From NCBI GenBank assembly GCA_016209385.1, contig JACQWB010000205.1, positions 1-50,243 on the forward strand: a DNA stretch of 50,243 nucleotides, read 5' to 3'. The notes under the pieces were generated by a model. That model saw only the letters and a program-made list of their open reading frames with translations, was not told where the DNA came from and did not search any database. Every line of letters begins with the position of its first letter. Within the stretch, counting starts at the first letter, position 1. The position numbers and the translations under genes were made by a program. The stretch is from Candidatus Rokuibacteriota bacterium (GTDB lineage Bacteria > Methylomirabilota > Methylomirabilia > Rokubacteriales > CSP1-6). Below are positions 1-50,243 of the stretch, piece after piece.

Positions 1-64
1 GGCTTCGCCCGCGCAACCGATTCATGGGGGAGGCCTCGGAGGGGGCCGTCGAGGCCCTCTCCGA
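1..64. repeat. Family A palindromic (REP/BIME-like) repeat, partial
   Basis: ggcttcgcccgcgcaa...gggggaggcc-tcggagggggccgtcgaggccctctccga. Near-identical reverse-complement copies lie at 5485-5558 and 26497-26570. Confidence 0.9.
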
Positions 65-80
65 TTGTTCTCGACAATAG

Positions 81-110
81 ATTAGTCGACATCTGACGAC
101 TATCTGTCAA
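81..110 (-). promoter_or_regulatory. Putative sigma70 promoter pointing out of the window, overlapped by GTCGAC/TCGACA operator-like motifs
   Basis: Minus strand: perfect TTGACA (110-105), 18 nt, then ACTAAT (86-81). The patch is AT-rich, with degenerate TGTCGACA-like palindromes at about 68-78 and 83-92. Confidence 0.5.
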
Positions 111-118
111 GAAAAAAA

Positions 119-589
119 TCAGGCGGGCTCCCAGGGCTCGCAGACCGGACACGGAGCGAAACCCTGATCTCTGGCGTCCGCCACCCGCTTGAAATAGATG
201 CGGTCCAGCTCGCCGATGTGCCCGGTCCAGGTGCACTCGCGGGTGTGAAAGAGCCGGCCGCCGCGCTGGGCCAGGTAAGGCTCGGCGGACACGGCCATCG
301 CCTCCGGGGCCGGGCTGAGCTCCGGCTCCGCGGCGCCTCCCGTGCCCGTCTCCGCCGGGGTGGGCGGCGGCGGCTCGTCGACGACGGTTTCGGGCGCCGA
401 CGGAACCGGATCGGGTTCGTTCAGCTGGAGCTTGGTCTCGAGAGTCGAGCGGAACTCTTCGCTGGTCCGCCGGAACTCCCGCATGGCCCGGCCAATCGCC
501 CGGCCGAGCTCAGGGAGGCGCTTCGGCCCGAAGACCAGCAGCGCGATCACCAGGATGAGGAGGAGCTCCTGAAAGCCGATGTCCAGCAT
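119..589 (-). CDS. tatB: Twin-arginine translocase TatB/TatA-family subunit with C-terminal Ada-like metal-binding domain
   Basis: Starts MLDIGFQELLLILVIALLVFGPKRLPELGR (Tat TM helix, GP hinge, amphipathic helix). A Pro-rich linker precedes FHTREC...F...A...GFAPCPVCEP. Start placed at the ATG at 589. Confidence 0.8.
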   Translation of the reverse strand: MLDIGFQELLLILVIALLVFGPKRLPELGRAIGRAMREFRRTSEEFRSTLETKLQLNEPDPVPSAPETVVDEPPPPTPAETGTGGAAEPELSPAPEAMAVSAEPYLAQRGGRLFHTRECTWTGHIGELDRIYFKRVADARDQGFAPCPVCEPWEPA

Positions 590-593
590 GCGG

Positions 594-944
594 TCACTTC
601 CCGCCGATGTCGCGGGCACCCACATCGGCGAGCAACTCCGTCAGCTTGACCTCGAGCAGGCGGATCAGCTCCGGGTCATGGCGGTGGTAGCGGTCCTCGA
701 TCCCGAGGACGCGCAGCTTCCGACCGGCGTCAGCCCACCGCGCCACGATGAAGGCGCGGTGGTCCTCCTCCATGACCGCCACGACGTCGGCCCAGCGCAG
801 GTCGTCTCCGCAGATGGGACGGGGACAGTAGGGCGAGATCCCGACGGAGCGCGTCTCCTGCGCTCCGTTCGTGATCCGCCGAAAGACCTCTTCGGCCGCG
901 GGGCTCCGCGAGATGTTTCCAGTGCAGACGAACAAGAACTTCAC
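594..944 (-). CDS. Low-molecular-weight protein-tyrosine phosphatase family protein
   Basis: N-terminal LFVCTGNISRS (CX5R P-loop), followed by DLRWADVVAVME and GIEDRY. Confidence 0.85.
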   Translation of the reverse strand: MKFLFVCTGNISRSPAAEEVFRRITNGAQETRSVGISPYCPRPICGDDLRWADVVAVMEEDHRAFIVARWADAGRKLRVLGIEDRYHRHDPELIRLLEVKLTELLADVGARDIGGK

Positions 945-1001
945 CGGCCGCCTCCGTCACGGACGCTCACGCAACCGATTCTAGCAGGCTGCGGAAAAAT
1001 C

Positions 1002-1070
1002 TTCGAGCGCGGGCTTGGCCCGCGCAAGCGAAGGGGGGAGGCATCGGAGGGGGGCGGAGTCCCCCTCCGA
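1002..1070. repeat. Family A palindromic repeat
   Basis: ttcgag-cgcgggc-ttg-gcccgcg-caa, linker, gggggagg, tcggagggggg-cggagt-ccccctccga. Confidence 0.9.
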
Positions 1071-1090
1071 GCAATCTAGCACACGCTCCA

Positions 1091-1996
1091 TCACGCGCCC
1101 TTGACGCCGACGGCCCCGTAGAAGTTCAGCGTGCACACGAACGTACGCGCCTCCGCCTGGGCCTTGATCGCCCGCAGCCAGCGCTGCGCGCTTCGAGGGC
1201 CGACGAGCCCGAGACTGACCGCGTTCTCAGCGCGACGCTCCAGCATGGACCAGGTCCAGGGCTCGAGACGCGTGTCCTGATACACGTCGGTGGTCAGCCG
1301 GACCTGCCGGAGCCCGAGCCGCCGGAGCGTCCCGAAGAGGGTCCGCCCGCTCCACGGATCGGCGTAGATCTCGCGAGCCACGTCGTCCAGGATCCGGCTC
1401 GTCAAGCCGCGATCGGGATGGTCGAGGGCGAGCGTCCCGAAGTCCTGGTCCTGCACGCCCACGATCCCGCCCGGGCGCGTGACCCGGATCATCTCCCTGA
1501 GGACCGTCTCCGGATCCGGGACATGGAGGAGCACGGTGATCGCCAGCGCGCCGTCGAAGAGACCGGCGCGAAACCTGAGCCGGGCGCCGTCACCCACCTC
1601 GAAGCGAACCCGGCCGTCCACCCGGTGCTCGCGCGCCAGCCGGCGGGCGACGCGGACAAACACCCGGCTCGGATCCACGCCGACGATGGCGCCGCGAGGA
1701 CCGACCAGCTTCGCGAGATCACGGCAGACGACGCCGGTGCCGCACCCCACCTCCAGCACACGCCAGCCGGGCCTGATCCCGGCGAACCTGAGGAACCGGC
1801 GGCGCAGGCGGACTTGCGTCTTCACCCGCCCCCGCGCCTCGAGGCTCGTGACATAACGCTCGGGGTCGGGCTGGGCGTCGATATCGCGATACGGATCGAT
1901 GTGACGCGGCACGGCGAGCGGAACCAACGCTATCAGGCGACGGACGGCCGAGTCAAGGCGCACCGCTGCGGCACCGGCCCCAGGGGTTCCCGACAC
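1091..1996 (-). CDS. Class I SAM-dependent methyltransferase (UbiE-like)
   Basis: VLEVGCGTG motif I, GVDPS, GDG...FDGA, and LREMIRVTRPGG. Confidence 0.85.
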   Translation of the reverse strand: MSGTPGAGAAAVRLDSAVRRLIALVPLAVPRHIDPYRDIDAQPDPERYVTSLEARGRVKTQVRLRRRFLRFAGIRPGWRVLEVGCGTGVVCRDLAKLVGPRGAIVGVDPSRVFVRVARRLAREHRVDGRVRFEVGDGARLRFRAGLFDGALAITVLLHVPDPETVLREMIRVTRPGGIVGVQDQDFGTLALDHPDRGLTSRILDDVAREIYADPWSGRTLFGTLRRLGLRQVRLTTDVYQDTRLEPWTWSMLERRAENAVSLGLVGPRSAQRWLRAIKAQAEARTFVCTLNFYGAVGVKGA

Positions 1997-2048
1997 GGGA
2001 CGTCCGTAGTATGATTTTTACCAGGTCCATTTCACGACTGGAGGGCCC

Positions 2049-4112
2049 ATGAAGCTCCGTCTTCTCTCCCGCAGTCGCAGCATCCGTGAGGCCGCCGCGA
2101 CCATCTTCGCCGTCAGCTCCCTCCTTCCGCTGCTCGTCTTCCTCTATCTTCTGTGGCGTTACGAGCTGGTCGCGGAGACCGATGCCCAGCTGGGCCTGCT
2201 CCTCGCCCTCCTGATCGCCCTCCTGGGCTTCGTCGTCTTCCAGCGCATGGTCAACCGCATCAGCGATCTCGCCCAAGCCGTGATAACGCCGAAGCCGGCC
2301 GACCTCGCGACGACGCCGGCCGAAGCCGCGATGGTGCCGGGTCTCGGCCCGGTGGCAGAGCTCGGCCAGATCACGGACGCGTTCAACCGCCTCCTCGAGG
2401 ACCTTCGCGGGTCTACGGAGCGACTCGAGGACCTCGTCTTCAAGCTCGGGACGCTGAACGAGATGGTGGAGCTGGCAGCCCGAATCCCGGCGATGCAGGA
2501 CCTCCTCGGCCTGGTGCTCGAGCGGACGATGCGAACCGTGCGCGCGAGGATCGGCTCCATCATGCTCCTGGACCGCGAGCGGCAGACGCTCCGGATCGCC
2601 GCGGCCCGCGGGCTCCCGGAAGAGGTGACCCGCGGCGTCGAGGTCAGGGTGGGCGAAGGGATCGCCGGCCGGGCGGTGCAGCTCGGGGAACCGATCCTCG
2701 TCGACGACGTGGAGACCGACCCGCGCTTCGGCAAAGCCAACGACCCGAAGTACGGCGGTGGCTCCTTCATCTGCATGCCGGTCCGGGTGGGGGACCGGAT
2801 CATCGGCGTCATCAACCTGGCCAAAAAGGAGTACGGCGCCACCACGCCGGCTGACCTGCGGTCCTTCGGCCCCAGCGATCTGCAGTTCCTGAACGCGCTG
2901 ATGACGTACATCGCCTACGCCCTCGACAACGCGCGCCTCCTGGAAGAGGCCCGGCAAGCGGCCAGCCGTCTCGCGGAAGTGGTGAGGGACCAGCAGCTCC
3001 GGTTGACCCTCGCCCAGCAGCAGATGCTCCAGACCGAGAAGCTCTCGGCCCTGGGGCAGCTGGTGGCGGGCGTCGCCCACGAGCTGAACAACCCGCTGAC
3101 GGTCCTGCTCGGCAGCGCGCACATCATGCGGGACCAGGCCCCGGAGCCGTTGCACCCGACCCTCGATCTCATGGTCGAGCAGGCCGAGAGGAGCCGGCGG
3201 ATCGTTCAGGGGCTGCTCACCTTTGCCCGGCGCCTGCCCCTCGAACGCGAGCGCGTCGACCTGGGCGACCTCCTGGCCAAGGTCCTGAGCGTCACCGCCT
3301 CCGACCTCCAGCTCGCGGGGATCAGCGTGGAGCAGCAGGTCGAACCCGGCCTGCCGCCCCTCTGGGCGGACGGCGGTCAGCTCCAGCAGGTCCTGCTGAA
3401 CCTCGTCACCAACGCCAAGCAGGCGATGACAGAGGCGGACGGCGACCGACGACTCCGCATCGCCATGCGGCGCGCCGGTCCGGACCGCGTGGTCATTCTG
3501 GTGCAGGACACCGGCCCGGGCGTGCCCGCCGAGATCCTGCCGAAGGTCTTCGACCCGTTCGTGACGACCAAGGGAGCCCGGGGAACCGGTCTCGGCCTCA
3601 GCATCTCCTACGGCATCATCCAGGAACACGGCGGTGACCTCCGCGTGGACAGCACGGGGAGCCAGGGCACGACCTTCGCGATCGAGCTACCCATCGGGAC
3701 GCTGGCGACGGAGCCCGTCAAGGAGACGCCCGGCGGGCCCGCGACGCTGGCGGGGCGCCGCATCCTCGTGGTCGAGGACGATCCGGCGGTGCGCCGGCTC
3801 GTGCACGCGTACCTGGAAGCGGCCGGCTGCGACACCGTCTGCGTCACGACCGCCGAGGAGGCCCTCGAAGCCCTGTCGGAACCGGTCGACCTGGTACTCT
3901 CCGACGTCTACCTGCCCGGCATGGACGCCCTCGCGCTCTACCGGGAGGCCACCACCCGGGACTCTCGCCTGAGGCGCCGCTTTCTGCTGATGACGGGGGG
4001 CCTGATCACCGATGCCATCCAGGGGTTTCTGGCCCAGGGCGAGGGTAAACTGCTGCAGAAGCCGTTCTCGCGCGAGCAGCTCCTGGACGTCGTGCGCGAA
4101 CTCCTGAAATGA
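2049..4112 (+). CDS. Hybrid histidine kinase: 2 TM, HAMP-like, GAF, HisKA, HATPase, REC
   Basis: Two hydrophobic helices, a GAF domain (GEGIAG, DPRF, YALDNARL), H-box AHELNNPL, N-box NLVTNA, DTGPG, GTGLGL, and a REC domain (VVEDD, SDVYLP, KPF). Confidence 0.92.
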   Translation: MKLRLLSRSRSIREAAATIFAVSSLLPLLVFLYLLWRYELVAETDAQLGLLLALLIALLGFVVFQRMVNRISDLAQAVITPKPADLATTPAEAAMVPGLGPVAELGQITDAFNRLLEDLRGSTERLEDLVFKLGTLNEMVELAARIPAMQDLLGLVLERTMRTVRARIGSIMLLDRERQTLRIAAARGLPEEVTRGVEVRVGEGIAGRAVQLGEPILVDDVETDPRFGKANDPKYGGGSFICMPVRVGDRIIGVINLAKKEYGATTPADLRSFGPSDLQFLNALMTYIAYALDNARLLEEARQAASRLAEVVRDQQLRLTLAQQQMLQTEKLSALGQLVAGVAHELNNPLTVLLGSAHIMRDQAPEPLHPTLDLMVEQAERSRRIVQGLLTFARRLPLERERVDLGDLLAKVLSVTASDLQLAGISVEQQVEPGLPPLWADGGQLQQVLLNLVTNAKQAMTEADGDRRLRIAMRRAGPDRVVILVQDTGPGVPAEILPKVFDPFVTTKGARGTGLGLSISYGIIQEHGGDLRVDSTGSQGTTFAIELPIGTLATEPVKETPGGPATLAGRRILVVEDDPAVRRLVHAYLEAAGCDTVCVTTAEEALEALSEPVDLVLSDVYLPGMDALALYREATTRDSRLRRRFLLMTGGLITDAIQGFLAQGEGKLLQKPFSREQLLDVVRELLK

Positions 4113-4131
4113 TCGCCGGCTGACAGGCGGC

Positions 4132-5478
<1,347 letters not shown>

Positions 5479-5484
5479 GTCAAA

Positions 5485-5558
5485 TCGGAGGGGGCCTCGA
5501 CGGCCCCCTCCGAGGCCTCCCCCAGGAATCGCTTGCGCGGGCAAAGCCCGCGCTCGAA
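5485..5558. repeat. Family A palindromic repeat (reverse orientation), directly after a stop codon
   Basis: tcggagggggcctcgacggccccctccga-ggcctcccccaggaatcgcttg-cgcgggcaaagcccgcg-ctcgaa. Confidence 0.92.
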
Positions 5559-5784
5559 GAGGTCCTAGCCCGATCAGTTTCTCATCGCTGGTAAGTTCCT
5601 CACCGGGGCGAGAACGCGCGATCAAAGCCCCGGTAACTGTCTGAAACGACTCGCCTGCCCCGCTTCCTCCTCCCCGGCCCCGAGTCCCAGGTGGTAAAGA
5701 ACTGGCCGGTTCATCCGCGATGACGCCCACCGTCGAACTCGAAAAAGCCTTGGACCATCACCGCTTATCCGATCCCTCCAACCT

Positions 5785-5800
5785 TGGTCCCCCTCTTGCA
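5785..5800 (+). promoter_or_regulatory. Possible sigma54 (-24/-12) promoter upstream of the lone receiver gene
   Basis: TGGtccccctcTTGCA gives GG-N10-GC spacing with a perfect TTGCA. The -24 half is only a partial match. It lies just downstream of a sigma54 activator gene. Confidence 0.3.
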
Positions 5801-5896
5801 GCCGTTCGGCGCCCGGGGTGAGCGAGAGGGAATCGTCGGTAGGCCCCTCCGACTCTCTCCCCACCAAACCGATAACTCACACCCAAGAGGGGGAAC

Positions 5897-6364
5897 ATGG
5901 CGACCGAGGGGAGTCGCCCGACTTCGACCTCCATGGCTCCGGATGACCTCCTGGCCTTTCCGGAAGCCCATGGTCGGGGCCGTTCGGTGAAGAACGACAG
6001 GCAAAAGATCCTCATCGTCGACGACGCCGGCCCAGTCGTAGTCCTGTGCGTGAACGTGCTGCAGTCCCTCGGATACGCGGTCAAGGGCGCCAATCGAGGC
6101 GAGCGAGCCCTGGAGTTGGTGGCCCACGAGGAGTTCGACCTCATGGTGGTGGATTACAGGATGCCGGGGATGGATGGGTTCCAGGTGGTCCGGCAAGCTC
6201 GAGCGGTGCGACCGGACATGGCCTTCATCCTGGTGACAGCTCACGGCACCCCGGAGGTCCTTGACGAAGCGAACCGCATGGGTTTCAGCTCCATCCTGTC
6301 CAAGCCGTTCACGCCCGATGAGCTGCGCGACGCCGTCGAGCGGGCCCTGCCCACAAAGGGATAG
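5897..6364 (+). CDS. Single-domain response regulator (CheY-like receiver)
   Basis: ILIVDD, LMVVDYRMPGMDG, LVTA, SKPF. RBS gagggggaac precedes the ATG. Confidence 0.9.
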   Translation: MATEGSRPTSTSMAPDDLLAFPEAHGRGRSVKNDRQKILIVDDAGPVVVLCVNVLQSLGYAVKGANRGERALELVAHEEFDLMVVDYRMPGMDGFQVVRQARAVRPDMAFILVTAHGTPEVLDEANRMGFSSILSKPFTPDELRDAVERALPTKG

Positions 6365-6369
6365 CCGGG

Positions 6370-7317
6370 ATGCCGGCGCCAGACGACGCTGAGCCGAGGA
6401 TGAAGACGCCGACCCGGCGCGGGTGGCTCGTCGGGGGCATCCGCTGGGGGCTCGACCGGATGCTGTCTGTCGGCTACGGGGTCGTCTACGACTTCATCTT
6501 CGAGCGCTTCGCTCCCTACCTGAGCCTTCGGCGCGAAGTCCTGGCGCTGGTGGAAACCTCCGTCCCTGAGTCGGTTGACCGGCGCGATGTCCACGTGCTG
6601 GACGTGGGATGCGGGCCCGGCAATTTCGCCGTCAGCCTCGCCGAAGCCGGGTTCTCGGTCGTGGGCATCGACCCGTACGCCGCCCTGGTCGAACTGGCCA
6701 GGGAGAAGCGGCGGGCGAAGCACCTTCCGAACCTCGCTTTCCGTCACGCCGACCTCACGATCGGCAACACCTTCAGAGACGGGGCGTTCGACCAGGTCGT
6801 GAACATCCACTCGCTCTACCTCAATCCGACTCCAGACCGACTGCTCAGGGAAACCTACCGGGTCCTGAAGCCCGGCGGCAGCGCGGTCTTCGTGAACTTC
6901 ACGCGGCGGGTCTGGCTGCGGGCTACCTTCCGGGCGGTCAGGGCCCGCGCGGGCCTGAGCGCCGCGCTCCGGTGTCTCCTGTGGCTCCTCCCCAACTCGA
7001 TCTTCGAAGCCACGCGGACCCAGATCGGGCCCCACTACTGGGAGGAGGACGAGTTCTCGCGCAGGTTGCGCGACGCCGGCTTCACAGTGCTGGAGATGCG
7101 ACGGACATTCCTGGACGGGGCGAGCCTCCTGGCGTGGGCCCGGAAGGACAGCGACGAGCCGAGGCGCTTCGGCGCCGGCAGCTTCATCGCCTGCGCCAGC
7201 GACGAGGCGAGGCCCGAGCAGATGAGGCAGAGGCGAGGCCCGAACCGAAGGGAGGTGAGACGTTTCGTGGGGAGTGGATCACAGTGCGTTGAACTCCATG
7301 TCATCTTTGGGACGTGA
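6370..7317 (+). CDS. Class I SAM-dependent methyltransferase; C-terminus extended by family B repeat sequence
   Basis: VLDVGCGPG, GIDP, HADL, FDQVV, YRVLKPGG. Residues after ARKDS are translated repeat DNA. The start could be 6400. Confidence 0.85.
   Translation: MPAPDDAEPRMKTPTRRGWLVGGIRWGLDRMLSVGYGVVYDFIFERFAPYLSLRREVLALVETSVPESVDRRDVHVLDVGCGPGNFAVSLAEAGFSVVGIDPYAALVELAREKRRAKHLPNLAFRHADLTIGNTFRDGAFDQVVNIHSLYLNPTPDRLLRETYRVLKPGGSAVFVNFTRRVWLRATFRAVRARAGLSAALRCLLWLLPNSIFEATRTQIGPHYWEEDEFSRRLRDAGFTVLEMRRTFLDGASLLAWARKDSDEPRRFGAGSFIACASDEARPEQMRQRRGPNRREVRRFVGSGSQCVELHVIFGT
7156..7243 (+). repeat. Family B repeat, in frame in the methyltransferase 3' end
   Basis: gagccgaggcgcttcggcgccggcagcttcatcgcc...cgacgaggcgaggcccgagca...gaggcgaggccc, nearly identical to 36576-36663. 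Confidence 0.92.
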
Positions 7318-7365
7318 CTTGGTGCTCGCCGGGGCGACCCGAGCGAGTGGTGAGGAGATGACGAG

Positions 7366-8019
7366 ATGAAGCGGAACTTGAAACGATCGTTGAGATGGAT
7401 GATCGGACTGCTGGTCGCGAGCGGAGTGCTCGTGCTGAGCCCGGTGACAACCCTGGCTCAGACTGGCGTCGCGCAGGGTGTTCTCTACGAGGTGCTCGAG
7501 GCCCCGCCGGCTGAGTTCACGCCGAGCGGCGCGCGGATCATGCCCGGCGTCATCCTGCCGATTGGGATAAGGCTCGCTCAGGCAACCGAGACCGGGACCT
7601 TGCAGGGGTCCGGGACCCTGGAGTTTCTGACCGGGAGCGTCACCGTGCAAGCGCAGTCGCGCGTCCCTGTGGACCCGGACACGGGCTTTGGCACCGGCCA
7701 GGTCGACGGCAAGTTCTTCGTTAACACCGTCAGCGGAAAGCTGAAGGGGCAGCTCGACCTGTCGCCGCTCACGAGCACCAACTGCGCGGGCGGACCCTGC
7801 CCGTACGCGCCGATCACAGGAAGCTGGTCCACGGTCAACGGCGCCCAGAAGACCTCGGGCCTGTTCAGCGGGATCTTCCTTATCCCGTTCCAGGTCAGTG
7901 GGGTGTGGTACTACCTGGACCCGTCCACGGGGCTGACCACCACGACCCCGCTTCAGCCTAACGAGTTCGACAAGAACGGCTCGCCGTTGATCAAGCTCCA
8001 CGTCACGCTCTTCCAGTAG
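7366..8019 (+). CDS. Secreted hypothetical protein, predicted beta-rich
   Basis: RBS gaggag. Basic N-region, hydrophobic stretch and TLA-Q signal-peptidase-like site. The mature part is Gly/Thr-rich with a CAGGPC pair. No recognisable family. Confidence 0.75.
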   Translation: MKRNLKRSLRWMIGLLVASGVLVLSPVTTLAQTGVAQGVLYEVLEAPPAEFTPSGARIMPGVILPIGIRLAQATETGTLQGSGTLEFLTGSVTVQAQSRVPVDPDTGFGTGQVDGKFFVNTVSGKLKGQLDLSPLTSTNCAGGPCPYAPITGSWSTVNGAQKTSGLFSGIFLIPFQVSGVWYYLDPSTGLTTTTPLQPNEFDKNGSPLIKLHVTLFQ

Positions 8020-8027
8020 CGCGGACG

Positions 8028-8054
8028 CCCGAGGGGGGTCACTCCCCCCTCGGG
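8028..8054. terminator. GC-rich hairpin after 7366-8019, a variant of family A hairpin 2
   Basis: cccgaggggg-gtcact-ccccctcggg, 9 nt after the stop codon. No U-tract. Confidence 0.45.
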
Positions 8055-8100
8055 CCCCCCGCCGGGCAGTGAACCCTGTGACGAAGCGCGAGGGGATGGG

Positions 8101-8646
8101 ATGAGCGCGACAGCAATCGAGGCCAACAGCGTATGCCAGGAGGACGGCGCAGCGGCCAGCGACGGGCTGGTCCGCCTCCGCCTCGGCGGAGCGATCACCG
8201 CCGCGACCGCCCCGCGGCTCCGCAAGCTGATCCGCGGGTACGCGAGGCCGGGAGATGCGCGGCTGCTCGTGGACCTGGAGGGCGTGCCGGCGATCGATGT
8301 CTGCGGGATCGCCGCGCTCCTCGACGGCTTGAAGGTGATCGAAGCCCAGCCGGGCGGTGTTATGATGTTGCGGGTGAACCCGACGGTGCGCCAGGCATTG
8401 AGAAAATCCGGAACGATCACGGCCTTCCGGTTCTGGAACGGTCAAGGGCAGTTCGAGCCGAGTGGCGTCGGCCATGCCGTGTGGCAGGCCCGCCACGAGG
8501 CGAGGCCCGAGTGGCACTTCGAGCCGAGGGGCTCCCGACGAGCCGCAGGCGTGGCAGTTCGAGCCGAGGCGCTTCGGACGAGCCGGAGGCGAGGACAGCG
8601 ACGAGGCGAGACCCGAGTAAACAGCCACGAGGCGAGGCCCAAATAG
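8101..8646 (+). CDS. STAS-domain protein (anti-sigma-factor antagonist-like); C-terminal ~65 aa are family B repeat
   Basis: VRLRLGGAI...LLVDLEGVPAIDVCGIAALL...LRVNPTVRQALRKSG fits a STAS fold. The usual phospho-Ser of DSSG reads DVCG. Confidence 0.8.
   Translation: MSATAIEANSVCQEDGAAASDGLVRLRLGGAITAATAPRLRKLIRGYARPGDARLLVDLEGVPAIDVCGIAALLDGLKVIEAQPGGVMMLRVNPTVRQALRKSGTITAFRFWNGQGQFEPSGVGHAVWQARHEARPEWHFEPRGSRRAAGVAVRAEALRTSRRRGQRRGETRVNSHEARPK
8447..8643 (+). repeat. Family B tandem array (about 3 units)
   Basis: Recurrent ttcgagccgag (3x) and cgaggcgag(g/a)ccc (3x) with different hairpin-forming cores between them. Confidence 0.9.
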
Positions 8647-8648
8647 GT

Positions 8649-9309
8649 GTGATCGAAGCGCAACGGGTGTCGCTCGACGCTCCGGCCGCGGGGCTCGGGG
8701 CGGCGGATCAGGGGATCGTGGTCACGCGGGGGAAACGGGTCGCCCTGCGGACATTCACGCCGGGGGACCTCGTCTACCTCTCGGAGTGGGCGGAGGACCC
8801 CTTCGTCGAGCGGATGGTCGGGAGCGAACTCCTCTATGCCTACAAGTACGTGTACGACAAGCACCCGTCATTCTACGAGGCGTGCCTGACCGATCCGACC
8901 CAGATCATCCTGGTCATCACGGCCAGGGAGTGGTCGAAGCCGGTGGGGCTCGTGCGGCTGTACAACATCCACCTGCTCGAGGGATACGCCTTCCTCGAGA
9001 CGATCATCGCGAACCAGCGGGCCCTGCGCAAAGGATACGGCGTCCAGGCCAGCAAGCTGGTCGGCTACTACGCGATCGACGTGTTGGGGCTGAGACGGAT
9101 CGAGGCGAAGGTCTACGAGTACAACTTCGTGAGCATCAACTCCATGCGTCGAAACGGATTCCGCCAGGAAGGCGTCCTGCGGAAGGCAGGCTTCCAGGGT
9201 GGCCAGTGCTGGGACGTGATCGTGTTCGGAATCCTGAGAGAAGAGATCGAAGAGCAGCGCGGAAAGGACAAGTACCTCCTTCCCCTCGACGGATCCAAGG
9301 GGGACGGAA

Positions 9310-9323
<14 letters not shown>
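8649..9323 (+). CDS. GNAT acetyltransferase, RimJ/RimL-like
   Basis: VALRTFTPGDL, RKGYG (acetyl-CoA loop), LGLRRIEAKVYEYNFVSI, NGFRQEGVLR. GTG start at 8649; the ORF track's upstream extension is repeat DNA. Confidence 0.85.
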
Positions 9324-11451
<2,128 letters not shown>

Positions 11452-11463
11452 GGGACCCCGCGC

Positions 11464-13572
11464 ATGCCCAGACACGGATTCCCCCACGATCGCCCGTCAC
11501 CGAAAATCCTCTATATCGAGGACAACGCCGAGAACCGCATGCTGGCCCGCGCGGTCCTCGAGGCCGCAGGCTACACGGTGGTCGAGGCGGAGGACGGCCT
11601 GGCGGGTATCGAGGCCGCGATTCGCGAGGACCCGGCCCTCATCCTCCTCGACATCAACCTGCCCGGCGTCAACGGCTACGAGGTCGTCGCCGTCCTCAAG
11701 TCGTTCCCGGCGGTCTCCACCACGCCCGTGATCGCCCTGACCGCCTACGCGATGGACGGTGACCGCCAGCGCACGCTCGTCGCGGGGTGCGACGGATACC
11801 TCCAGAAGCCCATCGACGTGGACACCCTTCCCCGGCAGGTTGCCGAGTTCCTGGAGGGCAAGCGCGAGCGGGTCGAGGAGCGCGAAGAAGGCGTCTACCT
11901 CCGCGAGCTCAACCAGCGCCTGGTCTACCGGCTGGTGAACCAGGTCGAGAACCTCAAGCGCCTGAACGATCACTTCGTGCGGCGGGCGGGCCAGCTCGAG
12001 GATCTGCACCGGGTGTTCCAGGACATGACGTCGGAGCTGGAAGTCCGCACGCTGCTCGAGCGGCTCCTGGCCGGCCTGGTGCGGGCCCTGGGGACGACCA
12101 GGCTCACCGTGGAGCTTAGCGAACCAGCCGGCCTGAGAGTGACCGTGCGCGGCGACGAGGGCGGGCACCCGCGCAGCATGCTCCGCAACGAGCCGGCTGA
12201 GGACTGGAACGAGGTCGAGTGGACCATCCCCCTCATGATCCGCGGACGGCCGCTGGGCCTCATGCGGGCACACCACGTGCTGCCGCCAGGGGCGAAGGCC
12301 GACGAGGAGAACCTGGTCAAGATCGTCGCCAACCAGGTCGCCACCGCGGTGGAGAATTCGCGCCTCTACGCGGACGTGACCCGCAAGATGGCGGAGCTGA
12401 AGCAGGCGCAGGCGCAGCTGATCCAGTCCACGAAGCTGGCCGCCATCGGGGAGCTGGTCGCGAACATCGCGCACGAGCTGAACAACCCGCTGACCAGCGT
12501 GCTCGGCTTCGCCTCGTACCTGATCGGCGCCCTCAAACCCGGCGACCCGATGCGCGAGGAGCTGACGCTGATCCAGCAGGAGGCGGTGCGGGCGCGCGAC
12601 ATCGTGCGCGACCTGCTCCAGTTCAGCCGCCAGAGCCAGTTCAGACCCGAACCCGCGGATCTCAACGCGGTGGTCGAGCAAACGGTCGCGATGGTCCGGC
12701 GCCAGGCCGGCCTCGAGCACGTCGTGTTCTACGAGATCTACGCCCCGGATCTCCCCGCCGTCGAGGTCGACGTGCCCCGGATCAAGCAGGTGTTCGTGAA
12801 CCTCATCAACAACGCGCTCCACGCGATGCCGGACGGGGGCTCGGTCACCATCCACAGCGCCGCGGCCGACGGGTTCGTTCAGGTCGAGTTCGCCGACACC
12901 GGAACCGGGATCGCGCCCGGGCACCTCGACAGGATCTTCGAGCCGTTCTTCACCACCAAGCCCGACGTGAGCGGCACCGGCCTCGGGCTCTCGGTGAGCC
13001 TCGGGATCGTGCAGAGCCACGACGGCACCATCGAGGTCAAGAGCGAGCTGGGCAAGGGCTCGACCTTCACGGTCAAGCTGCCGATCAAGGCCGGGGTCCA
13101 CTCCGACGGGGCGAACCGCTCCGGCCCACAGGCGGGGGCCGGCAGCACGCCCGGTCGCGCGAGCCCGGCCGCGACGCTCGCGCCGACATCCGACGGCCCG
13201 GTCTCGCTGTCGGGGCTGCGGATTCTCGTGGTCGAGGACGATCGGCCGGTGCAGGACCTCGTGCGGGCCTACCTGGAAGCCGCGGGGGGCACGACCGTCG
13301 GCGTCCCGAACGCCGACGAGGCGCTGAAACGACTCGACGGCGCGGTGGACCTGATCGTCTCCGACCTCTACCTGCCCGGCATGGACGGGCTCACGTTCTA
13401 CCGTGAGGTCAGCGCCCGCCATCCGGCCCTGCGTCGCCGCTTCCTGCTGATGACCGGCGGCCTCGTCACCGAGGCGGTCCAGGCCTTCATGGCCGAAGCG
13501 AACGGCAAGCTCCTTCGCAAGCCGTTTTCGCGCGAGGAGCTTCTCGAAGTCGTACGCGACGTCCTCAGGTGA
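11464..13572 (+). CDS. Hybrid kinase: DivK-like REC, degenerate GAF, HisKA, HATPase, REC
   Basis: [44 protein letters not shown], and a second REC paralogous to that of 2049-4112. Confidence 0.92.
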   Translation: MPRHGFPHDRPSPKILYIEDNAENRMLARAVLEAAGYTVVEAEDGLAGIEAAIREDPALILLDINLPGVNGYEVVAVLKSFPAVSTTPVIALTAYAMDGDRQRTLVAGCDGYLQKPIDVDTLPRQVAEFLEGKRERVEEREEGVYLRELNQRLVYRLVNQVENLKRLNDHFVRRAGQLEDLHRVFQDMTSELEVRTLLERLLAGLVRALGTTRLTVELSEPAGLRVTVRGDEGGHPRSMLRNEPAEDWNEVEWTIPLMIRGRPLGLMRAHHVLPPGAKADEENLVKIVANQVATAVENSRLYADVTRKMAELKQAQAQLIQSTKLAAIGELVANIAHELNNPLTSVLGFASYLIGALKPGDPMREELTLIQQEAVRARDIVRDLLQFSRQSQFRPEPADLNAVVEQTVAMVRRQAGLEHVVFYEIYAPDLPAVEVDVPRIKQVFVNLINNALHAMPDGGSVTIHSAAADGFVQVEFADTGTGIAPGHLDRIFEPFFTTKPDVSGTGLGLSVSLGIVQSHDGTIEVKSELGKGSTFTVKLPIKAGVHSDGANRSGPQAGAGSTPGRASPAATLAPTSDGPVSLSGLRILVVEDDRPVQDLVRAYLEAAGGTTVGVPNADEALKRLDGAVDLIVSDLYLPGMDGLTFYREVSARHPALRRRFLLMTGGLVTEAVQAFMAEANGKLLRKPFSREELLEVVRDVLR

Positions 13573-16500
13573 TCAGCCGGAAGCCAGGTGTCCGGATGGT
13601 CAAGGCGTGGCTCGGCCGCGTCCGAAGCGTCCAGCGACTGCTCAACACCTTCGCGGCCCAGGCCGCGATGGCCATCGAGAACGCGCGGCTCTACGAGGAG
13701 GCCGAGCGGCGGCGGCAGGAGGCCGAGGTCCTGGCCGACGTGACTCGGACCATCAATGCCTCCCTGGACCTCGGCACCGTGCTGCAACGGGTGACCGAGG
13801 CCGCCAGGGAGCTGTGTGCGAGCGACGCGGCGCGGATCGGGCTCCTGGAGCCCGGGTCGGACACCCTCGTCTTCCGGCACCGGGCGGGGGCACGCTACGA
13901 AGGGTACGACACCTTCCGCGTCGAGCCCGGAAAAGGGGTGAGCGGGCTCGTGCTCGTGACCGGGCGCCCGTTCCGCACCGACAACTACGCCGAGGATCCG
14001 CGGATCACCAAGGACTACCTCTGGCTGGCGCGCGAGGAGGGCGTGGTCGCGCTGATGGCCGTCCCGATCCGGATCGGTGATCGCGTCGAAGGGCTGGTCA
14101 TCGTGCACAACCGCGCGCCGCGCCCGTTCAGCGACCAGGACGAGGCGATCCTGCTCAGGCTCGCTGACCACGCCGCCATCGCGATCCAGAACGCGGGACT
14201 CTACGCGGAGACGCAGCAGCGCCTCCGCCACACCGAGACCCTGCTGGCCGCGAGCCAGGCGATCAGCTCGACGCAGGACCTGACCGAGATCCTCCGCAGG
14301 ATGACGCGCGAGATCGTCAGGACCCTCGGGGCGGACACGGGCGGCGCGTGGCTCGTCACGCAGACCCGCGACGGCTTGCTCCCCGTTGCGGGCTACCGCG
14401 TCCCCAAGGAGCTGGTCGAGACCTTCGCCCACACCCCGTTCCCGCTCGAGCATCCGATCATCGACGCCGCGAAGCAGTTCCGGGAGCCGATCTATGCGAC
14501 CGACAGCCAGGCCGACCCGAGGTTCGACCATCCGCTCGCGCGGCTGGTCCCCCACAAGTCGGCCCTGGGCATCCCGATGTGGTTCAAGGATCGGATCTTC
14601 GGGGGGGTCGCGATCGCGTGGGTGCGCGAGCGGCACCGGTTCACGCCCGAAGAGGTGCGCCTGGCGGAGGGAATCGCGCGGCAGGCCGCCCTCGCCATCG
14701 AGAATGCCCGCCTCCTGGAGACCGAGCGCGAGCTCGAGCAGCGCCAGAAGACCATCGCCGCGATGGGCCGGGACCTGGCAAGCGAGATCAACATGCATCG
14801 GCTCCTCCCCATGATCACCGAGCAGGCCCGCCAGCTCATGGGCAGCCATGCGGCCCTCCTGCTCCTCCTCGAGGGGGACGAGCTGGTGTTCCGCAGCGCG
14901 GTCGGGGTGGACGACGAGCTGAAAGCGATCGGGAGGCTCAAGGTCAACCAGAGCCTCACGGGACGAGTCATCCGCGAAGGCAGCCCGCTCATCTGCCCGG
15001 ACCTTGCCGAGGACGCCGACTGGCGGGAGACGCCCGTGGTGCGCCGCTTCGGATACCGGGCGATGCTGGCGGTCCCCATGAGGCTCAAGGACCGGACGCT
15101 CGGCGTGCTCAAGCTCCTCCATCGCGAGCCCCGGCCCTTCCGCCCCGAGGACGCAGAGCTGCTCGGCGCCCTGGCCGCCCAGGCCGCGCTCGCGATCGAG
15201 AACGCCCAGCTCTACGAGGAGACCCGGCAGCGACTCGGGCAGACCGAGACCCTGCTGGCCGTGGGCCAGGCGGTGGGCTCGACGCTGGACCTGAGCGAGA
15301 TCGCCCGCCGCACGATCCGGGAAATGGTCCGGGTCCTCGGCGCTGACATGGGGGGAGCCTGGTGCCTCAGCCCGAACCGCGACTGCTTCGTGCCGCTCGC
15401 CGGGTATCGCGTCCCCAAAGAGCTGGTCGCGACCTTCGCGCGCGCCCCGCTCAGCCTCGGGGACGGCTTCGTCGAGATCGCCAGGCAGCTCGAGGGGCCA
15501 ATCTACTCCAGCGAGAGCCAGACGGACGCGCGGTTCGACCACCCGCTGGCCCAGCTGATCCCTCACAAATCCGTCCTCGTCCACCCGATGTGGCTCAAGG
15601 GCGAGCTGATCGGAGGGTTCGCTGTCGTCTGGGTGCGGGAGCCCCACTCCTTCACGTCGGAAGAGATCCGCCTGGTCGAGGGGATCGCGCGGCAGGCGGC
15701 GATCGCCGTTGACAACGCCCGGCTGCTGGAGGCGGAGCGCGAGGCCCGGGAGCGGCTGGCAGTCTCGGAGACCCGCTACCGTGAGCTCTTCGAGAACATC
15801 CTCGACATCGCCTACGTCCACGACCTCGAGGGGAAGATCCTGGCGGTCAACGAAGCCGGCGTCCGCGCGACCGGCCGGGCCCGGGAGGAGCTCCTCGGGA
15901 TGGACATCGCCCAGGTGGTCGCGCCCCAGGACCTGACCCGGAACCGGGACCTCGTACGCCGGATGATCAGGGGCGAGCGCGTCCCCGAACTGTTCACCAC
16001 CGAGCTGATCCAGAAGGACGGGAGTCGGGTGGCCCTCGAGTGCAGCGGCCGCCTGGTCTTCAGGGACGGCAAGCCGGTGGCCGTCCAGGGGATCGCCCGC
16101 GACGTCACCGTCCGGCGCAAGCTCGAAACGCGCCAGGCCGCCTTCGTCGAGATCGTGAAGGAGCTGGCAACCGAGGATGACTTCGAGCGGCTCTTCTCGT
16201 TGATCGGCCGGCGGATCTGCGAGCTGCTGGGGACCGACAGCTCGGCCACCCTCCTGCTCGAGGGGGACGAGCTGGTGCTCCGCGGCGCCTACGGGCTCGA
16301 GGACGCCCTGCGCGCGCGCCCGCCCCGGAAAGTCTCCGAGAGCCGCGTGGGACGTGTCGTGCTGACGAAGAAGCCCCACGTCTCCTCGGACATGACGAGA
16401 GACCCGCACTGGCGCGACTCGGTCATCGTGACCGAATTCGGCTACCGCGCCGTCCTGGAGGTCCCGGTCATCCTCCGGGGGCAGGTCATCGGAATACTGG

Positions 16501-18770
16501 GGGTCCTGAACAAGTCGCCGAGACCATTCTCGGCCGAGGACGTGGGCCTCCTCGTCTCGCTGGCCAGCCACGCCGCGATCGCGTTCGAGCGGACGAACCT
16601 CCTGAAGGAGCTGAAGACCCGGCTCCGGGAGACGCAGACGCTGCTCGCCATCACCCAGGAGGTCACCTCGACCCTGGACCTGACGGAGCGCATGCGCCGC
16701 GTCGCGCGGGAGGCGGCCCGGGCGCTCGGGGCCGACATGGTGGGCGCTTTCCTCGCGGACCCCGAGGAGAAGTACCTCCACCCGATCGCCGGCTACCACG
16801 TGCCGAAGCAGTTGCTGGGGCCGTTCATGACGTTCCCGATCCCGATCAAGGGCCACCGGCTGCTGGAGGAGGCCTGGGAGCACCACCGCCCGGTCTACTC
16901 CAGCGACGCCGAGGCGGATCCTCGGGTCGACCCCGAAACCCTCCGGCGCTTCCCCCAGCGCTCGGTCCTGTTCTGCCCGATGATCGTCAAGGGGCAGCCC
17001 GTCGGCGGTCTCTTCGTCACCTGGTGGGAAGCCGAGCATCACTTCACGCCGGAGGAGCTCGACCTCGTCGAGGCGATCGGCCGCCAGGTCGGCATCGCCA
17101 TCGAGAATGCCCGCCTGTTCCAGGAGGCAGAGCACCAGCTCCAGGAGATGACGGGGCTCCACCGGATCGCCCAGTCCATGTCCACGCTGACCGACATCCG
17201 GGAGACGTACGGTCGATTGACACGTCAGGTCGCCGAGCTCGTGGGCGCCCGGCGGTCGCTGATCGCGCTCTACGACCGCCGCCAGCGGCGGATCGTCGGC
17301 CAGATGCCCGGCTACGGGGTGAGCGAGGACCTCGTCCGGGACATCCAGGCCCCCGAGCTCGCGGAGGCGGCGCGGCAGGTCGGGAACCTCCGGAAGCTGG
17401 GGAGCTTGATCCTGAACAACCCGCGCGATCTCCCGGCCCGCGTCCAGGAGTTCATCGATCGCCACCAGCTCGAGTCCATCGCGGCCGTGCCGCTCAGCGT
17501 CGAGGGAGAGGTCATCGGGATCCTCTATGCCGCTGACAAGCCTGGCGGCTTCACCGACAGGGACGCGCGCCTGCTCGAGGTCTCGGCGAGCCAGGCGGCG
17601 GTCATGATCAGGAACGCGCACCTCTACCAGCAGGTCAACGAAGCCTACGAGTCCCTGAAGGCGACCCAGGCCCAGCTCGTCCAGGCGGAGAAGCTCGCCG
17701 CGACGGGCCAGCTGGCGGCGGGGGTGGCCCACGAGATCAACAACCCGCTGTCCGTGATCCTGGGCTTCTCCTCGCTGGCGCTGGAAAAGCAGCCGTCGAA
17801 AGAACTCGGCGACGACCTGGAAACGATCCGTACCCAGGCGTTGCGCGCGGCGAAGATCATCCGGGACCTCCTGGTCTTTGCGCGGCCGAGACCGCACGAG
17901 CGCGTCCCGGTGGACGTCAACGAGGCCCTCCGCCAGACGCTCAGCCTGCAGGCCTACCACCTCAGCACCGACCAGATCGAGGTGGTGTGGAATCTGGCCG
18001 AGCCGCTCCCCAAAACCCTGGCCGACCGCGGCCAGCTCCAGCAGGTGATCCTGAACCTCGTCCTGAACGCCCACCACGCGATGAAGGCCACCCACGGACG
18101 CGGGACGCTCTGGATCGAGACTGGCAGCAACCGAACCCATGTCTGGGCCAAGGTCCGGGACGACGGCCCCGGCATCGCCCCGGAGCTGCTCCCCCGGATC
18201 TTCGACCCGTTCCTGACAACCAAGCCGGTGGGACAGGGAACAGGGCTCGGCCTCAGCATCTCGTACGGGATCCTCCAGGCCCACGGCGGACAGCTCCTCG
18301 CCGAGAGCGAGGCCGGTCGGGGGGCGACGTTCACGATCATGCTTCCCGCCATCGAGAGCGAGGTGAAGCCGCCGACGGAGGCGCCCGAGCCGGCCGCCGA
18401 GTCAACGCGGCAGCTGTCGGTCCTCGTCGTGGACGACGAGCCGACGGTCGCTCGTCTGCTCTCGCTGATGTTTGAACAGATCGGGCACCGTGCGGAGGTC
18501 GCTCACTCGGGACGCGACGCTATGACGATGCTCGCGCGGGGCACGTACGACCTCATGACGCTGGACCTCAGGATGCCCCACATGAGCGGGCAGGAGGTCT
18601 GGAAGGCCCTCCAGACGCTGAACCTCCCGCGCCGGCCGAGCGTGCTGTTCGTGACAGGCGACATCGCGAAAGAGGTCAGGACCTTCCTGCAGGAATCCGG
18701 CCAGCCCTACCTGGAAAAGCCGTTTCAGCCCGCCGAGCTTCGAGAGCGGCTGAAAGATCTGCGCCTTTGA
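13569..18770 (+). CDS. Giant soluble hybrid kinase: 7 GAF, PAS, HisKA, HATPase, REC (N-terminus starts with a GAF remnant)
   Basis: Repeated AIENARL/AIQNAGL GAF ends, a PAS domain (RYRELFEN...GIARDVT), AHEINNPL, GQGTGLGL, and REC (VVDDE, LDLRMP, EKPF). No TM segment. Confidence 0.92.
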   Translation: MISRKPGVRMVKAWLGRVRSVQRLLNTFAAQAAMAIENARLYEEAERRRQEAEVLADVTRTINASLDLGTVLQRVTEAARELCASDAARIGLLEPGSDTLVFRHRAGARYEGYDTFRVEPGKGVSGLVLVTGRPFRTDNYAEDPRITKDYLWLAREEGVVALMAVPIRIGDRVEGLVIVHNRAPRPFSDQDEAILLRLADHAAIAIQNAGLYAETQQRLRHTETLLAASQAISSTQDLTEILRRMTREIVRTLGADTGGAWLVTQTRDGLLPVAGYRVPKELVETFAHTPFPLEHPIIDAAKQFREPIYATDSQADPRFDHPLARLVPHKSALGIPMWFKDRIFGGVAIAWVRERHRFTPEEVRLAEGIARQAALAIENARLLETERELEQRQKTIAAMGRDLASEINMHRLLPMITEQARQLMGSHAALLLLLEGDELVFRSAVGVDDELKAIGRLKVNQSLTGRVIREGSPLICPDLAEDADWRETPVVRRFGYRAMLAVPMRLKDRTLGVLKLLHREPRPFRPEDAELLGALAAQAALAIENAQLYEETRQRLGQTETLLAVGQAVGSTLDLSEIARRTIREMVRVLGADMGGAWCLSPNRDCFVPLAGYRVPKELVATFARAPLSLGDGFVEIARQLEGPIYSSESQTDARFDHPLAQLIPHKSVLVHPMWLKGELIGGFAVVWVREPHSFTSEEIRLVEGIARQAAIAVDNARLLEAEREARERLAVSETRYRELFENILDIAYVHDLEGKILAVNEAGVRATGRAREELLGMDIAQVVAPQDLTRNRDLVRRMIRGERVPELFTTELIQKDGSRVALECSGRLVFRDGKPVAVQGIARDVTVRRKLETRQAAFVEIVKELATEDDFERLFSLIGRRICELLGTDSSATLLLEGDELVLRGAYGLEDALRARPPRKVSESRVGRVVLTKKPHVSSDMTRDPHWRDSVIVTEFGYRAVLEVPVILRGQVIGILGVLNKSPRPFSAEDVGLLVSLASHAAIAFERTNLLKELKTRLRETQTLLAITQEVTSTLDLTERMRRVAREAARALGADMVGAFLADPEEKYLHPIAGYHVPKQLLGPFMTFPIPIKGHRLLEEAWEHHRPVYSSDAEADPRVDPETLRRFPQRSVLFCPMIVKGQPVGGLFVTWWEAEHHFTPEELDLVEAIGRQVGIAIENARLFQEAEHQLQEMTGLHRIAQSMSTLTDIRETYGRLTRQVAELVGARRSLIALYDRRQRRIVGQMPGYGVSEDLVRDIQAPELAEAARQVGNLRKLGSLILNNPRDLPARVQEFIDRHQLESIAAVPLSVEGEVIGILYAADKPGGFTDRDARLLEVSASQAAVMIRNAHLYQQVNEAYESLKATQAQLVQAEKLAATGQLAAGVAHEINNPLSVILGFSSLALEKQPSKELGDDLETIRTQALRAAKIIRDLLVFARPRPHERVPVDVNEALRQTLSLQAYHLSTDQIEVVWNLAEPLPKTLADRGQLQQVILNLVLNAHHAMKATHGRGTLWIETGSNRTHVWAKVRDDGPGIAPELLPRIFDPFLTTKPVGQGTGLGLSISYGILQAHGGQLLAESEAGRGATFTIMLPAIESEVKPPTEAPEPAAESTRQLSVLVVDDEPTVARLLSLMFEQIGHRAEVAHSGRDAMTMLARGTYDLMTLDLRMPHMSGQEVWKALQTLNLPRRPSVLFVTGDIAKEVRTFLQESGQPYLEKPFQPAELRERLKDLRL

Positions 18771-18771
18771 C

Positions 18772-18887
18772 TCGGAGGGGGGCCACCCACGCCGACCTCC
18801 CGCGCTGTCGCGCGGGTGTGGCGCGGGTACCCGCCCCTTCCGAACCTCCCCCCAGAACAGCTTGCGCCGGCAAAGCCGGCGCTCGAG
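18772..18887. repeat. Family A composite repeat (reverse orientation)
   Basis: tcggagggggg...gggtacccgccccttccga-acctccccccag...cgccggc-aaa-gccggcg-ctcgag. Confidence 0.85.
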
Positions 18888-18949
18888 CCTGAGGGGGGGG
18901 TCCCCCTAGGTCAGTCGGCGGGGGCCTCGCTTGAACATCAGCTCAGGCC

Positions 18950-19216
18950 TCAGTCGTATGTGTGCTCGTTGCGCCTGCGCACTCCTTCGACCCGGATCTC
19001 ACGCACTTCGTCGGCAACCGTATACAGGACCCGATAATCGCCGATTCGAATCCGATAGGCTCCATGACCCGAAAGCTTCTTCGTGCCTGGCGGCCGCGGA
19101 TTCTCCCGGAGGGAGTGGATTGCTGCCGCGATCCGGAGGTAGGTCTCGTCATCGAGGGCGTCCAGCTCTTTCCGCACCGACCGGCTGCGGAAGCGAACGC
19201 GGTAGGGTTCAGCCAC
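18950..19216 (-). CDS. relE: RelE/ParE-superfamily (RelE/StbE-like) toxin
   Basis: KELDALD...RIAAAIHSLRENPRPPGTKKLSG...YRIRIGDYRVLYTV. Overlaps the antitoxin stop codon. Confidence 0.88.
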   Translation of the reverse strand: MAEPYRVRFRSRSVRKELDALDDETYLRIAAAIHSLRENPRPPGTKKLSGHGAYRIRIGDYRVLYTVADEVREIRVEGVRRRNEHTYD

Positions 19217-19493
19217 CTACCGCCCGACGCCTCCGTCCCAGCCTTCTCAGCCGAGCCCGATCGTAGCTTTCGAAATCAGCCAGCGCCTCGCGCCCCCGGG
19301 ACTGAACGATCTTCCAGTCCGGGTCTTCAGGCAGGACTTCCTCGATGCGGATCTCTCGGGATTCGAGCAGCGCGGCCTCGAGGAGTCGGTTCACGATCCA
19401 GCTCATGCTACGGTCCCGTCGACCGGCTTCCGCTTTGAGGGCCTGTGCCACCTCGGCGTCGAGGACCACGCTGACCGTTTGCTTGTTTCCCAT
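19209..19493 (-). CDS. Ribbon-helix-helix (CopG-like) antitoxin
   Basis: QTVSVVLDAEVAQALKAEAGRRDRSMSWIVNRLLE matches the RHH pattern, with an acidic tail. It lies immediately upstream of the toxin. Confidence 0.8.
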   Translation of the reverse strand: MGNKQTVSVVLDAEVAQALKAEAGRRDRSMSWIVNRLLEAALLESREIRIEEVLPEDPDWKIVQSRGREALADFESYDRARLRRLGRRRRAVGG

Positions 19494-19648
19494 GACGTCG
19501 CCTTCGTCTTAAGCTACACGAATAACCAAGAGAACACAAGAACCCTTCCTATAACTTCTGCGTTTGGAGGGTCGGGCTGCGAAGCCCAGGGGACACCGCC
19601 CCTGGTCGGCCCAGCCCGGGGAGGATCGGCAGGGGCGCTCAAGCCGGA

Positions 19649-20103
19649 TTCGATTCCTCCCCTTAAGGGTGTGGTTGGGAAAGAAACGAATTCCGAGCAC
19701 CGTTCAGGAGCCGGCTCCACCGCTCTGGCCCTCGCCGAGGAGCTGCTCATACATTACGCCCTCCTCCACCGCCACAGCTCCTGGGGCAGGCGCGCCGTCC
19801 CGTCAAACGTGATCAGGCACGGTCCCACCTCACCCACCTGTCATTTCCCGAAACCTTTCCCCCAGGGTTTCTCAAAACCTTTCCTCCACCCCTGAGGGCC
19901 GGCGGTGGTTCTCTGCTTACGCCATCTTGAGCGCTCCGAGCAAGCCTTTTCTTCTGCGCTGAGCAGGCGTTTCGGGCGACCCTGGTCGTCTGGCGAGGGC
20001 CGTAGAGGCTCCAAAAGGGAGTCAAGGGAGATCCGCACGCCTACCGCCGGACTACCCCAAATTCGATTCCTTCCCAACCTCACCCTATAGGGGAAGAAAC
20101 GAG
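19649..20103. repeat. Pair of 45-bp imperfect inverted repeats (19649-19693 and 20059-20103) enclosing 365 bp
   Basis: The reverse complement of 19649-19693 matches 20059-20103 at 36/45 positions by manual alignment. Each copy is itself an imperfect palindrome. Confidence 0.75.
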
Positions 20104-20139
20104 TTCGGTCCTCGAAAACGAGCCAGGAGCCGAGCGCCC

Positions 20140-20523
20140 ACCCGCCCCTTCGGGGGCGGGTACCCGGCCCACGCAATCGGTTTGGGGAGAGGCATCGGAA
20201 GGGGGCGGAGCCCCCCTCCGAGGCTTTCTAGCGCGGGCTTGGCCCGCGCAACCAACTCGGGCCTCGCCTCGGGGCTGTCTTCGCCGGCGGGGCGGCGGCC
20301 GCCCCTCGGCTCGAACCACCATTCCCGGGGGAGGCTCGGAGGGGGCCGTCGAGGCCCCCTTCGAGGGGATCGAGCGCGGGCTTTGCCCGCGCAACCTGTC
20401 CGGGGGGGGGGAGGCATCGGAAGGGGGGCGTCAGCCCCCCCCGAGGGAAGTTTCGAGCGCCGGCTTTGCCGGCGCAATCCGTCGTGGGGGAGGCTTCGGA
20501 AGGGGGGCGGAGCCCCCCTCCGA
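20140..20523. repeat. Tandem array of four family A units with one embedded family B unit (20255-20315)
   Basis: Four cycles of [cgc(g/c)ggc-ttn-gcc(c/g)gcg-caa]-linker-[gggg(g)a(ga)gg-tcgga(a/g)ggggg-loop-ccccc..cga], the first unit being degenerate. Preceded by a perfect acccgcccc-TTCG-ggggcgggt hairpin. Confidence 0.92.
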
Positions 20524-20528
20524 GCTCT

Positions 20529-21443
20529 TTAGCGGGCCAACTCGATCAGGAGCGCTGACTTCTTTGCCAGCTCCTGCGTACGGCTGATGATCTCGGGAAA
20601 CAATGCCGGCTCCACCCCGAGGTTCCGGAGCGTCTCCGGGTCGGGATCCATCGGGAGGCCGTCGCCGGCGTCCCCGATCCCCTCACGCGAGCAGATGCAC
20701 TCAGCCAGGTGGACCAGATCGGCGACCCGCCGGTCCTCGGCGGGCGCGAGCGCGGGCTGGTGGTGAAAGTCGATCCCGGAAACGATCGGCTGGGGCAGCC
20801 CCCACCGGGCGGCGATCAGCGCGCCGATCCTTCCGTGGTCGGTCTCCAGGGCTGCCAGCTCCGCTTTATACCGGGCCAGGCCTTGCTCGGAGGCCAACCG
20901 GCTGATCTCCACGAACACGGAGGGATAGTACTCCCACAGCACGAGCAGGCCGATGTCGTGGAGGAGGCCCGCGGCAAAGGCGCCGTCTTCGCCGTCCTCC
21001 TCGGCCGCCGGGACCGCCACCTGGAGGATCGCCTCGGTGGCGAAGGCCACGGTCACGCTGTGGAGCCAGAAGGCTTTGCGGTCGCGGCCGCCCCACGTCT
21101 CCAGGGTCCGGATGATCCCCAGCGTGAGGATGATGTTCCGGATCTGCACCATCCCCAGCCTCAAGACGGCCTGCGCCACTGAGGTGACCGGCATGCGGGC
21201 GCCATAGACCGGCGAGTTGGCCATCCTGAGCACGCGCACGGTGAGTCCGGGATCCTCCCGCAAGATCCAGGCGATGTCGAGCACGGAGGAGTCGTAATCG
21301 TTGACGATCTTCATCAGGCGCGAAATGACGGGAGGAAACGAGGGAAGCGGGGGCAACAGGTCCAGATCCGCCAGAAACCGCTCCTTGAACGGCGTCGAGA
21401 GCCGCTCAGGTGTCGCCGCCGCCGGATTCCAAGAGAGTGTCAT
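20529..21443 (-). CDS. HDOD-domain protein
   Basis: LPSFPPVISRL, EDPGLTVRVLRMANSPVYG, VAQAVLRLG, FWLHS, AGLLHDIG, WGLP...FHH. Start placed at the ATG at 21443. Confidence 0.92.
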   Translation of the reverse strand: MTLSWNPAAATPERLSTPFKERFLADLDLLPPLPSFPPVISRLMKIVNDYDSSVLDIAWILREDPGLTVRVLRMANSPVYGARMPVTSVAQAVLRLGMVQIRNIILTLGIIRTLETWGGRDRKAFWLHSVTVAFATEAILQVAVPAAEEDGEDGAFAAGLLHDIGLLVLWEYYPSVFVEISRLASEQGLARYKAELAALETDHGRIGALIAARWGLPQPIVSGIDFHHQPALAPAEDRRVADLVHLAECICSREGIGDAGDGLPMDPDPETLRNLGVEPALFPEIISRTQELAKKSALLIELAR

Positions 21444-21959
21444 CGCCGATGTCCCCGGGGCGCAGCCCTTCCGCAGCGGAAGGAGCGCTTCAAAATCAGC
21501 ATGTTTACAGTCAGAGGCGGTCCCACACAAAGACGGCGGTGGGACAGCCGCACCCAATCAAGTATTCGGCCACCCAGACCGCTTTCTGAACCTCCTGTGA
21601 TTCCCTCCGTTTCGGCTGACTGCCTGCCGAATCCCTAGAGCAGCGGATGGGTGCCGCCGAGCAACCGTCCGTTGGCGAGACAGCGCACACAGCCTGGGTC
21701 TCGCGGGAAGTCTCTCCAGGGGGCAACGCAGGAGAGTCGCTGCCGCAGATCCGGGGTTCTAGCTGGCAACGGGACAGACGTTGGACCGATCAGGTGCGGA
21801 CCGCGCCATGTCGGCGGGCCGCCGGGTCGTTGGAACGGGTGAGACGCGGAATGGACCTTCGGTCTAGCCGGACACCAGGGGGGAACCGGCCCTGATATCG
21901 GTCGCTGAGCTACTTCGGGCTGGCCGACCGACGCGCCCCCGTCAGGGAGGAGCTGCCGC

Positions 21960-22820
21960 ATGATCGTACTCATCGGGGTCGGCGTCGTTTTCTTAAGCGT
22001 ATTCGGGGGGTTCCTCCTCGCAGGCGGTCCCCTCATGCTCCTGATCCAACCCGCCGAGATCCTGATCATTATCGGCGCCGCGCTCGGTACGGTCCTGATC
22101 GGAACCCCACACCACCACCTCCCGAAGCTCTTCGCGGGAATCCGCGCCGTGGTGGGACGGGCCACGTCGGGCAAGGACCAGTACACCGACCTCCTCACCC
22201 TCCAGTTCGAGGTGTTCGTCAATATCAAGAAGCACGGCATCATCGCTCTCGACCAGGATATCGCGGCACCTGAATCCAGCACCATCTTCTCCAAGTACCC
22301 GAGCTTTCTGGCCTTTCCCAAAGCGGTGCGCTTCTTCGCCGACGCGCTCCGGCTGTTGCTCGACACGGGGATCCCGCCCGAGGACCTGGATCTCCTGCTC
22401 GACCGCGAGCTGGAGACCCACCACGAAGAGGTCACCAAGGCATCGGGGATCCTGGCGAAGCTGGGCGATACCCTCCCCGGCCTCGGCATCGTCGCGGCGA
22501 TCGTGGGAATCGTCATCTCGATGCAGGGAGTCGACGGGCCGGCGTCCGAGATGGGCCGCAGCGTGGCCGCGGCCCTCGTGGGGACGTTCCTCGGCGTCTT
22601 CCTCTCCTATGGGGTTGTCCAGCCCCTGGCGATGAACCTGGATTTCCAGAGCCAGGCCGAGGCCAAGTACCTCGAGTGCATCAAGTCCGGCGTGGTCGCG
22701 ATGGCGAAGGGCACCCCGCCCGCCGTGGCGGTGGAGTTCGCCCGCCGGGTCATCTTCTCCCACGAGCGGCCGGAGCTGGACGAGATGGACACGGCGATCC
22801 AGGTCGTGAGCCCGAGGTAG
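21960..22820 (+). CDS. motA: Flagellar stator protein MotA (long, E. coli-like type)
   Basis: IGVGVVFLSVFGGFLLAGG, QPAEILIIIGAALG, IFSKYP, PGLGIVAAIVGIV, AALVGTFLGVFLSYG, AVEFARR. Confidence 0.95.
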   Translation: MIVLIGVGVVFLSVFGGFLLAGGPLMLLIQPAEILIIIGAALGTVLIGTPHHHLPKLFAGIRAVVGRATSGKDQYTDLLTLQFEVFVNIKKHGIIALDQDIAAPESSTIFSKYPSFLAFPKAVRFFADALRLLLDTGIPPEDLDLLLDRELETHHEEVTKASGILAKLGDTLPGLGIVAAIVGIVISMQGVDGPASEMGRSVAAALVGTFLGVFLSYGVVQPLAMNLDFQSQAEAKYLECIKSGVVAMAKGTPPAVAVEFARRVIFSHERPELDEMDTAIQVVSPR

Positions 22821-22823
22821 CGC

Positions 22824-23708
22824 ATGTTCCGCCGAAGGCTGCGCCGCCAGCAGCAGCAGGACCCCCGAGCAGTCCGGATCGTCGTGCGGCGCCCGAAGCG
22901 GCACGGCGAACCCCACGGCGGGGCGTGGAAGGTGGCCTACGCCGACTTCATGACCACCATGATGGCCCTCTTCATCGTGCTCTGGGCCAGCAGTCAGAAC
23001 GTCCAGGTCCGGGAGGCGATTGGCGCCTACTTCCGCACGCCCGCTGTGTGGAGTCAGGCCGGGCGCGCTTCCGTGCTCAACGGTGGTGCGGGGATCCTCC
23101 CCATGCAGCCCCGGCCCGCCTCGGCTGCGACCGCGCTCGAGCCAGGGGACGATCTGACCCTGGAGGGGGTGGCGAAGTGGCTCGCCGAGCTCATCGAGGC
23201 GGAGGGAGAGCTCAAAAAACTCCAAGATCAGATCCGGATCGACGTGACTGCGGACGGCCTCAGGATCCAGCTCGTGGAGAAGGACGACAGCGTCTTCTTC
23301 GATATCGGGTCGGCGACGCTCAAGCCGGCCACTCGCCGGCTTCTGGCGATCATCGCCAGGGTCGCCGGGCGACTGCCCAACGAGGTGACCATCGAGGGGC
23401 ACACGGACTCCCGGCCCTACCAGGGGACCCAGCGCGACTACAGCAACTGGGAGCTGTCGGCGGATCGGGCGAACAGCGCGCGCCGGGCGATGGAGGAAAG
23501 CGGCTTACGCCCCCGCCAGGTCACCCGGGTCATCGGGTACGCCGACCATCAGCTCCTGGAGCCCACGAATCCCCGGGACTCCCAGAACCGGCGTGTGAGC
23601 ATCATCATCAAGCGCCGGAGCGAGGGGGCCGTGGGCAGCAGGGAGCGCTCGCAGCTTCTGGCGGAGATCGACGGGCTTCCCGGCCACGCCGGCAAAAATA
23701 TCCGTTGA
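22824..23708 (+). CDS. motB: Flagellar stator protein MotB
   Basis: HGGAWKVAYADFMTTMMALFIVLW (catalytic Asp) and OmpA-like IEGHTD...NWELSADRANSAR...NRRVSI. Confidence 0.95.
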   Translation: MFRRRLRRQQQQDPRAVRIVVRRPKRHGEPHGGAWKVAYADFMTTMMALFIVLWASSQNVQVREAIGAYFRTPAVWSQAGRASVLNGGAGILPMQPRPASAATALEPGDDLTLEGVAKWLAELIEAEGELKKLQDQIRIDVTADGLRIQLVEKDDSVFFDIGSATLKPATRRLLAIIARVAGRLPNEVTIEGHTDSRPYQGTQRDYSNWELSADRANSARRAMEESGLRPRQVTRVIGYADHQLLEPTNPRDSQNRRVSIIIKRRSEGAVGSRERSQLLAEIDGLPGHAGKNIR

Positions 23709-25063
23709 TGGCACCGCCAAGGGTCACTTACAATAGCGTTCGCGTATCTCTTCGCGATAAGTCCAGCATGGGAGCAGGAGAGATCACGGCGAACAGCGAT
23801 CGGCCTGAGGAGCTCGAGGCCGTCGCGGATCTGAGGCGGGCAAGCCAGACCGACGCCCCCGCTCTCGCTGCGGCGCTGGAGACGCTGGCGCGCGACAACG
23901 CGCGGCTCTCCCGCGAGCTTCAAAACCGGCTCGAGGACCTCCGGCGCGCCGAGGCGCAGCTGGCCGACCTCGAAAAGCTCGTCGGCCTGAATCAGCTCAT
24001 CGGGGGCATGGCGCACGAGCTGAACAACCCCCTCGCCGCCGTTCTCGCCTGCCTGACGATCCTCCAGGAGCTCCCGCTCGCCGCCGAGGCCCAGGACCTG
24101 GTCGACCGGATCCGAACCCAGACCGAGCGAGCGATCAGGGTGGTCAAGAACCTGGCGACCTATGCCAAGCGACCGTCGCCCGAACGGGTCCTGACGGACG
24201 TGCACGAGCTGCTCCGCCAGGGGATCGAGCTGCTCGACCCCTCGCTCCGCCACGCGAGCATCACCGTCCAGTGGGAGTGTGCCGCCGACCTCCCGCTCTG
24301 CGCCGTCGATCCAAACCAGATGCTTCAGGTCTTTGTGAACCTCTTCGTCAACGCCCGCCAGGCCATCGAATCCACGGGACGGGGACGCGGGACGATCCGC
24401 ATCGGCATGGCGGCCGAGCCCGCCCGGGTGCGCGTGGAGATCGCCGACGACGGGCCGGGAATTCCCGCCGATCTCCGCGAGCGGATCTTCGATCCGTTCT
24501 TCACCACCAAGCCCCCGGGGGTCGGCACCGGCCTCGGTCTCAGCCTGTGCCAGGCGATCGTCGAGGCCCACGGAGGGAGCCTCCTGGCCCGGTCCGACGC
24601 CGCTGGTGCGACCCTTCTGGTCGCGCTGCCGATCGGCGCGGCGCAGGCGCTCGACGCCGAGGCTTCTCAAGCCAGTCCCGCCCCGACCGGCCGGATCCTG
24701 GTGGTGGACGACGAGACCGACCTTCGGGGTGCGCTGAGCCATCTCCTGCGCCGGGCCGGACACGTCACCCAGGAGGCCGGATCGGGCAGCGAGGCGCTCG
24801 CAATGCTCGACACCGGGCAGTTCGACGCCATCATCCTGGACGTCCGCCTGCCGGACATCAACGGTCAAGCGCTCCTCGAGGAGATAGCCCGCCGGGACCC
24901 GGCCCTCGCCCGAAAGGTGGTCATCACGACCGGCGACGTCCTGGGCCAGGAAACCCAGTCCTTCCTGGAACGCACCGACGCCCCCTGCCTGAGCAAGCCG
25001 TTCACGCTGAAGGCATTGCTCGGCGCGCTGGCGGCCGTGATGGGCGACCAGTCGCGCGCCTGA
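23708..25063 (+). CDS. Hybrid histidine kinase with coiled-coil N-terminus and no sensor domain (HisKA, HATPase, REC)
   Basis: [36 protein letters not shown] coupling to the motB stop; alternative start at 23768. Confidence 0.88.
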
Positions 25064-25150
25064 CCGTCCGGAATCGCCGCTCCCCTGCCGACCTCTATTC
25101 TTGGCTCCGTTCGTCCTTGGGGATCACCCAGCAAACGGCAAAGGGAGCGT

Positions 25151-26491
25151 GTGTCCTTGAAACACCGAGACCTCGGCGTGGCCGAAGAAAACGCGGCGCT
25201 CGGGAGCCGGATCCAGGACCTCGAGCGCCCCAGCCTCGAGATCCAGCGCGAGCGGCTTCTGGTGGCCCGGATGGCCAGCCTCCCGGAAATCCTCCTCAAC
25301 GGTTCGAACGGTGGGCACACGCCCCGGCGGATCGTGGAGGTGGGCCGGGGGCTTCTCGAGGTCGACTTTGTGAGCCTCGTGGCCCCCGTGGGCACCGGCT
25401 CACGCTTCGAGCCCCTCGCCGCAGTCGGCGAGGAGGATGAGCCGCAGCTCGGGGGCCCGTGGCCCGCCTCCGAAGACTCAGCGCTCACCGCCGTGGTCCA
25501 GGGGTGCGAACCCGTGGTCGGCCTCGGGAGCCATTGCGTGCAGTTCAACCGTGCGCTCGACCGGTCGCTCGCCCTCCGAGCAGCGCTCCACGTCCCCGTG
25601 ATTTGGAATCACCGCGTGGCGGCGGTGCTCAGCTTCGGCGATCGGGAGGCGGGGCGGATCTTCCAACCGGTCGAGGTGACGGCGGCCCGGTGGCTCGCCT
25701 CATGGGCAGGACTCCTGCTGGCCTGGGCAGAGGACCGCCAGCGGGTCCAAACCCTCGAGGCGCTCCTTCGCTCGCACCAAGCCCAGCTCCAGCACACCGA
25801 GAAGCTCAAGGCCCTGGGCCAGCTCGTGTCCGGCGTCGCCCACGAGCTCACCAACCCGCTCACGGCGGTGCTCGGGCGGGCGACGCTGATCGAGAAGGCA
25901 GCGTCGCTCGACGACGCCAAACGCCACGTAGGCAAGATTAAAGAGGCGGCGGCGCGGGCAGCGAAGATCGCGAAGGGGCTCTCGACCTTCGCCCGCAACC
26001 ACCCGTCGGAACGCGGGCCTGTCGGCGTGAACGACCTGGTCCGATGGGCGACCGACTTTCAGGAATACCAGCTCGCCGCCGACAACATCCGGGTCGAGAC
26101 CGATCTCGAACCGGACCTTCCGGCAGTCATGGGGGACCATCACGAGCTGGAGCAGGTCCTGATCAATCTGATGCTCAACGCCCAGCACGCGATGGTAGCC
26201 GCCTATGGCTCAGGGGTCCTGAAGCTCACCACGCGCCGGGCCGGCGAGTGGGTCCAGCTTCGAGTCGAAGACGACGGGCCGGGGATTCCGCCCGAGGTTC
26301 TCCCGCGCATTTTCGAACCGTTCTTCACCACAAAACCGGTCGGCGAAGGGACTGGGCTCGGGCTGAGCATCGTCCAGGAAATCGTCGCGGGCCACGGCGG
26401 TCAGGTGTGGATAGAGCCCGCTCCCCAGAAGGGTACGATCGTGGTCGTTGCGCTTCCCCCGATGCGACCGGCTCAAGCCCCGACGACCTAA
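25151..26491 (+). CDS. Histidine kinase with degenerate GAF input domain
   Basis: GAF-like ALHVPVIWNHRVAAVLSFG, AHELTNPL, NLMLNA, GEGTGLGL. RBS aagggag before GTG. Confidence 0.88.
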   Translation: MSLKHRDLGVAEENAALGSRIQDLERPSLEIQRERLLVARMASLPEILLNGSNGGHTPRRIVEVGRGLLEVDFVSLVAPVGTGSRFEPLAAVGEEDEPQLGGPWPASEDSALTAVVQGCEPVVGLGSHCVQFNRALDRSLALRAALHVPVIWNHRVAAVLSFGDREAGRIFQPVEVTAARWLASWAGLLLAWAEDRQRVQTLEALLRSHQAQLQHTEKLKALGQLVSGVAHELTNPLTAVLGRATLIEKAASLDDAKRHVGKIKEAAARAAKIAKGLSTFARNHPSERGPVGVNDLVRWATDFQEYQLAADNIRVETDLEPDLPAVMGDHHELEQVLINLMLNAQHAMVAAYGSGVLKLTTRRAGEWVQLRVEDDGPGIPPEVLPRIFEPFFTTKPVGEGTGLGLSIVQEIVAGHGGQVWIEPAPQKGTIVVVALPPMRPAQAPTT

Positions 26492-26496
26492 ACAGC

Positions 26497-26570
26497 TCGG
26501 AGGGGGCCTCGACGGCCCCCTCCGAAACCTCCCCCAGGAATCGGTTGCGCGGGCCAAGCCCGCGCTCGAA
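26497..26570. repeat. Family A repeat (reverse orientation), followed by related hairpin modules to about 26760
   Basis: Near-identical to 5485-5558. The gggtacccgcgccgaaggcgtgggt module at about 26640-26665 is also seen at about 44797-44824. Confidence 0.9.
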
Positions 26571-26811
26571 GGGCATTACTCCGACACATACCTAGCGCCC
26601 CCGTTCCCATACCTCCCCCCATTCCGGTTGAGCGGGCCGGGTACCCGCGCCGAAGGCGTGGGTGTCCCCCTCCGTTTACTAGCGCCCCATCCGATCCGGC
26701 TGCGCCCGGGGGGGACGCCGGTCCGCCTATCGGGACCGGAATCGGGGGTGCGCCCGCCTGCGCGGCCTCGCTATAGTGGCCCCAGTGGCAAACCGAAGCG
26801 CTCTGAACGCT

Positions 26812-27447
26812 ATGCCGCGCATCCTGGTCGCAGACGACGATCGGACGAGCCGAGAGCTGACGGCCGAGCTCCTCCAGAACGCCGGGCACACCGTGAGCCA
26901 AGCCTCAAGCGCGCGGGAGACGATCGCGCGCTGCAAGGCGAGTCTCCCCGACCTCGTCCTGCTCGATCTGATCCTCCCCGACCGGACCGGGATCGACCTG
27001 CTCGGTGAGCTCAAAGCGCTGTGGCCCGGGCTGCCGGTCATCATCGTGACCGGCTATCCGGAGATCCGGAGCGTCGTCGAGGCCATGCGCCGCGGCGCCG
27101 CGGAGTATCTGGTGAAGCCTGTCGACCCGGACGCCCTCGTCAGGGCCTGCGACGCTGCACTCGCCGGCGGACCGCACCTCCCGGGCCCCTCGCGAGCCGT
27201 GACATTCCCCCTTACCGAGGAGACGCAGGGACCGGCATGGCCCCCCCCGCTGGGAGCTCCTAAGCCGCTTCGAGAGGTCGTCGCGGCTTACATCGATCAT
27301 GTGATCGCCGCGACACACGGCAACAAAGCCCGGGCTGCCCGGCTCTTGGGCATCTCGCGGGAAACGCTCCGGGCGAGGCTGACCAAGGGGAGCCGGCCCG
27401 CATGCTCGCCGTGGGCGCCCGCCCAGGCCAGGGCGCGGAGGGCCTGA
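26812..27447 (+). CDS. Response regulator REC + Fis-type HTH without AAA+ domain
   Basis: ILVADDD, VLLDLILP, VTGY, LVKP, short Pro-rich linker, then HGNKARAARLLGISRETL. Confidence 0.88.
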   Translation: MPRILVADDDRTSRELTAELLQNAGHTVSQASSARETIARCKASLPDLVLLDLILPDRTGIDLLGELKALWPGLPVIIVTGYPEIRSVVEAMRRGAAEYLVKPVDPDALVRACDAALAGGPHLPGPSRAVTFPLTEETQGPAWPPPLGAPKPLREVVAAYIDHVIAATHGNKARAARLLGISRETLRARLTKGSRPACSPWAPAQARARRA

Positions 27448-27453
27448 GCCAGC

Positions 27454-28254
27454 ATGGGGAGCGCCACCCTGCGCCACCGGCCCGCCGCGCCGGGCTGGGT
27501 CAAGCCTCCGGCGTTGAAGACGGACTTGGACGGCTCACCTCGGGCGAGCACCAAGGCCGACCAGATCCTGAGCTGGAGCGCCGCCTCGGCCGCGGTCGCC
27601 CACGAGCTCAAGAACCTGCTGGGGGCGACCGAGCTGTACGCCTCGCTCATCGAGGAAGCGGTGCGCGAGCACCCCGACCTCTCGCTCCTGGCCAGCCGCC
27701 TCCTCACCGGCATCAGGAGTCTCACGGCAGTCGCGACCAACCTCCTCGCGTTCGGACGCCGTCCCGAGCCGCTGCTCGCTCGCGTGGACCTTCATCGTGT
27801 CCTTGAAGAGGCCACAACGTTCGCCGACCACGCGGTGCGGGGCACCGGCGTCGAGCTGGTCAGGGACCTTGCCGCCACACGCTCCTGCATCCGGGGTGAC
27901 ACCGAACAGCTCAAGCAGGTCTTCCTCAACCTTCTCCTCAACGCGCTCCAGGCTATGCCGCACGGTGGCAGTCTGACGATCGGCACCGAAGCCAAGGGCA
28001 GGCGCCTCCGGGTGAAGATCACGGACACCGGCATCGGCATCGCGCCCGAGCTCCTCGCGCGGATCTTCGAGCCCTTCGTGACGACCAAACCCAGGGGCAC
28101 CGGCCTGGGCCTGGCCGTGGTTTCGGGCATCCTCACCCGCCACGGGGCGACGATCAAGATCGCGAGCGCGCCGGGACAGGGGACGGAGGTGCGCTGTGAC
28201 TTTCCGCTCGCCCCGGACGATCAGCCGGCCGACGAGGGAGGACGGGACCGATGA
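27454..28254 (+). CDS. Sensorless histidine kinase, FleS/FlgS-like by position
   Basis: VAHELKNLLGATELYASL, NLLLNALQAM, DTGIG, GTGLGL. Overlaps the downstream activator. Confidence 0.82.
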   Translation: MGSATLRHRPAAPGWVKPPALKTDLDGSPRASTKADQILSWSAASAAVAHELKNLLGATELYASLIEEAVREHPDLSLLASRLLTGIRSLTAVATNLLAFGRRPEPLLARVDLHRVLEEATTFADHAVRGTGVELVRDLAATRSCIRGDTEQLKQVFLNLLLNALQAMPHGGSLTIGTEAKGRRLRVKITDTGIGIAPELLARIFEPFVTTKPRGTGLGLAVVSGILTRHGATIKIASAPGQGTEVRCDFPLAPDDQPADEGGRDR

Positions 28255-29603
28255 GCGGCACGATCCTGGTGGTCGACGACGAGGCACTCCCCCGGCAGTC
28301 CGTGAGTGACCTGCTCCGGCGCAAGGGCGCCGCGGTCGACACGGCCCAGGACGGCGCGGAGGCGCTCCGCCTCTTCCTCGCCTCCCCGTATCCGATGGTG
28401 ATCAGCGACCTCCGGATGCCCCACCTCGACGGCCTCGCCCTGCTCCGAGAGATCAAAGCCCGCGTGCCGCACACGTTCTTCGTCCTCCTGACCGGGTTCG
28501 GGACGGTCGAGACCGCAGTCTCAGCCCTCAAGGCGGGCGCGGACGACTTCCTGGAAAAGCCCGTGTCCCCCCAGCGGCTCCAGCGGCTGCTGGAGCGGGC
28601 ACCGCTCACGCCTCTCGCTGAGCCCTCTCCGCGACTTCCCCTGACCCAGGACCCGCGGATGATGGCGCTCTTCGCCGACGCCCGCCGCGCTGCCGCAACC
28701 GGTGCCACGATCCTCCTGCTCGGGGAAAGCGGCACCGGCAAGGAAGTGCTGGCCCGCGCCATCCACGGTTGGAGTCCCCGGGCCGGTGGTCCCTTCATGG
28801 CCCTCAACTGCGCGGCTCTTCCCGAGTCCTTGGTCGAGGCCGAGCTGTTCGGCCACGAGCGCGGGGCGTTCACCGACGCCAAGGCGTCCCACCAGGGCGT
28901 GATCGAGCGAGCGCAGGGGGGCACCCTCCTCCTCGATGAAATCGGCGACATGCCGCTCCCGGTGCAGGCCAAACTCCTCCGGGTCCTCGAGGACCGGTCG
29001 GTCACGCGAATCGGCGGCAGCGACGCCCGGGGGGTCGACGTTCGCTTCATCGCCGCCTCCAATCGCTCGCTCAGGGCGCTGGTGCGGGAGGGACGATTCC
29101 GGGAGGACCTTCTGTTCCGGCTCACGGTCGTGAGCTTCCAGCTCCCGCCCCTCCGGGAGCGCCTGCAGGACGTCCCGTTGCTCGCCCGCCACTTCCTCGC
29201 CCGGTACGCCGCCGAGTACAACGCTGCGGTCCGAGAGCTAGCGGACTCCGCCGTGGGGCGCCTCCTCGCGCACCCGTGGCCCGGCAACGTGCGCGAGCTG
29301 GAGAACGTGATCCAGCGAGCCGTGATCCTCGCACCGGGACCGGTCCTCAGGGGGCGCGACCTCGTGCTCGAGGACGCCACCCCCGTCACGCCAGGGCAGC
29401 TGGCGGGCCGGCCGTGGGACGAGGTCGAGAAGGAGCTGATCCTGAGCACGCTCCGACAGGTGGGCGGTAATCGGGAAAAGGCCGCCAAGATCCTCGGGAT
29501 GAGCGTGCGCACCGTTCGCAACCGACTGCGGAGCTACCGCCTCACCGAAGGGGCCCTGACCCTCCTGGGGTCGCCCCTCGCGGCCGCCGGGGCCGCCTCA
29601 TGA
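28251..29603 (+). CDS. Sigma54-dependent activator, FleR/FlgR/FlrC-like flagellar regulator
   Basis: REC, GESGTGKE, ELFGHERGAFTDA, LLDEI, WPGNVREL, GNREKAAKILG. ATGA overlap with flgB. Confidence 0.9.
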   Translation: MSGTILVVDDEALPRQSVSDLLRRKGAAVDTAQDGAEALRLFLASPYPMVISDLRMPHLDGLALLREIKARVPHTFFVLLTGFGTVETAVSALKAGADDFLEKPVSPQRLQRLLERAPLTPLAEPSPRLPLTQDPRMMALFADARRAAATGATILLLGESGTGKEVLARAIHGWSPRAGGPFMALNCAALPESLVEAELFGHERGAFTDAKASHQGVIERAQGGTLLLDEIGDMPLPVQAKLLRVLEDRSVTRIGGSDARGVDVRFIAASNRSLRALVREGRFREDLLFRLTVVSFQLPPLRERLQDVPLLARHFLARYAAEYNAAVRELADSAVGRLLAHPWPGNVRELENVIQRAVILAPGPVLRGRDLVLEDATPVTPGQLAGRPWDEVEKELILSTLRQVGGNREKAAKILGMSVRTVRNRLRSYRLTEGALTLLGSPLAAAGAAS

Positions 29604-29998
29604 TCGCTCTCTTCGGGGCCACGATGGAGCTGCTCCAGCGAGGCGCGGCATTCGCGGTTCGACGCCACGCCCTCCTCGCGCAGAACCTCGCCAACGTGGA
29701 GACGCCCGGGTACAGGGGATACGACCTGACGTTCGCGCGGGAGCTCGACCTGGCCCGCCAGGCCCACGCGACGCCGGTGGCCTTCGGACCCACGGCCAAG
29801 GCCGGAGACAGCGACAACACACTGGATGTCCGTCTCGTGCGGGCTCCTGACAGCCCTCCCCGACCGGATGGCAACGATGTGGACATCGATCGCCAGATGG
29901 TCAAAATCGCCGAGAACGCGCTCTACCACAACGCGGTCGTCCACCTGCTGATCGCGAAGCTCAACGCCATGAAGACCGCCATCAGCGGCCGCATCTAG
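29600..29998 (+). CDS. flgB: Flagellar basal-body rod protein FlgB
   Basis: LAQNLANVETPGYRGYD and RPDGNDVDIDRQM. Confidence 0.95.
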   Translation: MIALFGATMELLQRGAAFAVRRHALLAQNLANVETPGYRGYDLTFARELDLARQAHATPVAFGPTAKAGDSDNTLDVRLVRAPDSPPRPDGNDVDIDRQMVKIAENALYHNAVVHLLIAKLNAMKTAISGRI

Positions 29999-30017
29999 GA
30001 GGAACCGTGAACTCGCA

Positions 30018-30039
30018 TCGGGGGCATGCCCCCCTCCGA
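30018..30039. repeat. Single family A hairpin between flgB and flgC
   Basis: tcggggg-catg-cccccctccga. Confidence 0.55.
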
Positions 30040-30058
30040 GCTATCTAGGAGGCTCTCC

Positions 30059-30478
30059 ATGGAGATCGACCCCCTCGCCATCAGCGCCTCAGCGCTCGCC
30101 GCCCAGCGGGCTCGGATGAACCTCATCGCCGAGAACCTGGCCCACGCCGACACGACTCGCACGCCCGAAGGCGGGCCGTACCGCCGACGCAAGGTCGTCT
30201 TCGAGGCTCACGGCAGTGCCTTCCCCGGCCTGCCGAGCGCCGAGCCCAGCCGGGGTGTGCGCGTCGTCGGGGTCGTTGACGCCCAAACTCCCTTCCGGCG
30301 CATCCACCAACCGGGCCACCCCGATGCGGACGCGGAGGGCTACGTCTCGCTCCCCAACGTCAACCCGGTGATGGAAATGATCGACCTGATGGCCGCCACG
30401 CGCGCGTACGAGGCGAACGTCAGCGCCATCCAGGCTCTGAAGTCCATGATGCAGAAAGCGCTCGAGCTGGGGCGCTAG
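30059..30478 (+). CDS. flgC: Flagellar basal-body rod protein FlgC
   Basis: AQRARMNLIAENLAHADTTRTPEGGPYRRR, HPDADAEGYVSLPNVN, RAYEANV. Confidence 0.96.
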   Translation: MEIDPLAISASALAAQRARMNLIAENLAHADTTRTPEGGPYRRRKVVFEAHGSAFPGLPSAEPSRGVRVVGVVDAQTPFRRIHQPGHPDADAEGYVSLPNVNPVMEMIDLMAATRAYEANVSAIQALKSMMQKALELGR

Positions 30479-30498
30479 CCCCACACTGAGGATTCGCG

Positions 30499-30837
30499 AT
30501 GGCCGACATCGCCCCGCAGCCGATCGCCTCACCCGCCCTGCGGGTGGCCCCGCCGCGGCCGCCGCAGCCGCCCGTCGTGCCCGGCGCGGGAGCGGGCGCG
30601 GTGAACGGCGCGCTCCCGACGAGCTTCGGCGACCTGCTCCGGGACGCCATTGCTGCAGTCAACCAGGCCCAGCGGTCGGCCGAAGAGGCCGCCCAGACCT
30701 TCGCCACCGGGCAGACGCGGGACGTAACTCCCACCCTGATCGCCGTGGAGAAGGCCAACGTGACCTTCCAGCTCCTCCTCCAGGTCCGAAACCGCCTGCT
30801 CGAGGCGTACCAGGAAGTCCTGCGAATTCAGGTGTAA
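30499..30837 (+). CDS. fliE: Flagellar hook-basal body protein FliE
   Basis: SFGDLLRDAIAAVNQAQ...EKANVTFQLLLQVRNRLLEAYQEVLRIQV. Confidence 0.95.
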   Translation: MADIAPQPIASPALRVAPPRPPQPPVVPGAGAGAVNGALPTSFGDLLRDAIAAVNQAQRSAEEAAQTFATGQTRDVTPTLIAVEKANVTFQLLLQVRNRLLEAYQEVLRIQV

Positions 30838-30840
30838 CCG

Positions 30841-32418
30841 ATGCCACCACGCCTCGAGATGCTCCTCGTCGCCGCCAGAGCCAAATGGGCAACCCTCCCG
30901 AGCCGCACGCGGTGGTCCCTGCTCGTGGCGGTCGGGGCGCTGGGCCTGACCGTGACGCTGCTCTCGCTCCTCTCCGGCCCGCGTGACTTCCAGATCCTGT
31001 TCGCCAACCTGCCGCCCGAGGACGCAACCGCCGTGACGGAGGCCCTCCGTCAGGCGCGCGTCCCCACGCGGCTCGCCGAGGGCGGCAAGCAGATCCTGGT
31101 GTCGGCTGCCCAGGTCCACGAGTGGCGGCTCAAGCTCGCGAGCCAGGGGCTTCCGTCGGCGGGCAGCCCGGGCTTCGAGCTGTTCGACAAGAGCCAGTTT
31201 GGGACCACCGACTTCGCCCAGCGGCTCAATTTCCAGCGCGCCCTCCAGGGGGAGCTGGCCCGGACCATCGGCCAGGTCCGAGAGGTGCTTCAGGCACGCG
31301 TGCACCTGGCGATGCCCGCGCCCCGGCTCTTCTCAACCCAGGACCGGCCAGCCTCGGCCTCGGTGGTGGTGCGCCTCAAACCCGGGACGGCGCTCAGGCC
31401 GGATCAGGTGCGCGGGATCGTCCACCTGGTCAGCGGCGCGGTCGAAGGGTTGAGCCCCGACCGCGTCACGGTGCTCGACACCAGCGGGCGCGTGCTCGGG
31501 AGCGGCGCCGACCGCAGCGTCGGGGGGCTGTCGGGAAGCCAGCAGGAAGCGCGCGCCACCCTGGAGGCCGAGATCGAGCGGCGCGTGCAGACCCTGCTGG
31601 ACCCCGTCGTCGGGCCCGGCCACTCAGCCGTCCGGGTCGCCGCCCACGTGAACTTCGACCAGGTCGAGCGCACCGAGGAGCGGTTCGACCCCAACTCGGT
31701 GGTCAAGCAGGAGACTCGCTCCAACGAGTCAAGCCAGGGCACGTCCTCCCAGCCGAGCGGTGTGCCGGGTCCCGAGTCCCCCCAGACTCCGCTCAACGCT
31801 TCCAACAGCCGCACCCAGCGTGAAGCCGAACAGATCACGTACGAGATCTCGCGGACGGTCCAGAAGACCGTGGTAGCCCCGGGAGAAGTGAAGCGTCTCT
31901 CCGTGGCGGTCCTCCTGGATACCCCGATCGTCCAAGGGAAGCGCCCGGCGCGGACCCCGGCGGAGATCGAGCGGATCCGGAGGCTGGTCCAGAAGGCCGC
32001 CGGAATCCTGCCGGACCGCGGTGACGAGGTCGAGGTCGCCGAGATCCCGTTCGATGTGACCCAGGTGCCGGAGCGGGAGCCCTCCGCCCCGGCGACCCGA
32101 CCCGCCAGGGCGATTCCGAGCTGGGCATGGACCGCGCTGAGCCTCGCCGTGGCCGTCAGCGTTGCCCTGGTGCTCCTCGAGGCTCGGCGGCGGCGAAAGA
32201 TCTTCGAGGAAGCGGTCGCGGCGTCGGCCGTCCTGAACGCTCCGGCTCCCCTCGAAGCGCCGGAGCCGATCGAGGAAAAGTTCGCGCCGGAGCCATTGGA
32301 ACTCAAGCAGAAGGACATGATGAAGCAGCGGGTCCTCGCCGCGGCCAAGCAGCACCCGGACGAAGTCGTCCAGCTCCTCCGGGTGTGGATGCTCAAGCGC
32401 AAGGTCCACGCGGGATAA
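30841..32418 (+). CDS. fliF: Flagellar MS-ring protein FliF
   Basis: GFELFDKSQFGTTDFAQRLNFQRALQGELARTI, ASASVVV, RLSVAVLLD, second TM, PDEVVQLLRVWM. Confidence 0.96.
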   Translation: MPPRLEMLLVAARAKWATLPSRTRWSLLVAVGALGLTVTLLSLLSGPRDFQILFANLPPEDATAVTEALRQARVPTRLAEGGKQILVSAAQVHEWRLKLASQGLPSAGSPGFELFDKSQFGTTDFAQRLNFQRALQGELARTIGQVREVLQARVHLAMPAPRLFSTQDRPASASVVVRLKPGTALRPDQVRGIVHLVSGAVEGLSPDRVTVLDTSGRVLGSGADRSVGGLSGSQQEARATLEAEIERRVQTLLDPVVGPGHSAVRVAAHVNFDQVERTEERFDPNSVVKQETRSNESSQGTSSQPSGVPGPESPQTPLNASNSRTQREAEQITYEISRTVQKTVVAPGEVKRLSVAVLLDTPIVQGKRPARTPAEIERIRRLVQKAAGILPDRGDEVEVAEIPFDVTQVPEREPSAPATRPARAIPSWAWTALSLAVAVSVALVLLEARRRRKIFEEAVAASAVLNAPAPLEAPEPIEEKFAPEPLELKQKDMMKQRVLAAAKQHPDEVVQLLRVWMLKRKVHAG

Positions 32419-32421
32419 GCG

Positions 32422-33435
32422 ATGCCCGCCGCGATCGAGCCACTCTCCGGCACGCGAAAGGCGGCGATCCTCCTCGTGACGCTCGGCGCCGACGCGTCGG
32501 CGGATATCTTCAAGCGGCTCACGGATGCCGAGATCGAGGAGATAACCACCGAGATCAGCCGCATCGGCGAGGTCTCCTCCGACATGACGAAGGGGGTCCT
32601 TGAGGAGTTCTCAACGCTCGCGCAGGCCCGCTCGTACATCCTCAGGGGCGGCCTCACCTACGTCCGCGAGGTCCTGCGGAAGGCGTTCACTCCGAGCCGC
32701 GCGGACGAGGTGCTGACGCGCCTCCGGGTCTCGCTCCAACCCGCTCCCTTCGCCGCCATGCGGAAGACCGACCCCAAGCAGTTGTCCGACTTCATCCGCC
32801 GCGAGCACCCCCAAACCGTGGCCCTCATCCTGGCCAACCTCGAGCCCGAGGTCGCCGCGGTCGTGCTGTCCAAGCTGCCGCCCGAGACACGGACCCAGGT
32901 CGTGCTCCGCATGGCCAAGATGGACACCACCAGCCCCGACATCGTCAAGTCCATCGGCCAGGTGCTGGAGAAGCGTATGGCCTCGCTTCTCAACCAGGAG
33001 GTTGCCCTGGTGGGCGGGCTCAAGACCGTGGCCGACATCCTGAACCGCATTGATCGGTCGGCAGAGAAGCAGGTTTTCGAGTCCCTGGAGCAGACCCACG
33101 CACAGCTCGCCACGGACATCCGACGGCTGATGTTCACCTTCGACGACATCGTCCGCCTCGACGATCGCTCGATCCAGCGGGTCCTGATGGAGGTGGAACA
33201 GGACGACCTGGCGAGGGCACTCAAGGCGGCCGGCGAGGCGGTCCGCGCGAAGATCTTCGAGAACCTGTCGGAGCGGGCTCAGACCGTGCTGAAGCAGGAG
33301 ATCGAGTACCTGGGCCCTGTCCGCCTCAAGGACGTGGAGGAAGCCCAGATGCGCATCGTCCAGACGATCCGCGCCCTGGAGGCCGAGGGCGAGGTGATCG
33401 TTCCGGGCAAGGACAGCGAGGAGACCGTTGTCTAG
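32422..33435 (+). CDS. fliG: Flagellar motor switch protein FliG
   Basis: RKAAILLVTLG, EHPQTVALIL, GGLKTVADILN, MFTFDD, GPVRLKDVEEAQ. Confidence 0.97.
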   Translation: MPAAIEPLSGTRKAAILLVTLGADASADIFKRLTDAEIEEITTEISRIGEVSSDMTKGVLEEFSTLAQARSYILRGGLTYVREVLRKAFTPSRADEVLTRLRVSLQPAPFAAMRKTDPKQLSDFIRREHPQTVALILANLEPEVAAVVLSKLPPETRTQVVLRMAKMDTTSPDIVKSIGQVLEKRMASLLNQEVALVGGLKTVADILNRIDRSAEKQVFESLEQTHAQLATDIRRLMFTFDDIVRLDDRSIQRVLMEVEQDDLARALKAAGEAVRAKIFENLSERAQTVLKQEIEYLGPVRLKDVEEAQMRIVQTIRALEAEGEVIVPGKDSEETVV

Positions 33436-34126
33436 GCCAGCCTTCTCCCAGACGCTCGCGACGGGCGGGACCGTTCGGCCAGTGGTTCTCCCGCAGCTGT
33501 CTCCACCCGGGGCCTCCACCGCCGACACCGAGCTCGCCCAGTCCGAGCCCGAAACTGAGGGCCTGACCGTCGTCCGCGAGGCTCACCGGATGGCCCGCGC
33601 GATCATCGCCAGGGCCAAGGCCCACGCGCGGGAGCTGGAAGCGGAGGCGCGCGAGCAAGGCTTCCGGAGCGGGAAAGAAGCGGCCCTTCAGACCGAAGGC
33701 GAGGCCCTCCGCCAGGCTGTGCAGGCCCTCTCCGCCGGCGCCGGGCGACTGGTCGCGGCCGCCACCGAGGCGGAGCGGGATCTCGTCGAGACCCTTCCCC
33801 GTCTGGCTTTTCGCCTCGCGCAGGCCATTCTCCAGACCGAGCTCACGCTGAACCCCGACGCGCTCAGCGCAGTGGTGCGGACCGCGGTGCGGGCCATCCT
33901 TCCGGCCCGGGAGGTCGTGGTCACGCTGCACCCCGACGATCGGAACGCCCTGGAACGTGCGAAATCCGCGCTGGGCGACCTCCTGGCAGGCACGGAACTC
34001 CGGCTGGAGACCCACGACAGCGTGGAGCGAGGCCACGCGCTGGTCAAGACCGAGGCGCTGATGCTCGACGCCTCCCTTGAGCGCCAGCTTCAGGAGGCCG
34101 TGCGTCTCCTCCAGGAGTCCGCATGA
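33428..34126 (+). CDS. fliH: Flagellar export protein FliH
   Basis: AREQGFRSGKE repeat region, VTLHPDD, VERGHALVKT, LDASLERQL. TTG start; lies between fliG and fliI. Confidence 0.88.
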   Translation: MSRPAFSQTLATGGTVRPVVLPQLSPPGASTADTELAQSEPETEGLTVVREAHRMARAIIARAKAHARELEAEAREQGFRSGKEAALQTEGEALRQAVQALSAGAGRLVAAATEAERDLVETLPRLAFRLAQAILQTELTLNPDALSAVVRTAVRAILPAREVVVTLHPDDRNALERAKSALGDLLAGTELRLETHDSVERGHALVKTEALMLDASLERQLQEAVRLLQESA

Positions 34127-35466
34127 AGGGCCTTGCCGCGATGGAAGCTCGCCTCGACCTGCTGACTCCCGATCGACTGGTGCGGCCCCGCGGAAAGGTC
34201 ATCCGGGTGGTGGGGCTGGTGATCGAAGCGACGGGACCTCCGGTTCCGGTGGGCGACCTCTGCCGGATCGGGGTCGCCGGCTCGCCGGAGGGCGCCCTCG
34301 CCGAAGTCGTGGGGTTCCGGGAGGGCCGCCTGCTGCTCATGCCCCTCGCGGAACTCCTCGGCGTCGCTCCCGGATCGGAGGTGCTGCCCCTGGGCCACGG
34401 GCTCAGGATCCCCGTGGGCGTCGAGCTGCTCGGACGCGTCCTCGACGGGCTGGGGCGGCCGATGGACACCTGTGGCCCCATCCGCGTCCGCACCTCAGTG
34501 ACGAATCATCGACGGCCTCCAGACCCGCTCACCCGGCGGCGAGTCGAACGCCCGCTGGCCAGCGGCCTCCGAGTCATCGATGGGCTCCTCACCGTCGGCT
34601 ACGGCCAGCGCATCGGTATCTTCGCGGGCTCGGGAGTCGGCAAGAGTGTCCTGCTTGGCATGATCGCCCGGTACGCTGCGGCCGACGTCAACGTGATCGG
34701 CTTGGTCGGCGAGCGCGGGCGTGAGGTTCGCGAGTTCATCGAAAAGGACCTGGGGCCGGAAGGGCTGGAGCGCTCCGTCGTCGTCGTTGCCACCTCCGAT
34801 GCCCCGCCCCAGATCCGCCGCCAAGCGGCCTTCACCGCCACGGCCATCGCCGAGCACTTCCGCGATGCGGGCCGGACCGTGCTCCTGATGATGGACTCGC
34901 TGACACGCTTCGCTGCGGCCCAACGCGAGGTCGGCCTCGCGGTCGGCGAACCCCCGACCACCCGCGGATACCCGCCGTCGGTGTTCGCCCTCCTCCCGAG
35001 GCTCCTGGAACGGGCCGGCACCTGCCCGGGGCCCGGGTCCATCACCGGGCTGTACACGATTCTGGTCGAAGGCGACGATCCCAACGAGCCGGTGGCCGAC
35101 GCGGTGCGCGCGATCCTCGACGGCCACATCGTCCTCTCCCGCGCCCTCGCCGCGCACGGGCACTTCCCCGCCATCGATGTCCTCGGGAGCGTGAGCCGCT
35201 GCATGATCGACATCGTGACGCCAGAGCACCAAGCCCTCGCCCAGTCCTTGCGGGCGCTCATCGCGGCTCACCGGGAGGTCGAGCCGTTGCTGGCCCTTGG
35301 CGCGTATCGAGCGGGTGGGCTTCCCACCGCCGACCGGGCGATCGCGCGCTGGGATCAAATCCTCGACTTTCTCACCCAGGCCGTGAGCGACCGGACCGCG
35401 TTTGAGGACACGCTCGCCCGGCTGGCCACTCTGGTTCGGGAGCCCGCCGCGGAGCGTCGCGCATGA
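34123..35466 (+). CDS. fliI: Flagellar export ATPase FliI
   Basis: GQRIGIFAGSGVGKS, GERGREVREF, MDSLTRF, GYPPSVF, DGHIVLSR. Confidence 0.97.
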   Translation: MKGLAAMEARLDLLTPDRLVRPRGKVIRVVGLVIEATGPPVPVGDLCRIGVAGSPEGALAEVVGFREGRLLLMPLAELLGVAPGSEVLPLGHGLRIPVGVELLGRVLDGLGRPMDTCGPIRVRTSVTNHRRPPDPLTRRRVERPLASGLRVIDGLLTVGYGQRIGIFAGSGVGKSVLLGMIARYAAADVNVIGLVGERGREVREFIEKDLGPEGLERSVVVVATSDAPPQIRRQAAFTATAIAEHFRDAGRTVLLMMDSLTRFAAAQREVGLAVGEPPTTRGYPPSVFALLPRLLERAGTCPGPGSITGLYTILVEGDDPNEPVADAVRAILDGHIVLSRALAAHGHFPAIDVLGSVSRCMIDIVTPEHQALAQSLRALIAAHREVEPLLALGAYRAGGLPTADRAIARWDQILDFLTQAVSDRTAFEDTLARLATLVREPAAERRA

Positions 35467-35897
35467 GCACGCCCTACAGCGCGCTCCTCCGGGTCAGGCG
35501 GGTCGTTGAGCGCGATGCCGAGATCGCCATCGCTCAGGCTCGCCATACCGTGGCGGCGCTCGAGGACGGCCTGGCGACCCTCGGCGTGCTCCGTCAGCGC
35601 TGGGTCGAATCGGCGTTCGCGGCAGCGCCGGGATCCACGGGCGTCCACGGCCAGATCACCGCCATCGAGGCGACCGAGACCGCCCTCGCAGCTTCGCTTG
35701 CCCGGGCGGAAGTCGCCCTGGACGAGGCCCGGGCCGTCTGGACCGAGCGTCACCGGGACCGACGGGTCGCGGAGGAACTCGAGACCCGGACCCTTGAGGA
35801 GCGACGACTTGAGGCGGAGCGTCGGGAGCAGGCCGTGACCGATGACTTGGCGGCCATCCTCCGGCTTCGCGCCACGGGGGTATGGGGTGAAGCGTAG
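35463..35897 (+). CDS. fliJ: Flagellar export protein FliJ
   Basis: Coiled-coil protein after fliI with LLRVRR...E and RREQAVTDD motifs. Confidence 0.8.
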   Translation: MSTPYSALLRVRRVVERDAEIAIAQARHTVAALEDGLATLGVLRQRWVESAFAAAPGSTGVHGQITAIEATETALAASLARAEVALDEARAVWTERHRDRRVAEELETRTLEERRLEAERREQAVTDDLAAILRLRATGVWGEA

Positions 35898-36681
35898 CCC
35901 GCGGTTGCTGCTCGGCGTCGGTACCACTGCGCTGCTCCTGGCCGCCGGCGCCGCAGGCTTCGCGTGGTCGGGGTTCGGCGTCATGATCCTCGCCAAGTTT
36001 CACGAGCCCGGTGCCCCTGTCTCGGCCACGGCGGATGACGCATCCGCACCCCAGCCGTCGCCGGCCTCCCTGCGCCAGGACGAGCTACCGCTTCAAGCGG
36101 AGGAGACCACGACCCGAGACGTCCCGAGCCATCCCACAGCCATCGGGTCTCGCCTCGTGCGACCCGCGGAACCCAGCTTCGCTGGGTGCCCCGGGTGCCC
36201 GCTGCCTCACGGCATGGCCGACGTCCCTCGGCTCGAAAATCCACTCGGGTCTCGCCTCGTGACGGGCCTGCCTCACGGCATGGCCGACGTCCCTCGGCTC
36301 GAAGTTCAACAGCCGCGCCCGGCGCTCGCTCAGGGCGCGCCCGCCCTGGCCGAGATCTACGGATCGATGCGCCCGCAGGAGGCGGCGAGCATTCTCTCCC
36401 GGGTCGAGCCAAAGGTCGCCGCACAGATTCTGACAGAGATGGCGCCCCGAAAGGCCGCCCGTGTGCTCGGGGCCATCGATCCTGCACAGGCCGCAACCCT
36501 GACGAGCGAGATCGTGAGAGGCCCGGTGGAAATTCGAGCCGAGGGGCTCCCGACGAGCCCCGGGCACGGCAGTTCGAGCCGAGGCGCTTCGGCGCCGGCA
36601 GCTTCATCGCCGGCGCCAGCGACGAGGCGAGGCCCGAGCAAATCAGACGGAGGCGAGGCCCAAAAGGAGCCTACCCCGTGA
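35887..36681 (+). CDS. MotE/YlxF/FlbB-like flagellar protein (TM + MgtE-N-like domain) carrying two family B insertions
   Basis: N-terminal TM and LAEIYGSMRPQEAASILSRV...ILTEMAPRKAARVLGAIDP. Sits in the ylxF position between fliJ and fliK. GTG start at 35887. Confidence 0.8.
   Translation: MKRSPRLLLGVGTTALLLAAGAAGFAWSGFGVMILAKFHEPGAPVSATADDASAPQPSPASLRQDELPLQAEETTTRDVPSHPTAIGSRLVRPAEPSFAGCPGCPLPHGMADVPRLENPLGSRLVTGLPHGMADVPRLEVQQPRPALAQGAPALAEIYGSMRPQEAASILSRVEPKVAAQILTEMAPRKAARVLGAIDPAQAATLTSEIVRGPVEIRAEGLPTSPGHGSSSRGASAPAASSPAPATRRGPSKSDGGEAQKEPTP
36143..36303 (-). repeat. Two family B units in reverse orientation, internal to the CDS
   Basis: tcgggtctcgcctcgt...gcctcacggcatggccgacgtccctcggctcgaa occurs twice. 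It is the reverse complement of the 8447-8511 unit type. Confidence 0.92.
36533..36663 (+). repeat. Two family B units at the 3' end of the motE-like CDS
   Basis: ttcgagccgaggggctcccgacgagcc (as at about 8518) plus the 7156-7243-type unit. Confidence 0.92.
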
Positions 36682-38408
36682 TCCCAACTCGCGTAGACCT
36701 CATGTCGCTGATGGACCCAGGACAGTTGAGCGACCCGAGCCCGAGTGCGGTTGAGCCGTCCAGAGATGGCACTTCCGAGGGGTTGCCCGACCCACACGAC
36801 TTCGCGTCCTTGCTCCTCGCCGTTCCAACGCCGGTCGAACCCGCGGCGCTTGCGACTCCGATGCCGGGCGGAGGAAGCCCCGGCGCCGAAGCCGGGTCGC
36901 AGGATCGCTCCCGGCCGCTGACGTCGGGCGTCTACCCTCCGGCACCTCAGACCAGCATGGAGGGTGCGGCTGCAGGGTGGAGTCCGCCGCGCTCCCCGGT
37001 CGGTCGGGCTCCTGCCATCGCGAGCCCAGACGGCGTCGCGGTCACCCAGGTCCTCACCGCCTTAGCCGCTGGCGACCGGGACGCGATTGAAACCCCTCCG
37101 ACACTCGGCACGCCAGCCGCTGCCGCGGCGTCTTCGACGGGCAGATCGGTCGCGCCGGTGATCGACCCGGCACTTCCGGTCGACCGGTCCCCCCGTAGCT
37201 CGGACGCTCCGGCAGCCATCGCCGGCGCCCCGCTCCCCGCTTCGACCGATCGCGGGCTCCCCGGAGGTACGCCGCCAGCGTCCCCTGATGCCGGCCAGCA
37301 CGCCATGAATACCCCTCCGACACTCGGCACGCCAGCCGCTGCCGCGGCGTCTTCGACGGGCAGATCGGTCGCGCCGGTGATCGACCCGGCACTTCCGCTC
37401 GACCGGTCCCCGCGAAGCTCGGAGGCCCCGGCGGCGGTCGCCGCCGACCCTCTCCCCGCTTGGACCGGTCGCGGAGTGCTCGGAGGCACGCCGCCCGCGT
37501 CCCCCGGCGCTGGCGAGCACGGCTCGCCGACCCCGGGTGCCGAGGCCCAAGCTCAGCGCGGCGCTCCGATCGGAGACGCCGTCTCCCGGGATCCCTCAGG
37601 CGGGTCAGCACCTGACGGCCATGCCCATTCGGGCTCTCCGATCGTGCCTCAGACTCTGATCGAAGGACGTTCGCCAGCTCAGCGTCGGCCCTCCGAACCG
37701 CCGCAGGCGATCGTGGCAGAACGGCAGGACAGAGCCCAGGAGGCGCCGGTCCAGCGGATCGCAGCGCCCGTCATCGGTTTCCCCCAAGCGGGATCGCAAC
37801 GGGTCATCCCGACCCAGGCGACTCGGCTCCCGACCGAGGAGCCTGCGCCTCGCCTCCCAACGGAGCTGGGTCTGGACTCCGTCGATGAGCGTGCCGTCCT
37901 GAGCGGCGGTACGCGCGAGATCCAGGTCACCGTCGAGGCCCCGCTCCGCGCCGGACTCCCCGACGAGGCCCACCCGCTTCAGACTCCGGTGCCGACCGCT
38001 GCCGACGCGCCCGCGCTTCCCGTGGATCAGATTGTCCGGGCCGCACGGATCCTCCGGCAGGACGGGCGCACCGAGATGCGCGTCCACCTGGAGCCGCCCA
38101 CGCTCGGCTGGGTGCGCGTGCGCGTGACGGCGAGCCGCGATGCGCTCGCCCTGAACATTGATGCCGAGCGGCCCGAGACCCAGACCCTCCTCAGCCAGGC
38201 GCTCCCGGAGCTTCAAGCGGCCCTGGCGAGTCGCGGGCTCGAGGTCGCCTCGCTGACTGTCCGCGTCGATCTCGATGTCGCCAGACCCCGGAGCGATCCG
38301 GATCGCTCTGCGGAGCGCCCCAGGCGCGCGGAGCCCCGCGATCGCCTCGGGCCGCGCTCCCGCATGACCAGCGCGGGCCCCGCGCCCCGCGTGGATCTCA
38401 CCATCTAG
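36678..38408 (+). CDS. fliK: Flagellar hook-length control protein FliK
   Basis: Long low-complexity P/A/S/T region and C-terminal MRVHLEPPTLGWVRVRV...LSQALPELQAALASRGL...VDLTI. GTG at 36678 overlaps the upstream stop. Confidence 0.9.
   Translation: MIPTRVDLMSLMDPGQLSDPSPSAVEPSRDGTSEGLPDPHDFASLLLAVPTPVEPAALATPMPGGGSPGAEAGSQDRSRPLTSGVYPPAPQTSMEGAAAGWSPPRSPVGRAPAIASPDGVAVTQVLTALAAGDRDAIETPPTLGTPAAAAASSTGRSVAPVIDPALPVDRSPRSSDAPAAIAGAPLPASTDRGLPGGTPPASPDAGQHAMNTPPTLGTPAAAAASSTGRSVAPVIDPALPLDRSPRSSEAPAAVAADPLPAWTGRGVLGGTPPASPGAGEHGSPTPGAEAQAQRGAPIGDAVSRDPSGGSAPDGHAHSGSPIVPQTLIEGRSPAQRRPSEPPQAIVAERQDRAQEAPVQRIAAPVIGFPQAGSQRVIPTQATRLPTEEPAPRLPTELGLDSVDERAVLSGGTREIQVTVEAPLRAGLPDEAHPLQTPVPTAADAPALPVDQIVRAARILRQDGRTEMRVHLEPPTLGWVRVRVTASRDALALNIDAERPETQTLLSQALPELQAALASRGLEVASLTVRVDLDVARPRSDPDRSAERPRRAEPRDRLGPRSRMTSAGPAPRVDLTI
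37092..37529 (+). repeat. 219-bp (73-codon) tandem duplication inside fliK
   Basis: Copies start at 37092 and 37311. The first 87 bp are identical; the remainder is diverged but alignable. Confidence 0.92.
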
Positions 38409-38472
38409 GAGGAGGCCCCGTGACCAAGGGCGTACTTTCCGACTTCAGCTCGACGGAACTGACGGTCCTCTC

Positions 38473-38578
38473 CGAGCGCGCACCCACGCCTTCGGCGCAC
38501 CCGGGCCTTCGGCCCGGGTACCCGCCCGGCCCGCGCAAGTGGGGGGAGGAATCGGAAGGGGGGCGTGCCCCCCTCCGA
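38473..38578. repeat. Family A composite repeat between fliK and flgD
   Basis: cgcc-TTCG-gcg and cccgggcc-TTCG-gcccggg hairpins, then cccgcgcaa-gtgggggga-ggaatcggaagggggg-cgtg-cccccctccga. Confidence 0.88.
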
Positions 38579-38596
38579 GGAATCTAGGAGGAAAAC

Positions 38597-39271
38597 ATGG
38601 CCTTGCCACTGCTCCCGATCCTGGGCGCCGTGCTCCCACCGCTGATCAACATGGTGCGGGGCGCGGCCAAAACGCGACAGGACCGCCTCGAGAAGGAGGA
38701 CTTCCTGAGGCTCCTGGTCGCCCAGCTTCGAAACCAGAACCCGCTGAACCCGCTCTCGAACGACCAGTTCGTCAACCAGTCGACCGCGTTCTCCAGCCTG
38801 GAGTCGCTCCGCGCGATTCAGGATTCGCTGGCGGCGTCCGGCGCGGGCAACTCGCTCCTCACCGGGGCCTCCGGCCTGCTGGGGCGGCAAGTGATCGGGC
38901 TGAGCGCCACATTCAGCTTCCTGGGGCGGCCCGTGGAGCTCGCGTACGCGCTTCCGGCCGACGCCTCGCAGGTGCTGGTCGAGGTCACCGACGCGAAGGG
39001 GGTGGTCGTCAAGCGGCTCAATCTGGGCGGTCAATCCGCGGGCCCGCACCTGGTCGCCTTCGACGGCCGGGGGGACGGAAGCAGCCCGCTGCCAGTCGGC
39101 AGCTACCGCTACCGGGTGCTCGCGGCAGGCCCCGGAGGCCAGCTCGCACCGGTCTCCGCGATCACCGGCCTCGTCACCGGCGTCACGCTCCAGAACGGAA
39201 TCCCCGTGGTTTCCCTCGGTCCCATCCAGGTAGCCGTCTCCGACCTCACGGCTATCGCCACACCCAACTAA
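38597..39271 (+). CDS. flgD: Flagellar hook capping protein FlgD
   Basis: LEKEDFLRLLVAQLRNQNPLNP, ASGLLGRQV, and Ig-like FDGRGDGSSPLPVGSYRYRV. Confidence 0.93.
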   Translation: MALPLLPILGAVLPPLINMVRGAAKTRQDRLEKEDFLRLLVAQLRNQNPLNPLSNDQFVNQSTAFSSLESLRAIQDSLAASGAGNSLLTGASGLLGRQVIGLSATFSFLGRPVELAYALPADASQVLVEVTDAKGVVVKRLNLGGQSAGPHLVAFDGRGDGSSPLPVGSYRYRVLAAGPGGQLAPVSAITGLVTGVTLQNGIPVVSLGPIQVAVSDLTAIATPN

Positions 39272-39286
39272 CAAGGAGGAACCCCC

Positions 39287-40513
39287 ATGAGCATCCTCTC
39301 AACCGGCGTCAGCGGCCTCCGCTCGAACCAGGCCGCCATCGACGTGATCGGCAACAACATCGCCAACATCAACACCCCGGGCTTCAAGGGCGCGCGGGCG
39401 ACCTTCGCGGACATCCTGAGCCAGACCGTCCGCGGCGAAACGATCCCGTCGGCCAACTCGGCCGGGAGCAACCCCGTGCAGGTCGGCCTCGGCGTCCAGC
39501 TCGCCGCGGTCCAGGTCGACTTCGACCAGGCCGCGATCCAGACCACCAACAACCCGACCGACCTGGCGATCCAGGGCCAGGGGCTGTTCGCCCTGAAAGA
39601 CGGCAACGGCACCCGGCACTTCACGCGCGCCGGGGCCTTCACCGTGGACGCCAACGGCACGCTCGTGGACTCGGTGAGCGGCTTCAAGGTCCAGGGCGTC
39701 AACGGCGACATCACCGTGCTGCCCGGCAAGACCATCGCTGCCACCGCCACGGCCTCGGCGCTCTTCGGCGGCAACCTGGACGCCTCCGCGGCTGACGCCA
39801 GCACCTACGTGGCCACCTTCAGCGTTCGCGATTCCCTCGGCAGCCCGCATACTCTGACCATCACCTTCACCAAGAACTTCGCCGCCGCCGCCGGCCGCTG
39901 GGACTGGGCCGTCACCGAGTCCGACGCCAACATCTCCGGCCTGAGCGGCGCCACCGGCAACGTCGTGTTCGACACCTCCGGCACCATCTCCAGCGGCGCC
40001 ACAGGCAGCCTCGGCATCACCTACGCAGCCACGGCCGGGGCCACCACGCCCCAGACGGTCACGCTGGACTTCGGCTCGGCTACCAACACCGTGCCGGTGA
40101 CCGGGGTCGCCGGAAGCTCGACCCTCGCCCTCGCGAGCCAGAACGGCAATGCCGCCGGGCAGCTCCAGTCCTTCAGCGTGGGGACGAACGGCGTCATCAC
40201 GGGCTTCTACAATAACGGCGAGAACCAGACCATCGACACCATCCAGCTCGCGCTCTTCGCCAACCCGGGCGGGCTGATCCGCGAGGGGTCCAACCTCTTC
40301 CGCGAGTCGGGGAACGCCGGTGTCCCGAACATCGGCGCCCCCAGCACCGGCGGCCGGGGCAGCCTCATCCCGGGAGGGCTCGAGCAGTCCAACGTGGATC
40401 TCGCGCAGGAGTTCACCGACCTGATCACCGCCCAGCGCGGCTTCGAGGCCAGCGCGCGCGTGCTCCGGGCCGGCGACGAGGTGCTCCAGACCATCGTCAA
40501 CATCAAGCAGTAA
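39287..40513 (+). CDS. flgE: Flagellar hook protein FlgE
   Basis: GVSGL...IDVIGNNIANINTPGFK, TDLAIQGQGLF, TRAGAF, LEQSNVDLAQEFTDLITAQRGFEASAR. Confidence 0.96.
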   Translation: MSILSTGVSGLRSNQAAIDVIGNNIANINTPGFKGARATFADILSQTVRGETIPSANSAGSNPVQVGLGVQLAAVQVDFDQAAIQTTNNPTDLAIQGQGLFALKDGNGTRHFTRAGAFTVDANGTLVDSVSGFKVQGVNGDITVLPGKTIAATATASALFGGNLDASAADASTYVATFSVRDSLGSPHTLTITFTKNFAAAAGRWDWAVTESDANISGLSGATGNVVFDTSGTISSGATGSLGITYAATAGATTPQTVTLDFGSATNTVPVTGVAGSSTLALASQNGNAAGQLQSFSVGTNGVITGFYNNGENQTIDTIQLALFANPGGLIREGSNLFRESGNAGVPNIGAPSTGGRGSLIPGGLEQSNVDLAQEFTDLITAQRGFEASARVLRAGDEVLQTIVNIKQ

Positions 40514-40524
40514 GGAGACGCGGC

Positions 40525-40749
40525 ATGATCACCCTGACCGCCGTCAACGGAGTCCGCTTCTCGGTGCGCGCGGAGCTGATCGAGTCGGTCGAAGACGAGC
40601 CGGCGACGACCGTCGCGCTGACCACCGGCCTCAGGCTCCAGGTCAGGGAAAGCCCGGCGACTGTGCGGGAGCTGATGGAGACGGCGCACAGCCGAGGCCG
40701 GCCCCACGCGTCAAAGTCCAGAGGAACACGCCATGGAAGTGCAGAGTAA
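40525..40749 (+). CDS. flbD: Flagellar FlbD/SwrD family protein
   Basis: MITLTAVNGVRFSVRAELIESVEDEPATTVALTTG...VRESP, 74 aa, directly after flgE. Confidence 0.88.
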   Translation: MITLTAVNGVRFSVRAELIESVEDEPATTVALTTGLRLQVRESPATVRELMETAHSRGRPHASKSRGTRHGSAE

Positions 40750-41224
40750 GGGAACCGCGCAGGCGGCGGCCGCGCCGGCTACCCACGAAGTGGGTGTGCC
40801 CGCTCGGAACCCACGCGGCCGCCTCCTGATGGCGGGAGCGGCCGTGCTGCTCGCCCTCGCCACTGGCTGGGCCACCGGTTGGTGGTGGTCAGCGTACTCG
40901 CCAAAGGCCCACGGCCAGGCGGCGTACCGGACCTGGCGGCTGGGCTCGCTCGTCGTCAACGTCGCCAGGACTGACGGCCGGCGCTACCTGAAGACCACGA
41001 TCGAGTTTGCGATGGCCCCCGGCCAGAGCGAAAAGCTCCTGGAAGAGCTCCGGCCCCGCCTCACGGACACGAGCCTCGGCGTGCTGGCGAACGCGTCGCT
41101 CACCGAGCTCCTGGACGCCGAGCAGCGGGACAGTCTCAAAGAACGGCTCCGCGACCGCCTCAACGCAGAGCTCAAGGGGCCGGTCCTGGTCCGTGCCTTC
41201 TTCACCGAGTTCATCGTGCAATGA
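40733..41224 (+). CDS. fliL: Flagellar basal-body protein FliL
   Basis: Single TM, LVVNVA...[29 protein letters not shown]. Confidence 0.92.
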   Translation: MEVQSKGTAQAAAAPATHEVGVPARNPRGRLLMAGAAVLLALATGWATGWWWSAYSPKAHGQAAYRTWRLGSLVVNVARTDGRRYLKTTIEFAMAPGQSEKLLEELRPRLTDTSLGVLANASLTELLDAEQRDSLKERLRDRLNAELKGPVLVRAFFTEFIVQ

Positions 41225-42222
41225 AGCCTGAAGAGATCCTGAGCCAGGAGGAGATTGACGCGCTCCTCTCCGCCGTGCACCGCGGGGAGGTGGCGACCGC
41301 GACGACCCCAAAGCGGCACAGCGCCGACCGGCGTGCCGTCCCCTATGACTTCCGGCAACCCAGCCGGCTCTCCAAGTACGAGCTCCGCGCCCTCCATGTG
41401 CTCCACGACGATTTCGCCAAACGCGTCACCGCCTCCCTCTCGGGAATGCTCCGGACGGTGGTGGACGTTGAGCTGGAGGCCGTCGAGCAGATCCCCTATG
41501 CCGAGTATGTGCTGGCGATCGGGACTCCGGCCTGCGCCTTCACCTTCAACATGGAGCCGCTCAACGGAGAAGCGGTGCTGGAGGTGAACTCGCCGCTCGC
41601 CTTCGCGATGATCGATCGCCTCCTCGGTGGGAGCGGTGCGGCCAGCGGCCCGATCCGGGAATTCACCGAGATCGAGCGGGCCATCATCGAGCGGATCGGC
41701 CTCCAGGCCGTGGTGGAGCTGCAGCAGTCCTGGCAACAGGTCGGCGCGTTCGTGATGCGGATCCTGAACCTGGAAACCAACTCGCAGTTTCTCCAGATCA
41801 CCTCCCCGAACGAGGTCATCCTCGTCGCCTCGTTCCGGCTCCGGATGGGTGAGGTCACCGGTGGGATGACGATCGGGTACCCCTATCTCCTGCTCGAACC
41901 GCTGATCCCGCGCTTCGGTGCCCAGCCGTGGCTCTCCACAACCAAGGCCAACCCGGATGCGGAAACCCGAGACCACCTGGTCGGTGAGATCCTCCACACC
42001 CCCCTCGAGGTCCGGGTCGTGCTGGGCCAGACCTCGGTCAGGGTGCGGGATCTGTTGAGCCTGGCCGAGGGGTCGATGCTCGCCTTGAACACTGGGCCGA
42101 CGATCCCCGTGATGGTCACGGTCGGCCAGCTGACGAAGTTCAAAGGCAAACCCGGAGTGAGCCGTCACCACCTGGCGGTGGAGATCACTGACCGCCAGAA
42201 CGAAAGGAAGCGTGCCCGATGA
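41221..42222 (+). CDS. fliM: Flagellar motor switch protein FliM
   Basis: [11 protein letters not shown] (CheY-binding motif), YDFRQP, FTEIE, and a SpoA C-terminal domain. Confidence 0.96.
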
Positions 42223-43112
42223 CCGCAAAGCTTTCCGCGCTGACCACGGCGCCGTCCGACCGCTCGCTCGAAGAAGTGATGCGCGCCTACTGCGGGACCC
42301 TCCTCGCCGGCGGCGCGGCGGCCCTGTCCACGCTCCTCAACCGCGCGATCACCATCGACCTGGACCCGAGGCCCCTGGAGCGGACCGAGGCGCTCAGGGA
42401 GCGGCTGCCGCTGCCCTGGATGGTCGCCGAGCTCCGCTTCAGCCGAGGCTCCGGCGGCGCGCATGCGTTGGTCCTGCCGCGGGCGGATGCGGCCGGGTTG
42501 GCGCAGCTCGCGATCGGCGAAGACCCTGACGAGTCCGCCGTCCTCTCGGCGGACCACGAAAACGCGCTCCGCGAGATGGTGAACCAGATGATGGCCTCAG
42601 CCGGCTCGTCGCTCAAGGGGCTGCTCGGCCGTCCCGTTTCCTTCGCCCCGGCAGACCTCCAGGTCATCGAGGCCGGCGATCCATGGACGCCACCGGCGCA
42701 CTCGGCAGCCCTGGCCTGGCTGTCGGTGGACGGGAGCCAGCGGGCCACGCTCGCGTTGATGATTCCGGACACCGTGGCCGAGGAGCTGTCGGCCCGGCAC
42801 GCGCCGGCCTCCCGGGAGCCGGCAACGGACGAGGCGTCCGCCGATGCTCCGCCGCCCGGGCTCGACCTGATCCTGGACATTACGCTGCCGATCACGGTCG
42901 AGCTGGGACGCACCAAGATGCTGATTCGGGACATCCTGGCCCTCGGCCCGGGATCGGTGGTCGAACTGGACCGGCTCGCGGGGGAACCGGTCGAGATCCT
43001 CGTCAACGATCGTTCGATCGCCAGGGGCGAAGTGGTGATCATCGACGAGAACTTCGGGGTACGGCTCACCCATATCAGCCGCCCCGCGGACCGCATCCGG
43101 AGCCTCCGGTGA
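42219..43112 (+). CDS. fliY: Flagellar switch protein FliY-type (CheC-like domain + FliN SpoA domain)
   Basis: [14 protein letters not shown] resembles the FliY/CheC E-x2-N site. C-terminal [18 protein letters not shown]...[15 protein letters not shown] is a FliN domain. Confidence 0.85.
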
Positions 43113-43149
43113 CGCCGGCACGCGCGAAGGGAAGCACCGGCGAGCGGAC

Positions 43150-43659
43150 ATGCGCATAAGCCGCAGGTGGGTGATACTGGCTGGACTCCTCCTCGCCCTC
43201 GCGTCTGCCCCGGCAGGCGCGGATCCGGTTCGAGGCCATGACGCCGCGGCGCCCAACTCAGCGGCGCCCACGCTCAGCGGCTCCCTCTGGCGACTCGGCC
43301 TGGCTTCCCTGGCGGTGGCCGGCCTTTTGTACGGAGGCTCGCGCTTGCTCCGCCGGCTCCCCCTCGCGCGGTTCTTACCCGGCGGAAACGGGCCGATCCG
43401 GATCGAGGGCCGCACCCTCCTCGGCCCGAAGGAGTACCTCTGCCTGGTCCGCGTGGGAACCCGGACAATCCTGATCGGCGTGAGCGCCGGGCGCATCGTC
43501 CCGCTCGACGCATGGCCCGAGGCAGAAGTCGCCACCGGTGGGGTCCCCGCGCCTACGGCCTGGGTGGGGCGCGGCCAGGCGGACGAGCCGGAGGGGAACC
43601 CGCACCTCCCCACCCAGCTGAGGTCGCTCCGGGCGCGCCTCGGGGGGCAATCCCGATGA
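43150..43659 (+). CDS. fliO: Flagellar biogenesis protein FliO
   Basis: Signal/TM segments, IRIEGRTLLGPKEYLCLVRVG...LIGVS. Lies between fliY and fliP. Confidence 0.88.
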   Translation: MRISRRWVILAGLLLALASAPAGADPVRGHDAAAPNSAAPTLSGSLWRLGLASLAVAGLLYGGSRLLRRLPLARFLPGGNGPIRIEGRTLLGPKEYLCLVRVGTRTILIGVSAGRIVPLDAWPEAEVATGGVPAPTAWVGRGQADEPEGNPHLPTQLRSLRARLGGQSR

Positions 43660-44411
43660 GGCACAGCCCTACCCTGGGCCTGATCGGCGCCACCCTCGCG
43701 GCCCTCCTGCTCCTGTCGGGGACCGCCCAGGCGCTCCCGCTCCCGCGGATCTCCTTCACGGAAGCCGACCTGACCGACCCGAGCGAAGTCTCCACGATGC
43801 TCCAGCTCGTGGCGCTGCTGACGGTGCTGGCGCTGGCCCCGTCGATCCTCGTTCTCCTGACCTCGTTCACGCGCGTGCTGATCGTCCTCTCCTTCCTCCG
43901 CCACGCCCTCGGAACCGCGCAGATGCCGCCCAACCAGATCATCATCGGGCTGTCCCTGTTCCTGACCGCGTTCATCATGGCCCCCGTCGGCCAGGAGATC
44001 CACCGGAACGCCCTCGCACCCTACCTGGCCCGCCAGATCGGACCGGAACGGGCACTGGAGCGGGGACTCGCGCCGGTTCGCGCGTTCATGCTGCGGCAGA
44101 CCCGGGAGCGTGACCTGGCGCTCATGGTGGACCTCTCGCGGAGCCCGCGCCCGAATCGCCCGGGAGACGTTCAGACCCACGTCCTGATCCCGGCCTTCGT
44201 CATCTCCGAGCTGAGGACGGCGTTCCAGCTCTCCTTCGTCATCTTCATCCCGTTCCTCGTCATCGACATGGTGGTGGGCAGCGTGCTCATGTCCATGGGC
44301 ATGCTGATGCTCCCACCGATCCTCGTCTCGCTGCCGATCAAGATTCTGCTGTTCGTCATGGCGGATGGCTGGCACCTCGTCATCCGCTCGCTGGTCACGA
44401 GCTACCGCTGA
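43656..44411 (+). CDS. fliP: Flagellar export gate FliP
   Basis: LTVLALAPSIL...TSFTRVLIVLSFLR, PPNQ, PAFVISEL, MGMLMLPP, LFVMADGW. ATG at 43656. Confidence 0.96.
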   Translation: MRHSPTLGLIGATLAALLLLSGTAQALPLPRISFTEADLTDPSEVSTMLQLVALLTVLALAPSILVLLTSFTRVLIVLSFLRHALGTAQMPPNQIIIGLSLFLTAFIMAPVGQEIHRNALAPYLARQIGPERALERGLAPVRAFMLRQTRERDLALMVDLSRSPRPNRPGDVQTHVLIPAFVISELRTAFQLSFVIFIPFLVIDMVVGSVLMSMGMLMLPPILVSLPIKILLFVMADGWHLVIRSLVTSYR

Positions 44412-44421
44412 CGCGAACGCA

Positions 44422-44691
44422 ATGTCCCCCGAGATGACCGTGGACCTGGCCCGCCAAGCGCTGTGGACGACGCTGCTCCTCGCCGGGCCGATCCTGGGGG
44501 CCGGGCTCCTGGCCGGGCTCCTGGTTTCCATCTTCCAGGCGGTGACCCAGATCCAGGAGGTCACGCTCACGTTTCTTCCAAAGCTGGTGGCCTCGATCCT
44601 GATCCTGATCTTCCTCGGGCCGTGGATGCTCAGTCTGCTCGTCGAGTTCACGCAGGGGCTCCTGGGCGGGCTCTCGAGGTTCGCCGGATGA
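44422..44691 (+). CDS. fliQ: Flagellar export gate FliQ
   Basis: GLLVSIFQAVTQIQEVTLTFLPK...GPWM. ATG at 44422. Confidence 0.96.
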   Translation: MSPEMTVDLARQALWTTLLLAGPILGAGLLAGLLVSIFQAVTQIQEVTLTFLPKLVASILILIFLGPWMLSLLVEFTQGLLGGLSRFAG

Positions 44692-44744
44692 CTGCGGAGC
44701 GTACCCGATGACACCTGCCATGTCACGTCACGCTGCTCCAGGGT

Positions 44745-44836
44745 TTCGAGCGCCGGCTTGGCCGGCGCAATCTATCGGGGGGAGGAATCGGAAGGGGCGG
44801 GTACCCGCGCCGAAGGCGTGGGTGGCCCCCCTCCGA
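44745..44836. repeat. Family A repeat between fliQ and fliR, with a module inserted in the loop of hairpin 2
   Basis: ttcgag-cgccggc-ttg-gccggcg-caa...tcggaagggg-[cgggtacccgcgccgaaggcgtgggtgg]-cccccctccga. Confidence 0.9.
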
Positions 44837-44841
44837 GCCAT

Positions 44842-45642
44842 ATGACTGTGCCGGTCGGCCTGTGGCCCTTCGATCCGCGCCACATCGAATGGTTCCTCCT
44901 GGCCGCAGCCCGGCTCGGCGGCCTCCTGGCCCTCGCGCCGCCATTCAACCATCCGCGGGTGCCGATCCACGCGCGCGTGGGGTTGGGTTTCGCGCTGGTC
45001 GGGCTCGCCTGGTCCGCCATCGCGACCGCGCCACCGCCGGCGGCGGCCGACGCCGTCGAGCTCGCCCTGCGCGTCGCCGGCGAGCTCGCGGTGGGACTCC
45101 TCCTCGGGTTCATCGCGCATCTCATCACGGCCGCGGCGACCTTTGCGGCAGAGCTGATGGGGGTGCAGATGGGGTTCGGTTTTGCCGCGGTGTTCGATCC
45201 CACCCAGGGGAATCAGGTCACCGTGCTCACCCATCTCTTCGATATGCTGGTGATCCTGCTCTTCCTGACCCTCGACGGCCACCACCTGGTGGTCGCGGCG
45301 GCAGTTGAGAGCTTCCGCGTGGTTCCCCTCGGCGGCTGGTGGTTCAGCCCCGAACTCTTGGAAAGCGTCCTCCCCCTGGCGTCCCGCATGTTCACGCTGG
45401 GCCTGGCCCTGGCAGGCCCCACGCTCGGCGCGCTCTTCATCGCCAACCTCATCCTCGTGCTGCTGGCGAGGAGCATCCCGCAGATGAACATCCTTCTCGT
45501 CGGCTTCCCCCTGATGATCACGGTGGGACTCCTCGTTTTCCTCCTCAACCTGGACCTGATGGGGAGCCTGATCGGCGGGGAGATCAGACAGATGGAGGCC
45601 CACTTCGTGGGGCTCCTCCGGAGCCTCAGCCATGGCCGATGA
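44842..45642 (+). CDS. fliR: Flagellar export gate FliR
   Basis: ARLGGLLALAPPF, GELAVGLLLG, QMGFGFAAVFDP, DGHH, RSIPQMNIL. Confidence 0.95.
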   Translation: MTVPVGLWPFDPRHIEWFLLAAARLGGLLALAPPFNHPRVPIHARVGLGFALVGLAWSAIATAPPPAAADAVELALRVAGELAVGLLLGFIAHLITAAATFAAELMGVQMGFGFAAVFDPTQGNQVTVLTHLFDMLVILLFLTLDGHHLVVAAAVESFRVVPLGGWWFSPELLESVLPLASRMFTLGLALAGPTLGALFIANLILVLLARSIPQMNILLVGFPLMITVGLLVFLLNLDLMGSLIGGEIRQMEAHFVGLLRSLSHGR

Positions 45643-46708
45643 GCCCGAACGAACCGAAGCGCCGACGGGTAGACGCCTGGAGGAGGCGCGGCGCAAGGGA
45701 CAGATTGCCCGGAGCCCGGAGGTCGGGACCGCGTTTACGATCCTCGGCGCCGCTGGCTTTCTCACGTGGGCCGGTACCGGCTGGAGCCGTGCGCTGACCG
45801 AGCTCCTTCCTGCGCTCCTGACCCGCGTTCAGGTCGGCGAGTGGCATCCTGGCGCGATCCACGACTACAGCATCGAGGTCTTCGCGCTCTTCCTCAACCT
45901 CGTCCTCCCACCGGTGCTCCTCCTGGCCGTCGTGGGCATCGGGGCCAACGTGCTTCAGGTCGGGTTCCTCTTCACGACCCGGACGCTCGAGCCCAACTGG
46001 GGGAAGCTGAACCCGTTCCAGGGACTCAAGCGGCTCTTCGCCCGACACATGCTGGCCGAGCTTCTCAAGGGCCCCCTCAAGCTCGCCACGATCGGCGGGA
46101 TCGCCTTCATCACCCTGCGGCCCCGCGTCGCCGAGCTTGTCACGCTCGCGGGACGCGACCCGTCGGCGGCTGTGGCGACCGTGACGGAAGTGACGCTCAC
46201 GCTCCTCTGGCGCATCGGCGCGGCCTACCTCGTTCTGGCGCTCCTGGACTACGGCTATCAGCGATGGACCCATCTCCGGAGCCTCCGCATGACCCGGGAA
46301 GAGGTCAAGGAAGAGATGCGGCAGAGCGAGGGCGACCCGCACATCCGGGCCCGAGCTCGACACCTTCACCGGCAGTACGCCATGCGCCGGATGATGAGCG
46401 AGGTTCCGAAGGCCGATGTGGTCGTGACAAACCCGACGCACCTGGCCGTGGCGCTCAGGTATGATCGCGAGACCATGCGGGCGCCCAAGGTGGTGGCCAA
46501 GGGCGCCCGGCTCATCGCCGAGGAGATCAAAAAGCGCGCCCGCACGGCGGGAGTCCCGATCGTCGAGCACCCACCGCTGGCCCAGGCGCTCTACAAGTCG
46601 GTCGAACTCGGCGGCGAAATCCCGGCCTCGCTCTACCGCGCTGTGGCCGAGGTCCTGGCCTACGTGTACATGCTGAGCCAGCGCCAGCATCCGAGGCCCG
46701 TCGCATGA
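45632..46708 (+). CDS. flhB: Flagellar export protein FlhB
   Basis: ERTEAPTGRRLEEARRKGQI, KEEMRQSEGDP, and the NPTH autocleavage motif. Confidence 0.97.
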   Translation: MADEPERTEAPTGRRLEEARRKGQIARSPEVGTAFTILGAAGFLTWAGTGWSRALTELLPALLTRVQVGEWHPGAIHDYSIEVFALFLNLVLPPVLLLAVVGIGANVLQVGFLFTTRTLEPNWGKLNPFQGLKRLFARHMLAELLKGPLKLATIGGIAFITLRPRVAELVTLAGRDPSAAVATVTEVTLTLLWRIGAAYLVLALLDYGYQRWTHLRSLRMTREEVKEEMRQSEGDPHIRARARHLHRQYAMRRMMSEVPKADVVVTNPTHLAVALRYDRETMRAPKVVAKGARLIAEEIKKRARTAGVPIVEHPPLAQALYKSVELGGEIPASLYRAVAEVLAYVYMLSQRQHPRPVA

Positions 46709-48849
46709 GGACCGCGGGCGCGGCACCGCGCACCGGCGGCGGACCCGCGTCCCTCCGCGCTGAGCGGGGCTACCCGGCGGGGCTGGCCGGCGGGCCCGCC
46801 ATCGTCTTCACCGACCTGGGGCTGGCGGGCGCGGTCCTGGGGATTCTCGGGATGATGGTGATCCCGCTCCCCACGGTCGTCTTGGACATCCTCCTGAGCG
46901 CCAACCTTTCCGTCGCGCTCCTGACCCTGCTCGTCGCCATGTACATCCTGAAGCCCGTGGAGTTCTCGGCCTTCCCGTCCCTGCTCCTCGTGCTCACGCT
47001 CCTCCGCCTGGCGCTCAACGTGGCCTCGACCCGGCTCATTCTCCTCCACGGCCACGAAGGCCCGGCCGCGGCCGGCGAGGTGATCAGGGCGTTCGGCCAG
47101 TTCGTTCTCGCAGGCAACTACGTCGTCGGGCTCGTCGTCTTCCTGATCCTCGTGGTCATCCAGTTCGTGGTGATCACGAAGGGCGCCGGCCGGATCGCCG
47201 AGGTGGCGGCCCGCTTCACCCTCGACGCGATGCCCGGCAAGCAGATGTCCATCGACGCCGACCTCAACGCCGGCTTGATCACCGAGGCGGACGCCCGCCG
47301 CCGGCGGGAGGGCATCGCCCGGGAGGCCGACTTCTACGGCGCCATGGACGGCGCGTCCAAGTTCGTGCGGGGCGACGCGGTGGCAAGCCTGATCATCACG
47401 GCCATCAACATCCTGGGCGGGCTCGCTGTCGGCGTGCTCCAGCAGGGCGTGGGGCTCGTCGACGCGCTTCAGGCGTACACGATCCTCACCGTGGGCGATG
47501 GTCTCGTCACGCAGATCCCCGCGCTGATCGTTTCCACCGCGGCCGGCATCGTCGTGACCCGGGCCGCCGCCGAATCCGACCTCTCGTCGGATCTCGTCAG
47601 CCAGCTCACGCTGCGCCCGCGCGCCCTCGGCGTCACTGCGGGGGTCCTCGGGAGCCTGGCCCTCGTCCCGGGTCTCCCGACGCTGCCATTTCTCCTCCTC
47701 GCCGGACTCCTGGCCGCGGCGAACTACGCGCTCCGCGGACGCGGCCCCCAGCCGACCCAGGCTCACGCCGGATCCGCTGGGCCCGCGAGCGGCACTCGCG
47801 ACAAACCCGAGGGCCTCCCGCCGGTCGACCTCCTGAGCCTCGAAGTGGGATACAACCTGATCCCGCTGGTGGATCCCGCCCAGGGCGGGGAGCTCCTCGA
47901 GCGCGTGAAGGCGCTGAGGCAGCAGTTCGCGCTGGACCTCGGGTTCACGGTCCCGCCGGTCCGGGTTCGGGACAACCTGCAGCTTCGCCCCAATAGCTAT
48001 CTCATCCGCCTCAAGGAGCTCGAGGTGGCTCAGGGAGAAGTGACCCCGGATCGCCTCCTGGCAATCAACCCGGGGACGGCGACCCGGCAGCTGGACGGAA
48101 TCGAGACCCGCGAGCCCACCTTCGGCGTCCCGGCCCTGTGGATCTCCCCCGCCCTGAAGGACGAGGCTCGCGCGGCGGGATACACGGTCGTCGACCCCGG
48201 GACTGTGGTCGCCACCCACCTCTCCGAAACGGTTCGCCGCCACGCCGCGACGCTCCTCACGCGCCAGGCGGTTCAGGAGATGCTGGACCAGGTGAAGGCA
48301 AGCCAACCCGCGGTCCTGGATGGGCTCATCCCGGCGCTCCTGCCGCTCGGCGCCGTGCACAAGGTTCTTCAGCTCCTCCTTGCCGAAGAGGTGTCCATCC
48401 GGGACCTGCCCACCATCCTCGAGGCCCTGTCGGACTACGCTCCCCATACGAAGGATCCGGCCTACCTGGCCGAGCGGGTGCGGGCCGTCATCCCCGCTGC
48501 CGTGATCCACCCGTACCTCGGGCCGAACAAGACGCTGCGTCCGCTCGTGCTCAACCCCGGCGTGGAGCGACTGCTCCGGGCCGGCCTTCAGCGCGGGGAG
48601 GGAGCCGGCGCGTTGGTCCTCGAGCCGCACGCGCTCCAGGGGCTCGTGAACGGGGTGGCGCGCGCCCTCGAGCAGGCTGCCCCGGGCGAAGCGCGGCCAT
48701 GTCTGCTGTGCGCGCAGGACCTCCGCCCGCACCTGCGCCGGCTCCTCGAGCGATCGTTCCCCCATCTCGGCGTGCTCTCGTATGCCGAGCTTCCGGCCAC
48801 TGTGACGCTGCAACCCAGCTTGCCTGTGGAGGTCGAGCATGCTGCTTAA
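46705..48849 (+). CDS. flhA: Flagellar export protein FlhA
   Basis: FSAFPSLLL, GAGRIAEVAARFTLDAMPGKQMSIDADL, FYGAMDGASKFVRGDA, VSIRDL. Confidence 0.97.
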   Translation: MRTAGAAPRTGGGPASLRAERGYPAGLAGGPAIVFTDLGLAGAVLGILGMMVIPLPTVVLDILLSANLSVALLTLLVAMYILKPVEFSAFPSLLLVLTLLRLALNVASTRLILLHGHEGPAAAGEVIRAFGQFVLAGNYVVGLVVFLILVVIQFVVITKGAGRIAEVAARFTLDAMPGKQMSIDADLNAGLITEADARRRREGIAREADFYGAMDGASKFVRGDAVASLIITAINILGGLAVGVLQQGVGLVDALQAYTILTVGDGLVTQIPALIVSTAAGIVVTRAAAESDLSSDLVSQLTLRPRALGVTAGVLGSLALVPGLPTLPFLLLAGLLAAANYALRGRGPQPTQAHAGSAGPASGTRDKPEGLPPVDLLSLEVGYNLIPLVDPAQGGELLERVKALRQQFALDLGFTVPPVRVRDNLQLRPNSYLIRLKELEVAQGEVTPDRLLAINPGTATRQLDGIETREPTFGVPALWISPALKDEARAAGYTVVDPGTVVATHLSETVRRHAATLLTRQAVQEMLDQVKASQPAVLDGLIPALLPLGAVHKVLQLLLAEEVSIRDLPTILEALSDYAPHTKDPAYLAERVRAVIPAAVIHPYLGPNKTLRPLVLNPGVERLLRAGLQRGEGAGALVLEPHALQGLVNGVARALEQAAPGEARPCLLCAQDLRPHLRRLLERSFPHLGVLSYAELPATVTLQPSLPVEVEHAA

Positions 48850-49930
48850 ACGGTTCGAAGCTGCCAGCGTTCCCGAGGCCCTCGCGGCCGTCCGTCGGGA
48901 ACTCGGGGAAGACGCCGTCCTCCTTCACACCAAGACGCTCCCGCCGGCGGGCCTCGGGCGCCTCTTCGGCCGGCCGCGCGTGGAGGTGCTCGCGGCCCTC
49001 GACGGCGCGGTGCCTCACGTGGTGCCACCGGCTCGGGCGGCCCGCGCGGGAGCGGCGCAGGCAAACCCGGCGAGGCTGCCCGCAGGGCTCAAGGAGTTCG
49101 ACGCCGGCGGCACCGGCGCGCTCGCCGGCCGCAAGGCTGCGGCGGATCACATCCGTTTTCCCGCGCCGCTCCAGGTCTTCTACCATCGCCTCTGCGAGCA
49201 AGACGTTTCCGACGCGACCGCGCAGACCTTCCTCCGGACCCTCCAACGCAAAGGCGGCAAAGTGACCGCGGCTGCCACGACACGACTTCTGGCGGACCGC
49301 CTGCCCGTCGCGCCCAGCCGGTGGGATCGGGCCGGCCGGCGGGCTCTACGGATCGCCTTCGTCGGTCCGACCGGCGCAGGGAAGACCACGACGATGGCAA
49401 AGGTCGCGGCGACGGCTCAGCTCACCCATGGGCGGAAGATCGGTCTCGTGACCATGGACACCTATCGGATCGGAGCCATCCCTCAACTCAAGGTCTACGC
49501 GGATCTGCTGAAGAGCCCCCTCCAGGTCGTTACCGAGCCCGATGAGATGGACCGGGCACTCGCCGCGCTGGACAGCCAGGACCTGGTGTTCATCGACACC
49601 ATCGGCCGGAGCCCTCTGGGCTCGTCCGTGGACAAGCTCGTGCCCTTCCTCGACGCCGCCCACGCCGACGAGGTCCACCTCGTCCTGCCCGCAACCACAC
49701 GCTCGGTCGACCTCCTCGGAGCCGCCAAGGGCTTCGCCAGGCTCCGACCCAACCGGCTCTGCTTCACCAAGCTCGACGAGACCTCGCACTACGGAGGCAT
49801 CCTGAGCGTGAGCCACGCGACCGCCCTCCCCCTCACCTGGCTCGGCATCGGACAGGAGGTCCCCGACGACCTGGAGGAAGCTCGGCCAGAGCGGATCGCG
49901 ACCGCGATCGTCTCGGGAAACGCCGCATGA
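48839..49930 (+). CDS. flhF: Flagellar SRP-family GTPase FlhF
   Basis: EALAAVRRELGEDAVLL, GPTGAGKTTT, DTYRIGA, DTIGR, TKLDET, GQEVPDDL. Confidence 0.95.
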   Translation: MLLKRFEAASVPEALAAVRRELGEDAVLLHTKTLPPAGLGRLFGRPRVEVLAALDGAVPHVVPPARAARAGAAQANPARLPAGLKEFDAGGTGALAGRKAAADHIRFPAPLQVFYHRLCEQDVSDATAQTFLRTLQRKGGKVTAAATTRLLADRLPVAPSRWDRAGRRALRIAFVGPTGAGKTTTMAKVAATAQLTHGRKIGLVTMDTYRIGAIPQLKVYADLLKSPLQVVTEPDEMDRALAALDSQDLVFIDTIGRSPLGSSVDKLVPFLDAAHADEVHLVLPATTRSVDLLGAAKGFARLRPNRLCFTKLDETSHYGGILSVSHATALPLTWLGIGQEVPDDLEEARPERIATAIVSGNAA

Positions 49931-49963
49931 GAAACCCGGCATCACTAATCTGCCCCGGGGCCT

Positions 49964-50111
49964 TTCGAGCGCGTACCCATGCCTCCGGCACACCCCGGCC
50001 TCCGGCCCGGGTACCCGCCCGGCCCGCGCAATTTCACTCGGGCCTCGCCTCGTGGCTCTCCTCGCCTGCGGCTCGTCGGGAGCCCCTCGGCTCGAACTGC
50101 CACCGGGGGAG
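49964..50111. repeat. Composite family A+B repeat truncated by the IS end
   Basis: A-type ...cccgcgcaa, then a reversed B unit (50036-50101), then gggggag. The expected hairpin 2 is replaced by foreign sequence from 50112. Confidence 0.85.
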
Positions 50112-50243
50112 ACTTTCTATGACCCTTGTCAAGAACTTTTTTTTTCACGGTCACGCCGCCCGGCGTAACTGCTGCCGCGCCATGGTCGCCAGGTGGTAGG
50201 TCTCGTCGTATGGCACCTGCCGACTCCACATGACGAAGATGAC
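50110..50243 (-). mobile_element. Right end of a probable IS110-family insertion sequence (continues beyond the window)
   Basis: Minus strand: transposase-like C-terminus, stop, A-run, TTGACA (50132-50127), 15 nt, then CT (50111-50110) joining repeat DNA. No terminal inverted repeat is testable within the window. Confidence 0.7.
50151..50243 (-). CDS. C-terminal 30 aa of a probable IS110-family transposase (partial; absent from the ORF track)
   Basis: Manual translation VIFVMWSRQVPYDETYHLATMARQQLRRAA* resembles the (I/L)xxMW...PYD tail of IS110 recombinases. This is pattern recall, not a database search. Confidence 0.68.
   Translation of the reverse strand, partial: VIFVMWSRQVPYDETYHLATMARQQLRRAA

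Follow-up and report, generated by a model that had tools for sequence, protein, structure and literature searches.

The region at 8447-8643, between a STAS-domain gene and a GNAT-like gene, carries repeated copies of two constant flanks around interiors that differ from one copy to the next. What kind of element is built in this way? A preliminary description had taken it for a combinatorial element assembled from reusable hairpin cassettes, of a class that it did not recognise. We followed this up in the window (the whole 50,243-nt stretch of DNA analysed, contig C170) and in the 4.57 Mb Rokubacteria MAG to which it belongs (310 contigs, 68% G+C; labelled G000 in genome comparisons). The host of the repeat is an uncultured groundwater bacterium.

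The L flank, TTCGAGCCGAG, is present three times within 8447-8643, at 8452, 8518 and 8558, and so is the R flank, GAGGCGAG(G/A)CC(C)RA, at 8497-8510, 8603-8616 and 8629-8642. These numbers are well beyond chance: L and R each have 11 matches in the window (3.2 and 1.5 expected, respectively), and for neither motif did any of 100 shuffles give 11 or more. We refer to the repeat as family B and to its subfamilies as B1 to B4. Ten units lie in the window, two of them inside copies of another repeat, family A, and the region at 8447-8643 consists of a B1 unit followed by an outer B2 unit around an inner B2-type unit. The features mapped in the window are:

7153-7217, plus strand: B3-type unit, at the 3' end of a methyltransferase ORF, in which bases 1 and 2 of the L flank are altered (GACGAGCCGAG).
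7218-7243, plus strand: trailer and second (outer) R flank GAGGCGAGGCCCGA, the R flank at 7230-7243.
8452-8510, plus strand: B1 unit, complete at 59 nt, with L flank, covarying hairpin and R flank; the leader AGGGCAG comes before it.
8518-8550, plus strand: 5' half of the outer B2 unit, the L flank and then gggctcccgacgagccgcaggc.
8558-8616, plus strand: inner B2-type unit, nested in the outer B2 and preceded by the leader GTGGCAG.
8617-8642, plus strand: trailer GTAAACAGCCAC and outer R flank (8629-8642), which closes the outer B2.
20257-20315, minus strand: B2-like unit in the linker of a family A repeat that spans 20231-20334.
36143-36237, minus strand: B1-derived unit; ahead of its R flank (36143-36156), some 45 nt of different sequence take the place of the 3' arm.
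36245-36303, minus strand: complete B1 unit within a MotE-like ORF, antisense to it.
36533-36565, plus strand: 5' half of an outer B2 unit.
36573-36637, plus strand: 65-nt B3 unit, nested within that outer B2.
36638-36663, plus strand: trailer GCAAATCAGACG and outer R flank (36650-36663), followed by AAAGGAG and a start codon.
50038-50096, minus strand: B2 unit in a family A linker at the end of the window.

Each family B unit folds as a single imperfect hairpin, 59-65 nt long. Its base is a helix with tandem G·A mismatches, formed by pairing between the two constant flanks, and the cores represent four subfamilies of a single scaffold with a common basal helix, a 2-nt bulge at positions 17-18 and a common helix register. 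From the base upwards the pairs are U2·G54, C3-G53, tandem G4·A52/A5·G51, G6-C50, C7-G49 and S8-S48, then tandem G9·A47/A10·G46 and G11-C45, with mostly G·A at 12/44; above these come a 4-bp covarying helix (13-16 with 40-43), the bulge and a variable apical stem-loop. The helix is preceded by a conserved leader, RTGGYRG, whose position -4 is G in 98% of units, and followed by an unpaired CCCGA tail that does not vary and by a trailer, GTNRRTY. The four subfamilies, as sequence between or including the flanks, read:

B1: ggNcgTCggccAtgcc-loop-ggcaggcccgNcac
B2: gggctSCcgacgagcc-gca-ggcgaggagagccac
B3 (65 nt): gcgctTCggcgcMggc-agcttcatc-gccKgcgccagcgac
B4: TTCGAGCG-tggcggg-TTC-ggccAtgcc-loop-ggcaggcc-A-cccgcc-G-CGCGAGGCCCGA

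Covariation supports the long hairpin in all four types. In B1, 94% of cells pair (91% in shuffles), and the paired swap noticed earlier between two copies in the window corresponds to pair 14/42, which is found in four forms (G-C 20, A-U 15, C-G 12 and G-U 9). B1 and B4 are of equal length, and their alignment places C-G 15 times and G-C 15 times at pair 8/48, with further swaps at 15/41 and 16/40; the inner tandem G·A of B1 (9-10/46-47) is exchanged for U·G plus G-C in B4 with the register unchanged. The alignment thus fixes the register of the flank-flank pairing and rules out the alternative in which TTCGAGCC pairs with the terminal GGCCCGA. B2 has four tandem G·A motifs with single Watson-Crick pairs between them, and these lone pairs covary (19/39: C-G 16, G-C 13; 22/36: C-G 25, G-C 6). 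In B3, covariation at 24/40 (A-T 24, C-G 8) and 16/46 (T-A 34, G-C 3) supports a 9-bp apical stem together with the long hairpin. One part of the preliminary description is not supported by covariation: the local hairpin ggctc-ccgac-gagcc pairs in 81% of cells, the same as in shuffles, and breaks wherever the sequence varies. Its bases belong instead to the long-range helix of B2, in which 97% of cells are paired and six pairs covary. Units in other genomes have the same flanks and different cores, for example CGGCGTCGGCGAGGC-loop-GCGAGCCCGCCGC, again with CGAG/CGAG tandem G·A. A likeness of GGTTCGAGCC to a tRNA T-arm was dismissed on inspection by eye for want of a complementary stem.

The folded strand is the one that reads from L to R. 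Paired positions hold G·U 19 times and A·C only 4 times (p = 0.003), and on the complement U2·G54 and all of the G·A pairs would turn into pyrimidine mismatches. Nearest-neighbour folding energy gave no difference between the strands of family B units, and the folding z-score of the whole region is modest (-1.9 sense vs -0.8 antisense); the structural case therefore rests on covariation and not on energy.

Far from having few copies elsewhere, family B forms about 238 arrays in the MAG, with some 250-300 units. Exact L and R motifs number 278 and 165, and L-core-R units 203 under strict and 263 under looser flank definitions. Many copies are near-identical, including 19 identical B2 units. In Logan contigs of the source samples, depth over the B1 unit is about 185 times that over its flanks, and the contigs encoding the identical neighbouring protein end at the repeats; placing contigs on the locus gave this copy-number spike and no clean local strain polymorphism. 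Many contigs of the MAG also start or stop within family B repeats. The sequencing runs that hold the locus are DNA metagenomes only.

The units occur singly, head-to-tail, nested in each other and inside family A repeats. The commonest arrays are a single B2 (about 44), a single B4 (43), a single B1 (28) and a B1-B1 tandem (6), and a composite in which the 5' half of B2 surrounds a B3 unit and is closed by a second R flank occurs about 30 times. Five arrangements dominate and more than 25 rarer ones are present, consistent with the earlier observation of cores recurring in new orders. Strands are mixed at only 2 of 407 motif loci; otherwise an array keeps to a single strand, as LR, LRLR or LLRR, with units spaced by 62-67 nt. 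Family A (CCTCCCCC...GCGCSGGC) has about 360 copies in the genome, of which some 230 have a linker of 6-12 nt and some 80 have a B unit, mostly B2 or B4, in the linker; the nesting pointed out near 20255 and 50036 is thereby confirmed. The two families are alike in occupying the same genomes and the same intergenic habitat, and the reverse complement of the second family A hairpin begins with TTCGAGCG, as B4 does. Unlike B, family A consists of two perfect G+C hairpins, GGAGGGGG...CCCCCTCC and GCGCGGGC...GCCCGCGC, and has neither the G·A scaffold nor the R flank. Among the 26 pairs of B arrays that lie at most 3.5 kb apart, the unannotated ORFs in between vary in length and strand and no recurring gene was obvious. 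The cassette proposal holds in part. The interiors are structured, covary, and are reordered and nested; they are not independent hairpins between neutral flanks, and their combinations are mostly a few composites that have themselves been amplified, such as the B2 half around B3.

We then related the units to genes, with the coding strand called by a codon-position G+C test. Between co-directional genes, 63 loci are in sense orientation and 17 in antisense (p = 2e-7), and among stand-alone loci, those outside family A, the figures are 43 and 7 (86% sense). Antisense loci make up about 20%, and some loci lie inside ORFs. Co-orientation with B is commoner for the downstream gene than for the upstream gene. 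Only three loci were informative on whether replication or transcription sets the orientation; all follow the local gene, too small a sample to carry weight. In 68 of 88 loci the stop codon of the upstream ORF comes before the element, often at a distance of 3-30 nt. On the other side, a Shine-Dalgarno sequence and start codon follow the R flank in 46 of 86 stand-alone loci, compared to 6 in the reverse-side control, and in about 30 of the 86 they do so within 0-13 nt, although this adjacency could simply reflect insertion into very short operon spacers. We found no U-tract 3' of the hairpins, and the units are therefore not intrinsic terminators.

In a scan of species-representative genomes, nearly all occurrences of the repeat were in MAGs of Candidatus Rokubacteria/Rokuibacteriota (Methylomirabilota). 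Within the phylum (251 genomes) the pattern is limited to one GTDB family of Rokubacteriales and is patchy within it, with 204 copies in G000, 50 in G012, 27 in G175, at most 8 in others and none in most genomes. Several sites are common to different genera. In G000 and two other genomes, a B1 unit occupies the spacer of one and the same gene pair, just ahead of the transaldolase gene, with flanks identical across the three and compensatory changes in the stem. Further examples are the locus pairs C102/L044 and C215/L042, the latter sharing a site at which the three-unit arrays differ in core type. Comparison within the genus shows a tandem pair in G000 where G001 has a single unit, and a B1 nested in a B2 of G000 where the B2 of G001 is plain. 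Sites shared with changed cores, together with these gains within a genus, indicate that family B is old, is still changing and is homogenised within genomes. The invariance of the flanks across genera could stem from recognition by a transposase or from gene conversion rather than from a function of the RNA.

Rfam 15 gave no match for the whole window at gathering scores, and none at E up to 10 on 8380-8700, and a full-text literature search (Rokubacteria repeats and the flank sequences) returned only chance primer matches. No described REP or MITE family with a known mobiliser thus accounts for the repeat. Its kind can be recognised all the same, as REP/BIME-like, while the sequence family and the G·A scaffold are absent from both sources. 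We put at about 60% the probability that family B is a lineage-restricted, REP/BIME-like structured extragenic repeat, of no described family, that acts in mRNA. The units would be co-transcribed with operons, in sense orientation, between the upstream stop codon and the next ribosome-binding site, and the RNA hairpin would most likely be an intercistronic or 5'-UTR stem-loop. By analogy and from its position, such a hairpin could protect the mRNA from exonucleases, process it, or insulate the downstream Shine-Dalgarno sequence. Copy number would grow by tandem duplication, by insertion into B and family A, and by amplification of composites.

In the main rival explanation, family B is a selfish transposon and nothing more, a non-autonomous hairpin of the REPIN/MITE kind that travels as single-stranded DNA. 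The transposase responsible would recognise the invariant basal helix with leader and trailer, and the biases of position and orientation would be those of tolerated insertions. Several of the features described above would fit: the many near-identical copies, the sharply different copy numbers among related genomes, the nested and tandem gains inside one genus, and the conserved single-stranded leader and trailer. The strand-specific hairpin recalls the substrates of IS200/IS605 and REP systems. Searches for a mobiliser, of the sort that the preliminary description had proposed, do not favour this explanation. There was no match to Y1_Tnp/RAYT (PF01797) in G000, G012, G175, G206 or G001; these are fragmented MAGs whose contigs end at the repeats, and a transposase gene with repeats on either side may have dropped out of the bins. 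Of the family's 159 genomes, 32 match the domain; these are almost all B-free, and the examples read have unrelated flanking inverted repeats. No reverse transcriptase was found in the B-rich genomes and no parent autonomous element was seen. Neither filled and empty family A linkers nor the G000/G001 comparison allowed a target-site duplication or a clean empty site to be defined, and the ends TTCGAGCC and GGCCCGAG are complementary at only 6/8 positions in the terminal register, where a MITE would have terminal inverted repeats. Moreover, the 86% sense orientation of stand-alone loci and the occupation of the same sites across genera exceed what a neutral parasite would predict. We therefore consider purely selfish transposition rather unlikely.

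A more specific and more speculative proposal, which we regard as unlikely, is that the G·A basal helix, the single-stranded leader and the CCCGA-GTNRRT tail together form the recognition module of a dedicated factor. Family B might then be a domesticated operon-punctuation RNA, kept at the same intercistronic sites across genera for processing or for translation of the downstream cistron; or a new type of DNA enzyme specific for hairpins, distinct from both RAYT and integron integrase, might use it as substrate.

Placement directly upstream of a Shine-Dalgarno sequence at many loci, and the position upstream of transaldolase kept in three genera, might suggest a dedicated cis-regulatory leader, bound by a ligand or a protein and serving one specific regulon. 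Such a leader is very unlikely to be present in hundreds of copies beside unrelated genes, in tandem and nested arrays and about 80 times inside family A, while numbering zero in most genomes of the same family. The lack of an Rfam match also counts against it, and neither a specific binding partner nor a functional enrichment among the downstream genes was seen.

Also very unlikely is the idea that the units encode peptide modules, serving as C-terminal extensions or in-frame inserts as Rickettsia RPE elements do, or as short coupling ORFs like those of MIRU. In the window, three ORFs do run into B DNA, one with two units in frame, and the run-on STAS ORF ends at the TAG stop at 8644-8646; genome-wide, the upstream ORF reads into the element in 20 of 88 loci, and stop codons are frequent in the trailers. 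However, the entry frames are spread 9/6/5, the spacing of 62-67 nt is no multiple of three, no frame was found to end consistently near the downstream start codon, and covariation keeps base pairs rather than codons. As DNA of 68% G+C has few stop codons, run-on ORFs are expected by chance, and the run-on C-termini in the window are best read as by-products of such stop-poor DNA.

The least probable reading, that the units are attC-like recombination sites of an integron integrase, draws on the folded, strand-specific hairpin with an invariant base, internal loops, bulges and a variable tip that lies sense after ORFs, on a trailer GTNRRTY loosely like a GTTRRRY box, and on a full-length integrase gene in G000 (C158 25559-26503, 454 bits) with two divergently oriented B1 units some 400 nt upstream. 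It can hardly be upheld, since an integrase (TIGR02249 above cut-off) is encoded by 63 of the family's 159 genomes, nearly always in the absence of B, and was not found in G012 (50 units), G206 or G001; the contig with the second integrase copy of G000 (C108) has no B unit, no attC-type core sites were found beside the C158 gene, one adjacency among 238 arrays is expected by chance at an estimated 6%, RYYYAAC/GTTRRRY pairing is absent, with a leader that is not complementary to the trailer, and units stand head-to-tail without an intervening ORF beside housekeeping genes such as transaldolase.

Family B matters in several respects. Rokubacteria have not been cultured, and assembly of their genomes is poor; together with family A the repeat accounts for many of the contig breaks in this MAG, and it creates run-on and interrupted ORFs that annotation pipelines will call proteins. 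It offers a clean case of a strongly supported structure with up to four tandem G·A motifs between covarying pairs. The combination of this structure with the sense bias and the cross-genus sites makes it possible to test here whether REP-like repeats are parasites or RNA signals of the host. B-rich genomes that have neither RAYT nor reverse transcriptase, and the independence of B from the integrase, point to a not-yet-described way of spreading.

Among known systems, MIRUs are tandem units of about 50-100 bp in the intercistronic spacers of operons, oriented with the genes and varying in number between strains. Family B resembles them in being intercistronic and oriented with the operon (63:17), with a stop codon 3-30 nt upstream and a Shine-Dalgarno sequence 0-13 nt downstream. 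MIRUs, as Supply et al. reportedly described them in 1997, are small ORFs that overlap the adjacent genes at their start and stop codons; family B, in contrast, has no consistent ORF or frame and is defined by a covarying hairpin. The BOX elements of Streptococcus pneumoniae consist of boxA, boxB and boxC modules in variable number and order, with a stable RNA predicted and no transposase encoded. Family B is likewise modular, with variable module number and order, a predicted stable RNA structure and no encoded transposase, but its sequence is unrelated and its modules are variants of one scaffold rather than distinct segments, and BOX lacks the G·A basal helix. The resemblance to attC sites, in hairpin architecture and in a sense position 3' of ORFs, stops short of the R''/R' boxes, of co-occurrence with the integrase and of cassettes between the units of tandem arrays.

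The closest comparison is with REP and BIME sequences, including the GTAG- and CGTC-tagged REP superfamilies (PMC2817692, PMC3733652, PMC3116915). REPs are 20-40 bp long, end on one side in an unpaired tag (GTAG or CGTC), lie between co-directional and convergent genes at about 20 bp or less from the upstream ORF, and are thought to work as RNA elements, the CGTC-tagged superfamily having no dedicated transposase (PMC3733652). Where a RAYT (Y1 transposase) gene is present it is flanked by two inverted REP copies, and the REPs alternate and form inverted dimers (PMC2817692). Like these, family B consists of high-copy, G+C-rich, imperfect extragenic palindromes (263 units in 4.57 Mb), mostly between co-directional genes and near the upstream stop codon (68 of 88), where they are plausibly transcribed; it forms mosaics with other motifs, and shows species-specific sequence at conserved sites; as for the CGTC-tagged REPs (PMC3733652), no dedicated transposase was found. 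Unlike REPs, its units are 59-65 nt long, about double, and lack an unpaired tag, GTAG or CGTC, at the terminus: the leader RTGGYRG stands 3 nt from the helix, with GTGG in a minority, and in B1 the CGTC stretch (positions 15-18) lies inside the unit, its C15 and G16 being paired. The units are arranged head-to-tail or nested in the same orientation, whereas REPINs and BIMEs alternate and form inverted dimers, and the B-rich genomes lack the RAYT of the REPIN-RAYT system. Family B is further set apart by the invariant basal helix with tandem G·A, the strong sense bias and the frequent abutment to a downstream Shine-Dalgarno sequence. Overall, the kind of repeat is a known one, that of REP and BIME, and what is new is the sequence family and its G·A-containing scaffold.

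Family A, the double-hairpin repeat whose linker holds family B units in some copies, is represented by about 360 copies across the genome and occurs in the window at the following positions:

984-1041, family A double-hairpin repeat
5485-5559, family A double-hairpin repeat
18814-18888, family A double-hairpin repeat
20153-20520, family A double-hairpin repeat
26497-26571, family A double-hairpin repeat
44727-44811, family A double-hairpin repeat

Read as its reverse complement, the second hairpin of family A starts with TTCGAGCG, letter for letter the same as the 5' (L) flank of subfamily B4, and this shared start hints at a recognition feature common to families A and B. Directly after the B2-in-A unit, the sequence is AT-richer up to the end of the window (50097-50243).

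Units of family B are also found within a reading frame:

35842-36681, MotE/MgtE_N-like ORF, which reads in frame through two B1 units that lie in reverse orientation at 36143-36303

The 3' end of this ORF is a B2/B3 array. In the second reversed B1 unit the 3' arm has been swapped for about 45 nt of foreign sequence, and a comparable replacement is seen on contig C210.

At 37070-37507 we observed a direct tandem duplication (219 nt, 87% identical). The ORF around it (36186-38408) is long, rich in Pro and Ala, and situated downstream of the flagellar genes; this ORF may code for a FliK-like protein in which one segment is duplicated. Between 2000 and 29000, sensor histidine kinases that are paralogues of one another follow in series, and GAF/PAS-like modules recur in them; the direct-repeat families D1-D8, D11, D16 and D19 of this region are coding paralogy rather than non-coding repeats.

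The source genome carries an integron integrase:

Contig C158, 25036-26503 (locus L058, 11037-12504), region that includes an integron integrase gene of full length (match to TIGR02249 at 454 bits)

Two B1 units in divergent orientation are located about 400 nt upstream of this gene, a DinB-like gene comes next after it, and no classical attC sites were seen at the locus. Integron integrases are notably common in this Rokubacteriales family, with TIGR02249 matches above cut-off in 63 of 159 genomes. Y1_Tnp-domain proteins of about 300 aa with a C-terminal helix-turn-helix-like tail are encoded in three relatives (loci L053-L055; genomes G205, G013 and G190). The G190 gene has its own inverted repeat, GGGGTCAGGTCTTACATTCCGACATTTT, on either side, and together they form a REP-like system distinct from family B.

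Follow-up and report, generated by a model that had tools for sequence, protein, structure and literature searches.

The gene considered here lies in a flagellar operon within the window, the whole 50,243-nt stretch of DNA that was analyzed, the contig of which (C170) is part of a metagenome-assembled genome of 4.57 Mb in 310 contigs, with 67.8% GC and 95% completeness. The gene order around it, fliI-fliJ-x-fliK, is the same as in the related genome G021 and on the contig L032 (Table 1). The reading frame extends from a GTG codon to the TGA at 36679-36681 and is open throughout its 795 bp; the start agrees with the GTG of the orthologue encoded on L032 (P0002), and the identical product is present in the protein database as P0001. 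The match to the Pfam domain MgtE_N is above the cut-off (28.9 vs. 25.9 bits), and the domain contains columns that are invariant across 22 homologues. The protein has the layout of the YlxF/FlbB/MotE type, namely an N-terminal anchor followed by an MgtE_N-type domain, encoded between fliJ and fliK, and it is because of this domain and this position that the gene is denoted YlxF/FlbB-like. Searches against the NCBIfam equivalogs yielded only sub-threshold FliG/FlbB-like matches (FlbB with 18 bits vs. a cut-off of 110, and for the G021 orthologue only), and “MotE” is a loose name only for this gene. On the 3′ side, the ribosome-binding site of fliK (AAGGAG, 36664-36669) is located within the native tail of the YlxF-like gene, where stop and start also overlap in a GTGA, and the N-terminus of FliK aligns with the ORF that lies 3′ of ylxF on L032.

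Table 1. Coordinates of the genes, repeat blocks and independent contigs discussed in the text (positions are those of the window unless a contig is named).
Feature	Position	Strand	Description and basis
fliI	34123-35466		Named by position and by 58-71% identity to the one syntenic match in each search of five relatives with flagella
fliJ	35463-35897	+	Pfam FliJ, E 6.2e-10; ORF list; overlaps with its stop the region where the YlxF-like gene starts
YlxF/FlbB-like gene	35887-36681	+	264 aa; GTG start; flagellar operon
N-terminal membrane anchor	35899-36000	+	Residues ~5-38; AlphaFold helix 5-38; hydrophobic after MKRSPR; same architecture in 21 homologues
Insertion 1 (block 1)	36142-36303	-	Two family B units, antisense; 162 nt = 54 codons, residues 86-139
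Block 1, unit 1	36142-36240	-	Long variant; nested extra hairpin module of ~36-46 nt (~36160-36205) encoding ...AGCPGCP...
Block 1, unit 2	36241-36303	-	Canonical 66-nt type; hairpin core GGCCATGCC...GGCAGGCC
MgtE_N/FliG_M-like five-helix domain	36346-36525	+	Residues 154-213, LAEIYG...EIVRGP; 76.7% identity to L032; pLDDT 91-98; dN/dS 0.155
Insertion 2 (block 2)	36526-36663	+	One compound family B element, sense; 138 nt = 46 codons, residues 214-259
Native tail KEPTP and stop	36664-36681	+	Compared with L032: AAGGAGCCTACCCCGTGATCCC here, AAGGAGTCAGCCCCGTGATCCC there
fliK, hook-length control	36678-38408	+	Pfam Flg_hook, E 2.5e-16; GTG start in overlap with the stop of ylxF
Unique sequence into block 1	35600-36231		Logan contig, error-free
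Block 1 into domain	36278-36474		Logan contig, error-free
Domain into block 2	36439-36638		Logan contig, error-free
Block 2 into fliK	36609-36766 and 36632-36852		Logan contigs, error-free
Insert in ThyX-family thymidylate synthase	C244:13087-13188		Pfam Thy1, E 2.9e-37
Insert in CCA-adding/poly(A) polymerase-family enzyme	C99:2283-2392		Pfam PolyA_pol, RNA-binding and HD domains

Two blocks of family B repeat in the YlxF-like gene

The initial annotation of this locus reported two reversed units of a repeat denoted family B, read in frame between the membrane anchor and the MgtE_N-like domain, and likened the arrangement to the palindromic elements of Rickettsia (RPEs). The position between the two features is borne out by the Pfam match and by the predicted membrane helix. 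The two reversed, in-frame units are likewise retained, with one correction: the block begins at 36142 rather than 36143, and the encoded peptide, IGSRLVRPAEPSFAGCPGCPLPHGMADVPRLENPLGSRLVTGLPHGMADVPRLE, gains a leading Ile. The frame is open across the block and both of its ends fall on codon boundaries. The block is delineated by nhmmer matches, by 95.8-98.3% identity to other copies in the genome, by its absence from the orthologue and by its predicted lack of structure. Unit 1 matches the profile of the 66-nt unit with an E-value of 2.8e-7, and its long variant recurs at C212:1304-1399 with 95.8% identity, the nested piece being found by BLAST at 5 other loci. The profile match of unit 2 (36243-36306) has an E-value of 1.3e-15, and this unit is 98.3% identical to C123:8014-8073 and 98% identical to the consensus query.

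Block 2 lies at the other side of the conserved domain and consists of a 40-nt half unit, a long unit and an extra tail; nhmmer detects it as a forward compound element at 36530-36638, and it shares 96.8% identity over 125 nt with C221:29102-29226. The opposite orientation originally assigned to this copy is correct, the block being in the sense direction, but what had been described as a pair of units at the 3′ end of the gene is a single compound element, inserted in frame 15 nt before the native stop and not simply forming the end of the gene. Together, the two oppositely oriented blocks, which are stop-free and exact multiples of three, account for 162 + 138 = 300 of the 795 bp and for 100 of the 264 residues (38% of the gene), close to the roughly 290 bp estimated earlier, and they bracket the domain, as had also been claimed.

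The junctions of native and inserted sequence would be represented in the protein by peptides such as ...DVPSHPTAIGSR and ...GEAQKEPTP. Both blocks are delimited with a precision of a few bases. The left boundary of block 1 is set by the repeat consensus alone, the linker at this place not being alignable, and its right flank aligns with the orthologue (RPALAQGAPALAEIYG vs. RSAPAQTGPSLAEIYG). To the left of block 2, the flanking sequence (GAGAGGCCCG) is similar to the tail of the element, so this boundary could lie up to ~9 nt further to the left, with the codon length unchanged. Direct reading of the junctions of the four intragenic copies identified in the host genome (see below) reveals no consistent duplication of the target site. 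The hexamer ACAGCC, which is found close to either end of block 1, was considered in this role, but its copies are 173 nt apart and out of register with the insert, and their occurrence was attributed to chance.

By codon log-odds, with 974 long ORFs from the host genome as the training set of the model, the N-terminal part of the YlxF-like gene (+13) and the domain (+18.5) score best in the frame of the gene, and block 1 (~0) and block 2 (~-38) score as non-coding DNA read through would. Over the 60 codons of the domain, the comparison with P0002 gives a dN/dS of 0.155, which at the sequence level shows the MgtE_N-type domain to be under purifying selection. The AlphaFold2 model, obtained with a 22-sequence alignment, contains the membrane helix at residues 5-38 and the five-helix domain at residues ~150-211 (pLDDT 91-98), with both inserts modeled at a pLDDT of ~50 and without secondary structure. 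Given this predicted disorder beside a confidently modeled domain, the inserts appear to flank the fold and not to interrupt it.

Orthologues and native boundaries

In a collection of 5.8 billion proteins, the only close orthologue besides the gene's own product is P0002 (157 aa). It is encoded on L032, a 961-nt JGI contig that carries the end of fliJ at its 5′ side and the start of fliK at its 3′ side. The two proteins are 76.7% identical over the 60-residue domain, and both blocks are absent from P0002. In the tail alignment, ...EIMQVPKESAP-stop of P0002 corresponds to ...EIVRGP(46 aa)KEPTP-stop of the YlxF-like protein; in the DNA, L032 reads ...ACGAACGAGATCATGCAGGTCCCC AAGGAGTCAGCCCCGTGATCCC and the window ...ACGAGCGAGATCGTGAGAGGCCCG (138 nt) AAGGAGCCTACCCCGTGATCCC, and the sequence further downstream, AAGGAG..CCCCGTGATCCC, is conserved between the two. 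Because P0002 runs straight from VP to KESAP and the stop, block 2 is an internal in-frame insertion five codons before the native stop. The K-E-x-x-P-stop tail, the AAGGAG of fliK and the GTGA overlap of stop and start are all kept after the block, and on these alignments a second insertion in frame is a more fitting description of it than replacement of the C-terminus. P0002, the sole close orthologue, comes from a different species and so gives no date for the insertions; their 95-98% identity to other copies of the repeat shows, on the measure of sequence divergence, that they are of recent origin.

A more distant orthologue is present in G021, in the order fliI-fliJ-ylxF-fliK-flgD, where the protein has a long linker of low complexity between the anchor and the domain, ends in a short tail and contains no repeat. 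The same layout of anchor, linker, domain and short tail is common to 21 metagenome homologues. A scan of metagenome contigs with the alignment recovered 28 loci, all of them distant (at most 51% identity, over the domain only), none carrying repeats and none closer than P0002. A closer orthologue was also sought in the flagellated relatives G011, G017 and G019, and no ylxF domain was found in the region fetched downstream of fliI, which contains both fliJ and fliK in G019, fliJ in G011 and fliK in G017. In G017 and G019 the stretch from fliJ to fliK contains no ylxF in between, and G011 likewise has none; ylxF is dispensable in the bacterial family of the host.

Family B elsewhere in the host genome and its relatives

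The 12-mer head of the repeat, TTCGAGCCGAGG, occurs 250 times in the 4.57 Mb of the host genome, and a profile HMM of the unit detects 290 units in 200 clusters, most of them intergenic. The unit of ~66 nt is modular, with the head TTCGAGCCGAGG, an interchangeable hairpin core and the tail ACGAGGCGAGGCCCGAG, and units are often arranged in head-to-tail arrays mixed with other hairpin modules. In cores of the block 1 type, the closing base pair co-varies (G:C 21, A:T 9, C:G 8, G:T 8, other 2), and a CGTC directly precedes the GGCC...GGCC palindrome on its 5′ side in 53 of the 71 cores; other core types have CTGC, CTTC or CTCC. The ends of the unit (head, CGAGCCGAGG; tail, CGAGGCGAGG) are direct and not the terminal inverted repeats of a MITE. 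No Rfam family matched the region 35000-39500 at a permissive threshold, and no GTAG tag was seen on family B units. The Y1 (RAYT) transposase, PF01797, has no match in the 95%-complete host genome, the control genomes being positive, and no dedicated transposase for family B was found. The distribution among 40 relatives is patchy: copies are numerous in G012, and a few are present in G001 and G008; the repeat is also present in several other MAGs of Candidatus Rokubacteria / Methylomirabilota.

On inspection, the consensus unit has no stop codon in five of its six frames. The possibility that family B is built for translation, with unit lengths in threes, is ruled out by the head-to-head spacings, only 23 of 86 being multiples of three and the commonest being 40. 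Since the spacing shows no bias to multiples of three, the intragenic copies are probably survivors of selection. Between co-directional genes, 57 clusters are in the sense and 16 in the antisense orientation, and a coding start follows within 60 nt of the tail in 56 of 127 clusters, compared with 15 in an antisense control. Among the cases listed, there are 48 in which the tail GAGGCGAGG borders directly on a GGAGG-type site or is itself at Shine-Dalgarno distance from the start codon. Block 2 stands in the same relation to fliK: the tail is followed by AAGGAG, then by 8 nt, then by the GTG.

Each of the 200 clusters was examined for an open frame that runs across it and that shows coding signal, in the same frame, to its left and to its right. 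This holds for three clusters: block 1 and one cluster each in the genes for ThyX and the CCA-adding enzyme, both conserved in nearly all relatives. The former protein contains 44 extra residues between ...LDEFLD and KVEHASG..., which are absent from the aligned relatives; the latter contains 49 extra residues between HDVAKPxCRQV and GRIRFIGH that occur in none of the 28 relatives with a match, the same genus included, where the two halves of the match are 3 nt apart. The three sense-oriented intragenic copies share one reading frame (RAEGL.TS...SSSRG...). In-frame invasion is rare in the host genome, with 4 insertions in 3 genes out of ~200 clusters; about eleven clusters are read through by the upstream coding frame, mostly as C-terminal extensions. 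One of the peptides put forward for a tblastn count of invaded proteins, EPRRFGAGSF, turned out to belong to a different frame from that of the YlxF-like gene. Matches of the repeat peptides in other long open frames (C292, C221, C178, C47, C243 and others) were rejected as internal insertions on the codon score, being repeats in 5′ leaders that happen to share the frame of the gene behind them, or frames that are non-coding. In all, 62 tblastn matches in the host genome are due to repeats alone.

Proposed origin of the blocks and known counterparts

The reading we favor, with a probability of about 85%, is that the YlxF-like gene has received two in-frame insertions of a genome-wide hairpin repeat, in the manner of the RPEs. 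This reading, which was the substance of the initial annotation, is supported on every testable point: the repeat is dispersed and mostly intergenic, the orthologue has empty sites, the blocks are multiples of a codon, and two further genes are invaded. Two copies of a hairpin repeat that is GC-rich and non-coding would have entered the gene separately and without breaking the frame; we would place this repeat, as family B, among the mosaic REP/BIME-like repeats found in Rokubacteria. The two copies would persist as multiples of three that are stop-free in the frame used and that are located in unstructured parts of the protein, block 1 in the linker between the anchor and the domain and block 2 in the short tail after the domain. 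The latter would have arrived in the usual place and orientation of the family, in the sense direction and with its tail directly before the ribosome-binding site of the next gene, here fliK. Because this site lies within the last codons of ylxF, only an in-frame copy keeps the native stop and its overlap with fliK. The enlarged protein is, judging from the sequence, probably made and working, with the inserts most likely near-neutral passengers. To the spread of family B we assign no mechanism, having found no dedicated transposase in the host genome.

Given the origin of the sequence in a 310-contig metagenome bin in which 73 of the 200 clusters are near contig ends, the inserts might be thought to result from assembly, with repeat reads from elsewhere mis-joined into the gene. 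Such an artefact, which the initial annotation had named as a ground for refutation, appears highly improbable. Independent Logan contigs, assembled from four runs that belong to three studies of groundwater and hot-spring metagenomes, enter and leave each block, span all four junctions of unique sequence and repeat, and reproduce each junction with at least one contig at zero mismatches (Table 1); none of the Logan contigs joins the flanks without the blocks, and unit 1 is a rare long variant, for which a chance mis-join is unlikely. The 46 nt at the boundary of units 1 and 2 (36232-36277) are not bridged by an error-free independent contig, and the number of units in block 1 accordingly rests on one assembly; a different number of 66-nt units would leave the frame unaltered.

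The gene could also be a decaying or functionless remnant, in which weak constraint or a recent loss of function has left the frame open by luck. In this regard, ylxF is missing in three flagellated relatives, no RNA sequencing run holding the gene is listed, an open frame is cheap with five of the six unit frames lacking stops, and two insertions would both be multiples of three by chance in about 1 of 9 cases. However, there is no frameshift or stop in the gene, both blocks keep the frame, block 2 returns exactly to the native stop that overlaps the start of fliK, and the neighboring fliI, fliJ and fliK are intact. Furthermore, the domain is 77% identical to that of the orthologue, with a dN/dS of 0.155 and a pLDDT above 90, and family B is also found in frame in ThyX and the CCA-adding enzyme, which are conserved in nearly all relatives; we regard decay as unlikely. 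Recruitment of the inserts for a function, either as new peptide segments or through RNA pairing of the blocks that would loop out the domain-coding region and tune ylxF/fliK translation, is supported by a minimum-energy fold of the mRNA (36130-36695) with 41 predicted base pairs between the blocks, by the strong sense bias of the family and its contact with ribosome-binding sites, by the co-variation of the hairpin cores, including G:T pairs as expected of RNA, and by the CPGC motif encoded in the nested module. This too seems quite improbable: the blocks are 95-98% identical to ordinary intergenic copies, with no sign of adaptation after insertion, the inserts are predicted to be disordered, translation would melt the long-range pairing, and neither block occurs in P0002 or in the G021 orthologue, that is, there is no conservation across species.

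A broader and doubtful, albeit conceivable, proposal is that family B is a sense RNA module placed before ribosome-binding sites, with its GAGG-rich tail abutting or serving as the Shine-Dalgarno sequence, and that it spreads by copying beside GAGG-type sites. Where the stop and start codons of neighboring genes in an operon overlap, the module would be forced into the upstream ORF, in which only in-frame copies survive; in the present case, the two blocks could pair through the 41 predicted base pairs as a clamp that links ylxF translation to fliK initiation.

On the reading as two insertions, the YlxF-like gene joins a phenomenon that is established in other bacteria. In-frame insertion of palindromic repeats into protein-coding genes is known from the RPEs (Ogata et al. 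2000; reviewed in PMC10969869, PMC3184786). Like family B, these are dispersed palindromes that are found both in intergenic regions and in frame within conserved genes, where they add tens of residues, with orthologues that lack the insert and with genes that contain more than one. However, Rickettsia are obligate intracellular bacteria, whereas family B is a GC-rich, different repeat family of free-living Rokubacteria, another phylum, and only ~2% of its clusters are internal to genes, compared with nearly half of the RPEs of three families. Judged by phylum and composition and not by sequence, common descent of family B with RPE-1 to RPE-10 is unlikely.

The GTAG- and CGTC-tagged REPs are also in part contained wholly inside ORFs of known proteins, as singles, dimers or clusters that contribute 20-82 residues, and genes with two insertions are on record (Di Nocera et al. 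2013, PMC3733652); the CGTC REPs lack a dedicated transposase (PMC3733652). They share with family B the short GC-rich stem-loops and the mostly extragenic location, in their case between co-directional or convergent genes. In a formal sense, the core type of block 1 bears the CGTC tag in 53 of 71 copies, and the other core types do not. Family B has longer units (~66 nt), in which head and tail are constant and the cores between them interchangeable, and it is found mostly upstream of the ribosome-binding site of the next gene, not just downstream of stop codons. The REP/BIME mosaics associated with RAYT in enterobacteria and pseudomonads comprise high-copy imperfect palindromes, mosaic modules and compensatory stem changes, and are targets of IS110-type elements (PMC2817692, PMC3116915). 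Family B resembles them as a high-copy imperfect palindrome that is combined with other short modules and shows compensatory changes in its stems; it differs from REP/RAYT systems in that it has no GTAG tag, no detected Y1 transposase, and units that are arranged head-to-tail rather than in alternating orientation.

The closest analogue of block 2, which keeps the overlap of the ylxF stop and the fliK start, are the MIRUs, intercistronic repeats of 40-100 bp that are transcribed with their operons, contain open frames and overlap adjacent genes with their ends (Supply et al. 1997, in PMC3184786). The two are unrelated in sequence, and block 2 belongs to the reading frame of the upstream protein and does not form a mini-ORF of its own. 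BOX, ERIC and YPAL/RU are small repeats that lengthen genes at their 3′ ends or are fused internally in frame (Delihas 2007; Croucher et al. 2011, in PMC3184786, PMC10969869); these elements are MITE-like, with terminal inverted repeats, in contrast to the direct head and tail motifs of family B. A literature search on the repeats of Rokubacteria surfaced no paper. A repeat inside a protein is a known phenomenon, to which the YlxF-like gene clearly adds an instance, with a phylum new to it and a repeat family of which no description turned up in the papers searched.

The present case extends this phenomenon to the Rokubacteria, an uncultured, free-living and GC-rich phylum of soil and groundwater. 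It is an unusually clean one, in that a single protein of 264 aa owes 100 residues to what appear to be two independent insertions, with an empty-site orthologue and with the predicted fold spared, and in that block 2 had to remain in frame for the translational coupling with fliK. The sense bias of family B and its position relative to ribosome-binding sites provide a lead on what the repeats do. Repeat-encoded peptides can mimic homology between unrelated proteins, and both annotation and structure prediction should reckon with segments of low complexity that derive from repeats in the proteins of Rokubacteria, even in ThyX and the CCA-adding enzyme. In the relative G010, the same loop of ThyX holds a different dispersed repeat; this loop has been hit twice, by different repeats.

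Predicted pairing of the two family B blocks in ylxF

The two in-frame blocks of the dispersed GC-rich hairpin repeat family B in ylxF, the YlxF/FlbB-like gene of the flagellar operon, are inverted repeats of each other, separated by 215-460 nt. In the predicted minimum-energy fold of the mRNA, three helices (12, 17 and 11 bp) form between the blocks and the domain-coding region is looped out. At the DNA level, the inverted repeats could also favour rearrangements in which the domain is inverted or deleted. Unit 1 of the first block contains an extra nested hairpin module, present at five further loci, that in the ylxF frame encodes AGCPGCP, a CxxC-type motif.

Features and their locations (window positions unless a contig or region is named)
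Feature	Location
ylxF block, antisense (units 1 and 2)	36142-36303
Nested module in unit 1	36160-36205
ylxF block, sense	36526-36663
Family B unit traversed by a methyltransferase ORF	7155-7218
Three family B units in the STAS-type ORF	8449-8618
Tandem duplication in fliK	37070-37507
Clusters traversed entirely by the upstream coding ORF	C18:1967-2071, C18:15211-15339, C99:7944-8047
Example tail/ribosome-binding-site clusters	C1:7922, C72:8307, C40:8751, C221:29125, C50:11699, C31:7058
ThyX loop of relative G010	L061 (G010:C68), ~1677-1770

Family B at gene starts and ends

The family B tail, GAGGCGAGG, adjoins a GGAGG-type ribosome-binding site, or itself lies 5-9 nt 5' of the ATG or GTG that opens a coding ORF, in 48 clusters genome-wide; between co-directional genes, 57 units are in the sense and 16 in the antisense orientation. 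In three clusters, on contigs C18 and C99, the traversing ORF stops 1-2 nt beyond the cluster end and, judging from this position, the stop codon appears to come from the terminal GAGTAA/GAGTAG of family B itself. A STAS-type protein ORF continues without a break from ...FRFWNGQ through its three family B units, which add ~66 residues, and ends with TAG 2 nt 5' of the GTG of the next gene. A methyltransferase ORF similarly traverses a single unit.

Comparison with relatives

In the relative G010, the ThyX loop that carries family B in the present genome is occupied by a different repeat, namely two GGGGGG...CCCCCCCC hairpin units which encode GGEAPPPSP.../GGETPPPSP... and have four further copies in the G010 genome. 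No ylxF-type gene was found in the fetched regions downstream of fliI of three flagellated relatives, G011 (L027), G019 (L028) and G017 (L031). Of these regions, that of G019 includes both fliJ and fliK, that of G011 fliJ, and that of G017 fliK. The gene order in G011 seems to be fliJ, a short ORF and flgD, and the occurrence of ylxF within the bacterial family is patchy. In the present genome, the proline/alanine-rich N-terminal region of fliK contains a 219-nt in-frame tandem duplication (73 codons per copy), the copies being 87% identical.

What the first reader, a model, noticed from the sequence alone, without database searches (positions are those of the whole stretch)
50036..50243. Probable IS110 (bridge-recombinase) element inserted at a CT core inside the family A repeat
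Seen (minus strand): ...PYDETYHLATMARQQLRRAA-stop, then TTGACA-agggtcatagaaagt-CT-cccccggtggcag. Intact repeats read ccga-(gg/tg/aa)c-CT-ccccc (for example 5511-5524, 26523-26535), so the foreign DNA ends exactly at that CT. TTGACA plus 15 nt plus CT gives a 17-nt spacer. Established: IS110 elements such as IS621 recombine at a short core (CT for IS621), target REP repeats through a bridge RNA, and form a promoter across the circle junction with the -35 from the right end. Inference: a bridge-RNA system programmed against this lineage's repeat, with many empty targets in this window alone.
Basis: partly seen in the sequence, partly recalled or inferred. Interest (0 to 1): 0.8.

Follow-up and report, generated by a model that had tools for sequence, protein, structure and literature searches.

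The report
IS110 bridge-RNA element in a repeat
The window ends inside a multi-copy IS110-type insertion sequence whose own guide RNA matches the short repeat it sits in; this is a clean, correctly predicted new example of a mechanism described in 2024, not a new kind of system.

Summary
On the minus strand the window ends with 30 codons plus stop, then TTGACA-N15-CT-CCCCCGGTGGCAG.

The 30 residues are identical to the C-terminus of a 407-aa protein (P0001). It carries PF01548 and PF02371 and passes NCBIfam's "IS110 family RNA-guided transposase" cut-off.

Full copies on contigs from the same groundwater study show a 1501-bp element flanked by CT on both sides. It lies inside ...CCTTCCGAAC-CT-CCCCC..., which occurs unbroken at window 18840.

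- the missing repeat half on the far side;
- TATACT beside the left core, giving TTGACA-N17-TATACT across a circle junction;
- a 238-nt 5' non-coding region with four segments that match left target, right target, right end and left end by the IS621 rules.

Across eight diverged relatives the guides change together with their DNA partners, and a two-loop fold is supported by compensatory changes.

Limits:
- Only one perfect and one near-perfect empty site lie in the window, not "many".
- No activity was shown.

Verdict: reader supported; new member of a known kind; modest interest.

The parts
50112..50243 (-). Last 132 nt (right end) of a 1501-bp IS110-family element; the rest lies beyond the end of the contig
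   Evidence: Identical, with 0 other letters, to the multi-copy Logan contigs that carry the whole element (records 8, 16, 24). Corresponds to L003:1400-1531.
50151..50243 (-). Last 30 codons plus stop of the transposase (bridge recombinase) gene
   Evidence: One search gives the ORF. It is identical to the C-terminus of P0001. A weak tblastn hit falls on the last 30 residues of an annotated IS110 transposase.
50127..50132 (-). TTGACA, the -35 half of the promoter that is complete only across a right-end/left-end circle junction
   Evidence: Invariant in all nine right ends aligned. Lies 17-18 nt upstream of TATACT, TATATT or TATGAT of the left end once the ends are joined. Function is inferred from IS621 (PMC11208160).
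50112..50120 (-). Left donor (ATAGAAAGT), the terminal bases matched by the donor-binding loop guide LDG
   Evidence: LDG AUAGAAAGU lies at L003:189-197. It covaries with the right end in relatives: AGGAAG, AGGAGG, AGAGAG.
50110..50111 (-). Core dinucleotide CT, the crossover site
   Evidence: CT is present on both sides of every full copy examined and once in empty sites.
50105..50109 (-). Right target CCCCC, the retained tail of the family A repeat
   Evidence: RTG GGGGGAG at L003:145-151 is the reverse complement of CT-CCCCC. The multi-copy contig starts at 50105 in three runs, so the copies share this flank.
50033..50104 (-). Family B repeat module next to the insertion site (context, not part of the element)
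   Evidence: 89-92% complementary to 8551-8621, 8506-8554 and 36522-36565. Logan depth there reaches several thousand, so it is highly repeated.
18840..18852 (+). Perfect empty target site CCGAAC-CT-CCCCC in an intact family A repeat
   Evidence: 0 mismatches. Its surroundings match the left flank of L003 base for base. Present uninterrupted at single-copy depth in X1 and X2.
20327..20339 (-). Near-perfect empty target CCGAGC-CT-CCCCC, followed by a family B module as at the window's end
   Evidence: mismatch.

Best explanation
Window 50112-50243 (minus strand) is the right end of a 1501-bp, multi-copy IS110-group insertion sequence. The host is an uncultured groundwater bacterium, probably Rokubacteria/Methylomirabilota.

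The element encodes a 407-aa DEDD-plus-serine recombinase. Upstream of that gene, in its 238-nt left end, it encodes a bridge RNA with two internal loops.

- Target loop: CCGAACC reads the left half of the site, and GGGGGAG is complementary to CT-CCCCC.
- Donor loop: AUAGAAAGU reads the element's right end, and GUAUAAG is complementary to CT-TATAC at its left end.

The element therefore sits at the CT of ...CCGAAC-CT-CCCCC..., between hairpin 1 and the C-tract of this lineage's REP-like 'family A' repeat, with CT on both sides.

After excision as a circle, the right-end TTGACA and the left-end TATACT would form a sigma-70-type promoter with a 17-nt spacer, driving the bridge RNA and the recombinase.

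Shown: the element's identity, its ends, the site shared by many copies, the guide matches, covariation of guides with their DNA partners, and the RNA fold. Inferred from IS621: the circle, promoter use, RNA-guided catalysis, and the left flank of this particular copy.
For: Protein. The tail is identical to P0001. PF01548 scores 106.9 bits and PF02371 31.9 bits. NF033542 'IS110 family RNA-guided transposase' scores 142.9 against a cut-off of 140. The PDB sequence hits are the ISCro4 and IS621 recombinases, with D9, D101, D104 and S316-G317 aligned to IS621 D11, D102, D105 and S241-G242.

Ends and site. L003 reads ...CCCCTTCCGAAC-CT|TATACT...AGAAAGT|CT-CCCCCC. At least five different left flanks and nine different right flanks share CCGAAC-CT and CT-CCCCC. 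The unbroken site is at window 18840.

Copy number. The element's contig is about 14 times as deep as the neighbouring single-copy gene in two runs.

Guides. Exact matches of 7, 7, 9 and 7 nt lie in the expected order; 0 of 5000 shuffles give all four. In a 7-by-7 matrix, each element's guides match its own DNA best or equal best, with changes on both sides for LTG, RTG, LDG and RDG.

Fold. 42 pairs, 97.3% of cells paired against 35-51% when partners are slid, and 12 pairs with compensatory change, reached by 0 of 500 shuffles. The guides lie on the unpaired sides of the two loops.

Rules. The guide rules and the junction promoter are taken from PMC11208160.
Against: - This copy's left end and left flank were not seen.
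- None of the Logan 31-mer contigs listed spans the window's own junction; they break at 50103-50105. That join therefore rests on the original assembly.
- LTG and LDG do not pair with the second core base (G and U/G where T is expected).
- The single-sequence fold is no more stable than shuffles (z = 0.14).
- Rfam has no matching family.
- No RNA data, no circle junction and no polymorphic insertion were found; site 18840 is empty at full depth.
- The depth ratio may include copies in other organisms of the community.
Confidence: 0.93

Rival explanations
1. The window holds only a dead right-end remnant, or an assembly join to a repeat. On this reading there is no intact element at this locus: either the assembler attached the multi-copy right end to this flank, or a deletion left a solo end.
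For: The contig stops 132 nt into the element. None of the Logan contigs listed spans 50095-50115. L015 and L016 show that aberrant right ends do exist in relatives (CATAAAAAC-CT-ACATTCC).
Against: The 132 nt are identical to the intact consensus. The join falls exactly at the CT-CCCCC that every other copy uses. The sequence shared with other flanks is only 8-9 nt, too short for an assembler to join by mistake. Contigs ending inside multi-copy IS elements are the normal outcome of short-read assembly.
Confidence: 0.05
2. Site choice is set mainly by the protein or by the hairpin structure of the repeat, and the RNA matches are a by-product of the element carrying copies of its own junction sequences.
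For: The target lies beside a very stable hairpin. A 2026 preprint reports a structure requirement on top of base pairing for ISPpu10 (10.64898/2026.03.19.712850, abstract only).
Against: The guide segments are not copies of the junctions. RTG and RDG are reverse complements while LTG and LDG are same-sense, exactly as in IS621. They lie on the unpaired sides of two conserved loops. They also change with the target in relatives whose protein is 70-90% identical. A structural requirement could add to RNA guidance but would not replace it.
Confidence: 0.02

Closest known systems
IS621 of Escherichia coli (IS110 group; bridge RNA, Durrant et al. 2024 PMC11208160; Hiraizumi et al. 2024 PMC11208158)
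   Same: DEDD RuvC-like domain plus Tnp domain with the catalytic Ser-Gly. CT core on both sides. No terminal inverted repeats. Bridge RNA in the left end with a target loop followed by a donor loop. LTG and LDG same-sense, RTG and RDG antisense. A -35 in the right end and a -10 in the left end. Inserts into REP-type repeats.
   Different: The protein is 407 aa against 326 aa and only distantly related (phmmer E about 1e-6), with a longer stretch between the two domains. The RTG pairs with 7-8 nt, not 4. The target and donor sequences are different. The host is an uncultured GC-rich groundwater lineage.
ISPpu9 / ISPpu10 of Pseudomonas putida and other REP-targeting IS110 elements (Tobes and Pareja 2006, PMC1525189; PMC12288879)
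   Same: Multi-copy IS110-family elements that insert at one fixed position of the host's own interspersed palindromic repeat.
   Different: A different repeat family (the Rokubacteria double-hairpin A/B mosaic) and a different site. No sRNA gene was seen downstream of the transposase: the right end has only 39 non-coding nt.
IS1111 group / seekRNA elements (Siddiquee et al. 2024, PMC11187229)
   Same: Same transposase superfamily and RNA-guided site choice.
   Different: IS1111-type elements carry the guide RNA downstream of the gene and have subterminal inverted repeats. Here the RNA is upstream, and the right end is too short to hold one.

Membership tests
IS110 family (bridge recombinase elements) | N-terminal DEDD RuvC-like domain (PF01548) | tested here: met
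   P0001 residues 6-162, 106.9 bits against a cut-off of 29. D9, D101 and D104 align with IS621 D11, D102 and D105. E61 lies 3 residues from the column aligned to E60, across an alignment gap.
IS110 family (bridge recombinase elements) | C-terminal Tnp domain (PF02371) with the catalytic serine | tested here: met
   31.9 bits against a cut-off of 21.3. S316-G317 align with IS621 S241-G242.
IS110 family (bridge recombinase elements) | Passes NCBIfam equivalog NF033542, 'IS110 family RNA-guided transposase' | tested here: met
   142.9 bits against a cut-off of 140, covering profile positions 1-342 of 343. The margin is narrow.
IS110 family (bridge recombinase elements) | Short core dinucleotide on both sides, no longer target duplication, no terminal inverted repeats | tested here: met
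   CT flanks both ends in L003, L014, L021, L022 and L023, and occurs once in the empty site at 18840. The left end TATACTATCTCGG and the reverse complement of the right end ACTTTCTATGACC are unrelated when read by eye; no formal inverted-repeat scan of the ends was run.
IS110 family (bridge recombinase elements) | Non-coding RNA with two internal loops whose four guides match target and donor by the IS621 rules | tested here: met
   Guides of 7, 7, 9 and 7 nt; 0 of 5000 shuffles give all four. Own partner is best or tied in every row across 7 elements. Two-loop fold with 12 compensatory pairs, reached by 0 of 500 shuffles.
IS110 family (bridge recombinase elements) | [quoted passage not shown] | tested here: inconclusive
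   The sequence gives TTGACA-N17/18-TATACT, TATATT or TATGAT in all eight elements for which both ends were read. No circle junction or transcript was looked for; only assembled contigs were available.
IS110 family (bridge recombinase elements) | For this copy: a complete element with the other half of the repeat on its far side | not testable with these tools
   The contig ends at 50243.
IS1111 subgroup | Guide RNA in a long right-end non-coding region, and subterminal inverted repeats | tested here: not met
   The right-end non-coding region is 39 nt and the left end is 238 nt, holding both loops.
Rfam RNA families | Match of the 5' non-coding region to any curated family | tested here: not met
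   Only three chance microRNA matches, inside or antisense to the coding region (E 0.2-0.94).

The most novel reading that the evidence does not exclude
Closely related elements in the same communities seem to have retuned their target loops to different length variants of one repeat family. P0001, P0002 and P0016 read CCGAAC-CT. P0009 has LTG CCAAAGCC and sits at CCGAAGC-CT, the longer variant that is common in this window. P0011, P0005 and P0006 read CCCCGACC, CCCCAACC and CCCTGCC with CT-CTCCC. If this holds across the 1700 or more relatives, it would be a natural radiation of bridge RNA guides that tracks, and partitions, the sub-variants of a host repeat family. It would also offer a ready panel of orthologous recombinases with long (7-8 nt) right target guides.
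Probability: 0.4. Interest if true: 0.45.

Novelty: new member of a known kind. Interest (0 to 1): 0.3.

Why it matters
It shows that the bridge RNA logic worked out for IS621 can be read directly from sequence in an uncultured, GC-rich groundwater lineage. All four guides are legible, and they covary with their DNA partners in natural relatives.

It explains why this contig ends where it does: a repeat of about 14-fold depth breaks the assembly.

It also links the lineage's abundant double-hairpin repeats to a mobile element that uses them as a landing site.

Practically, it adds a distant 407-aa orthologue family with naturally long right target guides to the pool of candidate programmable recombinases.

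It does not change what is known about how these elements work.

Tried and rejected
The window's own genome could not be searched and the contig could not be extended.
- Looking up the neighbouring flhF-like protein by exact sequence gave only 1.9-kb Logan contigs that stop in the repeats.
- Exact scans for the right end found nothing in genome contigs or metagenome contigs. A degenerate left-end scan of metagenome contigs found one locus, L023, not the many hoped for, so no target logo from dozens of sites could be made.
- The Rfam scan gave no relevant family.
- The single-sequence fold of the 5' region is no better than shuffles (z = 0.14). Only the comparative fold is informative.
- Laying Logan contigs on the window's own junction did not produce a spanning contig. 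Laying them on the perfect empty site at 18840 showed no occupied variant; contigs drop rare variants, so this does not show absence.
- Rejected: that CTCCCCC is part of the element. The unbroken sequence CCGAAC-CT-CCCCC exists at 18840, and flanks diverge right after CCCCC.
- Rejected: IS1111-type organisation. The right end is too short.
- The padded-query trick (X residues plus the 30-residue tail) was miscounted: 358 residues, not 350, so only 22 of the 30 residues were scored. It still returned the right protein, which was then confirmed over all 30 residues.

Full report
**Observation**

On the minus strand an open frame runs off the contig and ends VIFVMWSRQVPYDETYHLATMARQQLRRAA-stop. 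It is followed by CCGTGAAAAAAAAAGTTC-TTGACA-AGGGTCATAGAAAGT-CT-CCCCCGGTGGCAG. The 23-nt string TTGACAAGGGTCATAGAAAGTCT is unique in the window.

The DNA outside it (50033-50104) is a copy of a second repeat module, 'family B'. Other copies lie at about 8450-8620, 36200-36320 and 36522-36640. An intact junction of a family A hairpin, CT-CCCCC and a family B module exists at 20300-20365. A family A tail followed by a B module is therefore a normal arrangement in this genome.

**Getting the rest of the element**

Exact scans for the right end found nothing in the genome or metagenome collections. The neighbouring gene is only on short Logan contigs.

A tblastn of the 30 residues against plasmids gave one weak hit (E = 0.2). 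It falls exactly on the last 30 residues of an annotated IS110 family transposase.

Four groundwater-metagenome runs hold the stretch. In them the element's part lies on a contig about 14 times as deep as the adjacent single-copy gene (166.7 vs 11.4; 243.2 vs 17.5; about 7-fold in a third run). That contig starts at 50105 in three runs, which is 7 nt outside the element, so the copies share the flank CT-CCCCC. The depth may include other community members, so 14 is an upper estimate of copies per genome.

A protein search with the tail padded to a realistic length returned 15 proteins of about 407 aa, and 14 of them have PF01548 plus PF02371. The best, P0001, ends in exactly the window's 30 residues. 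It is encoded on eight Logan contigs of 1.3-1.6 kb from the same study.

**Anatomy of a full copy (L003)**

The left flank is ...GGCGCGGGTACCCGCCCCTTCCGAAC-CT. The element runs from L003:31 to 1531 (1501 bp) and starts TATACTATCTCGG. A 238-nt non-coding region comes first, then the transposase gene at 269-1492, then 39 non-coding nt ending TTGACAAGGGTCATAGAAAGT. After that come CT-CCCCCC and the second family A hairpin. The window holds the last 132 nt (L003:1400-1531).

The unbroken sequence GGCGCGGGTACCCGCCCCTTCCGAAC-CT-CCCCCC is present at window 18820-18853. The element therefore sits exactly at that CT, with CT on both sides.

Across the Logan contigs, the window and relatives there are at least five different left flanks and nine different right flanks. 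All share CCGAAC-CT and CT-CCCCC and diverge beyond them. This is what many independent insertions at one short site look like.

**Protein**

P0001 scores 106.9 bits on PF01548 and 31.9 on PF02371. It passes NCBIfam NF033542, 'IS110 family RNA-guided transposase', at 142.9 against 140. Its only PDB sequence relatives are the ISCro4 and IS621 recombinases.

In the IS621 alignment, D9, D101, D104 and S316-G317 fall on D11, D102, D105 and S241-G242. Those are the residues shown to be essential in PMC11208158. E61, in AAIEKPAG, is three residues from the E60 column across a gap, so that equivalence is inferred.

The family is large: 1739 proteins at E ≤ 1e-20 among the candidates scored. Most are on 1.5-2 kb contigs, and one is named by NCBI as from a Methylomirabilales MAG. 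Earlier notes of this scan, which I did not check, also place the genome in Rokubacteria.

**Bridge RNA**

By the published rules, LTG and LDG read like the top strand of the left target or donor plus core. RTG and RDG are the reverse complement of core plus the right target or donor (PMC11208160).

| Guide | Sequence | Position in L003 | DNA partner |
|---|---|---|---|
| LTG | CCGAACC | 120 | left target CCGAAC-C |
| RTG | GGGGGAG | 145 | reverse complement of CT-CCCCC |
| LDG | AUAGAAAGU | 189 | right end |
| RDG | GUAUAAG | 215 | reverse complement of CT-TATAC |

Singly these matches are reached by 517, 185, 13 and 286 of 5000 shuffles. No shuffle reaches all four together.

I then fetched eight diverged elements, 70-91% identical in protein.
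- P0011, P0006 and P0005 have RTG GGGAGAG and sit at CT-CTCCC.
- Their LTGs CCCUGACCC, CCUUGCCC and CCCAACCC sit beside CCCCGACC-C, CCCTGCC-C and CCCCAACC-C.
- Their LDGs follow right ends ATAGGAAGT and ATAGGAGGT.
- Their RDG AUAUAAG follows left ends CT-TATAT.
- P0009 has LTG CCAAAGCC and sits at CCGAAGC-CT-CCCCC.

In a matrix of each guide against each element's DNA, the element's own partner is best or tied for best in every row.

RNAalifold on the eight sequences gives two internal loops, each closed by conserved stems and capped by a small hairpin. The four guides lie on the unpaired sides. Of 42 pairs, 97.3% of cells are paired, against 35-51% when partners are slid by 1-3 columns. Twelve pairs carry compensatory changes, which 0 of 500 shuffles reach.

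Rfam has no matching family. The single-sequence fold is unremarkable (z = 0.14).

**Junction promoter**

Joining the right end to the left end through one CT gives TTGACA-N17-TATACT in P0001 and L023. It gives N18-TATACT or TATATT in P0016, P0009 and P0002. In P0011, P0006 and P0005 the right end is two bases shorter and the hexamer starts two bases further in, giving N17-TATGAT.

TTGACA is invariant in all right ends. In the integrated state the flank supplies no -35 at the left end and no -10 at the right end. Use of this promoter is inferred from IS621 and was not tested.

**Empty sites**

The window has eleven family A copies with TCCGA-N(2-4)-CT-CCCC. Only 18840 matches the guides perfectly, and 20339 (minus strand) has one mismatch. 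The rest have extra bases before the core (one in eight copies, two in one), which shifts the left half out of register.

Site 18840 is uninterrupted at single-copy depth in two runs, with no loose ends reading into the element.

**What is not shown**

This copy's own left end and left flank were not seen. None of the Logan contigs listed spans the window's own junction. No transcript, circle or transposition event was observed.

**Verdict**

The element is an IS110-group, bridge-RNA-guided insertion sequence that targets the host's REP-like repeat. Both the mechanism (2024) and the habit of targeting REPs (2006; PMC1525189) are established. It is a new member of a known kind and of modest interest.

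The only mildly novel thread is the apparent retuning of target loops among sister elements to different variants of the same repeat family.

Noticed in passing
L015:1512-1672 and L016:1431-1588: Two JGI contigs carrying the P0009 transposase have an aberrant right end. After TTGACATGGGGTCATA they read AAAACCTACATTCCGCGG, not GAAAGT-CT-CCCCC, although the donor-loop guide is unchanged. L015 also has a P0001-type left end and a left flank that does not fit P0009's LTG. Possible causes are an off-target or half-match recombination product, a deletion, or a chimeric assembly.
   Followed up: no
L014:2999-4132: A second, different IS110-family ORF (377 aa, opposite strand) lies about 400 bp downstream of the P0009 element on the same 4.6-kb contig. 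That makes two IS110 elements side by side in repeat-rich DNA.
   Followed up: no
window 50036-50100 (and 8450-8620, 36200-36640): The family B module has summed Logan word depth of about 4000-7000 in runs where single-copy DNA is at 11-18. That suggests hundreds of copies per genome equivalent, although other community members contribute.
   Followed up: no
L019:1386-1440: In the P0012 element the RTG reads CGCUGGGG and the right flank reads GGT-CC-CCAGCG. The core may therefore be CC, not CT, in this relative. The contig lacks the left end, so this could not be checked.
   Followed up: partly
window 48839-50243: The element lies about 180 nt downstream of an flhF-like (SRP54-type GTPase) gene in a flagellar cluster. 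If the next flagellar gene follows on the same strand, the insertion could be polar on it. The far side is not in the window.
   Followed up: no
window 50133-50147 (minus strand): A run of nine A's lies just upstream of the right-end TTGACA and is partly conserved in relatives. It is placed where an UP element would be for the junction promoter.
   Followed up: no
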